DNA of 64,000 nucleotides from Fistulifera solaris (lineage: Eukaryota), in assembly GCA_030295235.1 (NCBI GenBank), contig AP026162.1, positions 992,001 through 1,056,000 of the forward strand, in the 5' to 3' direction. The translations under genes were made by a program, and so were the position numbers. This document shows, in pieces, positions 1-64,000 of this stretch. Positions within the stretch are counted from its first letter, which is position 1. The number at the start of each line of letters is the position of its first letter. The notes beneath the pieces were generated by a model, which saw only the letters and a program-made list of their open reading frames with translations, did not search any database and had not been told where the DNA came from.

Positions 1-18
1 ATTTGTTTAGAAGACAAG

Positions 19-387
19 ATGGTCAACCCCATGATTTTTACCAAATGCCAGCACGCATTCTGTTTTTCGTGCTTAGTGCGCTTACAAAGTCTCGGTCGAG
101 GTCCGCATAGCACTGTGAGTGGGACTAAGTGTCCTTATTGCCGTTCGGAGATCCCCGACTTGGTCGAGGAGTCGTCGAAATCGCGCATTTCGGTCTTGGC
201 AGCCCGAGCGGGTCGACGCGATTTGCCCGAAGAAGAGCGTGAAGCCCGTGTGGCAACGGCTTTGGAAGAAATTGAGAAACTGTACAACGCAGGAGATACC
301 GATCTGATGTTCTTTCTAATACCCATGAAAGCGAGACTACTCAGCTTGCGGGGTGACCATCGTGCGGCCGAAAGGTTAACAAGATAG
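19..387 (+). CDS. RING-finger protein fragment (probably partial or truncated)
   Basis: C-x-H-x-F-C-x2-C ... C-P-x-C-R RING-HC motif (CQHAFCFSC...CPYCR). The first Cys pair probably lies at the window edge. The ORF stops just before a repeat array. Confidence 0.55.
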   Translation: MVNPMIFTKCQHAFCFSCLVRLQSLGRGPHSTVSGTKCPYCRSEIPDLVEESSKSRISVLAARAGRRDLPEEEREARVATALEEIEKLYNAGDTDLMFFLIPMKARLLSLRGDHRAAERLTR

Positions 388-419
388 AAAAGGACAACAA
401 CGTTTTATTTATTCTGTCG

Positions 420-630
420 TTCCAGAAAATCTGGAAAATCGGTGTTTGCGATCCTGCTGCTACAGAAATTCTGAGGGCTTTCCAGAAAATAATCTGGAAT
501 GACTTGGTGCTTGCGATCATACAGAAAATGTGTAGTAGTTCCAGAAAATCTGGAAATCATCTGGAATGAATGAATAGGCGTTAGCGATCATACAGAAATT
601 CTGAGGCTGTTCCAGAAAATCTGGAATGAC
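420..630. repeat. Degenerate ~60-70 bp tandem repeat, 4 units, each starting with the inverted repeat TTCCAGA-AAA-TCTGGAA
   Basis: ttccagaaaat recurs at ~420, 481, 539 and 609. gcgatc...acagaaa recurs in the first three units. Confidence 0.85.
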
Positions 631-715
631 CCGCATCATTTGCTGTTTGCAAAATTAGTCCGTATAACAATGTTATCAGAAATAAGTGCACTCATAAAAT
701 AATCAGAACTTCGTC

Positions 716-3700
716 ATGTTTGCTGACGAGCTAGCGGGAAACTCCAGTCGTAAGCGGGCGGAAGAAAACAAAGCTCGAAGATTGAGACTCAAGGCGCAAC
801 AACAGAGAAAGGCGACGAGTGAGAAAAATGTGTCGTCGACACCCGTTCTTGTCGCTGACGAGGCAGTGCCGCTCGCCGAGCCCTCTTCAATCAAACCGTG
901 TTTATCTTCTCTATCGACAGAGCATACTACTTCAGCAGTGGCGAAGAACGTTTCGTCGACACCAGCAGCACCCAAAACAATCACTTCTTCCGCACAACTC
1001 TCAGCTGTCGAGAAAGCTGAACAACAGCGTCAAATTCGAGCCGAAACAACAAAAAGGTTCAAGCTTCGATCGTGATTCAAACATTTTATCGCCGATATAA
1101 CTGTAACGTTGACTTAAGAAAGCACCATGTTGAATTGTTATCCAAACGGACACAAGATATAAGTACGATTCGTGAGATGCTGCTTCAGACAAAGAATATC
1201 AGATATGTACCCCCACCTGCAACCGCGACAGCTATGGTACGGCAGCTTCTTTTTCTCACTACGCGGGTTATTTACGATAACAAGACGAAAATGAGAGTGA
1301 GGGTGAAACGTATTGACTCTTTTCGCCATTTGGATTTGCTCGCCAGTTTGGTGAATAACGTATTGCTGCCAGGGATGTCTAGTGTGGACGAGAAAGTCAA
1401 CCCTATGTTGTCATGGCTTGCAACACAAGAAGGACGAACTCGACTTCAACATCTTTTGCGTGTCGTGATGGTTGCTATTTCGTCAAAAAAGACAAATGGA
1501 AATGTTTTGGATTCACTTCTCCATTTCTTGCAGTCGGTACTAGGACTATCGAAAGATACATCAGCTCCGAAACAGGTTCAAGACTATTGCTGCTCGTTAT
1601 TATTTCCCAACAATTTGCCATTCTATGATTCGTCGCCATCAGACGATCCTCCCTATGCTTTTGAAAACAGCGATCTAGCAATGATTTCAATTGTGCGTTA
1701 CTTCCTACTATTCATATCCGCGGGACCGGACCCCATTCCCCCGGATGCCATGAACGCACGCGAATCATGCATTCCAGAAGCGTCCAGAGAGCAGGGTGGT
1801 GAGCTATTCTTGATTGTTTTACATGCTGTTAATCGTGCTCCTATGTCGAACAGACGTGGGCTCCAGAGCCAGATGGTTACCATGCTGATGACACTACCCC
1901 TCTTTACGTGGAAGGTCTCTAGTGCTGCTTTGAATGTCTTAATACATACAAATGATGCTTCAACAAGAACACCCATGGTTGAACTAATCGAGTCATTCAT
2001 GGAGCATCGGTCGAATGATTTGTCACAAGGTTATGTTAACGCGGTTTTAACGACTCAAGATCTTGTTTTGACAAGATGTCCGGCTACCCCAGCACAATGT
2101 TTGTTGGCGAATGTCGTTCAGTTAGGTCGAATATGCCCGACAACGAGCGGCATTGATACCGACCTGTTTGACTTCAAGTCAACGGCCATTTTATTTTCTA
2201 TGATATCAACACTCGTAGAAGCCATTCCAGTGGGCACTTTCACGGCAAGAGAGTCTTGCGTCGAGTGGATCGACGACGGACATGGTGTTCATAAGCCTGT
2301 TGTTTTGTCTCCGGTTGTTATTGAGCAGTGCAAAGCTCTTTTGGTTGACTCTCACGTGCGCCGAATGTTCACTATAGCAATCGATACCGAAATTTTGAAA
2401 ACGAACGAGGTTTTACAGAAGAAAGATGAGAAGGACCTGAAACTTGAAGATGAAATGATGAAAGAAGGAGCTACATCGGCAGCTGCGCTAGCCGCGAGAG
2501 AAGCCCGAATTGATCGGAGTAAAAGTTTTGGAACTCAAGTAAATGGGCGCGAAAGTTGACCAAAGGCGTTGCAAATCTTCTTGTCAAAGATGGAGATGCA
2601 GGTGCGAAAGAAACCATATTTACCGACAAAATGAGTACAAGTGGGTTGAAAAATATTTCTAGCGAGTCGCGAAGATATGCCGAGGGCAGTCATACTAAAT
2701 ATACAAGAGATCTGTTGTTTTGTCTGACCAGGACTTACGCCATTGTCATCGCGCGATGGGGTGGTGGAGGCAAAAACGATATCGTTCAACGAAAGCAGCT
2801 AGATCGCGCGAAGGGGGAACAAGACGTTGCTACCACTTCGGTAGAGCCCTGTGTGATCAGCCTTTTGAACACACTTTGCTTTGGAACCTCTTTGCTCAAA
2901 GTTCTTTGGGCTATAACACAATCAGATAGTCAAACGGTTGCAGAGTTGCATTCTGTAATTGATCCGGATAAAGGGCGTGTTCCGATTCGCATGCTGCAAA
3001 TCAAGCCAGCTATAAGCAGCGATTCGAGATGTGACGGATGGACACTGCTATTCATGTTTGTTTCCTTGCTTGGTCATGTGCTGATCGTAACTGACGATGT
3101 TGAGCTCTACGATATGGACAAACCGCTTCCCATCCACCAAATTAGACGGTGCATTCAACTGCTGAAGAAACTCCTCTATCGAGCATGTTGCCTCGACGAC
3201 TTGTCTGTTGCGCAAAATTCTACATTCTTTGGCCTTGCTTTGATTACCGCGTCATCGAAAGCGATGAAAGATTTGTACGATCGCTCTAGTCGACGACCCC
3301 TCTGTACACCCAAGCTTTGGATAGTCTCTGATTTGATGGAAAGCGAGATCCGAAGTTGCAAACGGCATGGAGACTTTTCGAGTCTACTTAATCTCCCTGT
3401 TCTGCGAATATGCCCCTTTCTTGTTTCTTTCAAGCGCCGACTGAAATTGTTCGAATGTATTATTACCACTAGTCGGATTGAGATACAAGGCGTGAACGAT
3501 GTAAACCCTTTCAACACGAACCCTTTGAAAAAAGGCATACCTGTCCGCATTACCCGGGGGCGGATCCTCGAGGATGGCCTTGCCACCATGAACAACTTAG
3601 GATCTAACATGCGCCAACGTATCGTCGTGAATTATTACAACGAAGCGGGAGTTCGAGAAACTGGAGTTGACGCAGGCGGTCTCTTTAAAGAATTTTGGAC

Positions 3701-4635
3701 CGACCTATGTGCGATCGCTTTTGACCCAAATTACGCTCTCTTTCGTGTCACAGATGGTGCTGGCGATTGTATGTACCCTAATCCGTCATCCGCAGCTGCT
3801 CATGGTTCGGATCACATAACTCTTTTGAATTCCTTGGCCGCATACTCGGGAAAGCTCTTTTGAAGGAATCACGATACATCCTCGATTTGCGCACTTTTTT
3901 CTGAGCTTTCTTCGCGGAGACTACAATTATTTACACATGCTACCAGATTTAAGCACCGTCGATCCTCAACTGTACAACAATTTAATGTTCCTGAAGACGT
4001 ACGATGGCGACGCCAGAGACCTTTGTCTATCTTTTACCGTTACCACGGATGACTTTGGCGGTACGAAAGAAATTCCGTTGGTTCCGAAGGGTGATTCCCT
4101 AGAGGTGACTAACGCGAATAAATTACGATACATTGGTCTAGTTGCCAAGTATTATGTCGTGGATCGAGTGAAGGAGCAAAGTGAAGCGTTCACTCGCGGG
4201 TTGTGGGAAGTGATTGATCGTTCGTGGTTGCGAATCTTCAACGAGCCTGAGTTACAGGTGTTAATTAGCGGAGCATCGGACGGCAAACTGGATGTAGAAG
4301 ATATGAAAGCCAATACACGATACGTTGGAGGTTTTACCGGGCTCGATCGTACAGTGGCGAGATTCTGGAATGTTGTTGCTCGATTTGACAGCAAACAGCA
4401 GGCAGATCTGTTGCGATTTGTGACAAGCTGCGAACGACCTCCTCCTTTGGGTTTTGGGAGCATGAATCCTCCCTTTACTATCCAGCGCGTCGGCATATTG
4501 CGAGACGGTGATAAACTCCCAACAGCGTCTACATGTTTCAACATTCTGAAACTCCCTACATACAGCAGCGAGAAAGTCCTCCGTGATCGACTTTTACTGG
4601 CAATTCAGTCTGGAGCTGGATTCGAATTGGCGTAG
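716..4635 (+). CDS. HECT-domain E3 ubiquitin ligase (UBE3B/C, UPL6/7-like), split by several frameshifts
   Basis: Consecutive overlapping ORFs 716-1075, 1072-2559, 2556-3863 and 3937-4635. HECT motifs: ETGVDAGGLFKEF, LLRFVTSCERPPPLGF, LPTASTCFNILKLP (catalytic Cys), C-terminal GFELA. Confidence 0.9.
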
Positions 4636-4719
4636 TACATGTATTCAGTATAATGTAGCTTCAAATGTAACCTAAGTTGGCGTTAATGCACTTCCTTTTA
4701 GTTCTAAAAAGTGATGAAG

Positions 4720-5374
4720 TTATAGTTCAGGGCTGCTGGCAGGAGTCAATTGATCAAGAATGTGAATTCGTTCTTGAAGCCAAGCTACAAGAAAACATTG
4801 AGCAAAATATGAGACAGAGTAAGAAAACAAAGTACAAAAGCAACGCCAGAACTCACATTTCAATGCCTTTTCCATAGGCTTGCCTTGCATACTGATCAGG
4901 CGCTGCAACTCCTTCGATACGGCATCTACATCCTTGCCTTTCCATTTGGCAACATACTCACGCGCCTTCTCATCACATGTTTTTCTCGGTATCGTCGACA
5001 TCACATTTCGCAGCGAGCTCCACGTCGACGTACGCCATCAAGTGATCAAAGGAACGTTGACCGGAGTATTTCTCTTCCTCACCGTTCTTGTATACTTTGA
5101 TTGTTGGATATCCCGTAACACCATTCTCCTTACAAAGGTTTTCTTCTTCTCCACAGTTCACATCTGCGATGAAGACAGAGCTGTGAGCCTCTTCCGCCAA
5201 CCGATCCCAGTCGGTTTCATCTTGGTGCAGTGACCGCACCACGACTGATAAAATTTGATCATCCCATTTTTCCCCGACGACACGAGTTCATAAAAGGCTT
5301 TTCTCGTCCAGCTGTTGCGTACCCACAGCAATTTGAATGTAAAGTGTTACACTAATAAGGGAAAGGAACTTCAT
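4720..5374 (-). CDS. Secretory thioredoxin/PDI-like protein with WCGHC active site (frameshifted)
   Basis: Manual minus-strand read from ATG 5374 gives signal-like MKFLSLISVTLYIQIAVG, then KFYQSWCGHCTKMK, and ADVNC...GYPTIKVY...YSGQRS. Indels occur near 5300, 5213 and ~4980. Confidence 0.8.
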
Positions 5375-5586
5375 CTTGATCATTTCAACCGAATAGCAGG
5401 TGTCTCTTTATTAGTGATAATAAGCAAGACGCCATTTCGGTTTTTGCGCGTCGCGATCGCCGTTTTCCGCGATAAAACGCAGCGAGCAAAAAAATAGTTT
5501 GAGTCGTCTACATTTTGTTCAACTGTTCGAGTACCACTCGACACTGACCGGTATTGCCCAAGATCTTTTTCCTTTGTTTTTCGCCG

Positions 5587-5738
5587 TGTTGTTTGCCAGT
5601 TTCTGTACGTCAACCGACCAACCCGTAACCCTCTCGGATCACGGCATCCACCAGTATTCGGAGCGACCATTTGATAGCAACCTCGTAGCTCATAATAATT
5701 GAGATCACCTTATCATCATCTAGAGGTTACCATCAATA
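5587..5738 (+). repeat. 5' LTR (152 bp, TGTTG...CAATA)
   Basis: Direct repeat identical by eye to 10953-11104 and preceded by the TSD. Confidence 0.95.
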
Positions 5739-5750
5739 GATCTCAATTAT
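5739..5750 (+). promoter_or_regulatory. Putative self-priming primer-binding site GATCTCAATTAT
   Basis: Abuts the 5' LTR. It is the exact reverse complement of LTR 5695-5706 (ATAATTGAGATC). No TGG tRNA-type PBS start is present. Confidence 0.75.
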
Positions 5751-5839
5751 CTTTTTTCTTTCCTTTATCTTTCGCGAATTGATTCACCGACAACAGTCGT
5801 CAATCTGTGACTTGTGGCGTCGTTGTTGCCACTAGTGCA

Positions 5840-6924
5840 ATGTCCACCATCGACCCCAATTTCCCCCAGTTTCCCAACAGGGCTCTGGATGTCATCCCCG
5901 GACGCCCCACTTCATATACTTTGCGCATCCTGAAACGGCAAGTGTATGCAAATGCTGGTGCTATCCGTTCCGTACGTGGTGGTGGGGCCCATGGTCATTT
6001 GGGCGTTGCCATGCCCGGCCGAATATTTTGGCGTTGACCAATCAGCATTTCATCCCACCCCCTAACCCCGGATTGCCTCCGGTGCCCCAACAGGGGGACA
6101 CGAATTATGTTCTTACCGCCACGCGACAAGCTTACGATGCTGCGGTGGCGGAATTCAATACGTACACTGCTCTTATTGCCACTCTCCGCGCGCAAATTTT
6201 GGCCGCTGTGGAACCAATCTACCGTGAGGAACTCCTTGATCCGCTCCATGAGTACAATCTTGTGAGCATTTGCGATTTTCTGGCATTTTTGGATAATCAG
6301 TACGGTCAGATGACGGCCTTGGATTACGAAAACAATCGTGAACAGCTTTCCAATCAATGGGATCCCTCTAACCCTATTGAGCATTTATGGGCGACATTGC
6401 CAAAATCAAGGCCATTGATCCTAACATTACGGACGCAACGGTTATCCTCAAAACTCAGGACGCGTTGGCCAAATCTGGAGTATTCCATTACCACTTGCAG
6501 ACTTGGCGCGATAAACCGGCGGCTGAGCAGACGTGGGCGAATTTCAAGGATCATTTCACGCGCGGATTCTGATCGTAAACACAACCTTACCACTCAGGCG
6601 GCAGGCTTTCACAGTGCACACATGGCTGCCACATTCGCCAATCCCATTGCAGCAGCCGCGGGTAAAAATCCACCGTCTTCTGGCACACCGATCCCCACGG
6701 CTGGATTGGAACTCTTCTATTGTTGGTCCCACGGACTCAACCTGACCCACAACGGAGACGCATGCAAGAACCCGGAACCTGGCCACCATGCCGATGCGAC
6801 TGCGGCCAATCGCAAGGGCGGAAGTGAAAAGTTGCGCTTTGGAAAATCCGGCAAACCGAGCCGTAATGGTCGTCGCAACAATCCTTTGGCCAACTCGGCC
6901 GCTGCCCCTGAGCCTTCCGAATAG
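5840..6924 (+). CDS. gag: Retrotransposon Gag (frameshifted)
   Basis: ATG at 5840. GGAHGHLG motif, WDPSNPIE, and CoDi-type knuckle YCWSHG...H...C...NRKGGS. Ends at TAG 6922-6924. Confidence 0.85.
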
Positions 6925-9900
6925 GGACGAGGGGAGCCTGAGCCAATTTGTCAGAACGATGTTAAGTTTAACACCACGTTAACTTCTCCGCCGTCTGTTT
7001 CTAATTCTAGCCCAGGTCCCCCCGCTCATCTCATTGCTGACTCAGGTAGTACCGGCAATTACGTCAGCAGTAATTTTCCGTCCTGAATATTGTCCCCACC
7101 AACAACCCTATTCACATTACCATTCCCGACGGATCAACCCTTACCTCTACCCACGAAGGCATCTTAGACTTCCCCGGGTTGGCGCCGGCAGCTCGCCATG
7201 TCCACATTTTCCCGGAACTCCACCAGTGTTCTCTTCTTTCCATTGGTCAACTGTGCGAGTCGCGGGATATCATGTACGGTTTGATGCCACGACCATGGCC
7301 GTCCACGACAGTCTTGACAACATTGTCCTCACTGGTCACCGCGATCGTGGTACCGGCTTATGGCATGTTCCAATTCCGCCTATTCCAGTCCCGCATGCCT
7401 CTATGCCAACACCGGGGCCTCCGCCTCAGCCCATGGCCGCCCGTGCAATTGGTGCACCCGCCCACGGCTGAACTGGTAGCTTTTGCTCATGCCTCTTTGT
7501 TCTCACCGGCATTATCAACACTGGAAGCCGCACTTTTGCGGGGCTTTCTTACCAACTTCCCGGGTCTCACGCTTGCCAGTCTCCGGAAGTATCCACCGCG
7601 CAGTCTCGCGAATGCACAAGGGGCACATGGATCAAATTCGAAAAAATCTGAGGTCCACTAAGCACCTACCCGGCCCTCCTACTGATGCACTATTGTTTCC
7701 CGGCGACACAGAGCTTGAGGATCAACAACCACAACAGTTGGCGGCACGCACAAATTTTTGCTACATCAGCATTATTGAACCTACAGGTCAAATCTATACC
7801 GATCAGACCGGCAAATTCATCACGCCGTCTACAACTGGTAATAATTATCTCATGGTTCTTTATGATTACGACAGCAATTCTATCTGGGCACAGCCATACC
7901 CTACTAAAACAAGTGCCAGTCTTGTGACCGCCTACAAAAAGCTCCATAATCGTCTTGTCCGTGGAGGCCTACGACCTCTGCAACGCTTAGATAATGAGGC
8001 TTCCCATGAGTTAAAAGAGTTCATGACGGATGAAGGAATTGATTACCAGCTTGTCCCGCCCGGCAGTCCATCGCCGCTTAATGCTGCCGAACGTGCTATC
8101 CGCACCTTTGCCAATCATTTCATTGCGGGTTTATGCAGTACCGATGTCAACTTTCCCTTGCATCTGTGGGATCAACTTATCCCACAAGCCGAAATCACGT
8201 TAAATTTGATGCGTGGTTCCCGAATCAACCCAAATCTATCTGCCTTCAGCGCAACTCAATGGCACCTTTGACTTTAACCGTCACCCACTTGGACCACCCG
8301 GCACCTTTGTCCTTGCCCATGAAAAACCAAGTAACCGCACTACTTGGTCGCCTCATGCCTTGGAAGCCTGGTATGTTGGTCCTGCTCTTGAATCCTATCG
8401 GTGCTACAGAGTGTGGATTATTGATACACGCGACACTCGCATTTGCGATACACTCGAGTGGTTCCCGCAACATGTCAAAATTCCAGCCAGTTCGTCCACC
8501 GACCTCATCTATTCTGCACTACAAGATATCCTGTATGCTTTGCAAAATCCGTCACCGGCATCCCCTCTTGCCCCACGCACAGATAGTCAAACACAGGCAC
8601 TCCAGGATGTTGTCACTTTGCTCACGACCATATGTACGGATGAGGATGCCGCACTTCCCAACGTGACTTCGATTCCGGCAATTGCGCCCACTTCCAAGGG
8701 TGGTGCCCAAAACGGTCCCCGACATCGCTCCACTTCCAAGGGTGGAGCCAAGAAAGGTGCATTTTGACCCCAACATACCATCCAGCGATCGCACAACCAC
8801 TCAACTTTATCGTGAATTCCAACAGCCGGCGATCTCCAGACCGCCCTGTGCCTCCCGGAGCAAACCCGACAGAGCCTGTTATGCCCACCACCTACCGTGA
8901 ATTAACTGGGCCTGTGGGCCGCCGCAATCGGCGCACTCAACGCCGCGCTCAACACAAGAAAGCTACTGCTGGTCCACACCTCATGGCCGGTGTCCCGCGT
9001 CGTTCTGGCCGTCGCCCAAACCTAAAGTTCCCTTTGCCGCTCCTGCTGTTGCCGCTACCGCACCTACGACACCCTCTATCACTCTCCCTTTGTTTGCGTT
9101 TTCATGGTACCGCGTTAAATCCCGACACCGGACGTGTAGCTGAATACCGTGAGCTCAGCCAATGTACCACCGGTCCCCTCTGGCAAAAAAGCAAATTGTG
9201 ATGAAATTGGACGCCTTTTTCAGGGCCTCGGACCGTCCTCCAAAATGCCCACTGGCACGGGATACATGCCACTTCATCTACCATCACGAGGTCCCTGAGG
9301 GTAAAACTGTCACCCACGTCCAAAGTCGTTTTGCGCTGATCGACCGGAAAAGGCCGATCCGAACGTGTTCGATGGACTGCGGGCGGTGATCGGATCCAGT
9401 ACCTTGGCGATGTTAGCACCCAAACGGCCGATGTCATTACGGTCAAAGTCCTTATCAACAGTGTTCTCAGTACTCAATGCTCAAGCAATGTCCATGGACC
9501 TCAAAGACTTTTACCTCACGGGCGAATCTTGACGAGTATGAATATATTCGGGTTCCGGTTTACCTCATTCCGACTTCATCATCGACTTGTATCAACTTCA
9601 CGACAAAATTCACAATGGTTTTCTTTATGTCGAGGGTCCGCTTAAAGGCATGTACGGCCTCCCACAGGCCGGCAAACTCGCACATGACCGGCTCCGTAAA
9701 TATCTTGCTCCCCACGGCTATGTTCCATGCACCCACACCCACGGACTTTGGCGCCACACAACATCCAATTTACTTTTTACTCTGGTCGTGGATGATTTCT
9801 TTGTTAAATACACAGAGCGCCAACAAGCGGAAAACTTACTTCAACTTCTCCAGCAATATTATGTTGTGAAAACCGATTGGTCGGCCAGTCGACACGTCGG

Positions 9901-11068
9901 TCTCACAATCAATTGGGACTATGACAATCGCGACGGCTGATATATCCATGCCCGGCTACGTCGAACGTGCTCTATCCCGCTTTGAACACCCAACGCCCGG
10001 CTAAACCAGAACATTCTCCTCACGCCTGGACGGCACCGATTTACGGATCACGTCAACAATACGCCCCAAACGTTTGACGATGCCCCACAAGTTAGCCCTG
10101 CTGTCACCACTCGAATCCAGGAAATTTTGGGAACATTGTTGTATTATGCCCGCGCGGTTGATTGTTCTTTACTTCCGGCCATCGGCACTCTCGCTACTCA
10201 ACAAGCCCACGCCACCGAACACACTGTTGAAGCTATCACGCAATTGCTCAATTATTGTGCCACACACCCCGATGCTACCGTCCGGCCTTCTGATATGATC
10301 TTGCACATTGAAAGTGATGCTTCCTATCTTTCTGAAACAAAGGCTCGCTCACGGGCAGCCGGCTACCACTATCTCAGCTCCACTCCAAGCACCAGTGACA
10401 CGCCGCCGCCTTTCAATGGACCCATTGCCGTGCATTCCACCATCCTGAAAGAAGTTGTATCCAGTGCTGCTGAAGCTGAACTTGCGGCTTTATTTTACAA
10501 CGGAAAGGAAGCCTGTCCGATTCGCACTGCACTTGAAGAAATGAATCACCCTCAGCCCGCCACGCCCATTGTCACCGACAATAGCACCGCCAGTGGAATT
10601 GCAAACGATACTGTTAAACAAAAACGCTCCAAAGCAATGGATATGCGTTTTTATTGGATTCGCGATCGTGTTCGACAAGGCCAGTTCCACATTTATTGGC
10701 AAAGAGGCGAAACAAACAAAGCAGATTATTTCACCAAGCATCACTCGCGCAAATATCATCAGCAAATGCGCCCCGTTTATTTTGTGGATCCACCGGAGCG
10801 CTCGAATTATTATGCGTGCCTAGCGCATGAAACTGAAGATGAAAATCCCCGTGCTTTTCATCGCGATGAAAATGAAAAACGAAAAAATCGGCACGACTCA
10901 GCATCTTACGGGACTGCGTCTCTCTTCGCTCCTCCTACTGCTGGCAAGGGTGTGTTGTTTGCCAGTTTCTGTACGTCAACCGACCAACCCGTAACCCTCT
11001 CGGATCACGGCATCCACCAGTATTCGGAGCGACCATTTGATAGCAACCTCGTAGCTCATAATAATTGA
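6925..11068 (+). CDS. pol: Retrotransposon Pol (PR-IN-RT-RH), many frameshifts; in frame with gag beyond TAG
   Basis: The gag frame continues GRGEPEP...HLIADSGSTGNYV after the TAG. IN, RT and RH motifs follow in successive ORFs. The last ORF ends at TGA 11066-11068 inside the 3' LTR. Confidence 0.85.
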
Positions 11069-11104
11069 GATCACCTTATCATCATCTAGAGGTTACCATC
11101 AATA
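10953..11104 (+). repeat. 3' LTR (152 bp)
   Basis: Identical to the 5' LTR. Preceded by the short purine-rich tract GGCAAGGGTG (PPT candidate) and followed by the TSD CGCCG. Confidence 0.95.
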
Positions 11105-11226
11105 CGCCGCGCCTCATTTTTGTTCTCCACCACAACAAACAATGCTCGAATGCACTACGTTTCTTTCACACTCCCCATTAAAGTCTTTATCCAAGATTTG
11201 TCTGCTTTCTAAAGTCCCAAGAGTAA

Positions 11227-12071
11227 ATGGGCTGGCCACAGGATTCTTCTTCTTCGAGTCCGTTCGATTGGCTGAATGATTACGTATCCGTCTCCCCGCA
11301 ACTTCAAAATGTGCTAAACGATGCCACCCCGCCCCAGCTCGTCTGTGTGGGACTCGCTTGTTCCGCTTCGTTCGTCGCCGGATGGAAAACGGCACGGTCG
11401 GGGTCTTCCTGGAAACGCATTACGTCCATTGCCGATATATCCTCCTCTCAGATGGGTCCAACGACGCCGTTTTTGCGCGGTCGCGTCGTGTCAGTGAGCG
11501 ACGGAGATACCTTTCGATTTCTGCATCTGCCCACTCGGTTTCATTCGTCTCACTTGGGCGATCGAAAAATGGCGGATGTTACTTTGCCAATTCGAATCTG
11601 TACCATTGATACACCCGAAACAGCAAAATTCGGTAAGCAGGGACAGCCCTTTGGCGACGAGGCCAAGGATTATTTGAAAGCAATGATAATGGATCGGATA
11701 GTAAACGTAAAGGTTCTTGAGAAAGACCAGTATGGTCGTGGTGTCGCTGAAGTCTACCGACCTGGTCCGTTTTTGGGCTGGCCTCGAAAGTACATAGATC
11801 AGGAAATGCTGAAAGTAAGTTCGTGCGGTTCGTCTTTCGACGAAGAAGTTTGTTAACCTAATGACCCTGAATGGCTTACATCGCATTCCATTGCTCTTTG
11901 ATTCACAAGGCGGGTCTTGCGGAAGTTTACGTAGGAGCTGGGGCTGTCTATGGACACAAGAGAAAGGAAGCCTATCTTCAGATGCAGTCAAAGGCTGAAC
12001 GAAGGAAAGTCGGGATGTGGTCATTGTACAATCGCGAGTCTGCTGCTGAATTTAAATCAAGGATGAAGTAG
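11227..12071 (+). CDS. Staphylococcal nuclease (SNase/LCL3-like); intron 11815-11909
   Basis: Motifs VSVSDGDTFR, IRICTIDTPE, QPFGDEAK, DQYGR, and EMLK|AGLAEVY joined across a GTAAGT...AAG intron; ends AAEFKSRMK. The start codon is uncertain. Confidence 0.88.
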
Positions 12072-12942
12072 CGACTTAAATTGTTCATGTAAGTAGTGAT
12101 GGATCTAGATCTCTGGCACAATTGGAGAGGTTTATGTAGATTCGACAGTTTTTACCGTGGATTTAGCAAAACGTCCTTTGCTAAAGGGCTAGACTTGAGT
12201 CCATGTAACATCGATAGATTCTTTTCTAGATCAAGTGGTGGTCAACTGTTTAGCATTTCTGCGTTACAGATGACTACCATTGACTACGTCTCTGGTTTGC
12301 CTCGAACATGAATCATCAGATTTCCACACCAAACTTACATAGAAACTCCGTTCGTCCTCTTTCTAATTGCTGCTCGTTGTTTTCATTCAACGGGGACTTG
12401 GTAAACAAGCATGTGTGGTAATCGCGCTGCACTGTGTAAGTAAATATCATTAAGAATGGTCCACCTCCGCCACGATTGGTATTCAGTCAACACGAACTAC
12501 TTTGTTGCGTGCCGCAACGGTATGTTGGCTTTTTCGTTTAACTTCAAAACCAGATTTCCATAGAGCTATGGTTAGATCTTAGCAACAATTTGAAATAAAT
12601 AAAATTTGCTGCAAAATGCCGCCAAAAGCCGTTGAATACTCGTCTCGTATTCGACCTTCATGAATTTACTATGGCCCAGACTGTAGGTTCCACGCACCAA
12701 GACTGGTTTCAGTCATGAGAGACGTGGACGACGAATTTTTTCGTTTTCTGCGTTTTCCGCACAGAAGATCTTCGCGGAAGGAATGGCACCACGTCTGAGT
12801 TGTTACCTGGTATGGTTATTATTATTTGCATGTAATTCCGATTGCTCAAGTGCAAATAACGAGATCGTATCAGCACCCATAGCTTTCAGCGATTGAAATT
12901 GTGTTGAAAAGAGTGGGCAAGAGTTTGTTGTGTCGAGCAAGC

Positions 12943-14065
12943 ATGTGTACAGAGACTACTTATCCCCAATTGACGAAGGATCTCATCGTGGAGGTCATCG
13001 ATCGCGCGTGTGATCGTTTCAACGTCGAAAATACCCAGTGGCAGTTGACACGCAATGTGCGTCTCGATCTCGAAGATGGCGGTGATTATGTGCATGGTTT
13101 TGTTGCTAACGCAACCGAGGGCCCTGATACGACGGAAATTTTGACAACTTTCTATTTTGCTTACTCGACATGGAATGGCCGTGTGCTTTACATTGATGAA
13201 AGATATCGAGGCGCAGATAACGATCTAAAACTACACTTGCGCCGTGCTTTGGCTTGTATTGCTGTTCAGCTGCAATGCAATCGACTAACTTGGCAACATT
13301 ATGCCGAAGATGACGGCGAGCCGTTCTATCCGGAGAGTACGAAACCTGAAACACTTCATGGCTGGTTGACATTGCACTGGCAGGCTGACAGCATTCGATC
13401 GTTTCTGAGCAAGCATAGCGTCTCAATCCTGTCCCAAGATAACGGCGTCCTCAGCTTAGAAGACACTATCTCAAGGGTGCTGGCAAATCTCCGCCATGAA
13501 TCATATCAACTACGATTGGCCACCGAAGAAGACTTGCCTCACATCTGTCGGCTGGTACAAGGACTGGCAGATTTTGAGAAGAGTATGACGCCGTCCATGT
13601 CACTGCGGAACATTACCGCGCGGATGGTTTTCGCTCCAAGAAACTGTTTCAATGCTTGCTCCTGGATCATGTCAGCGCAGATAAAGAGACTTACACATGC
13701 GGCATGGCTTTTCACTATCTAGGAGCGACTGCGAAAGACAGTCTTTTCTTATATCTCGAAGATCTTTTTATCGAAGAACAGTTTAGAAAGAACGGTGCAG
13801 GAACTTTGTTAATGAAAGCTTTAGCATCCATTGGGTGTGCCCTGAATTGCAGTCGACTTGTGTGGCAGGCCTTGGTGAGTAAAACAAATGTTGCCTTTCG
13901 TTTTTGAAAAAGGACTCGCTCAGTGTCCTCCTTATCTTCCAGGATTGGAACACGCCAGCACTAACATTCTATGGAAAACTGGGGGCAAAGGTTCAGGAAG
14001 GACTTCTTACAACTCGCTACATGAATGAAACGTTAAATGCGTTCTGCGGTAGTCCTCAAAATTGA
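12943..14065 (+). CDS. Tandem two-domain GNAT acetyltransferase, spermidine/spermine N-acetyltransferase (SSAT)-like; intron 13874-13942
   Basis: Motifs YSTWNGRVLYID, LADFEK, LYLEDLFIEEQFRKNGAG, and WQAL|DWNTPALTFY across a GTGAGT...CAG intron. One frameshift near 13585. Confidence 0.8.
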
Positions 14066-14907
14066 AATAGGTCCAATGATTTAGGGTGTTCAGTAAAAGC
14101 CTTAGGACAGCGCTTATGAACCGAATGAATCAAGTCGCCGAAGTAATCATTTTTAGGTTCATGACTAGTGACTGAAATTCATTCTTGACGAAAAACGAAA
14201 AACAAGTAAAATTATAGATACGGTATGTGGTGGATGATCGAGCGAATTCATCTACATTCATTTTAACAAGTGAAGCTATGGATTATGTAATGTTTTTCCC
14301 TTGTTTATACACTGCTATAAAGTGTTTTGAAAGGATGTTGGTGCAGGCGATAGGAGCATTAGTAAGGGCTGAAGAATATGGATATTTTTGTAGTACGCGA
14401 AAGAAGGCTCAGTTCGCGGATCGAAAAACTTATTTTGTAGCTCTCAAAATTCTGAATCTATCTATATAATTATCTTATTCATCCGAAGTTTTTATGATAG
14501 ATAAAAATAAGCATGAAAATGGGAAATTTTTACGTAAAATTATACAGTAAAATTCTTTGTGGAGCCTCTGGTACATTTTCTACGAGGTGTACATGGTGTA
14601 ATGACGAACGAATCCCAGCTGTAGGAGTGCGAATGTTGGAACTTATATCCGCGGTTGACGGACAAACATTACGGACCTCGAACAAACAATGAAACCGGCC
14701 GCAACAACAAAAACACAAAAGGCGACGTAGTCACACCCGTTTACACAGAAGGCGACGATGATCATTAATGATCAATGCGCTCAACCATTATTATTTTTGT
14801 TGCATCGTCCTTTTCGCATTCCCAGTCGCATAAGAGACGGTGTGTCACCTCATTTTGAGAGATCGCAAATTCCGTGTCATCTACCTTTGAAACTGTAATT
14901 TACGGAC

Positions 14908-16260
14908 ATGTCATCGACGTTCAAGCGAAGAAATACGTCAAACAATCAAATCTTTCAGCAACTAGAAGGAACGAGACCTACCACGACTCCCGGTATAACG
15001 TTTACATCTACCGGCTTGCGCGACTTGGATCAGGTGCTGTCTGGAGGTCAGCCTTTGACAACATGTATATGGTTAGAAGAAGATCGGTGGACATGCAGTC
15101 TTGCTCGCTGTCTGGTTCAATATTGGTGCGCTGAGGTAAGTCTTTTCGAAGAGATTATAATAATTGTCAGTCATTTTTTAATTTATGCAGCATATTCTCA
15201 CGATTATTACAGGCTTTATCTCAAAATCAGCTCGTCATCGTTCCAGTAGAATCGGATGACGGCGAGAGCTCTCTGCTGGGGCCAATATCTTGGTGCGCCG
15301 ACGAACGAGAGCAGTTGGAGGCACAATCTCCACCAGTTTCATTTTTGAAACAAGTGAAAGATCTATTGGCTGCATTACCACGTAATTTGAACAAAGACAA
15401 GGACATCAAACAACAAAAGATGTCCGGAGACGACCCCGCTGAAGTACTTTTGGAAACTTTGGAGGAGGAAGAGGAGGACGAAAATAATGACGAAGCACCA
15501 GATGCAGCAGATGATGGTTTAAAAATTGCGTGGCAGTATAAGGAATCTGTTCAGCGCGAACGAAGGGGGCACACTGACGCATCTCGAGGAGTACCCTCAC
15601 CTCGCTCCTCGCCGTCCGGCAACGTCTTCTGCCATTCTTACGATCTACAGGGCCGTTTATCGAATCAGTTGGATACCGAGCAGAACGTGTTATTTCCAGA
15701 GATCCAGTTCCGTTGTCTTGGCTGTTCTTATCCTCGACAGTGCTGTGGATTCGCTTACTATAGGAGCTTGAAAGATCAGCTTCAGTCGCTACCAACTACG
15801 AAAGTACAGCGTTTGCTGCTGTATCACCCCGATCTGTCTGTCTTGCAGACTGCGCTTCCGTTACTTGTCTCTTTCATTCGAAGCAAGAAACTCCCCGTGG
15901 TTGTCATGATTGTGGTTCAGCCTTGGACGACATCAGTTTCGACGAATGTACTACGTCGTACGAGCGATTTTGTTCTTGCTGCAGAATCCTTTGTTTCTCG
16001 TCAACAATATCCGCCTCCTCCCTGAATTTCAACGGTTCCATGGTCTCCTACAGGTCGTAAAATCAGCACACAAACGACCGATCTCGAATATCTATGGCTT
16101 GAAGAGAGATAGAAGGAAGCTCCTCATTGAATTGCTGCATATTCCACCCGAGGACTATGCCGCGAAAGGCGGATCCACTGGTAGCGGGGTTCGCTCGGGG
16201 GCGGGACGTCCTTCGAGTGGATTAGGCTGCAGTTCGAGTGGCAGCGCACTGGATTTTTAG
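14908..16260 (+). CDS. ELP4: Elongator complex subunit 4; intron 15136-15212
   Basis: STGLRDLDQVLSGGQPL, LKIAWQY, FCHSYDL, IELLHIPPE and C-terminal LDF are characteristic of Elp4. Frameshift in a C-run at ~16020. Confidence 0.85.
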
Positions 16261-16384
16261 TATGCCAAGCTTTGACGTCTGACACACCTGCTTCTTTTAA
16301 AGAATTCTCAAACAATTACCTAAACCTAATCGCACAGCACACAACATCTAACGATTCGCGAATCGTATGTGCATCGTGCATGGC

Positions 16385-17290
16385 AACTACTAAGCACTAA
16401 ACTAAGACCTTTATGGCTTGCTTTATGCTTATAGCGACTCGATTATCTAGTACTGTAGTCCGCTAGAAATCGTGTCAAACATAGGGAGCGCCACGTCACA
16501 TCATAACAAGGATCGGAGATCGGAGATGTCAAGCGTCAAGCGTCAAGCATCAAACTGCCACCTGACACCTGACATGCTGACATAGTAAACATTCAATGAA
16601 CGATAAAGGATAAAGGGCAAGTGACAAGTACCGGTACTGACAAAAGGTCAAGTAAGCAACGAAAATCGAAAATTACGGACCGCAGAGAACAGTCTGCAAA
16701 ATCTGCAATCCATTCCTATTTCCTATTGCCTATTGCTGCTGCAAAGTTGCAGAGCGATCAGTCTTCTCTACTTTCTCCAGCTCTATACTCTATAGACTAT
16801 AGATCTACAGTAATTTATCTTTCCTGAAACACGAAACACGAAAGATGAAGATGACAGCAAAAAATAAGAGTGAAACAAGGAAAACAGGAAAACGGCCATA
16901 AGCCATAACGGATAAAAGATAAAAGAGTACCGGTAGATAAAAGATTCTTGATTGTAGATTGTAGATTGTAAATAGTACTGCAGCGCTCAAACACTCGGCT
17001 CTCGGAGAAAAAGATGTATTCTTCGTTCTGCCGTTCCATACTTTTGAGTGATTGAACGCATCGCATATCAGTTAAAGTGTACGACAAGTTAACTCCGCTC
17101 GCCGCTCTCCGATGATTTGGTCTTAATGGCGTAGAACGTCGGAGTTTTTCATTATTCAACACGCGTAACAAGCGAACAAGCAACAAGCAACGTTGCTCAT
17201 CACATAAACATCGCGCCAACAACACTTTTAGGCTCTCCTTTCACTTCATTGATCATCGAGCAACGAGCAACAACACGGACCCTCTAGACT
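16385..17290. repeat. Tract of many different local 7-bp tandem duplications
   Basis: GATCGGA x2, GTCAAGC x3, CACCTGA x2, GATAAAG x2, TTCCTAT x2-3, CTATAGA x2, GAAACAC x2, GCCATAA x2, GATAAAA x2, GATTGTA x3, GAGCAAC x2. Confidence 0.75.
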
Positions 17291-17311
17291 ACAAGCTTTC
17301 TCAATAAAAAA

Positions 17312-17854
17312 ATGTTCCATTCATCACAGAATTATTCAAGCAGTGCTCCCGTCGAGGAGTCCGGCAACGACCACGCAAAAACTGAGCCTCTTGCGCAAGA
17401 ACGTGACGACGCTCAGAAGTCGAAAATCGAGGTTTGGGCACAACGTATCAAGACAGATGCAGTTCACGTATGGCAAGTGGACGATCTAATTAAGTATTTG
17501 AGGCCCCAGGAGCTAAGCAAGCTACAAAACGGCTTCGTTCGATCCACTATGTTGTGGGTGTTCGAGCAAATCAACAGTCCGGACGGAATCTCGGATGACA
17601 AGCTTGAAAAAGTGTACGACTTGTACATCAAGCAGTTCTGCGAAATAGCCAGCGTAATGGGAAAGAAGAAAAGAACACAGAAAATTCGACAGGCTATCCA
17701 GAAGTACGAAAGGCATTTCCGATGCGGTTTAAATGATGCCAAAAGCGTGAGTTCGTTGCCGAGCTTACTGAAAGAAATATCAGCCCTCGATTACGGACAA
17801 GACGTTGTCTTTCACTTTTTATGCCAAAGACCTGATATTCTTTATTCGAGATGA
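17312..17854 (+). CDS. Hypothetical protein, 180 aa
   Basis: Clean ORF with A-rich ATG context and protein-like composition. No domain recognised. Confidence 0.55.
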   Translation: MFHSSQNYSSSAPVEESGNDHAKTEPLAQERDDAQKSKIEVWAQRIKTDAVHVWQVDDLIKYLRPQELSKLQNGFVRSTMLWVFEQINSPDGISDDKLEKVYDLYIKQFCEIASVMGKKKRTQKIRQAIQKYERHFRCGLNDAKSVSSLPSLLKEISALDYGQDVVFHFLCQRPDILYSR

Positions 17855-19236
17855 TCTCAGCTAGTTTAGAAGCTATAATTCATAAGTAAAACAAATAAAG
17901 GACGCTTTTTTCCGCGAAAATGTGGTGCGAGTGCGAGTACCAGATGAGGCTTTTTCGCAGCAGTAAATATAATCATCAACGTTCATTGGCTCATTTCCGG
18001 ATGTGAGTACCGAATTAGGCTTTTTCGTGTTCTGCCGTACCATACGTCAAGCAACATTCACTCGCACCTCTCGCACACCACAAAAGAAGCACAAACGCGT
18101 AGATTGGAATGATCGGAATTGAGCGATGATTATAGTCACCATCAATGCATGGTAATCTCGGGCTGACGTTTCGTTGTGATCTCCTGCTATAAACAACATG
18201 CACTGCTGCTGGTAATACTTTCGATCTGTTCGTGAGAGCAAGAGGTATATGGACAAGCCCATATACCTCTTGGTGAGAGGAACGGTCGTATGTACGGTTC
18301 GTCCAAAGACATTCGCGCGTGAAAAATGCCGCTGCAAAAGGTGTACGCAGTAGTTAATCTGGTGTCTACGGCACAGACTTTACAGTATGGAGAGACAATC
18401 CGTCACGGTCGAAATGATCTGATGTAGCACTCGGTTAAAGTAACGGGGAGTATCTGAAGTCTCGCCCCTTACATCAAGAATTTTACCAAGAAGTTCATGT
18501 GAGTAGACAACGTCCACACCAGTCTTAACGCACCGAAGTATCATAGGCGTTACCCTTCAAGTTTGAACAGCTTAATAGGAGAGCTCGAAAGTAATGGCAA
18601 AATGTTGTTGCATCGTTCACTCCGGGTCGTTCGTATAATTGCGAGGGTGTCAAGGTCTTCGAAGAGAACAATAAAAAGTCGGCGTTTTTACCCAGTGCTT
18701 TTCAAATTTCCGTGAACTCACACTGGACCTGTCTGTCGTTACATCTTTTTAGGCTATCTTGTTTAGGCTTGAATATTTGGATCACCTCAGGTGCACCTCG
18801 ATTCGAATTCAGTCGATAGACAGATGGAAATGGCTTTCGCATTGTCATTTGTTATACTGCCAGGCTAACTCACCAAGGCTTAACTTGGTAATTCCAGCTA
18901 GTGCTTCGCTAGCTAATCTATTTTTCGGATGTCACACTCTAGATCTCTAGGACCGTTCAGTTGGTCTTGCCGCATCGAAATTCTTATAATATCATAAGAT
19001 TGCTACCGCTTTACTTCTATTTAATCCACAGTTTTCAATACTTTGGGTATCTACAGGTATCGATGCCAACGAGCGTAATGTTGGCCAAGCAATTAATATG
19101 ATCGGTAGCACTTCGTCATCCAAAAAGCCAATACACGAAACGGAATCTGAGCTCAGTCTGCACTATCCGACTTCGTCAATTAATCAAAAGGGGGACGCAA
19201 GCACACATTGAAGCGATATTATTCGCACCAATGCAA

Positions 19237-19527
19237 CTAGCAGTAATCCATCAGCTGCTCCGCGGCGACCTTTGTGATATGATGAGGCTGTATCACCACC
19301 GCATCACCAGCGGATACAGATTCGTCGATGCAGCTTTCTTTCTCACATTCCGCCTCGACTGCCGCTTTTTGATGCAACGTACGTACAAAGATACGAAGTA
19401 ATTCTCCGGTGAGCAAGACCGCTTCGTTGGTAATCCGTTTTCCATCCTTGGCCAGAACAAGTTTCTTTGTGAGGCCCGCGTGAAACGGCTCCTTCGACGA
19501 AAGATCTTTCAGCGTATTACTCTTCAT
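19237..19527 (-). CDS. CENPX: Centromere protein X / MHF2 histone-fold protein
   Basis: RITNEAVLLTGELLRIFV...AA.EAE and IQPHHITKVAAEQLMDY match the CENP-X histone-fold pattern. Confidence 0.8.
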   Translation of the reverse strand: MKSNTLKDLSSKEPFHAGLTKKLVLAKDGKRITNEAVLLTGELLRIFVRTLHQKAAVEAECEKESCIDESVSAGDAVVIQPHHITKVAAEQLMDYC

Positions 19528-19681
19528 TTAAATGGGTAAAGCTGATTAAGTCGGTCTTCTTGAGATCGGTAATACTATTTCTATAGTGCTTTGGCGCCTT
19601 GTTATTTCGCGGTATGATGGACTGTGTGTTATTTCATTTTATTTCATCGCATCATTGTTGCCACGCTCGTCATGAAAAAAA

Positions 19682-19890
19682 AACGTGGAAATACCGCGCA
19701 CTCCCACATTTTCTGGGCACGTGAAATACCGCACCCCCACATTTTCTGGGAACGTGGAGTACTGCACTCCCACATTTTCTGGGAACGTGAAAATACCCCT
19801 CCCCCTCATTTTCTGGGAACGTGAAAATACCGCTCGCCCACGACATTCTCTGGGGACGTGAAAATACCGCACGCCCGCACATTTTAGGCA
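19682..19890 (+). repeat. ~33-37 bp minisatellite, 6 units, in a divergent promoter
   Basis: Consensus approximately ACGTGAAAATACCGCACTCCCACATTTTCTGGGA. Confidence 0.9.
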
Positions 19891-19937
19891 ACAACTTATC
19901 GTCTTCTTTACAAAAATAAGCATTGCATTCAGCAGAA

Positions 19938-21163
19938 ATGAGTAACAGCAAGGATATGCCTAAACGCGCACTAGGAGGATCAAAAGACTTCCCGATGCGG
20001 TCTCCATCGTCGGCTTGGGCTGTTCGTCGTTTTCGACATTCTTTTGGTCTCCGGAGGAACTACAGCAGAGTCTTTCCGGCTCCACGAAAAGTCGGTCCGT
20101 CAACGACCTTGACCGCAATCATCCTCGCGTGCAAGAGTGGATTCGTACCATTCATTTCGCATTAGAACAAGGCATCACGTATCTCGATACGGCTCCGTGG
20201 TACGGTCACGGAACTTCGGAAGTCGTCATTGGGTGGGCACTCGAAGCTATCGAACATTTTGATCGTTCTTTCATTCAAATTAATACAAAAGTCGGACGAT
20301 ACGAAGCGGATCCTTCTATCATGTTTGATTTTTCTCGAGAAAAGACCCAAAAGTCTATTGAGCTTTCGTTGCAGCGAATGAAATGCGATTACATTGATGT
20401 CTTGCAACTGCATGACCCGGAATTTGCACCGACGTTGGATCAATTGCTGGAAGAAACGATTCCCGTCATGCTTGAATGTCGAAACGCGGGACGATGCAAA
20501 GCACTGGGTCTTACGGGATACCCGTTGCATGTTCAGCATTTGGTTTTGCAACGGTCGATGGAACAATTTGGGGAGAATATTTGGGACCAATCATTGACGT
20601 ATTGTCACTAAAATTTACACGATCAAAGTCTGGTCAATCAGCCCATGTCGACGACAAGCTACAGTTTCCTCGAAGCCTGTCAACGGCAAAGCATGGTTGT
20701 CTTAGCAGCCGCTCCTCTTTCCATGGGTCTGCTGACGAACCAAGGACCACGAGATTGGCACCCCGCGTCACCAGAATTGAAAGAAGCCTGCCGAAGCGCT
20801 GTTCATATATGTCAACAGGAAGGAATCGATATTTCAAACTTGGCATTACTGTTTGCTCTATCGAACGAGAGGATTGCTTGTACCGTGGTTGGCATGAAAG
20901 ATGAGGAAGAAGTCAAGGTTGTTCTTGCGATTGCGAAACGTATCGGACGGGCAGTGGCTGACGGCGCGAGGAATCAAGAAGATGTTTGGAAAGCGGTCCT
21001 CAACGATGCCGAACGTAGAGCCCTGTCTCGTCTTTTGGATTCTGCGAACGGGCCATTTTCGAATGTATTCAAGCGTGGTCTGTTTGAATGGGATGGCGTG
21101 GAAGAAGCATGGAATTTTTGGCAAGCACAAGAAAAGAGTATTGTCGCATGGCAAAGGTTATAA
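19938..21163 (+). CDS. Aldo/keto reductase (L-galactose/D-arabinose dehydrogenase-like), frameshifted
   Basis: Motifs LDTAPWYGHGTSE, INTKVGRY, DYIDVLQLHDPEF, LGLTGYPL, AAPLSMGLLT, WHPA. Confidence 0.88.
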
Positions 21164-21196
21164 TGAGTAATGCCTTATTTCTATTATATTGTTGCT

Positions 21197-23480
21197 CTAA
21201 TCTACCTCTTCCACACTCGGGCCGTCATCGACACCATCGAGGTCTTCTCCCATAAAATCATCGTCGGCGTGAGAACCGCTGGCCGTCCCTGCACTTTCGT
21301 AGGCCTTTTTGATAATCGGGTTGACAATCGCTTCAACTTCTTTTTGTTTACTGTCGTAATCATCCTTTTCCGCAGCAGGGTGGTCTTCTAGCCATACCAA
21401 AGCGGCTTCCACCGTTTAGACAGAGTTTCTCGATCATCCTCGTTCAATTTCCTGAAAGCGAGTCATTGATTGAATTCTTCAAGTTGTACAAATACGCTTC
21501 CAGTTCATTTCTAGCCTGCACTTTGGCCCTTTCAGCTTCGTCTTGTTCGGCAAACTCTTCGGCTTCCTTTACCATTCTCTCGATCTCTTCCTCAGACAAA
21601 CGGCCTTTCTCACTTGTGATTGTCAACGTCTCGGACTTGCCAGTCCCTTTGTCAGCTAGCGGAAATACTCAGAATACCATTAGCATCAACATCGAAGCTC
21701 ACTTCGATTTGTGGAACACCTCGGGGAGCGGGAGGGATGCCACCAAGCTCAAACTGGCCTAAAAGTCGGTTCGACTTTGTCATACTTCGTTCGCCCTCAA
21801 AGACCTGGATGTTCACACCCGGTTGGTTATCTGCGTAAGTAGAAAACACTTGAGACTTTTTGACGGGAATCGTTGTACCGCGTTTGATCAGTGCTGTCAT
21901 TACTCCACCCGCAGTTTCAATTCCCAATGAGAGTGGCGCCAACATCTAAGAGCAGCACATCTTTTGTCGCATCGGAAGCGTGACCACTGAGAATACCGCC
22001 CTGAACGGCAGCACCGTAAGCCTGTTTGATAATAAACACAGATGAGAACATAAGTCAAGGTTATTAAGTGAAACAATACACAGATCTTGAGCTTCGGAAG
22101 TAACGTGATCATCAAGAGACACATGAAGGTTTTGTCCGGTAACTACATCGGCCTTCAGAATCGCACACAGTAGCCAAGCGTTACGGGTTATCGTCATCAG
22201 CTCAGCACAGAAACAAAACTACACTAAAGCGCAACGTACCACCGCTTCATCTGGATTGATTCCTTTGTTCAAAACTTTGCCACCGAAATACTCCGTCAGC
22301 ATTTCCTGAACCTTCGGTATCCGCGTAGACCCTCCAACTAAGATAATCTCGTCGACATCGTTTTTGCTCATTCCAGCATCCTTCAAAACTTGTGTGACAG
22401 GAATCATTGTCTTTTAAAGAGATCAAGGTTCAATTCTTCAAACTTAGCGCGAGAGATGGTGGTGGTAAAATCCACACCATTGGCGAGGGCATCGCAATCG
22501 ATTGTTGCCGACGTTTGCGTCGAAAGAGTTCGTTTGGCCATTTCACATTGCTTTCTCAGTCTCTGGACGGCCCGCTTGTCATCCGAAACATCAATACCGG
22601 ACTGTCGCTTGAACTGGCTGATGCAATACTCCATGAGTCTTTGATCAAAATCTTCTCCTCCCAAATGTGTATTACCAGATGTCGCGCGCACTTCAAACAC
22701 TCCATGATCGATCGATAGAAGCGTAACGTCAAATGTTCCTCCTCCCAAATCAAACACTAAAATGTTTTCTTCCCTATCCTGTTTGTCTAATCCGTACGCA
22801 ATTGCCGCAGCGGTGGGCTCATTGATGACACGGTCAATTTGTAGGCCGGCAATCTTCCCAGCATCCTTCGTCGCTTGTCGCTGAGCATCATTGAAGTACG
22901 CGGGAACGGTAACAACGGCATGCTTGACCTCACAACCCAAGTAGGTTTCGGCAGTCTCTTTCATTTTTCGCAAAACCATCGCACTGATTTCCTCCGGCGC
23001 AAACTCATATTTGCTGTGTTTCTGTTTCAGTTCATTGTCCAGTTTCAAAGTTGGTTTCCCATCTTTACCAGCAGCTATTTCGAAGGGTAGTAGTTTCTTG
23101 TCTTCCTGAACCGTTCGATCTGTAAACTTCCGGCCAATGAATCGTTTTACATCAAACAAAGTCCCCGTGGGGTTGGAGGGAGCTTGATTTTTCGCCGCAT
23201 CTCCCACCAAGCGCGAACCGTCTTTACAAAACGCCACATAGGACGGTGTGATGCGATGCCCTTGTTCGTTCGGGCAAACGTCGACTCTCCCGTTCTTCCA
23301 CACCGCCACACATGAGTAGGTCGTTCCTAAATCAATACCAATGCAGGGTCCGTCGATCGTCGAATCGGCCCCGCCCCGTAACTTCGTGACAGCATTCAGC
23401 GACTGTCTCGAGCCCCATAAGGAAGAGACATTTTGTAAGACGAGGAAAAGTAAAGTGGAAGTCAGCGATCGGGTGATCAT
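21197..23480 (-). CDS. HSP70: Hsp70 with N-terminal presequence and C-terminal EEVD (periplastid-type candidate); intron 22022-22239
   Basis: Motifs [37 protein letters not shown], and NPDEAV|AYGAA across the intron. Ends GPSVEEVD. N-terminus [20 protein letters not shown]...LRGG. Confidence 0.93.
22088..22204 (-). ncRNA. Candidate intronic box C/D snoRNA
   Basis: Box C cUGAUGA (22200-22194), D' CUGA (22158-22155), C' UUGAUGA (22115-22109), variant D CCGA (22097-22094). Terminal UGAGCU/AGCUCA complementarity. Lies in an unusually long intron. Confidence 0.6.
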
Positions 23481-24160
23481 GATGAATAGTTTATGGATGA
23501 ATACCAGTATTGAAAATGAAGCACGGTCGATTTTCGTGTCAAGGAAAAGTTCACCCCAAATATTCCACGTGGACATACATCAGGATGACGGATTTTCTGT
23601 ATACTCATTATTTATGGTAATTTGTATTCCACGTGGAAACTTATCCTCGTTCCTTTTCTGTGCGGGATTTATTGCAAGAAACGAGTGTGGTTCGCAAACC
23701 ATTTACTCCGACCAGTAAACACAAAGTATAGTGGTAGCTCGATAACTCTGTGAAAGCTTTCAAAAATAATGGACCCCTTTTGTTTTGGGGCGAGCGACTC
23801 TCCTCACGCGTACAAGTAAAGAACTGTGCGAGCCAAACGACTTAGTATCCGTGATCGAGGCGACAATCCAGTCGTGTCGAAAGTCGTCTTCACTTTGATA
23901 GTATAGTACATTTTGAGGTGCACAGTTAGGGACGACTTGTTACCTATACGTTTGATAATTGGGCAGCGGGATGAGTGTTTTCGAAATACTTTATCCATCG
24001 TTTGTGCGAGAGCAAAAGCTGGACTTCATTTCAGCGACCTAAAAAGGCGTTGTATTCATAATTGAAGGCTGTAATCAAGTCGCACCTATAACTGAGCGCA
24101 ACCTACACTTTGATAGTATAGTACATTTAGATTGCGCTTTTGTGGACGATTTTTTGCCCA

Positions 24161-24244
24161 CGGGAAACGGCGTTAAAATTCTGCCTCTCCGTAGACGCTA
24201 CGTAGAATCTTGTACTGGGAGGCAGAATTTTAACGTCCTTCCCG
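24161..24244. repeat. Inverted-repeat (MITE-like) element
   Basis: Perfect 17-bp arms CGTTAAAATTCTGCCTC (24171-24187) and GAGGCAGAATTTTAACG (24219-24235), with outer CGGGAA/TTCCCG. Confidence 0.7.
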
Positions 24245-24462
24245 ATCTTTTATTTGCATGCGATATTTTGCGAACATTCTCGTCCGCGAAGGAAAACAAC
24301 AACAAGTGCAACAATTAAAAAATGATTTCCAAGTATAGCGCTCTAGCTATTCTTCAGTGATACACAAGCATGTGAATGTTGCTTTTTCATCAATTGAAAC
24401 TGCTACACTTTAACCTTGTCTTATCCAGTCGAAGCCGATTAGCGACGCCTTTCGAGGACACC

Positions 24463-25629
24463 ATGACACCCAAACCGAACTGTTCTTTGAATGCAGCGCC
24501 ACCTTTAAGACCAACCAACCGCTGGTGTGTCACCGCGGCGTGGGATGAAGTATCCAACAGAGTAATCTCCCAGAACGTCGACTATCCAATTCAAACGATA
24601 AACGAAAAAGTTTTAGACTTGACGACAAGTCCAGATTGGATGGAGTATTTGGAGATTTCGGAACACAGATCGGAAGAGTCGGGCGGTGCAGGAGCGTACG
24701 ATAGCTTTCGATGTGATTTGATTCTACAAAGCACAGGTCAAAAACAATCGTGGCGCATATGGGGTCAGGACTTTCATCTGAATCGGATTCAAGAATCTTA
24801 TCAGTCAATTGCGAAAGATGTCAACGTCGGCTCCTTGATGGACGCTCGACACAAGTCGGAATTGATTATTCAAGAACTTTTGTCGAAAGCATCAACTTCG
24901 CCGACCCTATTACAGTTGGAGAATAACAGTTCTGGCAATGCAATGTTCCAGCTGATTCGGATGACATTGCTTTGGTCGAATGCCAACGGCGAAATAACCG
25001 TGCGGGGACATTCGTGTTGCTCCGGTTCGGCTCTTTCACTCGATGAACCTGTTCAGCCGATAGTAGTGTCAGTAGCAGCGAAACAGCATGGTAAGCAAAT
25101 AGATATGGACAGCGCCATGCCGTCTCGAGTAAATGATCCTCGACACAAAGTTGCTTCGTGGACACGTTTACGTAAGCAACTGGAGCGCCCCGAAACGTAC
25201 AAACCACCCGGTACATCAGAAGTATTGATGCTACGACCGTCGACGGACCATCGACTTGAAGTGTTAGAAGGTCTTTCAAGCAACTTCTTTGTGGTATACA
25301 AAGATGGGACGCTCCGGACTGCTAGCGACGGCGTCCTTCTGGGATATGCTCGCCATTTAGTTTTGGAATGTGCAGAAAGTTGCGGACTACGCTTCATTTC
25401 TTCCAAATCAATATTTTTGCAAGATGCGGAGCAAGGCCTATGGCAAGAAGCTTTCATTACATCGTCGTCGCGACTCATTTATCCTATTTCGAAAGTCATC
25501 ATTCATACAGACAACGAAATGGAGTTTGAAGACTACTGGACGTATGAAAGCAATGGAGAGAAAGCAAAGTGGCAGCAGCTGCTCGATGAAATACTAAAAA
25601 GGAGGAATGCCGAAATAACGACAGTGTAA
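24463..25629 (+). CDS. PLP-dependent class IV aminotransferase-like protein (D-AAT/ADC-lyase fold)
   Basis: Motifs FHLNRI, EVLEGLSSNFFVV, GVLLGYAR, EAFITSSSRLIYPI. Start codon uncertain (24376 or 24463). Confidence 0.8.
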   Translation: MTPKPNCSLNAAPPLRPTNRWCVTAAWDEVSNRVISQNVDYPIQTINEKVLDLTTSPDWMEYLEISEHRSEESGGAGAYDSFRCDLILQSTGQKQSWRIWGQDFHLNRIQESYQSIAKDVNVGSLMDARHKSELIIQELLSKASTSPTLLQLENNSSGNAMFQLIRMTLLWSNANGEITVRGHSCCSGSALSLDEPVQPIVVSVAAKQHGKQIDMDSAMPSRVNDPRHKVASWTRLRKQLERPETYKPPGTSEVLMLRPSTDHRLEVLEGLSSNFFVVYKDGTLRTASDGVLLGYARHLVLECAESCGLRFISSKSIFLQDAEQGLWQEAFITSSSRLIYPISKVIIHTDNEMEFEDYWTYESNGEKAKWQQLLDEILKRRNAEITTV

Positions 25630-25948
25630 CAACTCGGTACTGTATGACCAATCGAAGTCAAGTATCGATGTCTCTTGTTCTTTTGTTCGGTTTCGTGACA
25701 CTACTTTTAAGTCGACAAAACACAATTCCTCGTATCACCATTTGACTAGAGAAGAATTCTCGTGGTTAGTCTCTATTATCATCAAAAGGAAAAACGTACG
25801 CTAGCATGGCTTATGTGTCTATAGTATAATTCTCATTCTGTACCAGTACCATAGGAGCTTGAAGCGAAGGGTCAATAGTCTAGCAGCTACGAGTAGCATC
25901 CTTAGAGCTACTGCAATGGCATGGCTCCAAAAAAATGCTTCGTGACCA

Positions 25949-26630
25949 TGCTTCGTGACTGAAATGCAGTCGTGGTAAAGTTGAGGACACACCCTAGTCC
26001 TATAATAAATACAGAAATGTACAATCCGCAGCAAACTTTTCCGACGTCTAGCTTCGTGGCGGGCACTGCAAATGCGTCGGAGCGTATTTTTGTTGTGCAA
26101 AGGACAAATGAAGCTTCAAACGAACGTGCTGCGGCAGTTTGGGTCGGAAAAATTGTGCTTCGTGACTGATTTACAGTCCTGGAAAAAGGTAGCAGACACT
26201 TGGATCTATAGTAAATACAGAGGTCGACGATCCGCAAAGTTTTCCGACGTCTAGCTTCGTGGCGGGCACTTCAAATGCGTCGGAGCGTATTTTTGTTGTG
26301 CAAAGGACAAATGAAGCTTCAAACGAACGTGCTGCGGCAGTTTGGGTCGGAAAAATTGTGCTTCGTGACTGATTTACAGTCGTGGAAAAGGTAGCAGACA
26401 CTTGGATCTATAGTAAATGCAGAGGTCGACGATCCGCAAAGATTTTCGATGTATACCATCGTGGTGGGCACTTCGAATGCGTCGGAGCGTAGTTTTGTTG
26501 TGCAAAAGACAAATATAGCTTCGGTGATAGGAGTTTCGGAACGAAGGAGCGGTTGCAGTTTAGTTCAAAACTTTTTTCTTCGTGACTGAAATGCAGTCAT
26601 GGTAAGTTTAGGATACATGTTGGATGTATA
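25949..26630. repeat. ~205-bp tandem repeat, about 3.3 units
   Basis: CTTCGTGACTGA at 25951, 26158, 26361 and 26578. Long near-identical blocks are shared between units. Confidence 0.92.
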
Positions 26631-27207
26631 GTACGTATCTCTTGTAAAACGGAGTATACTCACTCCGTAAGGTAGACGACTACCAGTACGATAGTCACAT
26701 TTTTTCGTGTACGCAGTAAGTTACGTCGTTAGTCGTTACAACTTACAACTACAACATGTCAAGAGAATGTCTGGCATTCAACCGCTTTATTGCTTACCTG
26801 CCTACTAAAAACGAAACAACGCGCCCTCGCTCGTTGTTGACTCCGTCTGTTTCATCAACGCAATAACAACAATAGGCTTGAACTTTTTCTTTGAGGTACG
26901 AACGTGATCAGACAACAATTTTACAAATAGATTACTCGTCATTGTGACCCAGATATGGATTGCTGCTGCTTGGGGGTCGGCGATCTGTTAACCGCATGGG
27001 GCTACAATTGCGCATCCACAAGTGGACGACTTGCGGGGTCTGGGGTCGTAACAAGGGAGATTACGAAGGATGCTTTGCTTCTTCTGAAAAGAATCGTTGT
27101 TTGTGGCAATTCATTATAATTTTTCTTGTTGAGTTGGCAAAAGTAGCATCTTGACTCACCCAGCTCTCGACTTTCTTGCGCAGACTATAGAATAATACTA
27201 CATTATC

Positions 27208-27657
27208 ATGGCAGAAGAAGCCCGCGGTATTTGTGTGCGAGATGTATCCGCCACTGAATTCATCAAAGCTTACGCCGAGCATTTGAAGAACTCGGATAAG
27301 TTCGATTTGCCTGTTTGGGCCGATACTATTAAGACGGGAGTGTTCAAGGAACTTGCTCCTTACGGTGATGACTGGTATTACATCCGTGCTGCCTCCATTG
27401 CTCGACGAGTGTACCTTCGTCCTGGAGTCGGAATGGGACAACTGCAAAAGTGGTATGGAGGCTCTTACCGCCGCGGTGCCCGCACAGAACACTTCCGAAA
27501 GGCGTCATCCGGTGTCATTCGCTCGGTTCTTCTGCAGTTGGAGGAAATGAAAGTCGTAGAAAAGCTTCCCTCGGGTGGACGTCAAATCACAGTTGTAGGG
27601 CAACAAGATTTGGACCGAATTGCCGGTTCTGTTGTTGCTGCCACTGAAGAGGATTAA
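27208..27657 (+). CDS. RPS19: 40S ribosomal protein S19 (eS19)
   Basis: VRDVSATEFIKAYAEHLK, KELAPY..DWYYIRAASIAR, GQQDLDRIA. Confidence 0.97.
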   Translation: MAEEARGICVRDVSATEFIKAYAEHLKNSDKFDLPVWADTIKTGVFKELAPYGDDWYYIRAASIARRVYLRPGVGMGQLQKWYGGSYRRGARTEHFRKASSGVIRSVLLQLEEMKVVEKLPSGGRQITVVGQQDLDRIAGSVVAATEED

Positions 27658-27894
27658 ACTATAGCATTATGTTTTTCATGCACTGTTTAGGGGATTCAAC
27701 GATCTTCCATTATTTCTTCGCGACTTGAGTGCATTGATCGCGTTATACGCTCGAAAACTTAGTGCATAAACAGAGTAAGGTCTACAAGTATCCCAATAAT
27801 TTAAATTGTTATTACGACTATACTGCTAGAACTATGAAGAAAGGTTCGAGAGAGAACCTAAGAATTGGATTCTTTCAGGGACTGCAACACTGGA

Positions 27895-29946
27895 CTATTG
27901 GAGAACGCTACCGTCGCTGTTCTGCTTAGAAGACTTGATTCCTCGCCTTCTTAATTTATCGATTTTGTAGTTTGCTTTTTGAAGATGCGGATGACTTGGA
28001 CTGTATCCATGATCCGTGAAGATCCGAGCAGCTTCTGTGAAGGCATCAAGAGCTCGACTGTCCTTCTTGACAGTTTCAAAGACAAGTGCCGTGTTGAACA
28101 AAACTTCAGCGCAGTCCACGCTTTCTTTGGCGTGTCGTTGGAAGATATTCAGAGCTTCCACTAAGAATTTGAGAGAATGAGAATGATTGGCAATCTCGAA
28201 TTCGGCCACACCCAAGTGATTCAGGGTGCGGGCAATGATTGGGAATTCCGGCTGGCCAATCTTTCTGCGAACAGAAAGCTCCTGTTTGAAGATTTTTGCC
28301 GCATCAGCATGATTCTTCCTGTCTTTATTGATCAGAGCCATCTCATGCATGATTTCTGCAATCATCTCGGCATCAGTAAGAGACACAGCCTTCTTGACAA
28401 AGAGTGGTAGAGCTTCTTTCATGCACTTGAGAGCCTTCTCCAGCTGTCCGTTACGCCGCAAAACCCGACCGAGTCTGTAGTAAGTCTCTCCAACAATAAG
28501 ACTTTTTGGTCCTTGACTGGCTTTGCGCCCCCGAAGTACGCCAAGGTAAGCAATGGCTGCACGGTGGTAGTCGCTCGTTGCCTCGTACAGTTGAGCCATT
28601 CTATTGAGTACCATCGCAGATTCCTCCGAAGAGTAGCCATTGATATCTGTGTAAATCTTATACGCCTTCTTCAGTGCTTTCATTGCCTTTTCAAAGTTTG
28701 ACGAACATTCGTAAGTGGTTGCGAGAGTGCATAAGGAAGCTGCTACCGACGGGTGTCCAACACCGTGCGTCGCAGCCTTCAGTTTTACCACTTCTTCAAG
28801 AATAGCCGCAGATTTTCCAAAGTCCCCTATGGTCACATGTAATGATGCGATTTCATCAACAGTTCGCGACACTTTTTCATGAGAGTCTCCAAGTGTCTCT
28901 CTGTAAATTTTCAGGGCCCGTTTAAGTTCCTTGATGCCCTGAGCGTAATCTTTCTTCTTTCTCAACACTTGAGCTAGGAGGACGTAGCCGTCCGCAACGG
29001 ACGGATCAGTTTCTCCCAACAGAGACCGCTTCATAACGGTTGTGTGGTAGTACGTATGGATGGCTTCACTGTAGAGCCCTGCTTCCTCGTAGATACTTCC
29101 AAGACGTATCTTTGCCGCGAGGGTCGTGTCGTTATCGTCACCTAGTTTGCAGGAGTAAATCGCGACAGCATCTTTGTGTAGCTTAATTGCTTGCTCGTGC
29201 TGCCCACTCTCAAAAAGTAAATCACTTAAAGCAACGCTGATATTAGCGCATTTGACGTCATATCTTCCGCTCGACGCCATGGTTTCCTTCAATTCATTCA
29301 CTAGATAATTGCGCCTCTGTAGAAACGCTGATTCCCCAACACCATGTCCCAAGTCATCAGACTTGGCTCCACCCATGAACTGAAAGTTATCGATGTTATT
29401 TGCTGCTCTTTCAACAACAGACCCATCTCCACGACTTCCAATCTCGATCTCGCTTCCCGCGAACGAGCGTCCTCCATTCACGGAATCATAGCCCACCATT
29501 GAGGGAAGAGAGTTGAGCTCTCCCAGTAAGTTCCCTGTGCCCTCGTCTTTAGTTGAAGCCAAAGACAGACCTTCTTTCTCGTTCTCTTGGCCAGCAGTTG
29601 AACCCGTAGGACGTGTCCAACTCAACAGCGACCACGTGTTTGACTTCAGGGGCTCGACGTTCTTTTCTTTTGGCTTTGTTTCTTTCTTTACTTCGTCTGT
29701 GACCGAGTCAATGCAGGACCACAGTGAATATTTATCAACCTCTCTCTGCTTATCATGGCTATGCTCAAAGCTTGAAGATCGGTGTTCAGCATCTTCTCTT
29801 TCGCCGCCACCGTGCTCTCTCGCGTCTTCGACATGATAACGGTCGTCCACCCATGCTTTCCCCTTGTGAGCATCTCTAGAGGCCTTCATTTCCGATTTCC
29901 TTGAGGCGTAAAACGACTTATCGATGTAAGCACTTTCTGTCATCAT
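27895..29946 (-). CDS. TPR-repeat protein (kinesin light chain/nephrocystin-3-like repeats)
   Basis: 683-aa ORF with repeated ~42-aa units of the type ALKIYRETLGDSHEKV and a disordered N-terminus. Confidence 0.85.
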   Translation of the reverse strand: MMTESAYIDKSFYASRKSEMKASRDAHKGKAWVDDRYHVEDAREHGGGEREDAEHRSSSFEHSHDKQREVDKYSLWSCIDSVTDEVKKETKPKEKNVEPLKSNTWSLLSWTRPTGSTAGQENEKEGLSLASTKDEGTGNLLGELNSLPSMVGYDSVNGGRSFAGSEIEIGSRGDGSVVERAANNIDNFQFMGGAKSDDLGHGVGESAFLQRRNYLVNELKETMASSGRYDVKCANISVALSDLLFESGQHEQAIKLHKDAVAIYSCKLGDDNDTTLAAKIRLGSIYEEAGLYSEAIHTYYHTTVMKRSLLGETDPSVADGYVLLAQVLRKKKDYAQGIKELKRALKIYRETLGDSHEKVSRTVDEIASLHVTIGDFGKSAAILEEVVKLKAATHGVGHPSVAASLCTLATTYECSSNFEKAMKALKKAYKIYTDINGYSSEESAMVLNRMAQLYEATSDYHRAAIAYLGVLRGRKASQGPKSLIVGETYYRLGRVLRRNGQLEKALKCMKEALPLFVKKAVSLTDAEMIAEIMHEMALINKDRKNHADAAKIFKQELSVRRKIGQPEFPIIARTLNHLGVAEFEIANHSHSLKFLVEALNIFQRHAKESVDCAEVLFNTALVFETVKKDSRALDAFTEAARIFTDHGYSPSHPHLQKANYKIDKLRRRGIKSSKQNSDGSVLQ

Positions 29947-30340
29947 CTTGGGCCGTCTTCACTTCGCAAGTTTGTTACTTCGTTCTTGTTGGTGAACAAA
30001 CGCAAAGATGAAAACGAAAATGCCCCAAAATTTCAAATCCGATCACAATTGAGTACCGTTTCCTAAGCGCTGTCACGTGGATGGAGTTTTAGATTTAACG
30101 GGTAAGTCGCCAAAGCAAAAACAACTTGTTTCGTATAACCAGACATACATCAACTTCTTTTAAACGAGATTCTAAGGCGGTACTCATTTATCGCCGTCGC
30201 TTTATTCTCATCCGGCATACGACGGCAAGACGACGAGGACGTAAAGAAAACAGAAAACGAAAAGCGCTGACCGCGATGATTTTCGTTTCGTTGCAACTTT
30301 TATAGAAAGGAAGGCGACAATACCGTAGAGGAGACTGCAA

Positions 30341-30928
30341 ATGACGAATGCTTTTCCTGACAAAGAGATAAACGCATCAATCAGCTTCTGGTGAGTGTTG
30401 TTGTTGATTTTTTCCGCGGATGAATCATTCTGACACTCGTCGCACTTTCATTATCTTTTAGTTGTTGGTTGACATTGCTTCCGTGTACCTTTGGAGTAGT
30501 TCCATACAAGACTACCTTGCTATTAAAGCAAGAAGAAGTCACAAAGACAGATATGTAAGTAAAGGGGTTGTTGTATGAGCAGCGGATAGCAGGGGTAGTT
30601 TCTAATGTTCTTGAAAATTTTGTCGTACATTTGAATACTATTCATCAAAAGAGATCTTTGCGGTCGGCACACATCGAAACGACCTTATGGAGAGCTTGGT
30701 CATATAGAAAAGGCAAACTGTTGCTGTTTCGTAAGTGTGCGATCAGGATTTGGGGAAATATCACCGGGGTGTGGATGTGAAAAAGATACCGTGGACGAAA
30801 TCGTTTTGGAACTCAAACAACGTATGCGAGCTAGAGGTGACACGGCCCAGATTGTTCGTGCGGAGGAAACACTATCAAAGCTTGGGGAAATCGAAGCAAA
30901 GCTTGTAAGTACTTTCAATGATGTATGA
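30341..30928 (+). CDS. Small Cys-rich hypothetical protein, 3 exons (not recovered intact by the ORF track)
   Basis: Splicing GTGAGT(30391)...TAG(~30461) and GTAAGT(30555)...AAG(~30651) gives an open frame: MTNAFPDKE...FCCWLTLLPC...RPYGELGHIEKANCCCF...ISPGCGC...ELKQRMRARGDTAQI. Confidence 0.7.
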
Positions 30929-31185
30929 CCGCGGACAACAAGAAAGCCATGGTGTCTAATTTTTCGATTGTCCCAGGATGCTATTCTGTCCCATCTCAAC
31001 ATACCAGAATCTGAAATCATGACCGAACGTGGGAACTAGACTCAAAGTTTGAAAACACGGATTTCATTCGCCCGTTGTTCTAGCCTTATCGTTACGGAGC
31101 TCCTTCATGATGTACTTGAAATAGTAAACGAAAGCAGCGATCAACAGGGGGTCAACCATCTTAATAATTTAGGAAGGCTAGTAAT

Positions 31186-31528
31186 TTAAGCGTCATCTTC
31201 AGTTCGTACACGTGCGTTTCCGTTTGTAACACGGATAGCCAACTGTTCAGCACGCTCAATAATTCCTCGTCGAACTCGACTCGAGACCGACTTTCCAACA
31301 GTTGCTGCGTAAGTGCGGTTGTGCATCAAAAGCATTTCCAACTCAGATACGTTGTTGACAACAACAGTCTTAAAGCCGTGGGGATGAATGTTGCGTGTCT
31401 GTTTGTCGGAACCGTAACCGATACTGGGCATGGGGATGGCACCTTTGAAGCGACGACGAACACGTCCATCGATACCTTTGGGCTTTCTCCATGACGAACT
31501 CTGAAGACGGACGAATAGATCAGCCTGA

Positions 31529-31559
<31 letters not shown>

Positions 31560-31596
31560 CGATAGTTTTCTTATTCAAAGGAGTCGGTCCTGCCAT
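31186..31596 (-). CDS. RPL32: 60S ribosomal protein L32 (eL32); 5'-UTR intron 31614-31758
   Basis: [41 protein letters not shown] at 31596, with an upstream GTAAGA...CTACAG intron. Confidence 0.97.
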
Positions 31597-32173
31597 TTTT
31601 ATACGATGTTGATCTGTAGAAGAGGTAGGGAAGGATGAGTAAAATTCAATAAAATGAAATTCTATTTCCTCCCAAGACAACAGCACAGCAAACAGAGTCG
31701 TCCTACTGACCCAGGCGAATAGAATTGGCTATCAAAGAAAATGAAGTTAATTTCTTACCTCTCTACAAACTTCTTGACCGATAACAACTGTCTCAACCAT
31801 GTCGAGGTGAACGAAATTTTTTCAGCGTTCGTTTTAGTAACGCGGTAAAACGCTCGTTTGTCCGTATACCCGTAAAAGAATGGGTGTGTTGCAAAACGTG
31901 AAGTTCAAAATACCATGTAGGTTATAGATACCGGTACGATTTCTAGGCTAGGTCGATCTCAGCATTAGCAAGGAAATAATGATATTAGGTCTATGCTTTA
32001 TCTTAAACCACAACACCTTTAAAAAGTCTTGTACTATACGCTAAATCAAAAAAAGGTAACTGTAACTGTGTGACGAAAAGATCTCGAAAACGAACAAAGG
32101 GACCAAAAAGCTTACTAGATTTATTTGCACAAATTGAAGAGGGAAATTTTCCGGATCGCTTTGTCGAAAGCGC

Positions 32174-33027
32174 TTACGTGTCAACAAGATTTTTGTTTGC
32201 CCCAAGCATGGCTTGTTTTCGAAAGTCATTCTCGGCGGAGTAAGCAAACGCGTCGTTTAAGGGTGGTGACTTTGTTGCAGCAGGTGCGCTGGCGTGGGCT
32301 CTTTTAGTGATATACCAGCCAACAAAGGAAGTTGCTGCAATACAGAAAATGAGAATTCCAAATGTGATGATAAAACTTTTCAGAGCTTCAGGGATGGCCA
32401 CATCCGGTCGCGTGGACCAGTTGAAAAGAGGTTACCGGAGCATTTCTGCGTGTTCGCGCCACCTAGGTCATAGTGATCGGAGCGAGGATCAGATGTAAAG
32501 CCAACTTCCACTTTAGGACGGAACTTGTACTGGTATGAATCCGACTGAGAGCCGAAGTAGAATGTCTCTTGTAAATAGAAATACCCAGCTTGCAGAAAGC
32601 CGTTGTTGCAGAGCGTTGTTCCTGTTTTTCCATATATACTGGATACTCCGCAGATGTCTTCCACTGCATGCACGTAGACGCTCTCTACTGTTCCATATCC
32701 TTGGACATAGACCGTAATGTAGGTTGTACTTTGAATGATCTCTTTGACGTAAAATTTCATGTGAACTCTTCCCTTGTCACCAGCTTGACAGGTCTCCGAA
32801 TTCCGATATTTTCCACTGCCGTAATAGTAAGTTCCGGGGCTGTCACATGTTATGCTGAGTTCATCGACAGTAATCAAGGAGTCCGAGCAAACAGAAAACT
32901 CGCTGTACGTCTTGTTACTCGCGCTTTGACCATTGTTATTGTAATAGTTGCCGTATCCATTGTTGTTGCCGCTCACCGATACCACGAGAACAACAAGCGA
33001 CAAAAGTGCTTGGTGCACGAATTTCAT
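32174..33027 (-). CDS. Type-I membrane protein, Cys-rich luminal domain (paralog A), frameshifted
   Basis: Signal peptide, N/Y/G-rich stretch, CDSPGTYYYGSGKYRNSETC. TM segment FIITFGILIFCIAATSFVGWYI lies in the adjoining frame. Confidence 0.75.
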
Positions 33028-33670
33028 TTTCAAAACGTAGGAACTACTTCTTTTTCTCTCTTTGCAAGTAATGATATCGTCGATCTCAAATAATATTTTA
33101 ATGATTTGCCATGTAACTGTGCAGACATCGGTGCACTCGTGTGATTTGGTGAAACAGAAAAGTGAGAGAGGCCAAGTGCAAGTTAGCGAGGTAATATGAA
33201 ATCGAATGTATTCTTAAAGCATGCATATGATTATTCATCTAAGTACTCCAAATTGTGTACAATAGAATGGCACACAAGTTTTCAGTGTGCGTTTGGTTGT
33301 TATCTTATCTCTCGCCAACTCCTATATACCTATCGTACCGGCACTCATTCTGGCGCACCGATACGCACAGCACCGACGTTAGTCTTCACTAAAGCGAGGA
33401 AGGGTCTTTTCTTGATTGCTCTCTCTAGCTAGAGAGACCACTCTATGACATGGTTCGCACCTTGCTCCCTATTAATTTAAATGTAAGTGAAGTGTCACTC
33501 GCTGAAACTTCTGCTCGTAAATAAAAGATACTCGATGAAGAATCATTGCACTTAATTTTGCTGGATGTAGGCCAGTGTGAAATTCTGCACGCACTAGCTC
33601 CATGTCGAGCTGTAAGTGTGCGAATGATGGTGCAAATTCTCCGTAAGCCTTTCTAATTTTGATATGTGCA

Positions 33671-34502
33671 CTATCTAAACAATGGGTTACCACGAAGATG
33701 CTTCTCGTCGTGTCCCCGATGGCAGCAGTTGCCATCCGTTTCACAATTTTCGTATGCACTTAGACCAACTACATTGTCATCGTCCTGTTCCGCTTTCGTC
33801 CAGACAAACAAAGCAAAAAGAAAAAAGAACAGCGCACGTTCCAAGAAGTATGCCATTCCTGGCGAAGAATATTTTGCCGGGTGACAGCTGCGTATTCTTG
33901 TTGCTCCATGGAGCGTATACAATGCCGTTGTTGTCTCGTCCTGGGCATTCCATATTCACCGCTCCTAGATTGGATCCATAGTCCATTTGTGACGAAAAGG
34001 CAAGCTGAACTAAAGGATAAAAGTGCCTTCGATCCTTGCCATCCGGGGTTCCTAGTTTCAGATTTGTCTCGAAACTATAGGTTCCTTGTCTCGTGCAATC
34101 ACCACCGATGAAGTCTTGGCAAAAATATGACGGTTTGATTGTGAATACGAGATTTGACTCGTCATCGTAAACCCCCAGTGTAATGAAAATGTTTTCACCA
34201 TACTGTAAATTGTCGACGACTCGGACTGTGCCTAAAATATTCATCGTGTCTCCATAATTGCACGTCTCGGAATTGCGATTGCCGCCATTCCCGTAATAAA
34301 AAGTATAAGGGCTGTCGCAGGAAACCGATAAAAAGGTCATCCTAACGACAGAGTTATCGCACACGGAGAGTCTGTAGCTGGATCTTCCGTATGGATTGTA
34401 ATAGTGGTTGTTTCCGCTGTTGTAGTACGCCGCTACAGACTGGAGCGCTAAAGCAAGGGCTATTATTCTCTGTAACATAAAAGCTGCTTTCGTAAAAGTC
34501 AT
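33671..34502 (-). CDS. Type-I membrane protein, Cys-rich luminal domain (paralog B), frameshifted
   Basis: Signal peptide, N/Y-rich stretch, CDSPYTFYYGNGGNRNSETC, LGAVNMEC. The TM segment is broken at a homopolymer near 33820. Confidence 0.75.
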
Positions 34503-34885
34503 TATATCCCTGGTATCTGCTAACAGTTCACTATTTGATGTCGAAGATCAAGTCGCCGGGATGATGGATGATGTCGTGCATAAGTAGTTGCTCTTCTCGG
34601 CTTTTGAAAGGCTTTCGTAAGCGCTCGCCAATCGCGCGCCGGCTCCATAGTAAAAAATTCAAAAACAGAATGAGTTAGACGACGTGTATCTAAGGTGCAG
34701 TATTTCAATGTCGTACCACCAGTCACAACGGACAAGCAAACTTTACGTCATCCCGTCTGCCATCACCAAGTTAAAAAATTTGCCTCCAACGCGACAATAC
34801 GTAGACTAGTAAGAAACAACAACAAGCAACACGGAACGTTCATGTGTGTCACTACTTGTAGGTTGTCGATCCCCATTTCAATACA

Positions 34886-36424
34886 ATGCCCAAAAGTGGA
34901 GACTCAAATGTAATTCCAGAATTACCGGAAGACTGGGACCGATGCCATGCTTTCATGGAAAAGAAGAAACGTTTCTGTCGACAGCAGCGAGCCTCCGACA
35001 GTTCGTACTGTGGCAATCATCAACATTTAGTTACCTCTATCAACTCAAAGCGCAAACGTGTTCCTTGTCCGTTAGATTCGTCGCATCTTGTTTTTGAAGA
35101 TTCCATTGAAAAGCACGTCTTGGTATGTCCCAAAGCAACGAAGCAGAAAGATCAAGAACGGCAGTTTTTCTATCAGTCCAACATTAATGCGGGAGGTCAC
35201 GGAACGCTTATTAAATGCGCACAACCTATCGATTTGACTCGAGCGAAGCGTCTCGCGCAGAGAATAATATCCGTACATGCTCAGATTTTTGGTGGGGGTA
35301 CTTCCTTTGCCGACATCAATGAAGCAATGGAACTCCTTGACTTGTCCGAGCCTGAAATGACGAAGGGTCTGCCGGAAGCCATTGCGGTGCATCGAATTAG
35401 ATCAGGAGGACCTCGTCACATTCTTCAACAGGCTAGTCTTCTGGGACACTTGCGACGGATCGGAGCTTTTCAAAGTACTACAAAGCGACGACGCATTATT
35501 GAACTCGGTGCTGGGAGAGGAATGTCGGGACTTATTATGGCGGCAGCTTCCTCTGGTTCGGGCGTTGCGACGGATTTGATTCTGGTGGAACGAAGTGGTT
35601 CGAGAGGAAAAGCGGATAAAATATTGAGAACCTTTAATCCGAAGGAAACGACCTATCCATTTGATTTGAAGTCGGTCTCGTGGCAGCGTGTGCAGTGTGA
35701 TATAGCTCATGTGGACTTGGTGTCCCTTCTGAACCATCCTAGAAATAATGACGCTTTTCAAGTGAGTGAAGATTCAACAGACGAACTAGTTGTGGTGGCA
35801 AAGCACCTTTGTGGCGTTGGCAGTGATCTGGCATTAAAGTCATTGTATCCGATACGCTCTCGTGTCACAGCTTGTATATTTGCAACGTGTTGTCATGGTG
35901 TATGTCGTTGGAATGGCTATGTCGGTCGCGATTATCTTCAAAAAGCGGTACAAACAGAAGAGTTGCCTTTCGGAGAAGCCGAGTTTGATCTTATGCGAAA
36001 ATGGGCCGGGGCAGTCGTAATGGAACCCACAATCGTCGGTTCGAATGCCGACCCTTGCGAAGATGATGATGAGGGAGACGATAATCGCCATTATACATCT
36101 CCTGACAATGATAACAATGATTTATTAAAGAGTGTAGGTATCGCTGCTGTTGCAGAGGGACTGGATTGTGGTACCCGAGGTCTCAGTCGAGCTTGCCAGC
36201 GTTTGATTGACTACGGTCGTCGTGAATATATTCATCACATGTTGGGGGATGCATCTGATTTGAAGGTTGAAATGCTGCGGTATACACCGGATGAAACATC
36301 ACCGCAGAATACTGCCCTTATAGGATATCGGAAAAGTCTATCATCGGTGTCGTCGGGGATAAAAGGACCGCCACATCTATATCAGATAGCTCATAAAACG
36401 ACTCCTAGTAAATATTCTTCATAA
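34886..36424 (+). CDS. TRM13: tRNA:m4X methyltransferase TRM13
   Basis: CCCH finger (C...KKRFC...YCGNH), CHHC finger (RVPCPLDSSH...KHVLVC), IELGAGRG, KHLCG..SDL, ATCCHG, LIDYGR, SPQN. Confidence 0.92.
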   Translation: MPKSGDSNVIPELPEDWDRCHAFMEKKKRFCRQQRASDSSYCGNHQHLVTSINSKRKRVPCPLDSSHLVFEDSIEKHVLVCPKATKQKDQERQFFYQSNINAGGHGTLIKCAQPIDLTRAKRLAQRIISVHAQIFGGGTSFADINEAMELLDLSEPEMTKGLPEAIAVHRIRSGGPRHILQQASLLGHLRRIGAFQSTTKRRRIIELGAGRGMSGLIMAAASSGSGVATDLILVERSGSRGKADKILRTFNPKETTYPFDLKSVSWQRVQCDIAHVDLVSLLNHPRNNDAFQVSEDSTDELVVVAKHLCGVGSDLALKSLYPIRSRVTACIFATCCHGVCRWNGYVGRDYLQKAVQTEELPFGEAEFDLMRKWAGAVVMEPTIVGSNADPCEDDDEGDDNRHYTSPDNDNNDLLKSVGIAAVAEGLDCGTRGLSRACQRLIDYGRREYIHHMLGDASDLKVEMLRYTPDETSPQNTALIGYRKSLSSVSSGIKGPPHLYQIAHKTTPSKYSS

Positions 36425-36726
36425 AAACATCTTTTCGCAACTTTCATGCTTAGGCAAGCTTCCCGAAAGGCATGATGGACGCATGATCGGTAGGGAGAAT
36501 GATTGCCATGGTGAATCCCACTATTGCGTGCGACTAAATTTCTTTTCGAACAGGCTTATAATTATCAGGTCTGAGCCCGTGCCTGGTACAGCGACCCTAT
36601 GTAGAGCTCTTCCGACACGTTGAGTGTTCCTTCATCCAAGAATAAACACAATATTGTAACGCATACTCAAACTGCAGAATTAGTAAGAGACCATTGTACG
36701 TCTACAATGCCATCCCTGACAGATAT

Positions 36727-38631
36727 TTAACGCGCCAGTCCAACGGGTTGGTTCGTCAAGGGTTCACAGGCGGCTCCATCAATCGTACTTGAAACACGTT
36801 TATCATTGGCAACAGGTTCGCAACCATCGTTGCTTTGTGCCGGGCGTTTTGCGGGCCCTTCCTCTTCATTGGAACCTGGTCCGACTTTCCTCTTCTCCTT
36901 CGCCTTGTCGTTTCGCAAGTCATGGAGCTTTTCAAAGTAGCTGTCACCAATCACTTGCCCGGTCACATAGTCTCCGCTGAAACAACTCGAATCAAAACGA
37001 TCGAATGATCGCTCTTTCGGGGCAAGCTCCCGGAGGCAATCCTCCAAGTCATTTAGGTCCTGGTAGACGACCCAATCGCAGCCAATTTTTGCGGCTATTT
37101 CCTCTTCATTTCTGTTGTACGCAATCAACTCATTTCGTGTGGGAATATCAATGCCATAGATGTTGGGATACCGAATCGGTGGCGCAGCCGAACAAAAGTA
37201 TACTTTGTTGGCACCCGCATCGCGCGCCATTTGAACGATTTCGTTCGAAGTAGTACCGCGCACAATGGAATCATCAACCAAGAGAACGTTTTTGCCTTGA
37301 AATTCTCGTTTGATCGTGTTCAACTTGAGACGCACGGACTTGCGCCGCGTGGCTTGACCGGGCATGATGAAAGTGCGCGCAATATAGCGGTTCTTGATAA
37401 ACCCTTCACGAAAAGGACGATTCAAAACATAAGCTGCCTGTAAAGCTGATGTTCGGCTGGTATCAGGAATCGGAATAACCACGTCAATGTCGTGATCCGG
37501 ATATTGGCGCAAAATTTTCTTGGCCAATTTCTCGCCCATTTTGAGACGTGACTCGTAAACGCTGACACCGTCCATGATAGAGTCTGGTCTTGCAAAATAA
37601 ACATACTCGAAGATACAAGGAGAAAGAACGGATTTCGAGTGAGCCATGCGGCTATGGCAATTGCCTTCCATGTCCATGAAAATGACTTCGCCGGGTCGCA
37701 CATCCCTGAAGAGCAAAGGATAGTTAAATTAAGTGAGATCAAAGAGAAAATAACAATAGCGCGTATAGCAAACCATTAGAACAACGTACCGAATCAATTG
37801 AAATCCCAGTGTATCAATCGCCACCGATTCACTCGATATGACGTAGTCGAGCGATCTCTTGGCCGTGTCCATGTGCGAGGGAGTCCTGGGAATGCCTTCG
37901 TCGTCAAACATCTCATCCGTGACCGTCGGAGACCGACGACAACCGAACACCAGAGGACGAATACCATTTGGATCGCGAAAGCCGACGAGACCAAATCCGT
38001 TGACCAGATACAACCCCGCGTATCCGCCCTCGGTTTTCTGCATGACCGAACCGACGGCACTGAAAATAGCTTCTTTCATGTTGAGCTGGTCCTTTCCTAC
38101 TGCCAGAGTTTCTCTCGTCAATTCTTCCGAAAACAAGTTCAAGAGCAATTCGGAATCACTGTCCGTATTGACGTGTCGGCCAATCTCCGTCAATTGCTTG
38201 GCAATTTGCTCCGTATTCGTCAAGTTTCCGTTGTGCGCTACACAGATTCCGTAGGGATAATTTGTGTACAGCGGTTGTGCTTCGGCACACGAACTGGTTC
38301 CGGCCGTAGGATAACGGCAATGGCCGATTCCGAGATGTCCCCGCAGCTCCACCATGTGATGTTGATGAAAGACATCTTTCACCAATCCGTTGTCCTTGCG
38401 TAAATGCAAACGCCCTCCTTCCGAAGTAACCATGCCTGCAGCATCTTGTCCGCGGTGCTGCAAGACGGTAAGTCCGTCAAATATCATTTGATTGACCTGT
38501 GAAAGTAATGATGATCGTGTGAGCGGAAATCGCATAATTTTCGAATCGTACAAACGTGATTTGTGCATTGCTTTGATTTTACTTACATGTTCCTTCTCGT
38601 TTGCCAAAAGTAGACCAATAATACCACACAT
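36727..38631 (-). CDS. purF: Amidophosphoribosyltransferase; introns ~38497-38585 and ~37706-37788
   Basis: MCGIIG, LQHRGQDAAG, GHCRYPTAG, HNGNLTN, CIFEYVYFARPDS, LLVDDSIVRGTT. Confidence 0.96.
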
Positions 38632-39051
38632 GATGGTTCCCTTTCGTTGCGGACGAAACGAGATTAATTCTGAGAGACCTTTTGATAACCGAAAAGCGAA
38701 ATACTTGTCCGTTCCATGAAGATTCTCGAGTGGATGCGGTGCAATGGCTTTTTTCTGTTTCGGCGTTATTTATTTTCCTTGGTTGGAGAAAATTTTCGCA
38801 CCGCTACGCAGGTCAGACGGAAGGGACATTCGACAAAAGATCTCGCGTCTTAGACCTCTGGCTGGTACCGTACCGGTACATTTCTCTACGGTGTCCTACT
38901 GCGCAGGGGGGAGAATGACACCCCATTCATTTCTTTTCCCGCGCCTTTCTTCTTATTTTGATGAACACAAAATACTTGTATAGCTCAAGTTTACAACACT
39001 GTCAGCAAACAAGAATTTTATACTTTCGAACAGGAAGAAGAACTACAAAAG

Positions 39052-40712
39052 ATGAACGAAGCGCTACTCGAACTCATTCCAGTCGACCAGTTCACGGAGC
39101 ATCAAGAAAAAATGCTAGAGTTGGAGATGTGCGATTCGGTCAAACTGTATCGATTTTCTCGCGAGCCTTCCAGTTTGAATGAGGTCAGCTTTGATTCAAA
39201 CAAATCTATCTCGATTTGGCGTGACAATGGAACTGTCATCTGCTTGGGCGGTGAAGCTCACGACAAGTACTGTGAGCGATGCATTTGCTTTGATATCTCA
39301 CACGGTGAGATTACTCGTCAGGTTGCCATCTACGGCATTGCTGACGATTACGACGAAGAATATACACAAAGCGACGCGGGGATGGCGGAGACGACCGCCT
39401 TCTTTTGGTCTTTGAAGGACCTTGAAGCAGACATATCCATTCTCGAGATCTTTATTCACGGTAGCGAGGATCAAATCTCTTCCCCTTTCTCGTTGAAGGC
39501 ACTTCAACCACACCAGCTCGCCTCTATCCTGGACGCGAATCCAACACGGACATTCGATATTCGATGCGGTCCTTTGACCCCGAAGCAGTCCAAGATTCTG
39601 GCAACTCCGCCGTATCCTTTGAAACTCAAATTTGGCGAGTCACTTGTGACCAATGAAGATCAATTTCGTTTTCAAAAAAAGATAAGGGACGCGCATTTGT
39701 GGATGCACTTGAGAAGCGTCAACCGCTTTTCTTTGGATCACTTTCGATTGATCTCAGCATCTCTGATGAGATTCCCTTCGGTCCTAACGAGTTGAAACGT
39801 CTTTTAGAGCTGGATATATCTTATGATAAGCTTGCGATCGCTAACGTTATCCGGGATAACAAGTCAGTCCTCCTACCATTATCCGTCAAGGCAAACAGTC
39901 TCGAATGCAAGATTGAGGCACAGCGTTTCCAGGCAAATGATTTCAATTCCCTGAATATCGTCACGAGAGACCTTCGACTGATGATTGATCTAGTCAACGT
40001 GACCGATTGGGAAATGTACTTGACTTTGTTCTTCAATCGAGTCGCCGTATTGGGTCATTTTCAAAAACTGAACCTCTTGTTTGATTGTCGTCGATCTTAT
40101 GAAGAAACTCAGTTATTTGAATTCGAAAAAGTTGCATCGATTACGAAAGCATTGCTACATGCAGTGAACTCTAATCCAAAGCTCTCGCACTTGGATTTGA
40201 GCGATGAATCTTCGAAAATAGACTTTATTCCACATTTGAAGGATATTTTTGAGGGCATAGAAGCGCACAAAGGGCTACGTTTCCTCGTGGTGGAAAGTTA
40301 CCCATGTACTGACGACCCTGACTACTCGTGGTTGAAGCGTCTACTTTCTCGAAACCGGACGATCACGGTTTTGGATGATACAGGCACAATACTTTCTGAC
40401 GGATCTACTATCGACGAGCTTTATTCGCTAAACCGTTTCTATAACGGTTCGGAAGCCCTTTCGAAAGATTCTGCGTCCCCTCGTCGAGAGCTGGTAACGA
40501 AGGCACTTCTCGAAAGCGCTTCGAAATGCTTCCAGCGCAGTGCTTTGCTGTTGTTTCGTCTCACGGATGTGTTGTGCGAGTTTCTTCAAGACGATGATTC
40601 GAACCAAGACGAAGGTATTGCGTCGCAGACTGTGTCGGAAGCGACCGAACTTCCCGACTCTAATCCTTGTGAGTCAACTGAGACAGCACCCAAAAAGATG
40701 CGTACTTCGTAA
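39052..40712 (+). CDS. Lineage-specific hypothetical protein (degenerate LRR/RNI-like), one frameshift
   Basis: Two overlapping long ORFs. Motifs LLSRNR.I.V.D and LNRFY.GS...FQRSALLL resemble, from memory, a family expanded in Fistulifera. Confidence 0.65.
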
Positions 40713-41039
40713 TATAACTAACTACTGTAGACTAGGGGCAAGGAGAACAGATACTGTAAGAGTTGTTAGTGAGCACGACTCAAATTTTTAGTCACGGTTG
40801 TACTCGTCCTACACTCTACACTCTTTACTACGACGCTTCTGTCATCCGGTACCCTGACGGTACCCACTACCTAAACAGTTAACCTCTTGTTTTGATGTTG
40901 AATGTCATCGCAACATGAAGCCATCCGACATCCGATCAAAAAAAAGCAGATCAACCAAAATGCACCATTACAAACCTTGCCTGATTTCCTCTCAATCTTT
41001 CTTGTGTGTGTTGATAAGCTTCTCCTTCCCGTGATAACC

Positions 41040-42592
41040 ATGAAGGACGCAAAACTGCTTTGGGTTCTCTACTGGATCACGACACTGACTCGAATTGATG
41101 CCTATCATTTTCCTGTGTCATCGTCGCGTCGGCGTGTGTCGCCTTTGCAAGCAACAAAAACACGAGTCGGGCGTCAGAATCGCATTCAGGAATTACTAGA
41201 TTGGGCCAAGAATACAGCAGATATCAAAGCAGGTGGCATTGAGTTGAAATCATCTCCGGAATCGGGGCTCGGATGGTTTGCTACGCGAACGATTCCGGCG
41301 AATTCGGTGCTTTTATCCGTCCCTTCGGCGCTTGTCTTGAGCGTAGAAGGGACCGATGGACCACCACAAGTCGAGAAACTTGTCGACCGGAGTATTGTAC
41401 GCACACTGCCTTGGTACGCACGCATGTCACTTTATTTGCACTATCTATCAGAGAAGGATCCCACCATTTCGGATGTCAATATTCAGCCTTGGTTGGATTC
41501 GTTACCGACACAATTTGATACGCCGCTGCATTGGGGTTCTCTCAAAGAATTACAGTATCCGTACATGGAAGTAGCAGTAGCTAAGCAAAAGAAAGATTGG
41601 GAAGCATATCACAAGCAGATGCAAGGCGTCCTTTCTTGGGAAGATTTTGTATGGGGATGCGAGTGTGCACGCTCGCGTGCCTTTTCCGGTGCATATACGG
41701 GTGGAGCCTTCAATCCGCGCATCTATGTCTTCACGTTGTTGTTAGTAATGTTGTATGTTGGTTTGAATCTTGGTACTTTGGAGCAAGCAGCCAACGGAGC
41801 TGGTGTGGTCGTGAGTGCATCTATATTCAAGGACTTTGTTGTGCCCAAGTTGTTCAAGCAGCAAAGGTACATTATTTGTCCAGTCATCGATATGGCGAAT
41901 CATCAATCCATCGGATCGGGAGGAGAAGTCTCCTTCGAATATTTTACGAATGCCTACAGTCTCGCAAGCTCAAAAGAAATTCCGGCCGGAAAGAGGTCAC
42001 TATTTCCTACGGAAAACGTTCTAATGATCAGCTGCTGCAGTACTATGGCTTTGTCGAGCAAGATAATTCTAATGATGTCTATATTCTCCCAGCACTGCGT
42101 GAGTGGGATATCGAAACAATTGAAAAGAATTGCGGGCGTAAGGTTGCTGCAGGTCGACTCGCCAAGCTTGAACGGGCTGGCCTGTTGGGAAGTACAGTCG
42201 AGAATGCTGCTGCGAAATCAAATGAAGAGGCAGCAAATGCAGCGGGTGGAGTTGTGGTTAAGCGCGGCTCGGGAGTTGATCCGGCTGTTTTGCAAGCCCT
42301 CCGAGCTCTACTATCCACAGATGAAGAGTGGTCTGCTGCGAGTGAAGCGATAGGTAACTTTGTCGAACCCGTCAATCCGGAAAATGAAAAATGTGCTCGG
42401 ATCGCCGCACGAACTGCTCTTGAACAAGAACTATCGAATAAAGCTACGACTCTCGAAGAGGACGAGACGTTGCTGCAGCGAATGGAAAGTATGAAGAAAG
42501 CAACGGATAGTAGTGTTGAAGACTTACTCGCCATTCAATTTCGAATAGAAAAGAAGAAATTACTTCAGGAAACGATCGACAGATTGAGATGA
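41040..42592 (+). CDS. SET-domain lysine methyltransferase (Rubisco LSMT-like), probably plastid-targeted; one frameshift
   Basis: GLGWFAT, ARSRAF, CPVIDMANH, ISYGKRSNDQLLQYYGF, LAIQFRIEKKKLL. Signal peptide followed by a transit-like stretch. Confidence 0.88.
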
Positions 42593-42661
42593 TAATAAAG
42601 TCGAATTATTTAAGCCGTTATTGCATTATAACTTCGATAAAAAGTATACAGTAATGATTTA

Positions 42662-43873
42662 TCAACGAGATGCCGTTGATGTATATCGTTGCAGTCGGGG
42701 AACAAGTAATGACCCGATGATCAATTGAAGCGGGTGCAGAAACATGATTGGTGCGCAGTAGGCGGCCAAATTAGGATTGCCCTCAAATATAGTATTGATT
42801 AACGGTAATCCAAATGCCAGAGTCTTTTGCGCAGCACAAAACATGGAAGCAACAACTTCACCGCGCGAGAATCCGAATGCGGGGATGGAGAACAACGCAA
42901 AGACCGTTGCTAACGATACTCCATGGAGAATCGGTAGCAACAGCAAAAGCCCGATCCCACTTTGAAGTTCAAGCCCGATATTTTCCGAAATGGCCGTGCA
43001 GAATGCATTCCAAAGGATACTTAACAAGATGACTTCCTGTAGCCGCTTGAAAAATTTCGAGTGCTTGTTGTACATATCTTTTGCTTTCGTTGCTCTCAAC
43101 ATTTGGCCAATTGTAACAGGAAGTAATACTTTATTCGCAAGCTTGATGAGCATGTCCATAAAGGGTAGAGAGATCTGTGACCCAAAGAAACGAAACAAGA
43201 GAAAGGGTGTCGCAAAAATTCCCCCAAGATTACTGACGACAGCATTGCAGAGTGCACTAGCCACATTCCCTCCAGAAGCGGAAGTAAGAATCACATTCAT
43301 GTTAACAGTGGTAGGAAGGCATGTCAGTATTAAAAGACCTTCAGTTAAAGGCCGCGGAAATATGCCAGGAAGGAAAGCATTCAGAAATGACGTCAATGGA
43401 ACCCCGACGAGAAAAGGCCACACAGCAAATATGATTGTTTGAACGAGCGTGTTTAGCTTGACGCTGGCGTATGCTTTCGTTAGCTGTGATAATTCCAACG
43501 AAAGCCCAGAAAGAAGAAAGACTGCGGCGACTCCGTATTTTCCGATGATCAATTCAGGTTTTAAAATTCCTCCTGTTTTCCCAAGTGAAGGAAATGCTCG
43601 GGCAAATCCCACAGCAAAGAACATACCCATGAGAAAGAAGTTCTTTTCGATAAAGCTTGCTATTCTCCTGAGTTTTGGAGTCAGTGAATCATCCTGCTCC
43701 AAGCTGGCGGAAAGAAGTAATCGATCATTCGGTGCACGTTGAAAAATGAGGGGCCGTTCTTTGCGTAATGAGCTGGAGAACGCTTTCGCATGGCGCGGGT
43801 TGTTTAAGAACCCTTCCGCTGCGGCGCAGCATCCCAGAGCGTATAAGATTAGTACGAGGATCGCTCCTTTCAT
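42662..43873 (-). CDS. Sodium/bile-acid symporter family (SLC10A7/BASS4-like), probably plastid-targeted
   Basis: FLLSGLSL, CLPTTVN, SNLGGIFATP, QKTLAFGLP, HPLQL. Multiple TM segments; presequence ending AEG-F. Confidence 0.88.
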   Translation of the reverse strand: MKGAILVLILYALGCCAAAEGFLNNPRHAKAFSSSLRKERPLIFQRAPNDRLLLSASLEQDDSLTPKLRRIASFIEKNFFLMGMFFAVGFARAFPSLGKTGGILKPELIIGKYGVAAVFLLSGLSLELSQLTKAYASVKLNTLVQTIIFAVWPFLVGVPLTSFLNAFLPGIFPRPLTEGLLILTCLPTTVNMNVILTSASGGNVASALCNAVVSNLGGIFATPFLLFRFFGSQISLPFMDMLIKLANKVLLPVTIGQMLRATKAKDMYNKHSKFFKRLQEVILLSILWNAFCTAISENIGLELQSGIGLLLLLPILHGVSLATVFALFSIPAFGFSRGEVVASMFCAAQKTLAFGLPLINTIFEGNPNLAAYCAPIMFLHPLQLIIGSLLVPRLQRYTSTASR

Positions 43874-44259
43874 CGAAAAGCTATCACGTTAATAGGTTTC
43901 TTGCGTTCGAAATCAAGCCATGGTTATCGATCAAATTAATGAATGAATGCCGAATGTCAAAAATTCCATAATCTAGTAAAAGCGGATCCATTCTTGTCCG
44001 TTGAAACTGTTTATACTATTCGTATGTACTGTTTATAGGCATCTAAAATTTTCAAGACAGCACTCAAAGTGTGACAAGTGAATAGTAGACCTTTTGCCAA
44101 CGGACAGATAATATTGAGCTGATGCTACATTTGCTTTATACTCTTGCTCCGGACTCCTCCGGAGTAGTAAAAATAATGATCGACGAGGACTGACGCACGA
44201 CAGACTCAACATTTTTTTTACAATAGGTATACAACAAAAATCACTCATAACATCAACTA

Positions 44260-44289
44260 GCAGATGTGGTGCAGTGGTAACACGTCAGG
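44260..44289 (+). pseudogene. Isolated tRNA 5' half (acceptor 5' strand, D-arm/A-box, anticodon 5' strand)
   Basis: GCAGATG-TG-GTGCAGTGGTAACAC-G-TCAGG. No matching 3' half seen nearby. Confidence 0.5.
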
Positions 44290-44299
44290 AGCTAGGGAG

Positions 44300-44372
44300 T
44301 CCGGTATGATGTAGGTGGTTAGCATACTTGCCTTTCACGCAGGATACCGGGGTTCGAGTCCCCGTACCGGAA
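44300..44372 (+). tRNA. trnE-UUC: tRNA-Glu (anticodon TTC)
   Basis: Acceptor TCCGGTA/TACCGGA. Anticodon arm CTTGC-CTTTCAC-GCAGG with TTC at 44334-44336. T-arm CGGGG-TTCGAGT-CCCCG. T5 terminator at 44379-44383. Confidence 0.95.
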
Positions 44373-44866
44373 ATTAACTTTTTGACTCCTGTAGATCATT
44401 TCTGATCTATAGGAGGTCATGATTGTTGTTTTGATGCACCTGTGGGGAACATGGGCTACACGATCTACCATTCATCAACGAGCCATTGGGAATACGACAA
44501 CGGCTAATGCAATTATTCACAAACGATCTAGAGCCATTGCATACCGAGCTAACGTATTGAAGTATGAGGGATGGTCTAATGTTAATAGAGAAAGTACGTT
44601 ACCGCATATTGGCTTTCATTGGCGCGGTGATGTTTGCACTGCACGAAGCAACTGCAGAAAACGGTAAGGTTTATGTACTATGTACCGAGGGCAACTTATG
44701 CATGAATTGATTTGATTTCAGTCATGAGTCATGGGACACGACCTACGCTTGACTGCATTGTAACACACACACTTCCTTATGCAAAAGTTCGAATAGATCT
44801 ACATTATTAGCGCTGAGCAGTTTCGTGGTCTTCGTTTTGATGATCAATCAATGCAATGTGTCGGCG

Positions 44867-46175
44867 TTACGATGATGCCTTTCGTTCGCTCTTGATCATA
44901 TGCTCCATAAAGAACTCTCCCGCCTTGTATGAACTACGCACCAAAGGCCCGCTGGCAACGTACTTAAAACCCATTTCCTCGCCGAGCTGGCGAAACATGT
45001 CAAACTTCTCTGGTCTCACATATTCTACCACCGCCAAATGTTGCTCTGTTGGCCGTAAATATTGTCCAAAAGTGACCACGTCCACATCAAAAGCGCGAAG
45101 ATCTTTCATTGTTTGAATGACTTCCTCGTCCGTTTCCCCTAATCCAAGCATAATGCTCGTCTTTGTGTAAAGACTGGGTTTCACTTTTTAGCGTGTTCCA
45201 ATGTTGAAAGACTTTGTGCGTATCCAGCGCGATGATCACGAACGAACCGTTGTAACCGTTCCACTGTTTCCACATTGTGTGCATATACATCCAAGCCAGA
45301 CAGAGCTAACGTTTCCACCGACGACAGCATTCCCTGAAAGTCTGAAACAAGGCACTCAACGAGCAATTCAGGTTTTTTCTGTTTCAAAAGTTCGACTGTA
45401 TGAGCAAAATGCTGTGCTCCTCCGTCGGGGATGTCATCTCTATCTACAGAAGTCAAGACAATGTAGTCTACACCCCATTTCGTTACTGCGTCGGCTGTTT
45501 TAAAAGGCTCAAATGGGTCTGGCGGCGGGGGCTTTGCGTCTGTATTGACAGCACAAAACATGCACCCGCGTGTACTGCAAAAGAAGCATAAGAAAAAGCT
45601 TTTTTCTTCCCAATGCATATGCCGAGGACTCATTTACTTACCATGTGTCTCCAAGAAGCATGATTGTTCCGGTCCCACCGTTCCAACACTCGCCAATGTT
45701 CGGACATTGGGCTTCCTCGCAAACGGTGTGCAAATCCAAATTGCGAAGAGATTCTTTAACCTCGCTATATCGAGAGTCTTTCGCTGTGCGCAAAGAACAA
45801 TGTGATGAGTCTCTTTCAAAAGATACCAGCGGTCGGCAATTATGCATCACAACGATACATACCTTGAGAGGGGGCAGGAACTTTGAACCAAGAGGGTCGT
45901 CCCTTGGGCATTTCGGCACCGACTTTGGGTCGTCGTAGTTCACTTTCTTCTTCTGAAGCATTCGGCATGGCACGACCTCCTCCTCCAGACATGCCATCGC
46001 CTCTTAAAGCAGAGTACGGTACGTGCTCTACTGCTTCTTTGGTTTCTTTTGATGCGACGTTCATCAAAACATTATTCTTGTTTCTTGATGAAGGTCGAAT
46101 GATGTGTTGAAACGCCCATGATCGGTTGATCGCGTGAAGAGTCACAAGAAACGAAATGATTGATGGAAGCTTCAT
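44867..46175 (-). CDS. lipA: Lipoyl synthase, plastid-type; two introns near 45576-45641 and 45790-45862
   Basis: [25 protein letters not shown] radical-SAM motif across an intron, [21 protein letters not shown]. Presequence ending SWA-F. Confidence 0.93.
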
Positions 46176-46410
46176 TCTATTCACTCGCTTTAAGATCGGT
46201 CTAACTGGAGAATATATTAACAGCAATAGAATTTGCTCGACTTGATGATGTTTGATGAGTTTCATCGTCGATGAAAACTTTGCAGACGTCGAATGAAACA
46301 GAAACGTCACGTTTTACTGAAAGGACTGTCGTACCGGGTCCCGCAACCTACTAAAATCAGTCACGTGCTAAAGGGATCCAAACTATCCAAACGTAAGCTT
46401 ACTTATTATT

Positions 46411-47651
46411 TTAGGTCGCTTTGCGAAGAAAGTACATCGTCAAGCTCATACCCTCAACGTATCCTGATGTCAAATCAAGGCCACTTTTAACCAATTCACC
46501 ATTGTAGAGACTCTGCACATCCTTGCTTTCAATCTGCAACCCAACAGTCTTACATGCACTCGCGAACTCGCCCACGCCAAATCGGTGCGTTGCGTCGGCA
46601 CACACTACATAGGCCATGCCTCCCGGAACAAGCACATCGTAGATTGTCTGGGCGGAAGCCACTGCATCTTCTGCTTGGCAAATCATATCTGCGGCTAGCA
46701 CGACATCGACGAGTTCATGCGAATTGCCGTCCATGTCCGTCCATCCGTCACCACTCTGTTTTTGATAAAAGTCAAGTCCCACAGCACTGCAACTCAATGA
46801 CAATTCATTGAGGTCGATGTTTCTTTGCAAATTGTTTAAAACAGTTGCGTTGAAATCGGTCAGAACAACACTACCATTTTTGTTTGAATAGCGTTGCTGA
46901 AGAAGTGCCGCAACGAGGCCCGTCAATCCACACCCCGCTCCAATCTCAAGGACTCGCTTCCCTTCTAGAACAAAAGGCTCTGTTACGAGCCAGCGAGAAA
47001 GAATTAAAGCCGAAGGCCACAAAACTGACGCGAAATGCGGCGTATGAGAGAGAGTGTCAAATTATCTCGAACACAACAAGGCGCGAGACTTACCAAAGCC
47101 GACATCTTCTTGTGCCGATTGACGATCCGTCACCTGATGAATGAGAACTTGAACCGACTGACCCGAAATGGCCGGAGCAATGTCAAGCACAACCGGTAGA
47201 CGTGCCCTTAACTCGTCTAAAGTGTACGGAAGTGATGGCTGCCGTTTCGAAGCAACTTGACAAGCTTTGTCCTGCATGTCCATGACATCCTCTTGCTGTT
47301 CTAGTCTTTCTAATCTTGTAACGTTATACTGAATCAGCTGAGATATGATTTGCTGCGACTGTGTTCTTTGAAACTCCTCGCCAAGTATGGCGTCTTTCTG
47401 TGTCAATTGTACTTGGAGATCAAAAGACGACCAAGATAGCAAGATGCCGCGTCGTCAAATATTCTGAAAGCAGAATTGCTCTCGGCAACACGGACTACAT
47501 CCAAGTAGGCTTTTACAGCATTATGAATGATAGGAATCAACAGAGAAGCTAGGCCGTCAGATTCATCAAGGAACTTTCTGCGGAGAAAAGCAATCTGGCG
47601 CGGCGACGAAATGTTCGTCTCCAGAAGGTCAATGATATTCTCCGAATCCAT
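46411..47651 (-). CDS. Seven-beta-strand lysine methyltransferase (METTL21/Methyltransf_16 family); intron ~47029-47092
   Basis: DVGF|V.WPSA.ILSRWL, VLEIGAGCGLTG, VLTDFN, VLAAD. Start codon uncertain; one frameshift. Confidence 0.8.
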
Positions 47652-48046
47652 GAAATAGGTGGCCCACTGCATGATGCGTATTGTTGCTTGGAATGAAATA
47701 ATGTCGACCAATGTCCCCCGCATCACCCATCGTTTCGTTGTTTCCTGTGGGCGACGATGTTGGATGGAGATTTTGTAACCTCCTAGCATAACTCAATAGG
47801 GTTCTACTTAACCGCGCACCTATTTGCGCGGTCATCGATTTTGGCTAAGTATTTTGACAGTAGCATAGAATGTAAGCTTAACGGATGACTTCGCCGTTGG
47901 GAATGTACCAGGTACCAGGTACTGTTTCCGTCCATCACTTTTTCTCAAAACATTCTGCAAATATTTCCCGTTGTTGCATTCAACTACAATAACAATATCA
48001 GATCGACGAGGGAGCAAGTGGCAAGGGAAGACTCTAGACGATAACA

Positions 48047-49139
48047 ATGAAGAAAGTATTGTTTCACCTATGGGTGAGCACATCGCTTTTCGTGATCCCT
48101 TCTACTGCCTTCCGTCCTCAATCGTTGACAGTCACTCGTCGTATCTCCCCAACTTCTTCCATCGTTCTCTCTGCCGTCGCCGAAAACTCATCGGATGATC
48201 TCAAAACAGGATATAAACTAGGATCGTACATGCTAGCAGCTACGGGAGCTTTTCTGTTATCGATGCCAGATCGAACAGGGCGAACGTTGGTAGCCAGTAA
48301 AGTAGGGGGAGCAGCCGGCTACGGATTGGCGGCTGGTTTATGTTACATCTTGTGAGTAGGAAATCAGCTTCAAACCATCTTTCCTATGATAAATCCATCC
48401 TGACTCTTACTATTGCAGAGAAGGTGCCTACGATAACAATCGTCTCGGAAGTGACACCTACAAGCGACTCAACCTCGGCCTCTTTGCGTTTATGGTCCTG
48501 GGTCTTTTCGCTATTCCTGGTGAAGCAGGCTTCCTGCCATCTGCCGTGGGTGCCATGATCCTGAGTATCCTTCTAACAGTTGTTCGACTCTACGGAGTAG
48601 CCTTAGCATGGAAAGGCTGGGAATATGGAGTAGGTGCGGTCAGCTTGAAGGGTTTGTGGGACGAAATAGTGATTGGTACAAAAAAAACGATGAAGGGTCT
48701 TCGAGTAAAGAACCAGAAAAAAGCGTTGACCTATCGGAACATGCTACTACTCATCCTTATGGGGTCAATATCAAGCTTCTTCGATGGGATCTTTCTGTTG
48801 CGCTATTTGAAAGAATTTGGCAAAAGTTTGTTCGAGGTTTCATTAAAAGTGTCCGCAGTCGGCCGATTACTGATGATAACAACAATGGTATACTCACTGA
48901 AAGATGCGGCAGAACGTGATCGACTGACTGGAACCACATTCATCCAACTTAATGTCTTAGTGGGCACTTGGGCATTTTTCGTCGGTTTGGGGCAAGCAGC
49001 TTTTCCTTATGGGTTTGCGGTTAATCGCGGTGTAGAAATGTTTGCGATTGGTCTTCCGTTTCTTATCAAAGCGTTCAAATCACAAAAAGAGAAATTCGAA
49101 AAGGAATCAGTAAAAGACGATAAACCATCTGAACGATAG
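48047..49139 (+). CDS. Plastid-targeted multi-pass membrane protein of unknown function; intron ~48352-48418
   Basis: Signal peptide ending STA-F plus a Ser/Thr/Arg-rich transit region. Internal repeat RL.S.TYKRLN / RL.GTTFIQLN. Confidence 0.72.
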
Positions 49140-49248
49140 TCGGGGCACTATCATGATGTGCTTATGGTTGTGTTGAGTAATAGTTACATTTAGCGAAGAG
49201 TGTTGTAAGTGGGGTATTATTGATAAACTTTATTGACGATATAAATGA

Positions 49249-50767
49249 TCACCAACGTCGCTGATCGAATCGCACCTCCAAGTTACGGCCTTGAAAATCA
49301 GTCCCATTGAATTCGGCAATAGCTTTCTCGGCATCCATCCTTTTACGAAATTGGACAATACCATATCCTCTCTTGACTTCTGCGTGTATAATCTCACCGC
49401 ACTGCTTGAAATGATCTTTTACTTCTGACCAGCTCGTCTCGAATGGCAAATTTCCGACAAACAATTTTATTCCATCTGTTGTATCGCCTCGCCCGCCAAC
49501 AAAATCGCGACCTCCTCTTCCGCGGCCTCCAAAACCCCAGCCAGCTCCTCGACCGCGGCCTCCAAAACGACCACCTCCTCGGCCGTGCAACTTAGAGTGA
49601 GATCGATCTTCTCGAACACTTATTTGATAGCCCATGAGCTCCGAGTCATTCAATTCACGAATCGCTCGAGACGCATCCTGGGGTCTTTGATAAGTAACAA
49701 TACCGCTTCCAGCTTCTCCAGATGCATTTGCGTGAATAGTCGCGGAATCGACGTTTCCGGCCCGTCTCATGTAGTCTTTTAGCTGAAACCAAGTGGTGTC
49801 GGGGTTCAAGTTTTTGACAAAAACGGATGTGTTTGGAGCAAAGGAGGCGGACCCTCCATTCTGATTACTCGTTTCGCGGTCCTCGCGTACAAACACCATT
49901 CTACCTCGAAAGTCTGTATCCGTAAGCATCTCGATGGCTTGCTGTGCACCTTCCACCGTGGCAAATTCAACAATGCCACAACCTTTCGACCGGATCCCTC
50001 CAGATTCTTTGATGATTTCTGCGTGAACTACATCCCCGGCTGCGAAAAAAATAGTGAGCTGTCATGCACTCCAAAACAAGATTCCTCTAGAAACACACAC
50101 CTTGCTTGCAGAAATCTTTGAGGTCCTGCCACTCGACATCCCATGCGAGGTTGCCCACGTATACTCGCCGACTTTTGGCATTGTGATCCGATGAAAAGGC
50201 GCGAGAGGAAGTGAACGAACCTCCAGGCCCTCCCAGGCGATCCTCACGATCCTCTCGCACAAAAATTTGGCGTCCTTCCAACTCACTGTCATTGAGAGTA
50301 AGCACGGCCTTTCGAGCATCATCAGCGGTGGCAAACTCGACAATGGCGCACCCTTTACTTCGTCCGTCTGGTGCCATCATTACATCAACTCGAGTTGCAT
50401 CCAAATCATGAGACTTCATGAAATCTTTCAAAGATTGCCAGTTCACACGCCACGATAAATTTCCTACGTAAACACGACGAGATCGATCCTCTTGTCCGTT
50501 CGCTGCGGAGTCGGATGCTTGAACCGTCGATTCGTTCTTTTCGTTGTCGTTGGTCGATGCTACATCATTCGTTTCAATTTGGCTTTCATCCGTTCCTTGA
50601 TGTTCGGTTGAAGTTGTGTTCAGCTTCGGCTGGCTCTCGTTCATATTTGCTTGCTAAAAGAAAACAACGTTTAGGAATCACTTGTTTGATGACCCACGCA
50701 TCGGATTCGGATGGCTCATGGACAATGCAAGCTGATCCAGACCGACAATACTTACCGTAGACGCCAT
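49249..50767 (-). CDS. Multi-RRM/RGG RNA-binding protein (GBP2/HRB1-like); introns 50654-50755 and ~50040-50100
   Basis: Four RRMs (RVYVGNLSW...LKD, SKGCAIVEF, IFVREDRE) and an RGG tract. Micro-exon ATGGCGTCTACG|gtaagt at the start. Confidence 0.88.
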
Positions 50768-51501
50768 TGCGAATCTCCCGATGGGCTTCTTTTTTTCTCT
50801 CCGTTTCTTTGAATCGCTTACCGCTTGTTCTAAGCTGTAGTTGTTGCAGATTCGAACAATGATGAAGGGGTTCAAGAGAGACGACAAAAGCGAGAGAGAT
50901 CGTCGCGGATTTCCTTGCGCGGAGAGGCGTTTCGGCTTGCAGCTTGCAGCTTGCGGTTTTAAAATTGAGGCCTTAATTATTGTAGTACTTGTCCGTTACT
51001 AAATCTACTTAATGGTTCCTAGCGAGCGTCACCTATACAAAATACTTCATTTCAGACAGGCTATTTAACGGACGAGTTTCAGCTACTTTCCTGTTCATAG
51101 CCATTGAGCCTGATTAATCAACGGCTCTCCTCCTTTTCTGCGCCTATATGGTTCTGTACGACGTCCCTTCCCTACATTACGTTGTATAGTAAAACGACGT
51201 GCAATCAATCATCGCTGGAGGCTTCGACATAGTGGCTGTTTCATCTCGCTTCCGCACTGCTTTCATGAAAGCATTCAATCAATATCAAAAGCTACGAACA
51301 ATCCTTTACTTTCATAACGAAGGCTTTGTTCGCTTATCGAATTTATTGCTGCGTTACAGGTCGCCGAAGCTAAACCAATTTGATATTGGAATCAGTTAAA
51401 GAAAGAAACTACGAAAGGTGCAGAACGACCTTGGAGAAGCGTTTCGTTAATCTACTTCATAGGCTTTAGCAAGTCTTCAGAAACGAGAACTTATAACAAA
51501 C

Positions 51502-54500
51502 ATGCAGCCCGAACGTTCTTTCCCGTTACCTGCGTATTTGAAATTCTGTCCTGGTGGAATTACCTACCACGGCGCGGCGCCGGAGGATTTCTATCGTTTA
51601 TCCGAATACACGGGCACAAACAAGTCAAACTCCCGCAGCGGAAGAAGTACGCCCTCTTCTGTGTTACCGTCGCCGCGTCCCTTGCTTCCTGATACGCTTC
51701 TCACGAAAGCAAAGCAGGCGGATACACGACTGCGTGAGTACACGCTTCTTGCACAGCCATCAGGTGCGGTACCCGTCTTTTACCCAGTCTCTCGATTCTC
51801 GCGGAGCAATGTTTTGGTCGTTTGACTGGGTGTCCTGCCAACGCCGCTAAATCTTGGGCCGATGCTATGATACTGCACTACTTTGAATCAACTTTAGACG
51901 ATAGTGCGGTCGCTAGCGAAGATGATATTTACCGGGGCAAACCAATAGCTACGCAGCCGTTGACTGGGACTAGCACCGCCGCTGCTTTGCTCCGAAAGCT
52001 ACACGAAGACGCCCAAGCGGGGCAGGCTAGCGATTCTTTAGTTGGTCGCCCTCGTCCTTGCGGTTACGTCTTTAAAAGGGGTGACATTGCGTGGAATTGC
52101 CGGACTTGCCAAACGGACGCCACGTGTGTGATTTGTGATACTTGTTTCAGGCACAGTGATCATCAAGGACATGAGGTGTATTTTCATCGTACTTCACCCG
52201 GAGGATGTTGCGATTGTGGGGATGCTGAAGCATGGAAATCGGAGGGATGTTGTGATAAGCACCGACCCTTATCGAGTCCAGTCGGTCAAGAGCGACCATC
52301 AACTGAACTTGATCCTATGGAAGCAGTGGCGATGTCTTTGAAAGGTTTAAAAGACGGAATTGACACCGTTTCTTCTCATCCTGCTACTAAACTACCTCCT
52401 CGTCTAGCTGCTGCCCTGGGGGTTGTGATTGGAGCGGTTGTTAACTCCATTTTGGATGCCGTCGATGGTGCAGCAGTCGGCGCCGATCCTGTCCAATGGA
52501 AACGGCGCTGGGCTCACGAAGCCGCTTGCATCTATAATGGTGTTTCAAACAATGAGCAATACTATCTAGCTCCTGAGTATGCATTTGCAACCCCTGCTAC
52601 CTTCGCAAGCGATCCTTTTCAAACGCTGCCGGAGTCATTCGACGTCCAACTGAGACTTCATAATGACGACGTACACACTTTGACGAAGTAATAGAAGCCT
52701 TGCACGGCGATCCTCGTATTCGAAGGCATATGGAAGACCCCGCTAATATTTTGGTGCCGGTACGGGAGAGTGCTACCGAGATGACCCACCACGTCGATGC
52801 TGACGGACAAGTGACCGTCAAAGTGTATTCGTCAATAGCGAATGCATTGCATGGATTTAATAGGTTGAAAGCTTCCGGGTTGCATTGTGCTGTGGTCAGT
52901 AACGTGCAAGTTCAGATGGAATTGAGAGCTAGAGTATTGATTTCGTGGCTTTCTGAGATATGCGCTGCTCATCCTGCTGCTGCAGCACTTGTTGTTCACG
53001 CGCTTGTCCAAGTAGATCCTTGTCATGATTTGGGTGGAGTTCAGGTCTGGGCAACAGCGAGAATGATTCCACCGTGGATTGCATTTGACCAAACGGATGA
53101 ACCGCTAGTTTGTCGACGAAGATTCGATGCTTTTCCACCGCATTTACCCTCTAGTTATTTGACCCGTGAGGAGTGCGAGCTGTTGCACGGCATCGCGTCG
53201 GAAATAAATGCAACTGCTTTTATCTCTCTCACTGGAACGGAGCCAGGCTTTTACACCAGCGTTCCGTATCGCCTACCATCAGATAAGTATCGCAAGTCCC
53301 CTCACTCACTTTGGGGAACTCTACCCTCGCATTATTCTGATCCGGTCAGTCGCGATTCAAAACATCCCTTGCTTCGTCGTTTAATCACCGGTCGTTTCGA
53401 TGCAGAGACAGCTACCTTACCAAACAAACTGACGGAATCTGTTTTCGTAGTAGACACAGATTTGCGGAAGCAGCAAAACCCAAAAATACTCACATCAAGT
53501 CTTTACACTCATAAATTACCGGGCTTGCACATCATCAGCGGAATAGGCTCAGTACGAATAAGCGAGATATCCGCGAGGCGTCCTCCTCTCCCGTATCCTA
53601 TGCATCTCCGACACCTGTTGGGTATATCGTCTTTCCGAGCACCAGTTTCGCCGATTATGCTTCTTCTTCTCTTTGACCCATACCCTACAAAGCAACTGCG
53701 TGGGAGCTTGCATGTTCTATTCTTATCTCTTTTGACGGATTCACGATTCAAGTCGCGTTTTGCGGGTGCTCTAGGGGTCGCGTATAGACCCTTGTGTACG
53801 TTGTTTTGCGCCGGTGTTGGAACGGAAGCTGATTCGCCCCTCCATTTCAGCGTTCAAATTTTTACTGCAGGAAGTTTGGTCAGAGCTCTTTGTCACAGAA
53901 ATGCAGCAGAGAAGCTTCTCCTTTCTGACCACCTTGCAGACTCTTTATCGCCGGAAGACAGCCATCAAAATGAATCGTCGATTGGGGTCTTTGTTCCTCC
54001 GATTTCCCACGTCATCGTTCGATGTGTTCACACAAACCTTCTGGGAGCAACTCAAGAAATTAGTATGATTTTAAAGAACACATTTTCAGGGAGTGACGAC
54101 AATAGCATCGACGGGCCTCTTCAACTGGGCAACGACAATTTACTTCCTGCTTTGACTTATGTTGCTGGTGAGCATCCTCTGTTGACGCTCCTTCCAGCTG
54201 CCCACGACGACGGGTTCTTAGACTCTCGGTCTACTCGACATAAAAGGCTTCCTCACATTCTACGAGATCTCGAATATGTCATTGAAACCCCTGGGACTGC
54301 AACGCGTCTGCTTCTACCGCACCGGTTCCCTACGCAGTACGGCCCATCCTTGTCGCTGCGAGGGGAAGATATCTTATCATTTGCGTCGATTTTCGCCAGA
54401 ATGTTGCGTTTGGCCCAAGGAATGGATACACAAAAGAGAAAAAATTTCAGGAGGACACGTGGAGTACGAGCAGAATAGATGGTTAGAAGCGTTCGGACTC

Positions 54501-57500
54501 AGTTTGAATTTTGCTGGTACACGTGACGCTCTGGCAGAAAGTGCTTGCAGCTCAGTTGATCCATCCTCAGGTGACATATCTCATCTGAAAGCCGCTCGGG
54601 AGGCAATTGGAAATTTTTTCGCCGCATTACTAAGGGAGTTAAAGCTTTGGCTATACAGAGAGAGTTTGCTAGAGACGGGTCTTCCTGTTTCACCTTCTCA
54701 AGGTATCGACATTTCACAAGTCACTTCTCTTCAGCGTAGTACCCTGCACGTATCAAGTTCTGATTTTTCCGATTATAATGAGTCTGAAACGTTGGATGCC
54801 GTCGCACATTCAGCTCGACCGGTCAACACAGTAGCTTTGTCTTGCGCGACAGGAATTAAGATGACAGAGGCACAGTTGATTCTCATTGAAAATTCGTTGA
54901 AAGTTGCAGTTTCCCGGCAAGAATCCCAAACATCAGACGATAGCCTCCCCTTCTCAGACCGGTCCCCTGATCACTGATTGGTTAAGAGTGCCTCATTCTC
55001 CTCTTGGTGGTGATGCTTTGTCTTTTCATCTGCCTCTTCACCGTGCTATGGCAAAGTGCATCAAGAGCATGTGTTCAGTGGTTGTACCGTCATCATATCG
55101 TGACTCCTTTCCGTCGACTTGGTGGCAATTACCTGTCCTTGATGACAATCAGTCTTCCGTCGCTCAAATAGATCAAACAAGCTTCTCCAATCATCCTCTT
55201 GTATCAGTACTTCGTTCTACATTACGATCAGGCAATTGCAGAGTTAACTGGTCGTCAGGACCCGATTGTACCCCGCACGAAGCTCAAAGACGACGTGCCA
55301 GATCAAGGGCAGTCTCTGTGAACATTGCTGTTGCAAAGGTGATACACTCGCTTGTAGACCATCCCCTTCGGTGTCTTGCAGCAGCACAACAAGTCGAACG
55401 TCATTTGTGGACAAGAAACGGCGGATCTTTGGCGGGCATGGCAATGAATTATTCAAACACTCCTTTATGTCGCTCGTTTCGGGATCTAGATCTTCTTTTG
55501 GTTCAACTTTCGGCAGCTGGCATGAGTTGCGGTTTGGGCGCCCGCCGAACTTTTTCGTTAATTTTGAGTCGTTTCAGCATGGATGGGTATTTGTGCGACC
55601 CTGAAAGGCGCTCTGCCGTTGGTGCAAGTGGAAGCTCGTTCGTTTCACAACCATCGACTTGGGTAAACCCTCCACGTCTGCAGGACCCAGATCACGCAGT
55701 CATATTGGCCGAGTCTTTTTTTGCGATGATCTGTGTCCTCGTCACTGAACTCCCTTCACCGCCTCCAGATGCCGTTTTAGACAATGTTTCATTACGACAA
55801 AGTATTCGCCGTGAGTTAGTCCACGCTTTACTGGCAGAGCCTAGATCGCACAGTGCAGCTATGGCAGCCGCGTCTGGAGGTATTTCCAGACGGGAAGAAA
55901 GCGACGGCAACTCAGGATCTGGTGGTGGAGCTAGTATGTTTAGTGAAGCGTTTGCTGCGGTTCTTGAAGAGGTTGGCGTCCAAAAATCTCGTACTGGTTC
56001 GAGGGCCGCCTCCGGACCTCCGGTTTTTGAGCTGAAAGCTGAGGTTTGCGATGAGTACGATCCTACTTACTATCACCTGAAAAGACAAGAACACCAGCAC
56101 GCGATGGATATTGTTGAAAGACTTCGAAAACAAAAGCTCGGGAATGACAAGAGTAAGATAGATTCAACATCGCTTCCGTTAGTGTGTCCACCCCCGAAGG
56201 CACACCCAAGATTTCTACCTTGCCGGCTTGTGTTGCACCTTGATTTGATGGACGCCGCGATTCGGCGGTCCTTGTTGTTCGCATTGACAAATGGATCGTG
56301 GTTACCACCGTCAGAGCCTACAACCACGGGAGATACGAATTCTGATAAGGCCTCTAGTGATGACGGCGAAGTCGATGTCTCCGTCTTGGTAGCGGGATCT
56401 CCCAGTGGCGCGGATGTCCCGGTGACCGCTTTTAACAGAAGAGTTCTTCAGACACAAACGTCGGGGGCTTCATTCTCGATTTCCAGGCGGGAAAACGAGA
56501 CAACCCTTTTTCCAAAGAGGTTGTCGCTGCATCATCTGTATCTTTTCTTGAAGTACTGCAGTTGCTTACACTCCAGATACATACCCTGGAAGAGTGCGCC
56601 TCGCTCCATCGCCTGCTTTCAAATCTGGACGATGAATCTCGGGTACTGTCATCGGGACTGTCAATAAATTCATACCTGACTCGCCTAATACATGTGCCGA
56701 CTAGCCTCGTAGATGTCTGGGCACTTCGTCCACACCCGCATGGACCGCTGCAATCAAAAGGAAGTGGAGAGAATCGAGGATCTATTCTTGGTCTTTTGAT
56801 TGCCCTTTACGAGCATAGGTCAGATCACGCTGCAATCCTAGACTCGCAAGGAGGAGATCAAGCTGACGAAGGGCATGGGGGTGCCCGTGCACTTGCCTCC
56901 AGTGGCCTCAAATGGATTTTAAGGTTTGTTAATGCCTTAGTTGACGGTGCACAAGCTGTCAGCGCAGCAATTAGATCGGCGACCAACGGAGTTCGAGAGA
57001 TTAAAACGCAGGATTCGAGTACTTTGTCCTGGACAATAGACGAAGAAGTGCGAAATGCCATCCGAAGAATGTTGGCAAACCTGACTGACCTATGGCCAAT
57101 GGAACGCGGCAAATCGGAGTCTTCAGAAAAATCAACACCCAAAGTTTCCGAAGCTGGTAAGGCAGCCCAGAAGCGCCAGTTGGAAAAAATGAGGAAAATG
57201 CAAGCAAAGTTTGCTGCAACCATTCAAGGTTTAGATGACCAGAAAAATATCAACGAAGCAAATACTGGAAGCGACCAGTGTATTATCTGCCGCTGTGATG
57301 ATGTTGATGGCGAGAACAACGGCCCATTAGGATTTTTAGGTCACGTCCAGCGCTCGCGGGTCGTCCAAATGCGTTCAACGATCGAAGCTAATAAGAGAAA
57401 GGGCGTTCCGCTTGATCTATCACAGACTTATCTCGTTGTCGGTCATAAAGGATGTCAGGTAAGTCGTCGTTTTGCTTTGCGCATATGGTATCCTCATTTT

Positions 57501-60500
57501 CACTAACAATATCCCATAGTTAAGAGAAACGGAAGCTATGGATTCTAGGCCTCTGACATGTTTGCCGAAAGGGAGTATTGTCACAATTCTCTCCGATAAA
57601 GTGTCCAAGGATTATGGAGTTTTATCTAGGAGAGTTTTCGTTCGCCACAAACCGGAAAACAACGCTGACCAAACGTTTACTGAGGGATGGGCTAGCATTC
57701 AATCCTCGCAAGGTTATGTGATTTTGAGCCCTCTGATTTCGACATGCTTCACTAATTCTCGTTGGGGCAGCACGCGCCCAGTTATCAAGCAATGTGGACA
57801 CGCAGCACATCTGAGGTGCGTCGAGACGCATACTCTGTCTCTGCACCACCGAGCGGCGAGTGAACAAACGTATGATGGACGATTTGCTGCAAATATTGAC
57901 GACGGTGAATTTTTATGTCCGCTTTGCAAGCAATTGTGTAATATTCTGATACCAAGAGATAAAATGACTGAAGGAGATTCGGAATTTATGGATGTAGAGG
58001 AGGATTGTCCGTCTGGTAAAGGTGAACTTGCAACCGTCCGGAGTATTTTAAGGAAAGGTTGCTCTGTACACCTGACAAGCGCGGAAAGCGAATCTATGAC
58101 AAGCAAAGCTCTGGATCAATTCGGTTCCAAATTATATAGTGCTATGAACGTTCCGTGGGACCGAGCAACCCAATCGCAAAGGATAAATCAGCAAGAATGG
58201 CTTCGGGCTATTCAAATGTGGGATTTTGAAGACATGTCTAGTGAAGATGGCAGTGTAAAGAATACGCTAGCATTGTTGCGACAACAACTAATTTCATGGT
58301 CGGCTGTTGGACACAACGCGTCTATCCTCGAGGCTAGTACCCGGGCACTGGAAGAAGTTCTGCCTTTCGGAACTTTTTCAGTGACTTCTGATCCATGGCA
58401 GGGGTTCAACACAAAATCGAGAGATTCTCATCCCATGCTACTGGAATTGCGACGCATGCTCAACGCATCGTCGGGTTTGCTACAACTTCTTTGCCGACGT
58501 GTTGCCGATCAGTTAACTACAAATGACAACACGGGACAGGTCACCGTTATTGGGGAATGTCTCGCTAGTATTCTCGAGGGCCGATGCTGGGTGCAAGATG
58601 TGTTGTCCAGTAAGGGTTTATGTGGAACCGATGCTGCATTGTGGAGTTGTTTGTACAGCTTGATATCAGCTGTCCCTTGCCACGTAGCTCGGGATGGCGC
58701 CATTGCACAACGATGCGAAGCAAGGGCAACAGCTGCCGCGATGTGGACGATGAAGGGTACTGGAAGATCGCACGACGAAAGAAGGGAGGTCCCCACTCCT
58801 TTGCCATTCAGCAGCTACCTAATGAGCACACCTGCTCTACTGGCTGGGGAACAATGGACCCGTGTTTAGATCCCACTCAATTTTTTTCCAAGCCCTTTCG
58901 TCCCGCAATCGCCAGTGTCTTTCCCTATCTCCCCCCTTCTTTCATGGGATCTTAACACTTACACTGCTTCCATATTATCCGCCTTCCTGGGAAACCCCGT
59001 GAAAATGTTACCAACATCAGAGCAAATACTCTTTGTTTGTAAGACACTTATTCTAGCACGTGTGGTGCAGGCCATCGTCACCCCTTGTGGTTTTGACCTT
59101 CCTGATGAGACTGAATTGGACGAAGAAAGTTGCTGGGATGACACTGAAGTGAAAAAGCAAGGGAGTGCGTTGAGTAAACTATTAGCTCATTGCCGATTCG
59201 TTATCGACAGCAAGTCGATGTCTCATGGCCAAGAGCTTCTGGGCGACGCCTCTTGGTATCAAGACAGTGTCGTGTTGGCTGGCCTTGGACGTGCTATTTT
59301 GCCCTTTTCCCGTTCACTTATTCTTATGTTGAGAGCTTTCGTTTCGACTGTTCACGAAAGACAGCAACGCGGGGGGCATCGAGTTGAAAGGAGCACGTTC
59401 AATGAAGTTTTGGAAAGTGTTCTTTGCAATGACGATCTTATGACAGTGGAAGACGGTTTTTGCCTTATCAAAGCGATGGATGGGCCACTGCCTAGTCAAA
59501 TGGTCGACCCCGCCGACGAGTGGTGGGAATTAATCAATAAGTGGCTGGTAGCGGCTCTTGGTCTTGAATGTCATCACGGCTCTCGGGGTAGCACGATTGG
59601 AAGCTCTGTTGACGATATCTCGTCTGTGATCGGTAAACACATTGACCCGCAACACGAAAGCACCGTGTCCAATCAAAGGGAACATAACGCTCCTGAAGCT
59701 CCAGCCTACTATATAAATGAGCCTATGGATCACGGTGATAGTGACGCAGAATCAAGTATAGAACCTGACCACGGCAACTTTTTGGGTCTCAGAACAGACA
59801 TTCTTAACGATAGTGACGACTACGAAGAAGAAGATGTGATGATGCAAGATGTGGAGGAATTTCCTGTTGTATCCGGTATGGTTCCTACTTTCACCTTTTT
59901 CAATCCGGCTTTGAACCAGAATGCTGACGGAGAGGAGGAGTCGTCTGAAGAATATAGTAGTTCTGAAAACGAGGGCCTGGATGGCGACCGTGCGTTCGCC
60001 CATGTCTCCAAGTCCCCTATCATATATTACCAACCCAGTTTATTAGGTCGTGAAAAGGTTGGCCCAGGTAAGCCCGGGGAAGCCTTTGAGTCGGGCCGCG
60101 CGAGCTGCGTTATGTCGGATTTGAGCCACCTCAGCTTAGTGCATCTGAGGGGAGTCCCCACTTTTAGCTTGGTCCGTCTGCCGAAGTCATTCGTTGAACT
60201 CTACAACATGGTGAACATAGTGAAAGGAAGCGGAGACGATTCTCCTAATCTTGACGATAACGAAGATTTGGCTAATTCTGAAACAGCGATTTGTCTTCTT
60301 ACTGGAGCCGTCATGCGCTCAGGATCCCCTAGAAGAACATTTGCTCGTGCAGCAAGGCAGCCCGGCTCATGCACGATACATGCCAGGAAAACTGGATCAG
60401 GAATCGGAATATTTTTTCTCGTTCAGAAGTGCACCGTACTCTTGATGCACAACAATAAATCGGCATATTCTCCTAGTTTGTACGTAGATGTCCACGGAGA

Positions 60501-60654
60501 AGAAGACCCTGGATTAAAACGAGGCCGACCACTTTTTTTGCAAGAAGATCGATTCAGGGCTTTGGAGCGACTATGGCGTCAGCAAGGTATCCCAGGAGAA
60601 GTGGCCCAGATTCGATCAACATCCGACCGCGTCATTCGCGACAACTGGTATTAA
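51502..60654 (+). CDS. UBR-box N-recognin E3 ligase (UBR1/PRT6-like), several frameshifts; intron 57459-57518
   Basis: UBR box CGYVFKRGDIAWNCRTC...GGCCDCGD...C, ClpS-like LHNDDVHT, SFHLPLHR, RING CIIC...CGHAAHLRC...FLCPLCK, and C-terminal YVDVHGEEDPGLKRGRPL. Confidence 0.93.
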
Positions 60655-60728
60655 GAGGCAATTATTAAAAAACTAATACGTCGAAAGTTAAAACTGTCAT
60701 TAGGCATGATTCAGAAATTCGCCAAGAA

Positions 60729-62303
60729 TCACTTAGCGTCGTCGACGATGAAATCAGCCCGACCCCAGGATTGGTCTCGATGGCGGTATAGTTCACTGAT
60801 GACCATCCCCGTGGCAAAGTCGTCAACAAATTGTCGTTTATCTACCTTAGCAATGTGGAGGCGCGTTGACTCACGGGTTGAGGCAATTAATGTGCCCGCT
60901 GCAAGATCATCGAAGAAAGTTTCGGATCGGATGCCCCAAACCTCCAACGCATCCACGTCAAATATTGCATCAACGCCTCGCTCCTTTCTTAAAAGTTGTC
61001 CCGATTCAAATGTCGTGTCCAGACATCCAGCGTAGCAACCTTCTAAGGACGGACGCAAATGCAGTCGAGGGGTATCGGCTGCAAGTCCACCGATTGCCAA
61101 GCCTTCCAGCGGTCCGTGGCCCCGGCGGTAAGAAACAGGGGTACTCAAAAATTGATGATAACATCTGCTAGACGTATAACAAGTTTGTTGCAGTGAGCTG
61201 CCAGATGTCGCATCTTCTCTTTTCATATTGTAACAGGTCCACGAGGGCTGAATGCGGAAAAGAAGTGTCGAACCTTCCACAGCCGTTAAGGATGAAGCCT
61301 CATCGCTGCTGGTCGTGTACCATTTAGGACCTTTCTTCCAAGGCAATTCTGTGTAGAAACCAAGCACTTCACTTTCTGTAGTTCGAATAAGTACCAAAGT
61401 AGGTCCCATGAATGATACCAAAGCATGGGAAAAGCTGGAAAAAGCGAGTCCGTCCTCGTCACTGTTGTACAGTCTTTGATCTTTTTGAAACCAAGGCCCG
61501 CCCAAACCCATCAACGACAGATGAAACGGAATCGGGTCCAATGGATGCTTCCAAAATCCTGACAAGTCATTCAAAGAATCACTTTGTCGTTCACAACTAG
61601 TAATCCAATTGAAAAGTAATGATTTATACCGTGGATTGGTGAATGAATCATTTTGTAGATTCGTGCCGACAAGTGTCGCGCCCAGAAGCGCATAATGGAA
61701 AACAGTAGAGAGCAGATGCACAGCATGCTTTGCTTGTCCTTCCAGCCACGCATTGATTTGAGTTAATGACAAGTAGCTATCCCTTTCATCATTCGATGAC
61801 GAAAAACTGGACAAGGATTCAGCCATCGTTTCGCGCAACCTAGATTCATTGATTTCTCGTGACCACAGTGACCGAAAGTGCAGCAAAAGAGCAGCTTTCG
61901 CGAGCCGAAGAATGAAATCAGCTATTCGAGAAGGCGAACAGTCGTCACCGAACGCTCGGTAAAGTCGCGTAACCAAAGTTTGTGCACTCCCCCGACCCAT
62001 GAGCGTAATAGCCGTTTCCATGAATTTGGCTCTTGCGTACAAATCTGGTTGCTCATGTTCTGAAATACCGACAACGGCGGCATTCGCATACTCTTGTTGA
62101 AATATCTGTGATAGTTCGGGCAAAATCTCTGTCTCCACTGACACTACAAGTGTCGTAAACTCTTCTTTAACGAGACAGCTCAATAAATGCGGAGTTGACA
62201 GCTGATCACACTGTTCGTAGACGGCAAAAACTTCAAGCAGGCGATCCAGTTCATGATCACGAAGAGGATATCGATCCAGAAGTGATTCGCGAAGAGAAAT
62301 CAT
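60729..62303 (-). CDS. TLDc-domain protein
   Basis: LYNSDEDGLAF...GPTLVLI...GFY...W, GLAIGG, FDVDALEVWG. Confidence 0.85.
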   Translation of the reverse strand: MISLRESLLDRYPLRDHELDRLLEVFAVYEQCDQLSTPHLLSCLVKEEFTTLVVSVETEILPELSQIFQQEYANAAVVGISEHEQPDLYARAKFMETAITLMGRGSAQTLVTRLYRAFGDDCSPSRIADFILRLAKAALLLHFRSLWSREINESRLRETMAESLSSFSSSNDERDSYLSLTQINAWLEGQAKHAVHLLSTVFHYALLGATLVGTNLQNDSFTNPRYKSLLFNWITSCERQSDSLNDLSGFWKHPLDPIPFHLSLMGLGGPWFQKDQRLYNSDEDGLAFSSFSHALVSFMGPTLVLIRTTESEVLGFYTELPWKKGPKWYTTSSDEASSLTAVEGSTLLFRIQPSWTCYNMKREDATSGSSLQQTCYTSSRCYHQFLSTPVSYRRGHGPLEGLAIGGLAADTPRLHLRPSLEGCYAGCLDTTFESGQLLRKERGVDAIFDVDALEVWGIRSETFFDDLAAGTLIASTRESTRLHIAKVDKRQFVDDFATGMVISELYRHRDQSWGRADFIVDDAK

Positions 62304-62394
62304 AATAGAAATATCAAAATTATAGAAATTATAAACTACTACGTACCAGGTAATTGGATTGAGCGAAACACACAGAATTGAGCAGATTTTTATC

Positions 62395-62500
62395 TTGGGA
62401 TGTGATTTTTCACGTTCACAGAAAATGTGGGTGTGGGTTTACATACACAAAAAATGTGGGAATGTGATGTTTTTACGTTGACAGAAATGTGGGGATCTGG
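62395..62500 (-). repeat. Degenerate copies of the 19.7-kb minisatellite (about 3 units, reverse orientation)
   Basis: The reverse complement reads CCCACATTTTCTGTGAACGTGAAAAATCAC, matching CCCACATTTTCTGGGAACGTGAAAATAC. Confidence 0.7.
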
Positions 62501-63115
62501 TGTTTTACTATAATCCAAACAGTTGGTTGTACCAATCCACGACTGATTTCAATCATACCTGGTAAGACTGCATCAGTCCTTCAATCCTTTCTTACATTCA
62601 GCCTGCAGCGCGAAATTTTTGTCTTTTTCGCATTTGATTATAGTCTCATTACAATAATAGATCCAAAGCTAATTATGCTCTCACCTTAGAATTTCACGCA
62701 ATTGCGATTTCGGCCGGCAATGTCTTCGGGTCCTGACCTTCATGTTTTACTATGATCCAAAGAGTTGGTTATACCAATTCAAGACTGGATTTCAATCATA
62801 AGACTGCATCAGTCCTTTTGTAATGCAGCCTGCAGCGCGAACTTTTTCGTCTTTTTTCGCGTTTGACCAAAGTCTCACTACAATAATGGACCCAAATCTA
62901 ATTATGTTCTTACTTTGAATTTCGCGAAATTGCGATTTCGGCCGGCAATGTCTTCGGGTCCTGACCTTCATGTTTTTACTATGATCCAAAAAGTTGGTTG
63001 TACCAATTCACGACTGGATTTCAATCATCTATCAATCCTGTATCCTTTGTATACATACAGCCCTCGCAGCCAAGGAGGTAGCGCGATTTTTTATTGTCTT
63101 TTTCGCGTTCGATTT
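62500..63115. repeat. ~235-bp tandem repeat, about 2.6 units
   Basis: TTTTACTA(T/A..)ATCCAAA.AGTTGGTT recurs at ~62503, ~62745 and ~62975. AATTGCGATTTCGGCCGGCAATGTCTTCGGGTCCTGACC occurs twice. Confidence 0.88.
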
Positions 63116-63229
63116 GTTTGATTGCGTCGGTTGTCGGTTTGAGCAGATACATAAGAGGAAAAGCCAATATTGCAGTATTCAATACAAGCAATCATTTTTA
63201 AAAATGACTTTATTAATCGGGAGCTCGAA

Positions 63230-64000
63230 ATGGGCGTGGTTTCTTTTTCTGGTGCAATACTTTGGTTGGCACGTCCGGTCATCGCCGTTTGGAAAACGAC
63301 ATGATTCATCCTTCCGGCATCGCTGGATCAAAGAGGCCACAACGATTCAAGAATACGAATTGTGGGACTCGAATCAAATCAAAGAGGAGTTAGAACGATG
63401 GGCCTCCCATTATCCGCAATTTGTTCGGCTCACAACATCACAAGACGCGTACGGTCTGCCGACCGCCGGACGAGCGGAGGATTGCCCCTTTGATGAAGGC
63501 GATGGCTGTAAAAATTACATTCTGACTTTACAAGACTTTGAGGCGTATCCGGAAGGATCCGAGGCGTCGAGGCATCTTCCCGAAGTCCTGTGGAGTGGAG
63601 AAGTACACGGTGACGAACGAGTGGGCCCGACCGCGGTGCTCGAAGCTACATCACTGCTTTTGTCGGCGGCTGCATGTGAGGCGCTTCCGCGTCGAAATCT
63701 CATGCCAGAGGGGGATGATGAAGAAGTACAAAAGGCTTGGGAGCGGGAACGACAGTTAGCGGACAATTGTCGAATGGAGTTACGACAATTTGGTATTGAG
63801 GATCAACATCGGAAATGGCTTGCCAGGCTCCTTTCGACGCGACGTCTGGTCGTTGTGCCGACAGCAAATGCATTAGGTTACTATAGAAGCGAACGAACAG
63901 AAAATGGAGTGGATGCAAATCGTGATTTTCCCTTTGATTTGACGGATCCGAAACAATGTATGACGACCATCGCCGGAAGAACTTTGAATGAAGTTTTTCG
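63230..64000 (+). CDS. M14 zinc carboxypeptidase (3' end outside window)
   Basis: Manual read gives signal-like N-terminus, WSGEVHGDERVG (HxxE zinc motif), VVPTAN, RTENGVDANRDFP. Confidence 0.85.

Follow-up and report, generated by a model that had tools for sequence, protein, structure and literature searches.

How reverse transcription is primed is the question raised by an LTR retrotransposon that lies in a stretch of 64,000 nucleotides of diatom DNA, the whole of which is referred to below as the window. TGG does not follow its 5' LTR directly; the 12 nucleotides in that place, GATCTCAATTAT (5739-5750), form a perfect reverse complement to ATAATTGAGATC, which is situated within the LTR itself (5695-5706, LTR nt 109-120). 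Tf1 is the only element in which reverse transcription has been demonstrated to be self-primed; its first 11 bases pair with the primer site, and RNase H cuts between nucleotides 11 and 12 (PMC7175516). Self-priming is considered established for Tf1/Tf2 and has been inferred for the Tf1/sushi group and for Tj1 (PMC7175516, PMC4600332). Among the plant Ty1/copia elements, Houba and Osr-1 were already proposed to prime themselves, and the same was predicted of the TAR lineage (PMC6317226). For the present locus and its relatives, Tf1-like self-priming without a tRNA in a large diatom-associated Copia clade appears to be the best explanation, and a probability of approximately 0.7 is assigned to it from comparison of the sequences.

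The element was delimited through its LTRs. A repeat search paired 5586-5738 with 10952-11104 at 100% identity, and comparison of the flanks then set the borders listed in Table 1, leaving LTRs of 152 nt that run from TGTTG to CAATA. Two identical LTRs of this length together with a 5-bp target-site duplication identify an LTR retrotransposon. The borders are independently supported by contigs of run X1 in which the LTR has other neighbours, since these part from the window at precisely the same points (before 5587, after 5738/5739, and before 10953). The X1 contigs also bridge both LTR/flank junctions, a DNA-like behaviour which says nothing on expression; two further runs, X2 and X3, gave no contigs here. 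Neither tblastn nor blastn found a second copy of the element within the 64-kb window. Within 5504-5911 of the window, the word depth of X1 over the LTR was approximately 4-5 times that of the flanks and the interior, and loose X1 ends place the LTR beside other sequences, as solo LTRs or other copies would.

The gag N-terminus, MSTIDPNFPQFP, with its ATG at 5840, is identical to the start of protein P0121 of Fistulifera solaris, named in its source as an integrase-catalytic-domain protein. The RNase H piece of the element is 99% identical to P0121 and on this basis the host was taken to be the pennate diatom F. solaris. Other named homologues were from Fragilaria crotonensis and Nitzschia inconspicua, and the source names of some are Ty1/copia reverse transcriptase. 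An integrase-like D, D, E stretch was read from the sequence of the ORF at 7480-8271, ahead of the reverse transcriptase (RT) in the ORF at 9542-9940, for which Pfam returned RVT_2 with an E-value of 1.2e-6 and 28.7 bits, below the cut-off of 31.6; RNase H extends from 9986 onward. No Pfam family was matched by P0121, the gene model of which is without part of the RT (as seen in alignment gaps), and three relatives, P0122, P0124 and P0151, were used for Pfam in its place. Each gave RVT_2 at 24.5-30.5 bits, all below the 31.6-bit cut-off, and with P0122 and P0124 a weak match to SH3_retrovirus (E about 0.05) was seen ahead of it. Judged from this order of domains, the element is a Ty1/copia-order LTR retrotransposon of F. 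solaris with its integrase encoded upstream of RT.

Table 1. Coordinates of the element and of its predicted priming features in the 64-kb window.
Feature	Position	Strand	Remarks
Target-site duplication CGCCG, left copy	5582-5586	.	recurs at 11105-11109
5' LTR, 152 nt	5587-5738	+	100% identical to 10953-11104; X1 contigs part from it at the borders
TCATAA, initiator-like word	5690-5695	+	conserved just upstream of the 5' arm
5' arm ATAATTGAGATC, predicted self-primer	5695-5706	+	exact complement of 5739-5750; C5706 at its 3' end pairs with G5739
Loop, 32 nt, remainder of R/U5	5707-5738	+	terminates in the LTR end TCAATA
3' arm GATCTCAATTAT, predicted primer-binding site	5739-5750	+	offset 0 from the LTR
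Untranslated leader	5751-5839	+	ends at the gag ATG, 5840
Internal region (gag, protease, integrase, RT, RNase H)	5840-10952	+	several broken frames in the assembly
Polypurine-like tract GGCAAGGGTG	10943-10952	+	abuts the 3' LTR, inside the pol frame
3' LTR	10953-11104	+	copy of the 5' arm within it at 11061-11072
Target-site duplication CGCCG, right copy	11105-11109	.	5 bp, flanks the 3' LTR

The coding region (5840-10950) is split over many frames despite the identity of the LTRs. X1 and the window disagree at no fewer than 34 small indels inside the element, where the depth of X1 resembles that of the flanks, so that many of these frame breaks may be errors of assembly rather than signs of decay. 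The pol frame continues through the polypurine tract and approximately 115 nt into the 3' LTR (window 10943-11068). With the relatives, a conserved protein word, G-E-G-V-L, near the C-terminus of pol corresponds to the polypurine tract and the LTR start, GGTGAGGGTG followed by TGTTG.

With the LTR borders in hand, direct comparison upheld the original prediction that the 12 nucleotides after the 5' LTR are exactly complementary to 5695-5706, and likewise its statements that a TGG-type site and a spacer are both absent, the 3' arm beginning at the first nucleotide behind the LTR. Complementarity goes no further than these 12 nt on either side. A search of the 64-kb window that allowed up to one mismatch located the 12-mer only at the primer site (+) and, on the opposite strand, in the two LTR copies (-); a word complementary to the arm copy of the 3' LTR was not found behind that LTR. 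Folded as RNA, the hairpin of the window has an energy of -15.3 kcal/mol (z = -3.4), and Rfam returned no match over 5400-6000. Chance, or an artefact of assembly, might be thought to account for the repeat, considering that the window copy is full of frame breaks and that X1 departs from it by many small indels. But the arm is present in each of the LTR copies and in the X1 contigs as well, the first of the differences listed near the primer site is at 5752, and by arithmetic a fixed 12-mer is expected to meet its complement in a 152-nt LTR with a frequency of only ~8e-6; such an origin is given a negligible probability. A variant leader in X1, which differs from 5752 onward, retains the primer-site word.

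The relatives permit a more general test. Metagenome contigs were scanned with an alignment (A1) built from 33 full-length polyproteins, and 78 loci (L001-L078) with 32-56% amino-acid identity to P0121 were obtained. The gag ATG was placed in 50 of these by means of the conserved gag N-terminus, and up to 350 nt upstream of gag were searched for any perfect inverted repeat whose arms are separated by 10-250 nt. Counts refer to the 47 regions with at least 200 nt upstream, being the window and 46 metagenome loci, and include approximately seven near-duplicate pairs. A perfect inverted repeat of 11-16 nt was present in 41/47 regions, compared to 4/940 dinucleotide-preserving shuffles that reached 11 nt or more; complementarity of the arms is therefore not a product of chance, which the relatives rule out as an explanation.

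Exceptions to the perfect repeat number six of the 47, and four of them fit with a single bulge, mismatch or G-U: L025 and L027 have a 12-nt pairing with a one-base bulge, L062 pairs with one mismatch and L054 with one G-U. The arms of L024 are a degraded version of those of L077. Neither hairpin nor motif was seen in the 391 nt of L015, the LTR of which may lie further upstream. Four loci with less than 200 nt upstream (L016, L022, L035 and L063) were excluded from the 47; on visual inspection, 12 bp pair perfectly in L016 and 13 bp pair with one bulge in L035, while L022 and L063 are too short for judgement and L072 is without an ATG.

Many of the metagenome contigs, 5.1-6.5 kb in length, overlap exactly at their two ends, and they look like circularly permuted assemblies of LTR elements in which the two LTRs have collapsed into one, so that the end of pol, the LTR and the beginning of gag are contiguous; such contigs could be mistaken for circular genomes. 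The notion that the contig ends represent transcript ends was considered and rejected, as the overlaps, of 64-127 nt and longer, look like circular assembly paths and no contig starts at CA.

The arms themselves differ from one family to the next, each accompanied by its exact complement, as exemplified by TTTACGTAGCTC, ATATTGTAGTTC, TCTTAACACTTC and AATTTACTAACGAC, among others. Thirty distinct forms of the 11-nt primer site occur in the 42 aligned rows, the mean number of differences being 5.6. Over the nine inner pairs (alignment A2), 98.1% of 364 cells are paired, a share that falls to 28-36% once the partner is displaced by 1-3 columns, and 112 cells have changed on both sides, compared to 25.5 in shuffles. 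The pairing percentage is partly so by construction because the rows were selected for holding a repeat, and the unbiased test is the shuffle comparison over the 47 regions. RNAalifold, applied to 17 rows, predicted the same 12-bp helix unaided, with compensatory changes at 11 of its 12 pairs. The comparative test for covariation between the 12-mer of the LTR and the primer site, which had been set out with the original prediction, was thus passed: the complementarity has been kept through compensatory changes in the relatives. Only one G-U pair occurs among the 364 cells, a near-absence more in keeping with templated copying than with selection that acts on the RNA fold alone.

These same words bear on the possibility that the 12-mer binds a host tRNA, half-tRNA or tRNA fragment, its complement in the LTR being incidental. 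Copia-type elements do use internal tRNA fragments (PMC6317226), but a conserved tRNA cannot explain primer sites that comprise 30 distinct words in 42 rows while the LTR of each family follows with the matching complement. Moreover, no row begins with TGG, and the tRNA-Glu gene at 44300-44372 offers no match to the 12-mer at up to one mismatch; Rfam likewise placed no tRNA in 5400-6000. From the primer-site words and the one tRNA gene of the window, priming by a host tRNA is accordingly held to be very improbable. The tRNA-Glu (TTC) gene is the sole tRNA of the window and is unrelated to the primer-site word.

The location of the arms relative to the LTR is as regular as their pairing. The 3' end of a minus-strand primer pairs, by definition, with the first nucleotide after U5. 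In approximately 40/42 rows, the 3' arm stands directly behind an LTR-terminus word (TCAACA, TCAATA, TCAGCA, TTAGCA or similar), a word that inverts and complements the LTR start, TGTTG(A). Among the relatives, the loop opens with a conserved A(C/T)C(G/T)TT and closes with a conserved TCAAYA. Since most of the contigs are circularly permuted with one collapsed LTR, the LTR borders of the relatives were deduced from motifs. A regular expression for the polypurine tract and LTR start gave only three loci, while the translated word G-x-G-V gave 12 of the 31 relatives searched for it; in these 12, GGTGAGGGTG marks the polypurine tract directly before the presumed LTR start. (The G-x-G-V or GGTGAGGGTG word is absent from the window's own translation.) The LTRs delimited in this manner are 120-281 nt in length, with terminal inverted repeats that match at 3-6 of 6 positions. 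Together, the LTR-end words and the LTRs delimited by the polypurine word indicate that the 3' arm begins right after the LTR across the clade. In the relatives and the window alike, the 5' arm belongs to the LTR and stands 27-70 nt short of the LTR end, and the stem begins at the first nucleotide after U5, the place expected for the 3' end of a primer. TGG was found within the first 8 nt after the LTR in 0/42 rows.

It is against this position that the most substantial alternative has to be weighed, namely that the conserved hairpin serves another role (packaging or dimerisation, control of gag translation, or formation of the LTR 3' end) and that the primer is another molecule. A covarying stem demonstrates selection for pairing, not which process uses the pairing, and there is a precedent in GalEa, a fungal Copia element without a tRNA site that has a conserved hairpin of unknown role at the position of the primer site (PMC5445492). 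The failure to find a significant inner stem of the U5-IR type over 39 loops also leans in this direction. On the other hand, the base of the stem falls on the LTR border in practically all families, which is expected of a primer 3' end and is unneeded for packaging or translation signals; an alternative primer site of the TGG type is absent from all 42 rows; and the nearly pure Watson-Crick pairing fits a copying of one arm into the other. A different role for the hairpin is considered unlikely on balance, and self-priming is retained as the preferred reading.

For self-priming, the start of transcription is predicted to lie close to the 5' end of the LTR arm. Upstream of that arm, CA is invariant in 42/42 aligned rows, and it forms part of YCAHW in 40/42 and of TCAHW in 31/42, situated 0-8 nt (mode 3-4) ahead of the arm; the 5' arm never runs past the A of YCAHW. 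The word matches TCAH+1W, the proposed Inr-like consensus of diatoms, a loose one that is present in 67.9% of the 5' flanks of P. tricornutum (PMC4686930). Comparison of the rows suggests that transcription of the window element starts at A5692 or T5693, not at 5695 as the original prediction had it. With such a start, there would be 2-3 unpaired nucleotides at the 5' end of the RNA, a U3 of approximately 105-106 nt, and an R+U5 of approximately 46-47 nt.

The proposed course of events is as follows. Transcription would begin at the initiator-like TCATAA, at about 5692/5693, and nucleotides 5695-5706 of the RNA would anneal to 5739-5750, either by folding back or in trans between the RNAs of a dimer. 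Cleavage by the element's own RNase H is predicted after C5706, and the freed 3'-OH, paired to G5739, would then be extended over 5738 to 5707 to give a minus-strand strong-stop DNA of 32 nt. This DNA would be transferred to its counterpart within the RNA's 3' LTR copy, and plus-strand synthesis would eventually copy the RNA primer, thereby regenerating the primer site. Such regeneration would be the reason that the arms are almost always perfectly Watson-Crick. With Tf1, mutations in the primer are passed on to the primer site.

Some features of the element speak against this scheme. The predicted start is 2-3 nt upstream of the paired stretch, and both the R+U5 of only approximately 46-47 nt and the strong-stop DNA of 32 nt are very short for strand transfer. 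An inner stem-loop of the U5-IR type had a mean z of about 0 over the 39 loops, 14 of which start paired compared to 8.3 expected; the window fold, taken alone, has a 5-bp inner stem within the loop. The original prediction of tRNA-independent self-priming in a Copia-order element is well supported by comparison, through the covariation and the position at the LTR border, while the mechanism, that is the start, the cleavage and the use of the 5' arm as primer, is one that we infer.

Tf1 and Tf2 of Schizosaccharomyces pombe, both Ty3/gypsy elements, are among the closest known parallels in that they are without a tRNA site and have 11-12 nt near the start of the LTR transcript which complement an LTR-adjacent primer site. 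The window element differs in having its integrase before RT, with an RT that is RVT_2-like. Whereas the very first 11 nt pair in Tf1, 0-8 unpaired nucleotides are predicted at the 5' end in the diatom clade, and whereas Tf1 needs its U5-IR structure, a comparable stem is not significant in the diatom loops, which measure only about 30-55 nt. Further, the mechanism of Tf1 was shown experimentally and that of the diatom clade is predicted from sequence. Without the gypsy order of RT before integrase, the window element is, by its domains, outside the Tf1/sushi group, and it is only its predicted mechanism that is Tf1-like.

Among the Copia elements, the plant TAR lineage is comparable in superfamily and in the complementarity of LTR and primer site, taken in that study as at least 10 bp to the LTR at 0-5 bp after it (PMC6317226); the window element has 12 nt at offset 0. 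The TAR elements differ in having land-plant hosts. As far as could be seen in the plant study, the evidence from covariation is more explicit for the diatom clade than for TAR (PMC6317226). GalEa resembles the window element in having no tRNA site and a conserved hairpin at the primer-site position, but both of its arms follow the LTR, and the hairpin has a palindromic first arm and a conserved A/A mismatch (PMC5445492); its authors did not find an LTR sequence complementary to the hairpin (PMC5445492). The 5' arm of the window element is inside the LTR, which is the geometry of Tf1 and not that of the GalEa-type Conserved Hairpin Site.

GalEa and the CoDi-like elements share a branch of Copia (PMC2774666). 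Like the window element, the CoDi elements of Phaeodactylum and Thalassiosira are diatom Ty1/copia retrotransposons, with LTRs from 153 bp, a length of 5.2-8 kb, and at most one stop or frameshift separating gag from pol (PMC2806351). The 163-bp LTR of one of them, Blackbeard, drives transcription (PMC2806351). The main text of the CoDi paper makes no mention of primer binding, tRNA or priming (PMC2806351), and in the available text of the study of CoDi clades the topic of self-priming is absent (PMC2774666). It had been suggested along with the original prediction that self-priming might already have been raised for the diatom CoDi elements; no such proposal was found in the main texts of openly available papers. 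What appears to be new is consequently the extension to a broad diatom clade of an idea already predicted for plant Copia.

Elsewhere, self-priming has been predicted from complementarity within single elements; here, the prediction is drawn from covariation that runs through a whole clade and sits precisely at the LTR border, and evidence from sequence can hardly be much stronger. The clade's use of self-priming would be an independent, or a very ancient, occurrence of the Tf1 strategy, and the mechanism, if true, arose or persisted in both LTR superfamilies. Copia elements are the dominant transposons of diatom genomes and are activated by stress in Phaeodactylum (PMC2806351). If they do prime themselves, diatom Copia elements would escape both dependence on tRNA and restriction based on tRNA fragments, and the word shared by LTR and primer site would provide a simple, family-specific marker for diatom LTR elements that tRNA-based finders miss.

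An organization of gag and pol recurs in the same relatives. With 42/78 loci (among L001-L076), a gag frame of 300-520 amino acids ends in exactly one in-frame stop that is followed by the pol frame. The stop codon is TGA in 28, TAG in 14 and TAA in none (examples are L007:1362-1364 and L002:1289-1291), and a conserved purine-rich word of the GAGGG(A/G)AG type is found shortly behind it. This looks like expression of gag-pol through programmed readthrough of the stop codon, as in the type C retroviruses and Tj1 (PMC4600332). Tj1, from Schizosaccharomyces japonicus, is likened to these 42 relatives by its single in-frame stop between gag and pol (PMC4600332), but it is a Gypsy-order element of a fungal host and is active in an assay. 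That the whole clade, at 32-56% polyprotein identity, dispenses with tRNA primers and combines Tf1-style self-priming from a minimal R-U5 of approximately 45-85 nt, beginning at an initiator word, with readthrough of the gag-pol stop seems reasonably probable from the sequences at hand. Elsewhere in the window, at 26031-26591, three tandem copies of a unit of approximately 156 nt occur at a spacing of 202-203 nt, with identities of 100%, 98% and 65%.

Follow-up and report, generated by a model that had tools for sequence, protein, structure and literature searches.

The window analysed is a stretch of 64,000 nucleotides, and all positions refer to it. It contains a 5.5-kb element (5582-11109, including the target-site duplications) that is a Ty1/copia LTR retrotransposon, apparently of the diatom Fistulifera solaris. 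"C6 copy" below denotes a second copy of the element, and "X1" a sequencing run. The features were as follows.

5582..5586, no strand: target-site duplication, left copy (5 bp, CGCCG)
5587..5738, + strand: 5' LTR (152 bp, ends TG...TA)
5840..6921, + strand: gag (about 362 codons; small indels break the frame in the assembly)
6922..6924, + strand: in-frame UAG, the proposed readthrough codon (also in the C6 copy and X1 contig 2)
6925..6930, + strand: purine-rich spacer GGACGA, 6 nt (G at +1 and +5; identical in the C6 copy)
6931..6943, + strand: 5' arm of the stem (GGGG of the lower stem, an unpaired A, GCCUG of the upper stem, then GC)
6944..7009, + strand: variable loop (open in the pol frame; an inner hairpin can be folded)
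7010..7023, + strand: 3' arm, GC-C-CAGGU-CCCCCC (codes for SPGPP)
7030..7380, + strand: aspartic protease, LIADSGSTG (Asp at 7039-7041; assembly indels break the frame past 7077)
7480..8500, + strand: integrase region and SH3-like module (motifs YTDQTG, RLDNE and AAERAIRT)
9100..11068, + strand: reverse transcriptase (RT) and RNase H (pol stop at 11066-11068, within the 3' LTR)
10943..10952, + strand: putative PPT, a purine-rich tract adjoining the 3' LTR (a similar tract occurs in L027, L028, L029 and L034)
10953..11104, + strand: 3' LTR (identical to the 5' LTR)
11105..11109, no strand: target-site duplication, right copy (CGCCG, intact)

The two LTRs and the target-site duplication conform to copia membership. 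The LTR repeat was 100% identical (153 nt counting one flanking base), and X1 contigs had loose ends at 5587 and 5738, the borders of the 5' LTR. The order protease, integrase, RT, RNase H with a copia-type RT was established from the order of motifs, the RVT_2 match in the RT (E 1.5e-6, 28.5 bits) being under the Pfam cut-off of 31.6. The RT region had 2,234 relatives at E<=1e-30, many with PF07727. The three motifs of the integrase region, which we take to be those of the D-D-E integrase, were accompanied by a weak PF25597 match (E 0.009, below the cut-off). The NCBI gene model of the element, P0158, bears the UniRef name "integrase catalytic domain-containing protein"; it maps from 5840 with a drift of only 1-4 nt over gag. 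A motif of the form YCWSHG-x-H-x-C-x-H lies near the end of gag, from 6718 onward. The protease family profile matched 7,013 representatives. No Pfam family was matched for gag or protease, a PDB sequence search with the protease profile gave no significant match, and a scan of viral contigs gave only two weak matches, both unrelated. Matches of 99% and 100% to Fistulifera solaris proteins (NCBI) point to the diatom host; there are named relatives from Fragilaria and Nitzschia.

At the junction, gag ends in ...AAPEPSE and is followed by the TAG, after which the same frame runs on for 53 codons (GRGEPEP...HLIADSGSTGNYVSSNFPS) and includes the catalytic Asp. No in-frame ATG stands between the two, and the one ATG that occurs out of frame, at 6959, is followed by a run of just 7 codons. 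Gag and pol share one frame, interrupted by a single conserved stop, and pol has no start codon. Just past the active site the frame closes at 7084-7086; the cause is an indel of one base near 7077, which is absent from both X1 and the C6 copy. The arms of the stem, 6931-6943 (GGGGAGCCTGAGC) and 7010-7021 (GCCCAGGTCCCC), can pair. The original prediction had described the TAG, its frame, the lack of an ATG before LIADSGSTG and the pairing, and the sequence agrees with it on each. The minimum-free-energy fold of 6922-7030 contains the stem (-32.1 kcal/mol, z -2.45, equalled by 1 in 200 shuffles); for 6925-7038 with 25 shuffles, z was only -1.5. The fold of a single sequence is moderate evidence, and the weight comes from the relatives.

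An assembly rich in indel errors and a few fused database proteins (see below) would be in keeping with a TAG that arose by faulty sequencing, or by nonsense mutation of a single-ORF element whose copy here is dead. This reading is nevertheless contradicted by two sources that carry the same TAG. Contig 2 of X1 spans 5857-7054, where a single letter differs (at 6030) and the TAG is kept; the X1 contigs are of short-read type, look like genomic DNA and may share the material of the assembly, and serve as a technical check only. This contig has a net gain of 4 letters, which equals the offset drift of the independent gene model upstream of 6559, and the net frame across the junction therefore appears unchanged (1 of the 6 gaps in the contig was itemised). 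In the C6 copy, which is 82% identical, the stop and both arms are unaltered; their conservation in other genomic copies had been put forward as a check. Identity was 25/25 over the stop and 5' arm (6919-6943) and 15/15 over the 3' arm (7008-7022), compared with 51/64 in the loop (6944-7007), 117/158 in the gag tail and 144/174 in the protease; one compensatory pair separates the two copies in the loop region. Judged by its retention in so diverged a copy, the stop is genuine and old, and the statement that it is not an indel error stands. With the LTRs identical, the target-site duplication intact and a single in-frame stop at this position in 37 of the 40 families scored among the best 80 metagenome loci, an error or a dead copy has almost no probability.

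Those families were drawn from metagenome loci. The best 80 of 419 loci were taken, and the profile was built from readthrough-type elements, so that the sample is biased toward the best matches. A recognised protease motif was present in 75 loci and a gag-end motif in 60 of those. Among the 60, 55 had the two in frame with exactly one stop, none had no stop, none had two, and 5 were in another frame. Five loci in which the motif search had found nothing were inspected later: 3 had one in-frame stop, 1 (L096) had two, and 1 was without upstream DNA. Counted by family, 37 of the 40 with a visible gag end (best 80 of 419 loci) had exactly one in-frame stop; the single stop is clade-wide in the related families. 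The tree used was a quick tree. Five own-genome copies (L027, L029, L030, L032 and L034) were excluded from the 39-family counts because assembly indels make the reading of frames unreliable: it is solely through compensating indels that L030 comes out as fused and L029 as having one stop. Inspected by eye, all five have the stop and the motif.

The identity of the stop and its context were constrained. Over 39 families the junction stops were 22 TGA, 17 TAG and no TAA, compared with TAA shares of 110/257 among off-frame stops in the same spacers and 5/12 among pol terminators. G follows the TAG in 17/17 TAG families, and three pol-end TAGs are without a following G. A G occupies +5 in 31/39 families (14/17 of those with TAG), and +7, +8 and +9 are G in 35, 38 and 38 of 39. 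The spacer between stop and protease (29-63 codons) is open in frame in the 39 families; over 1,581 codons, 106 and 161 stops fall in the other two frames, which stay open in 1/39 and 0/39. A true sense codon at the junction, which the original prediction had named as fatal to it, was found in none of the DNA loci examined. The fused database proteins (P0017 and P0094 with Trp at the stop position, P0002, and the gene model P0180) are known as protein records or gene models.

The same prediction would have fallen with a spliced or separately initiated pol mRNA; at the level of sequence, neither a conserved splice acceptor nor a conserved Met was found at the junction across families. An in-frame spacer Met does occur in 14/39 families, an AUG overlaps the stop in three own-genome TGA copies, and a minor junction promoter exists in Tca2 (PMC2194720, in the portion consulted), all of which would suit a Pol whose RNA is initiated separately, or one produced by reinitiation at a spacer start codon. 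However, the window element and 25/39 families have no in-frame Met ahead of the catalytic Asp, the AUG that overlaps the stop is not in frame and is missing from the window element, and such initiation would not hold gag and pol in frame in 37/40 families; we regard it as very unlikely. Equally unlikely is the intron assumed by the public gene models, whose splicing would rid a minority of transcripts of the stop. The NCBI models P0158, P0160 and P0008 skip the junction (P0158 with a 183-nt jump), and the 3' arm often reads YAG-G (AG is there in 18/39 families). Yet the models of the window element and of its C6 relative delete the catalytic Asp, and 21/39 families are without that AG, several of them holding the helix through other pairs. 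The introns of P0158 are in any case unreliable because it skips twice more, in the integrase and the RT, with no stop in the window to account for the first. The spacer also has an open frame, which an intron would not require, and this too speaks against one. These models, which bridge the junction and lose the catalytic Asp, are probably wrong.

The stem was then compared among the families. Mean fold z over the 39 was -2.39 at the junction, versus -0.46 upstream and -0.87 downstream. The strand at +12 to +17 formed 4.87 of 6 pairs with its own 3' arm and 4.20 with the arms of other families; all six pairs formed in 13/39 own arms versus 4% with other families' arms (permutation p 5e-5, a value that, like the other permutation p-values, ignores relatedness among families). 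At least four pair types were present at each of positions 13, 15, 16 and 17. Non-overlapping 5' windows gave no pairing excess (p 0.25, 0.85, 0.91, 0.055 and 0.94), nor did four offset controls. The stem begins at +7, and the arms are 28-112 nt apart across families. Two conserved arms, compensatory changes and a variable loop between them, the pattern of Firth et al. (2011), were all present. Searches of 6800-7200 with Rfam covariance models gave no matches at E<=1. In related families, where conservation of the stem had been put forward as a check, one stop with a covarying upper stem is the rule; the stem is weak in some (z above -1 in 5/39), and the cognate duplex ranked first in only 7/39. 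In two families pol lies in the -1 frame, and the junction consists of a slippery-type heptamer, 5 nt and a similar GGG...CCC stem; this recurrence ties the stem to recoding.

The families with a weak stem leave some room, as does the precedent of Tca2 (PMC2194720, in the portion consulted), for a non-canonical bypass in which Pol comes from the full-length RNA and the local cassette is insufficient. It would call for distal RNA, a protein of the element, a hop by the ribosome or reinitiation at a non-AUG codon, and packaging or dimerisation may then be the main role of the stem. The constant 6-nt gap between stop and stem across families, the lack of TAA and the strict UAG-G instead fit decoding at the stop, and a stem of like geometry downstream of -1 slippery sites is in keeping with a local recoding stimulator. 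The bypass is accordingly considered improbable, if less so than separate initiation or an intron.

Programmed stop-codon readthrough, with an extended 3' stem-loop of alphavirus-like shape and a gammaretrovirus-like UAG-G context, is thus very probably how Pol is made, as originally proposed; the C6 copy, the family-wide single stop and the covarying stem, which are evidence from sequence, all favour it. For most ribosomes, translation would end with the UAG and yield Gag (about 362 aa). In a minority, a near-cognate tRNA would insert an amino acid, and translation would cross the 38 codons of the spacer and proceed through protease, integrase, RT and RNase H, so that programmed readthrough would fix the Gag : Gag-Pol ratio. 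The predicted signal consists of a leaky stop (UAG-G here, UGA elsewhere), a 6-nt purine-rich spacer and the extended stem-loop, whose G-rich/C-rich base, small internal loop and covarying upper helix would be located at the mRNA entry to the ribosome. The stop, its frame, its conservation and the covariation are observed; the passage of ribosomes, its rate, the residue inserted and stimulation by the stem are what these features suggest. Selenocysteine was rejected, the junction stop here being UAG. A changed genetic code and a single suppressor tRNA both fail as explanations, since host junctions use both stops (TAG here, TGA in L028 and L032) and a TAG ends the neighbouring HECT gene. The only tRNA gene within the 64-kb window was tRNA-Glu.

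A broader reading, to which we give even weight for and against, assigns a single, so far undescribed recoding RNA element to an entire clade of diatom copia elements that is widespread in aquatic metagenomes. Its parts would be the 6-nt spacer, the G/C base stem, the small internal loop and the covarying upper helix. As a general stimulator it would serve the readthrough of both UAG-G and UGA and, in one sub-lineage, frameshifting to -1; UAG and UGA would have replaced each other repeatedly, possibly via a fused UGG state. If so, it would be the first defined recoding signal for diatom ribosomes and would supply dozens of independent natural variants with which to dissect the action of 3' structures on termination and slippage. 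To our knowledge, few cases of structure-stimulated readthrough lie outside RNA viruses; the present one would add a clade-wide, covariation-backed example and a likely answer to how a major diatom retrotransposon family sets its Gag : Pol ratio. Elements should not be scored as dead on account of the junction stop. The mechanism of stimulation also becomes testable, given dozens of natural variants that include the two leaky stops and an offshoot with frameshifting. In the consulted part of PMC3159437, how 3' structures stimulate readthrough is called undetermined.

Readthrough between gag and pol is a known strategy (MuLV, Tca2, Tj1). Copia elements had been held usually to use other means; the arrangement is common in this lineage and, given Tca2, not new in copia. 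No paper on readthrough in diatom copia elements was found in the open-access literature. The closest described elements are the CoDi elements (Maumus et al. 2009, PMC2806351, portion consulted), with which the copia domain order and a diatom host are shared; the element is 5.5 kb long (CoDi range 5.2-8.1 kb), its LTR of 152 bp compares with a shortest CoDi LTR of 153 bp, and, like CoDi3.2, 4.2 and 4.3, it has no TG...CA LTR end. The tandem CCHC zinc fingers of CoDi6.2-6.5 were not seen in gag, which ends in a single YCWxHG-H-C-H motif and gave no Pfam zinc-knuckle match. No CoDi reference sequences were among the matches listed in the protein searches. The main text of PMC2806351 contains neither "readthrough" nor "read-through", and its consulted part describes no junction motif or stem.

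Tj1, Tcry1 and Tosmo1-3 likewise form an LTR clade with one in-frame gag-pol stop, reported essential for transposition in Tj1; they are fission-yeast Ty3/gypsy elements with a strict GAA-TGA-CT and, in the part of the preprint consulted, no described stem (bioRxiv 10.1101/2022.12.06.519325). Tca2 of Candida albicans (Forbes et al. 2007, PMC2194720, portion consulted) is a Ty1/copia element with gag-UGA-pol, an 8-nt purine spacer and a predicted pseudoknot, and its junction by itself did not direct readthrough in S. cerevisiae. The present element shares with it the copia type, one in-frame stop, a purine-rich spacer and a predicted 3' structure. Unlike Tca2, a single element with UGA, it has UAG-G, a 6-nt spacer, an extended stem-loop and covariation over 39 families.

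The proposed gammaretrovirus-type signal held in part. As in MuLV (PMC3159437 and PMC13517186, portions consulted), the UAG is followed by G and by a purine-rich spacer with conserved G1 and G5 (UAG-GGACGA, as in type III signals), and the structure lies within the N-terminal coding region of the protease. The compact 50-nt H-type pseudoknot that MuLV places 8 nt past the stop was not found here, judged by the start of the stem and the distance between the arms, which enclose a variable loop. The lineages are unrelated, and the likeness is presumably convergent. In shape the stem-loop is closer to the stimulators of alphaviruses, furo/pomoviruses and Drosophila kelch (Firth et al. 2011, PMC3159437, whose text has no occurrence of "retrotranspos-" or "diatom"). 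Those stimulators have mostly UGA-C and 7-12 nt spacers and come from RNA viruses and cellular genes; the present element resembles them in its short spacer, in the conservation of its two arms (10-14 bp, with a small bulge) and in a long loop that is poorly conserved.

Within its LTRs, the focal element (a 5.5-kb Ty1/copia retrotransposon) follows the copia order (gag, protease, integrase, RT, RNase H). Over RT/RNase H it shares 99% identity with a protein named Fistulifera solaris by NCBI, and a second protein so named matches, at 100% identity, the gag of a different element of this genome; the host is therefore F. solaris or a very close diatom. Both the focal element's copia affiliation and its diatom host are those of a CoDi (Copia from Diatoms) element. 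The element and its neighbors are listed by window coordinates.

3829-4635: HECT ligase gene, ending TAG, neighbor
near 4880-5380: putative short ORF on the opposite strand, neighbor
5587-5738 and 10953-11104: LTRs, 152 bp each, identical
both flanks of the LTR pair: CGCCG
11590-12070: SNase-domain gene, neighbor

The LTR ends are not TG...CA; they read TG...TA in the focal element and its own-genome copy L027, and TA...CA in two more such copies (L029 and L034). No primer-binding site was identified at the LTR/internal boundaries of these four and L028, whose internal regions begin with GATCTC, GAAGTT or GTT. A contig from sequencing run X1 bridges both flanks without the element (window 5567-11133), with 39 other letters between them; it is an allele or homeolog without the insertion. 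Four short elements of this genome (L031, L033, L035 and L037) have ca. 2-3 kb between repeats; protease and junction are absent from L033 and L035, which look like internally deleted derivatives. Two arrays of repeated units (ca. 200-240 bp) are found at window 25949-26619 and 62503-63028.

Translation bore out the original observation that gag (...AAPEPSE) ends at a TAG (6922-6924), past which the frame stays open into the protease with no in-frame ATG before the active site; the open stretch is 53 codons and includes LIADSGSTG (Asp at 7039-7041). The frame break at 7084 results from an indel near 7077 that is absent from X1 and from a second, 82%-identical copy of the element on contig C6. 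A comparison of the TAG with raw reads had been proposed; it is unchanged in X1 contig 2, which spans 5857-7054 with a single other letter (at 6030), X1 being perhaps the same material as the assembly. Since the net four extra letters of this contig match the drift of P0158, the public gene model of the focal element, upstream of 6559, we infer, with one of the contig's six gaps listed, that the junction frame stands. P0158 (1,611 aa) tracks the window, drifting from it by 1-4 nt besides three skips and one 6-nt step. Because it does so, and because X1 contigs have indels at the window's many frame breaks, these breaks are mostly assembly errors. Indels of 1-3 nt relative to X1 are frequent across the whole window and break most long genes; given their frequency, frameshift-like features elsewhere in the window are to be distrusted.

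Both the TAG and the stem arms, expected to recur in other genomic copies, were kept in C6: the stop plus 5' arm is identical at 25/25 bases and the 3' arm at 15/15, compared to 117/158 in the gag tail, 51/64 in the loop and 144/174 in the later protease. The protease start (7023-7075) is likewise well kept (50/52). In five more same-genome elements (L028, L029, L030, L032 and L034), gag ends with TGA, followed by a like motif. Judged from sequence, the junction stop is real.

A protease profile yielded 419 metagenome loci, the best 80 of which were analyzed. The catalytic motif was recognized in 75, and 60 of these also had the gag-end motif YCWxHG. Among the 60, exactly one in-frame stop was present in 55 and pol lay in another frame in 5; neither a fused junction nor two stops occurred (0/60 each). 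The 15 loci lacking the gag motif had a stop 34-53 codons ahead of the Asp (12) or reached the contig end (3), and the five missed by the motif search had one stop (3), two stops (1) or no upstream DNA (1). Clustering of the loci with a gag end at 80% nucleotide identity gave 40 families, 37 of them in frame with one stop. The exceptions were L063 (the usual motif plus a spacer indel) and two families less than 80% alike, L040 and L042/L045, with pol in the -1 frame. Thirty-nine representatives (37 metagenome families, the focal element and L028) were compared further; in-frame openness was partly a selection criterion for them, and the unbiased figure is 37/40.

The junction stops of the representatives were TGA (22) or TAG (17), never TAA, a codon common in the same elements (110/257 off-frame spacer stops; 5/12 pol terminators, counted as loci rather than families). 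A G directly follows the stop in 17/17 TAG families, and G is found at +7, +8 and +9 (counted downstream of the stop) in 35/39, 38/39 and 38/39. Spacers are 29-63 codons long (n = 39), and Met is absent from 25/39; the two other frames, with 106 and 161 stops, are hardly ever open.

The two arms of the proposed stem lie where predicted, and the MFE structure computed for 6922-7030 pairs them, at -32.1 kcal/mol (z of -2.45, or -1.5 in a slightly different window). Mean fold z was -2.39 at the junction vs. -0.46 and -0.87 in flanking windows (Wilcoxon p = 7e-7 and 2e-5). Covariation in related families, a further expectation, was also detected: with 3' anchors picked solely by the C-rich run after them, +12 to +17 scored 4.87/6 with their own 3' arm vs. 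4.20/6 with others' (p = 5e-5). The signal was present in windows overlapping +12 to +17 and absent away from them, and four offset controls gave no pairing excess among the 39 representatives. Whole-arm duplexes averaged -19.9 kcal/mol with own arms vs. -16.1 with others', the cognate ranking first in 7/39. All these tests disregard relatedness among the families, although long terminal branches separate them (a median of 0.7 changes per site). In the shared shape, the stop is followed after 6 nt by a base stem, in which GGG(A/G) faces a C-rich run, then by a single unpaired base opposite 1-3 C and an upper helix of 5-6 bp. The junction signal is a real, conserved feature, as comparison supports well.

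Pol is very probably made by programmed readthrough of the junction stop, which would yield Gag-Pol. Readthrough would explain why gag and pol share a frame, why the spacer is open and often lacks Met, why the choice of stop codon is biased, and why the covarying stem lies at a fixed distance. Public gene models assume instead that an intron removes the stop, and P0158, P0160 and P0008 all skip the junction; however, P0158 thereby deletes the protease catalytic Asp, and an AG in the 3' arm is absent from 21/39 families. The NCBI model P0160 loses the Asp in the same way. These skips are probable annotation artefacts. Internal initiation of pol leaves the kept gag/pol frame unexplained, and a bypass like that of Tca2 (a Candida albicans Ty1/copia element), requiring more than the local cassette, is improbable. 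Two database proteins, P0017 and P0094, have Trp exactly at the stop position (..RPEE-W-ERGTA..; 2 of the 84 parsed from the best 150), and two further proteins, P0002 and P0180, are fused; these four count against a universal stop rule. The Trp of P0017 and P0094, known from protein records, would reflect a TGG copy or else a gene called with a different code.

In a quick protease-to-integrase tree (44 rows, L027 standing in for the focal element), P0017 was placed among TAG families, and the focal family was sister to a TGA family (SH-aLRT 97). The tree needed 8 changes for TAG and 9 for TGA, at least 3 being required by well-supported branches, which points to repeated switching between two leaky codons; no fixation of TAA at the junction stop was seen in its 44 rows. 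The two -1 families form one clade (SH-aLRT 100) within a mostly TGA group. They have a heptamer, G_AAU_UUU or G_GAU_UUU (a slippery type), then 5 nt and a GGGCCGACUG/CAGUCGAC-GCCC stem similar to that of readthrough-type families. This clade likely switched from readthrough to -1 frameshifting. There is about an even chance that, throughout a large clade of diatom elements, a single stem serves readthrough of both UAG and UGA as well as -1 frameshifting.

No paper describing the junction signal was found in the open-access literature searched, and the portions consulted of PMC2774666, PMC3587641 and PMC5009743 do not describe it. In the sections available, Maumus et al. (PMC2806351) report one or zero stop codon/frameshift between gag and pol in CoDi and do not use the word readthrough. 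Excerpts of other sources supply precedents. The gammaretrovirus MuLV shares UAG-G and a purine spacer with G1 and G5, but its compact pseudoknot geometry is absent in the focal element (PMC13517186). The diatom junction stem has the shape of the extended stem-loops that Firth et al. describe (PMC3159437), and retrotransposon precedents are Tca2, for a gag-stop-pol junction (PMC2194720), and Tj1/Tcry1/Tosmo (bioRxiv 10.1101/2022.12.06.519325). The recoding strategy itself is known; the diatom copia junction would be a new version of it.
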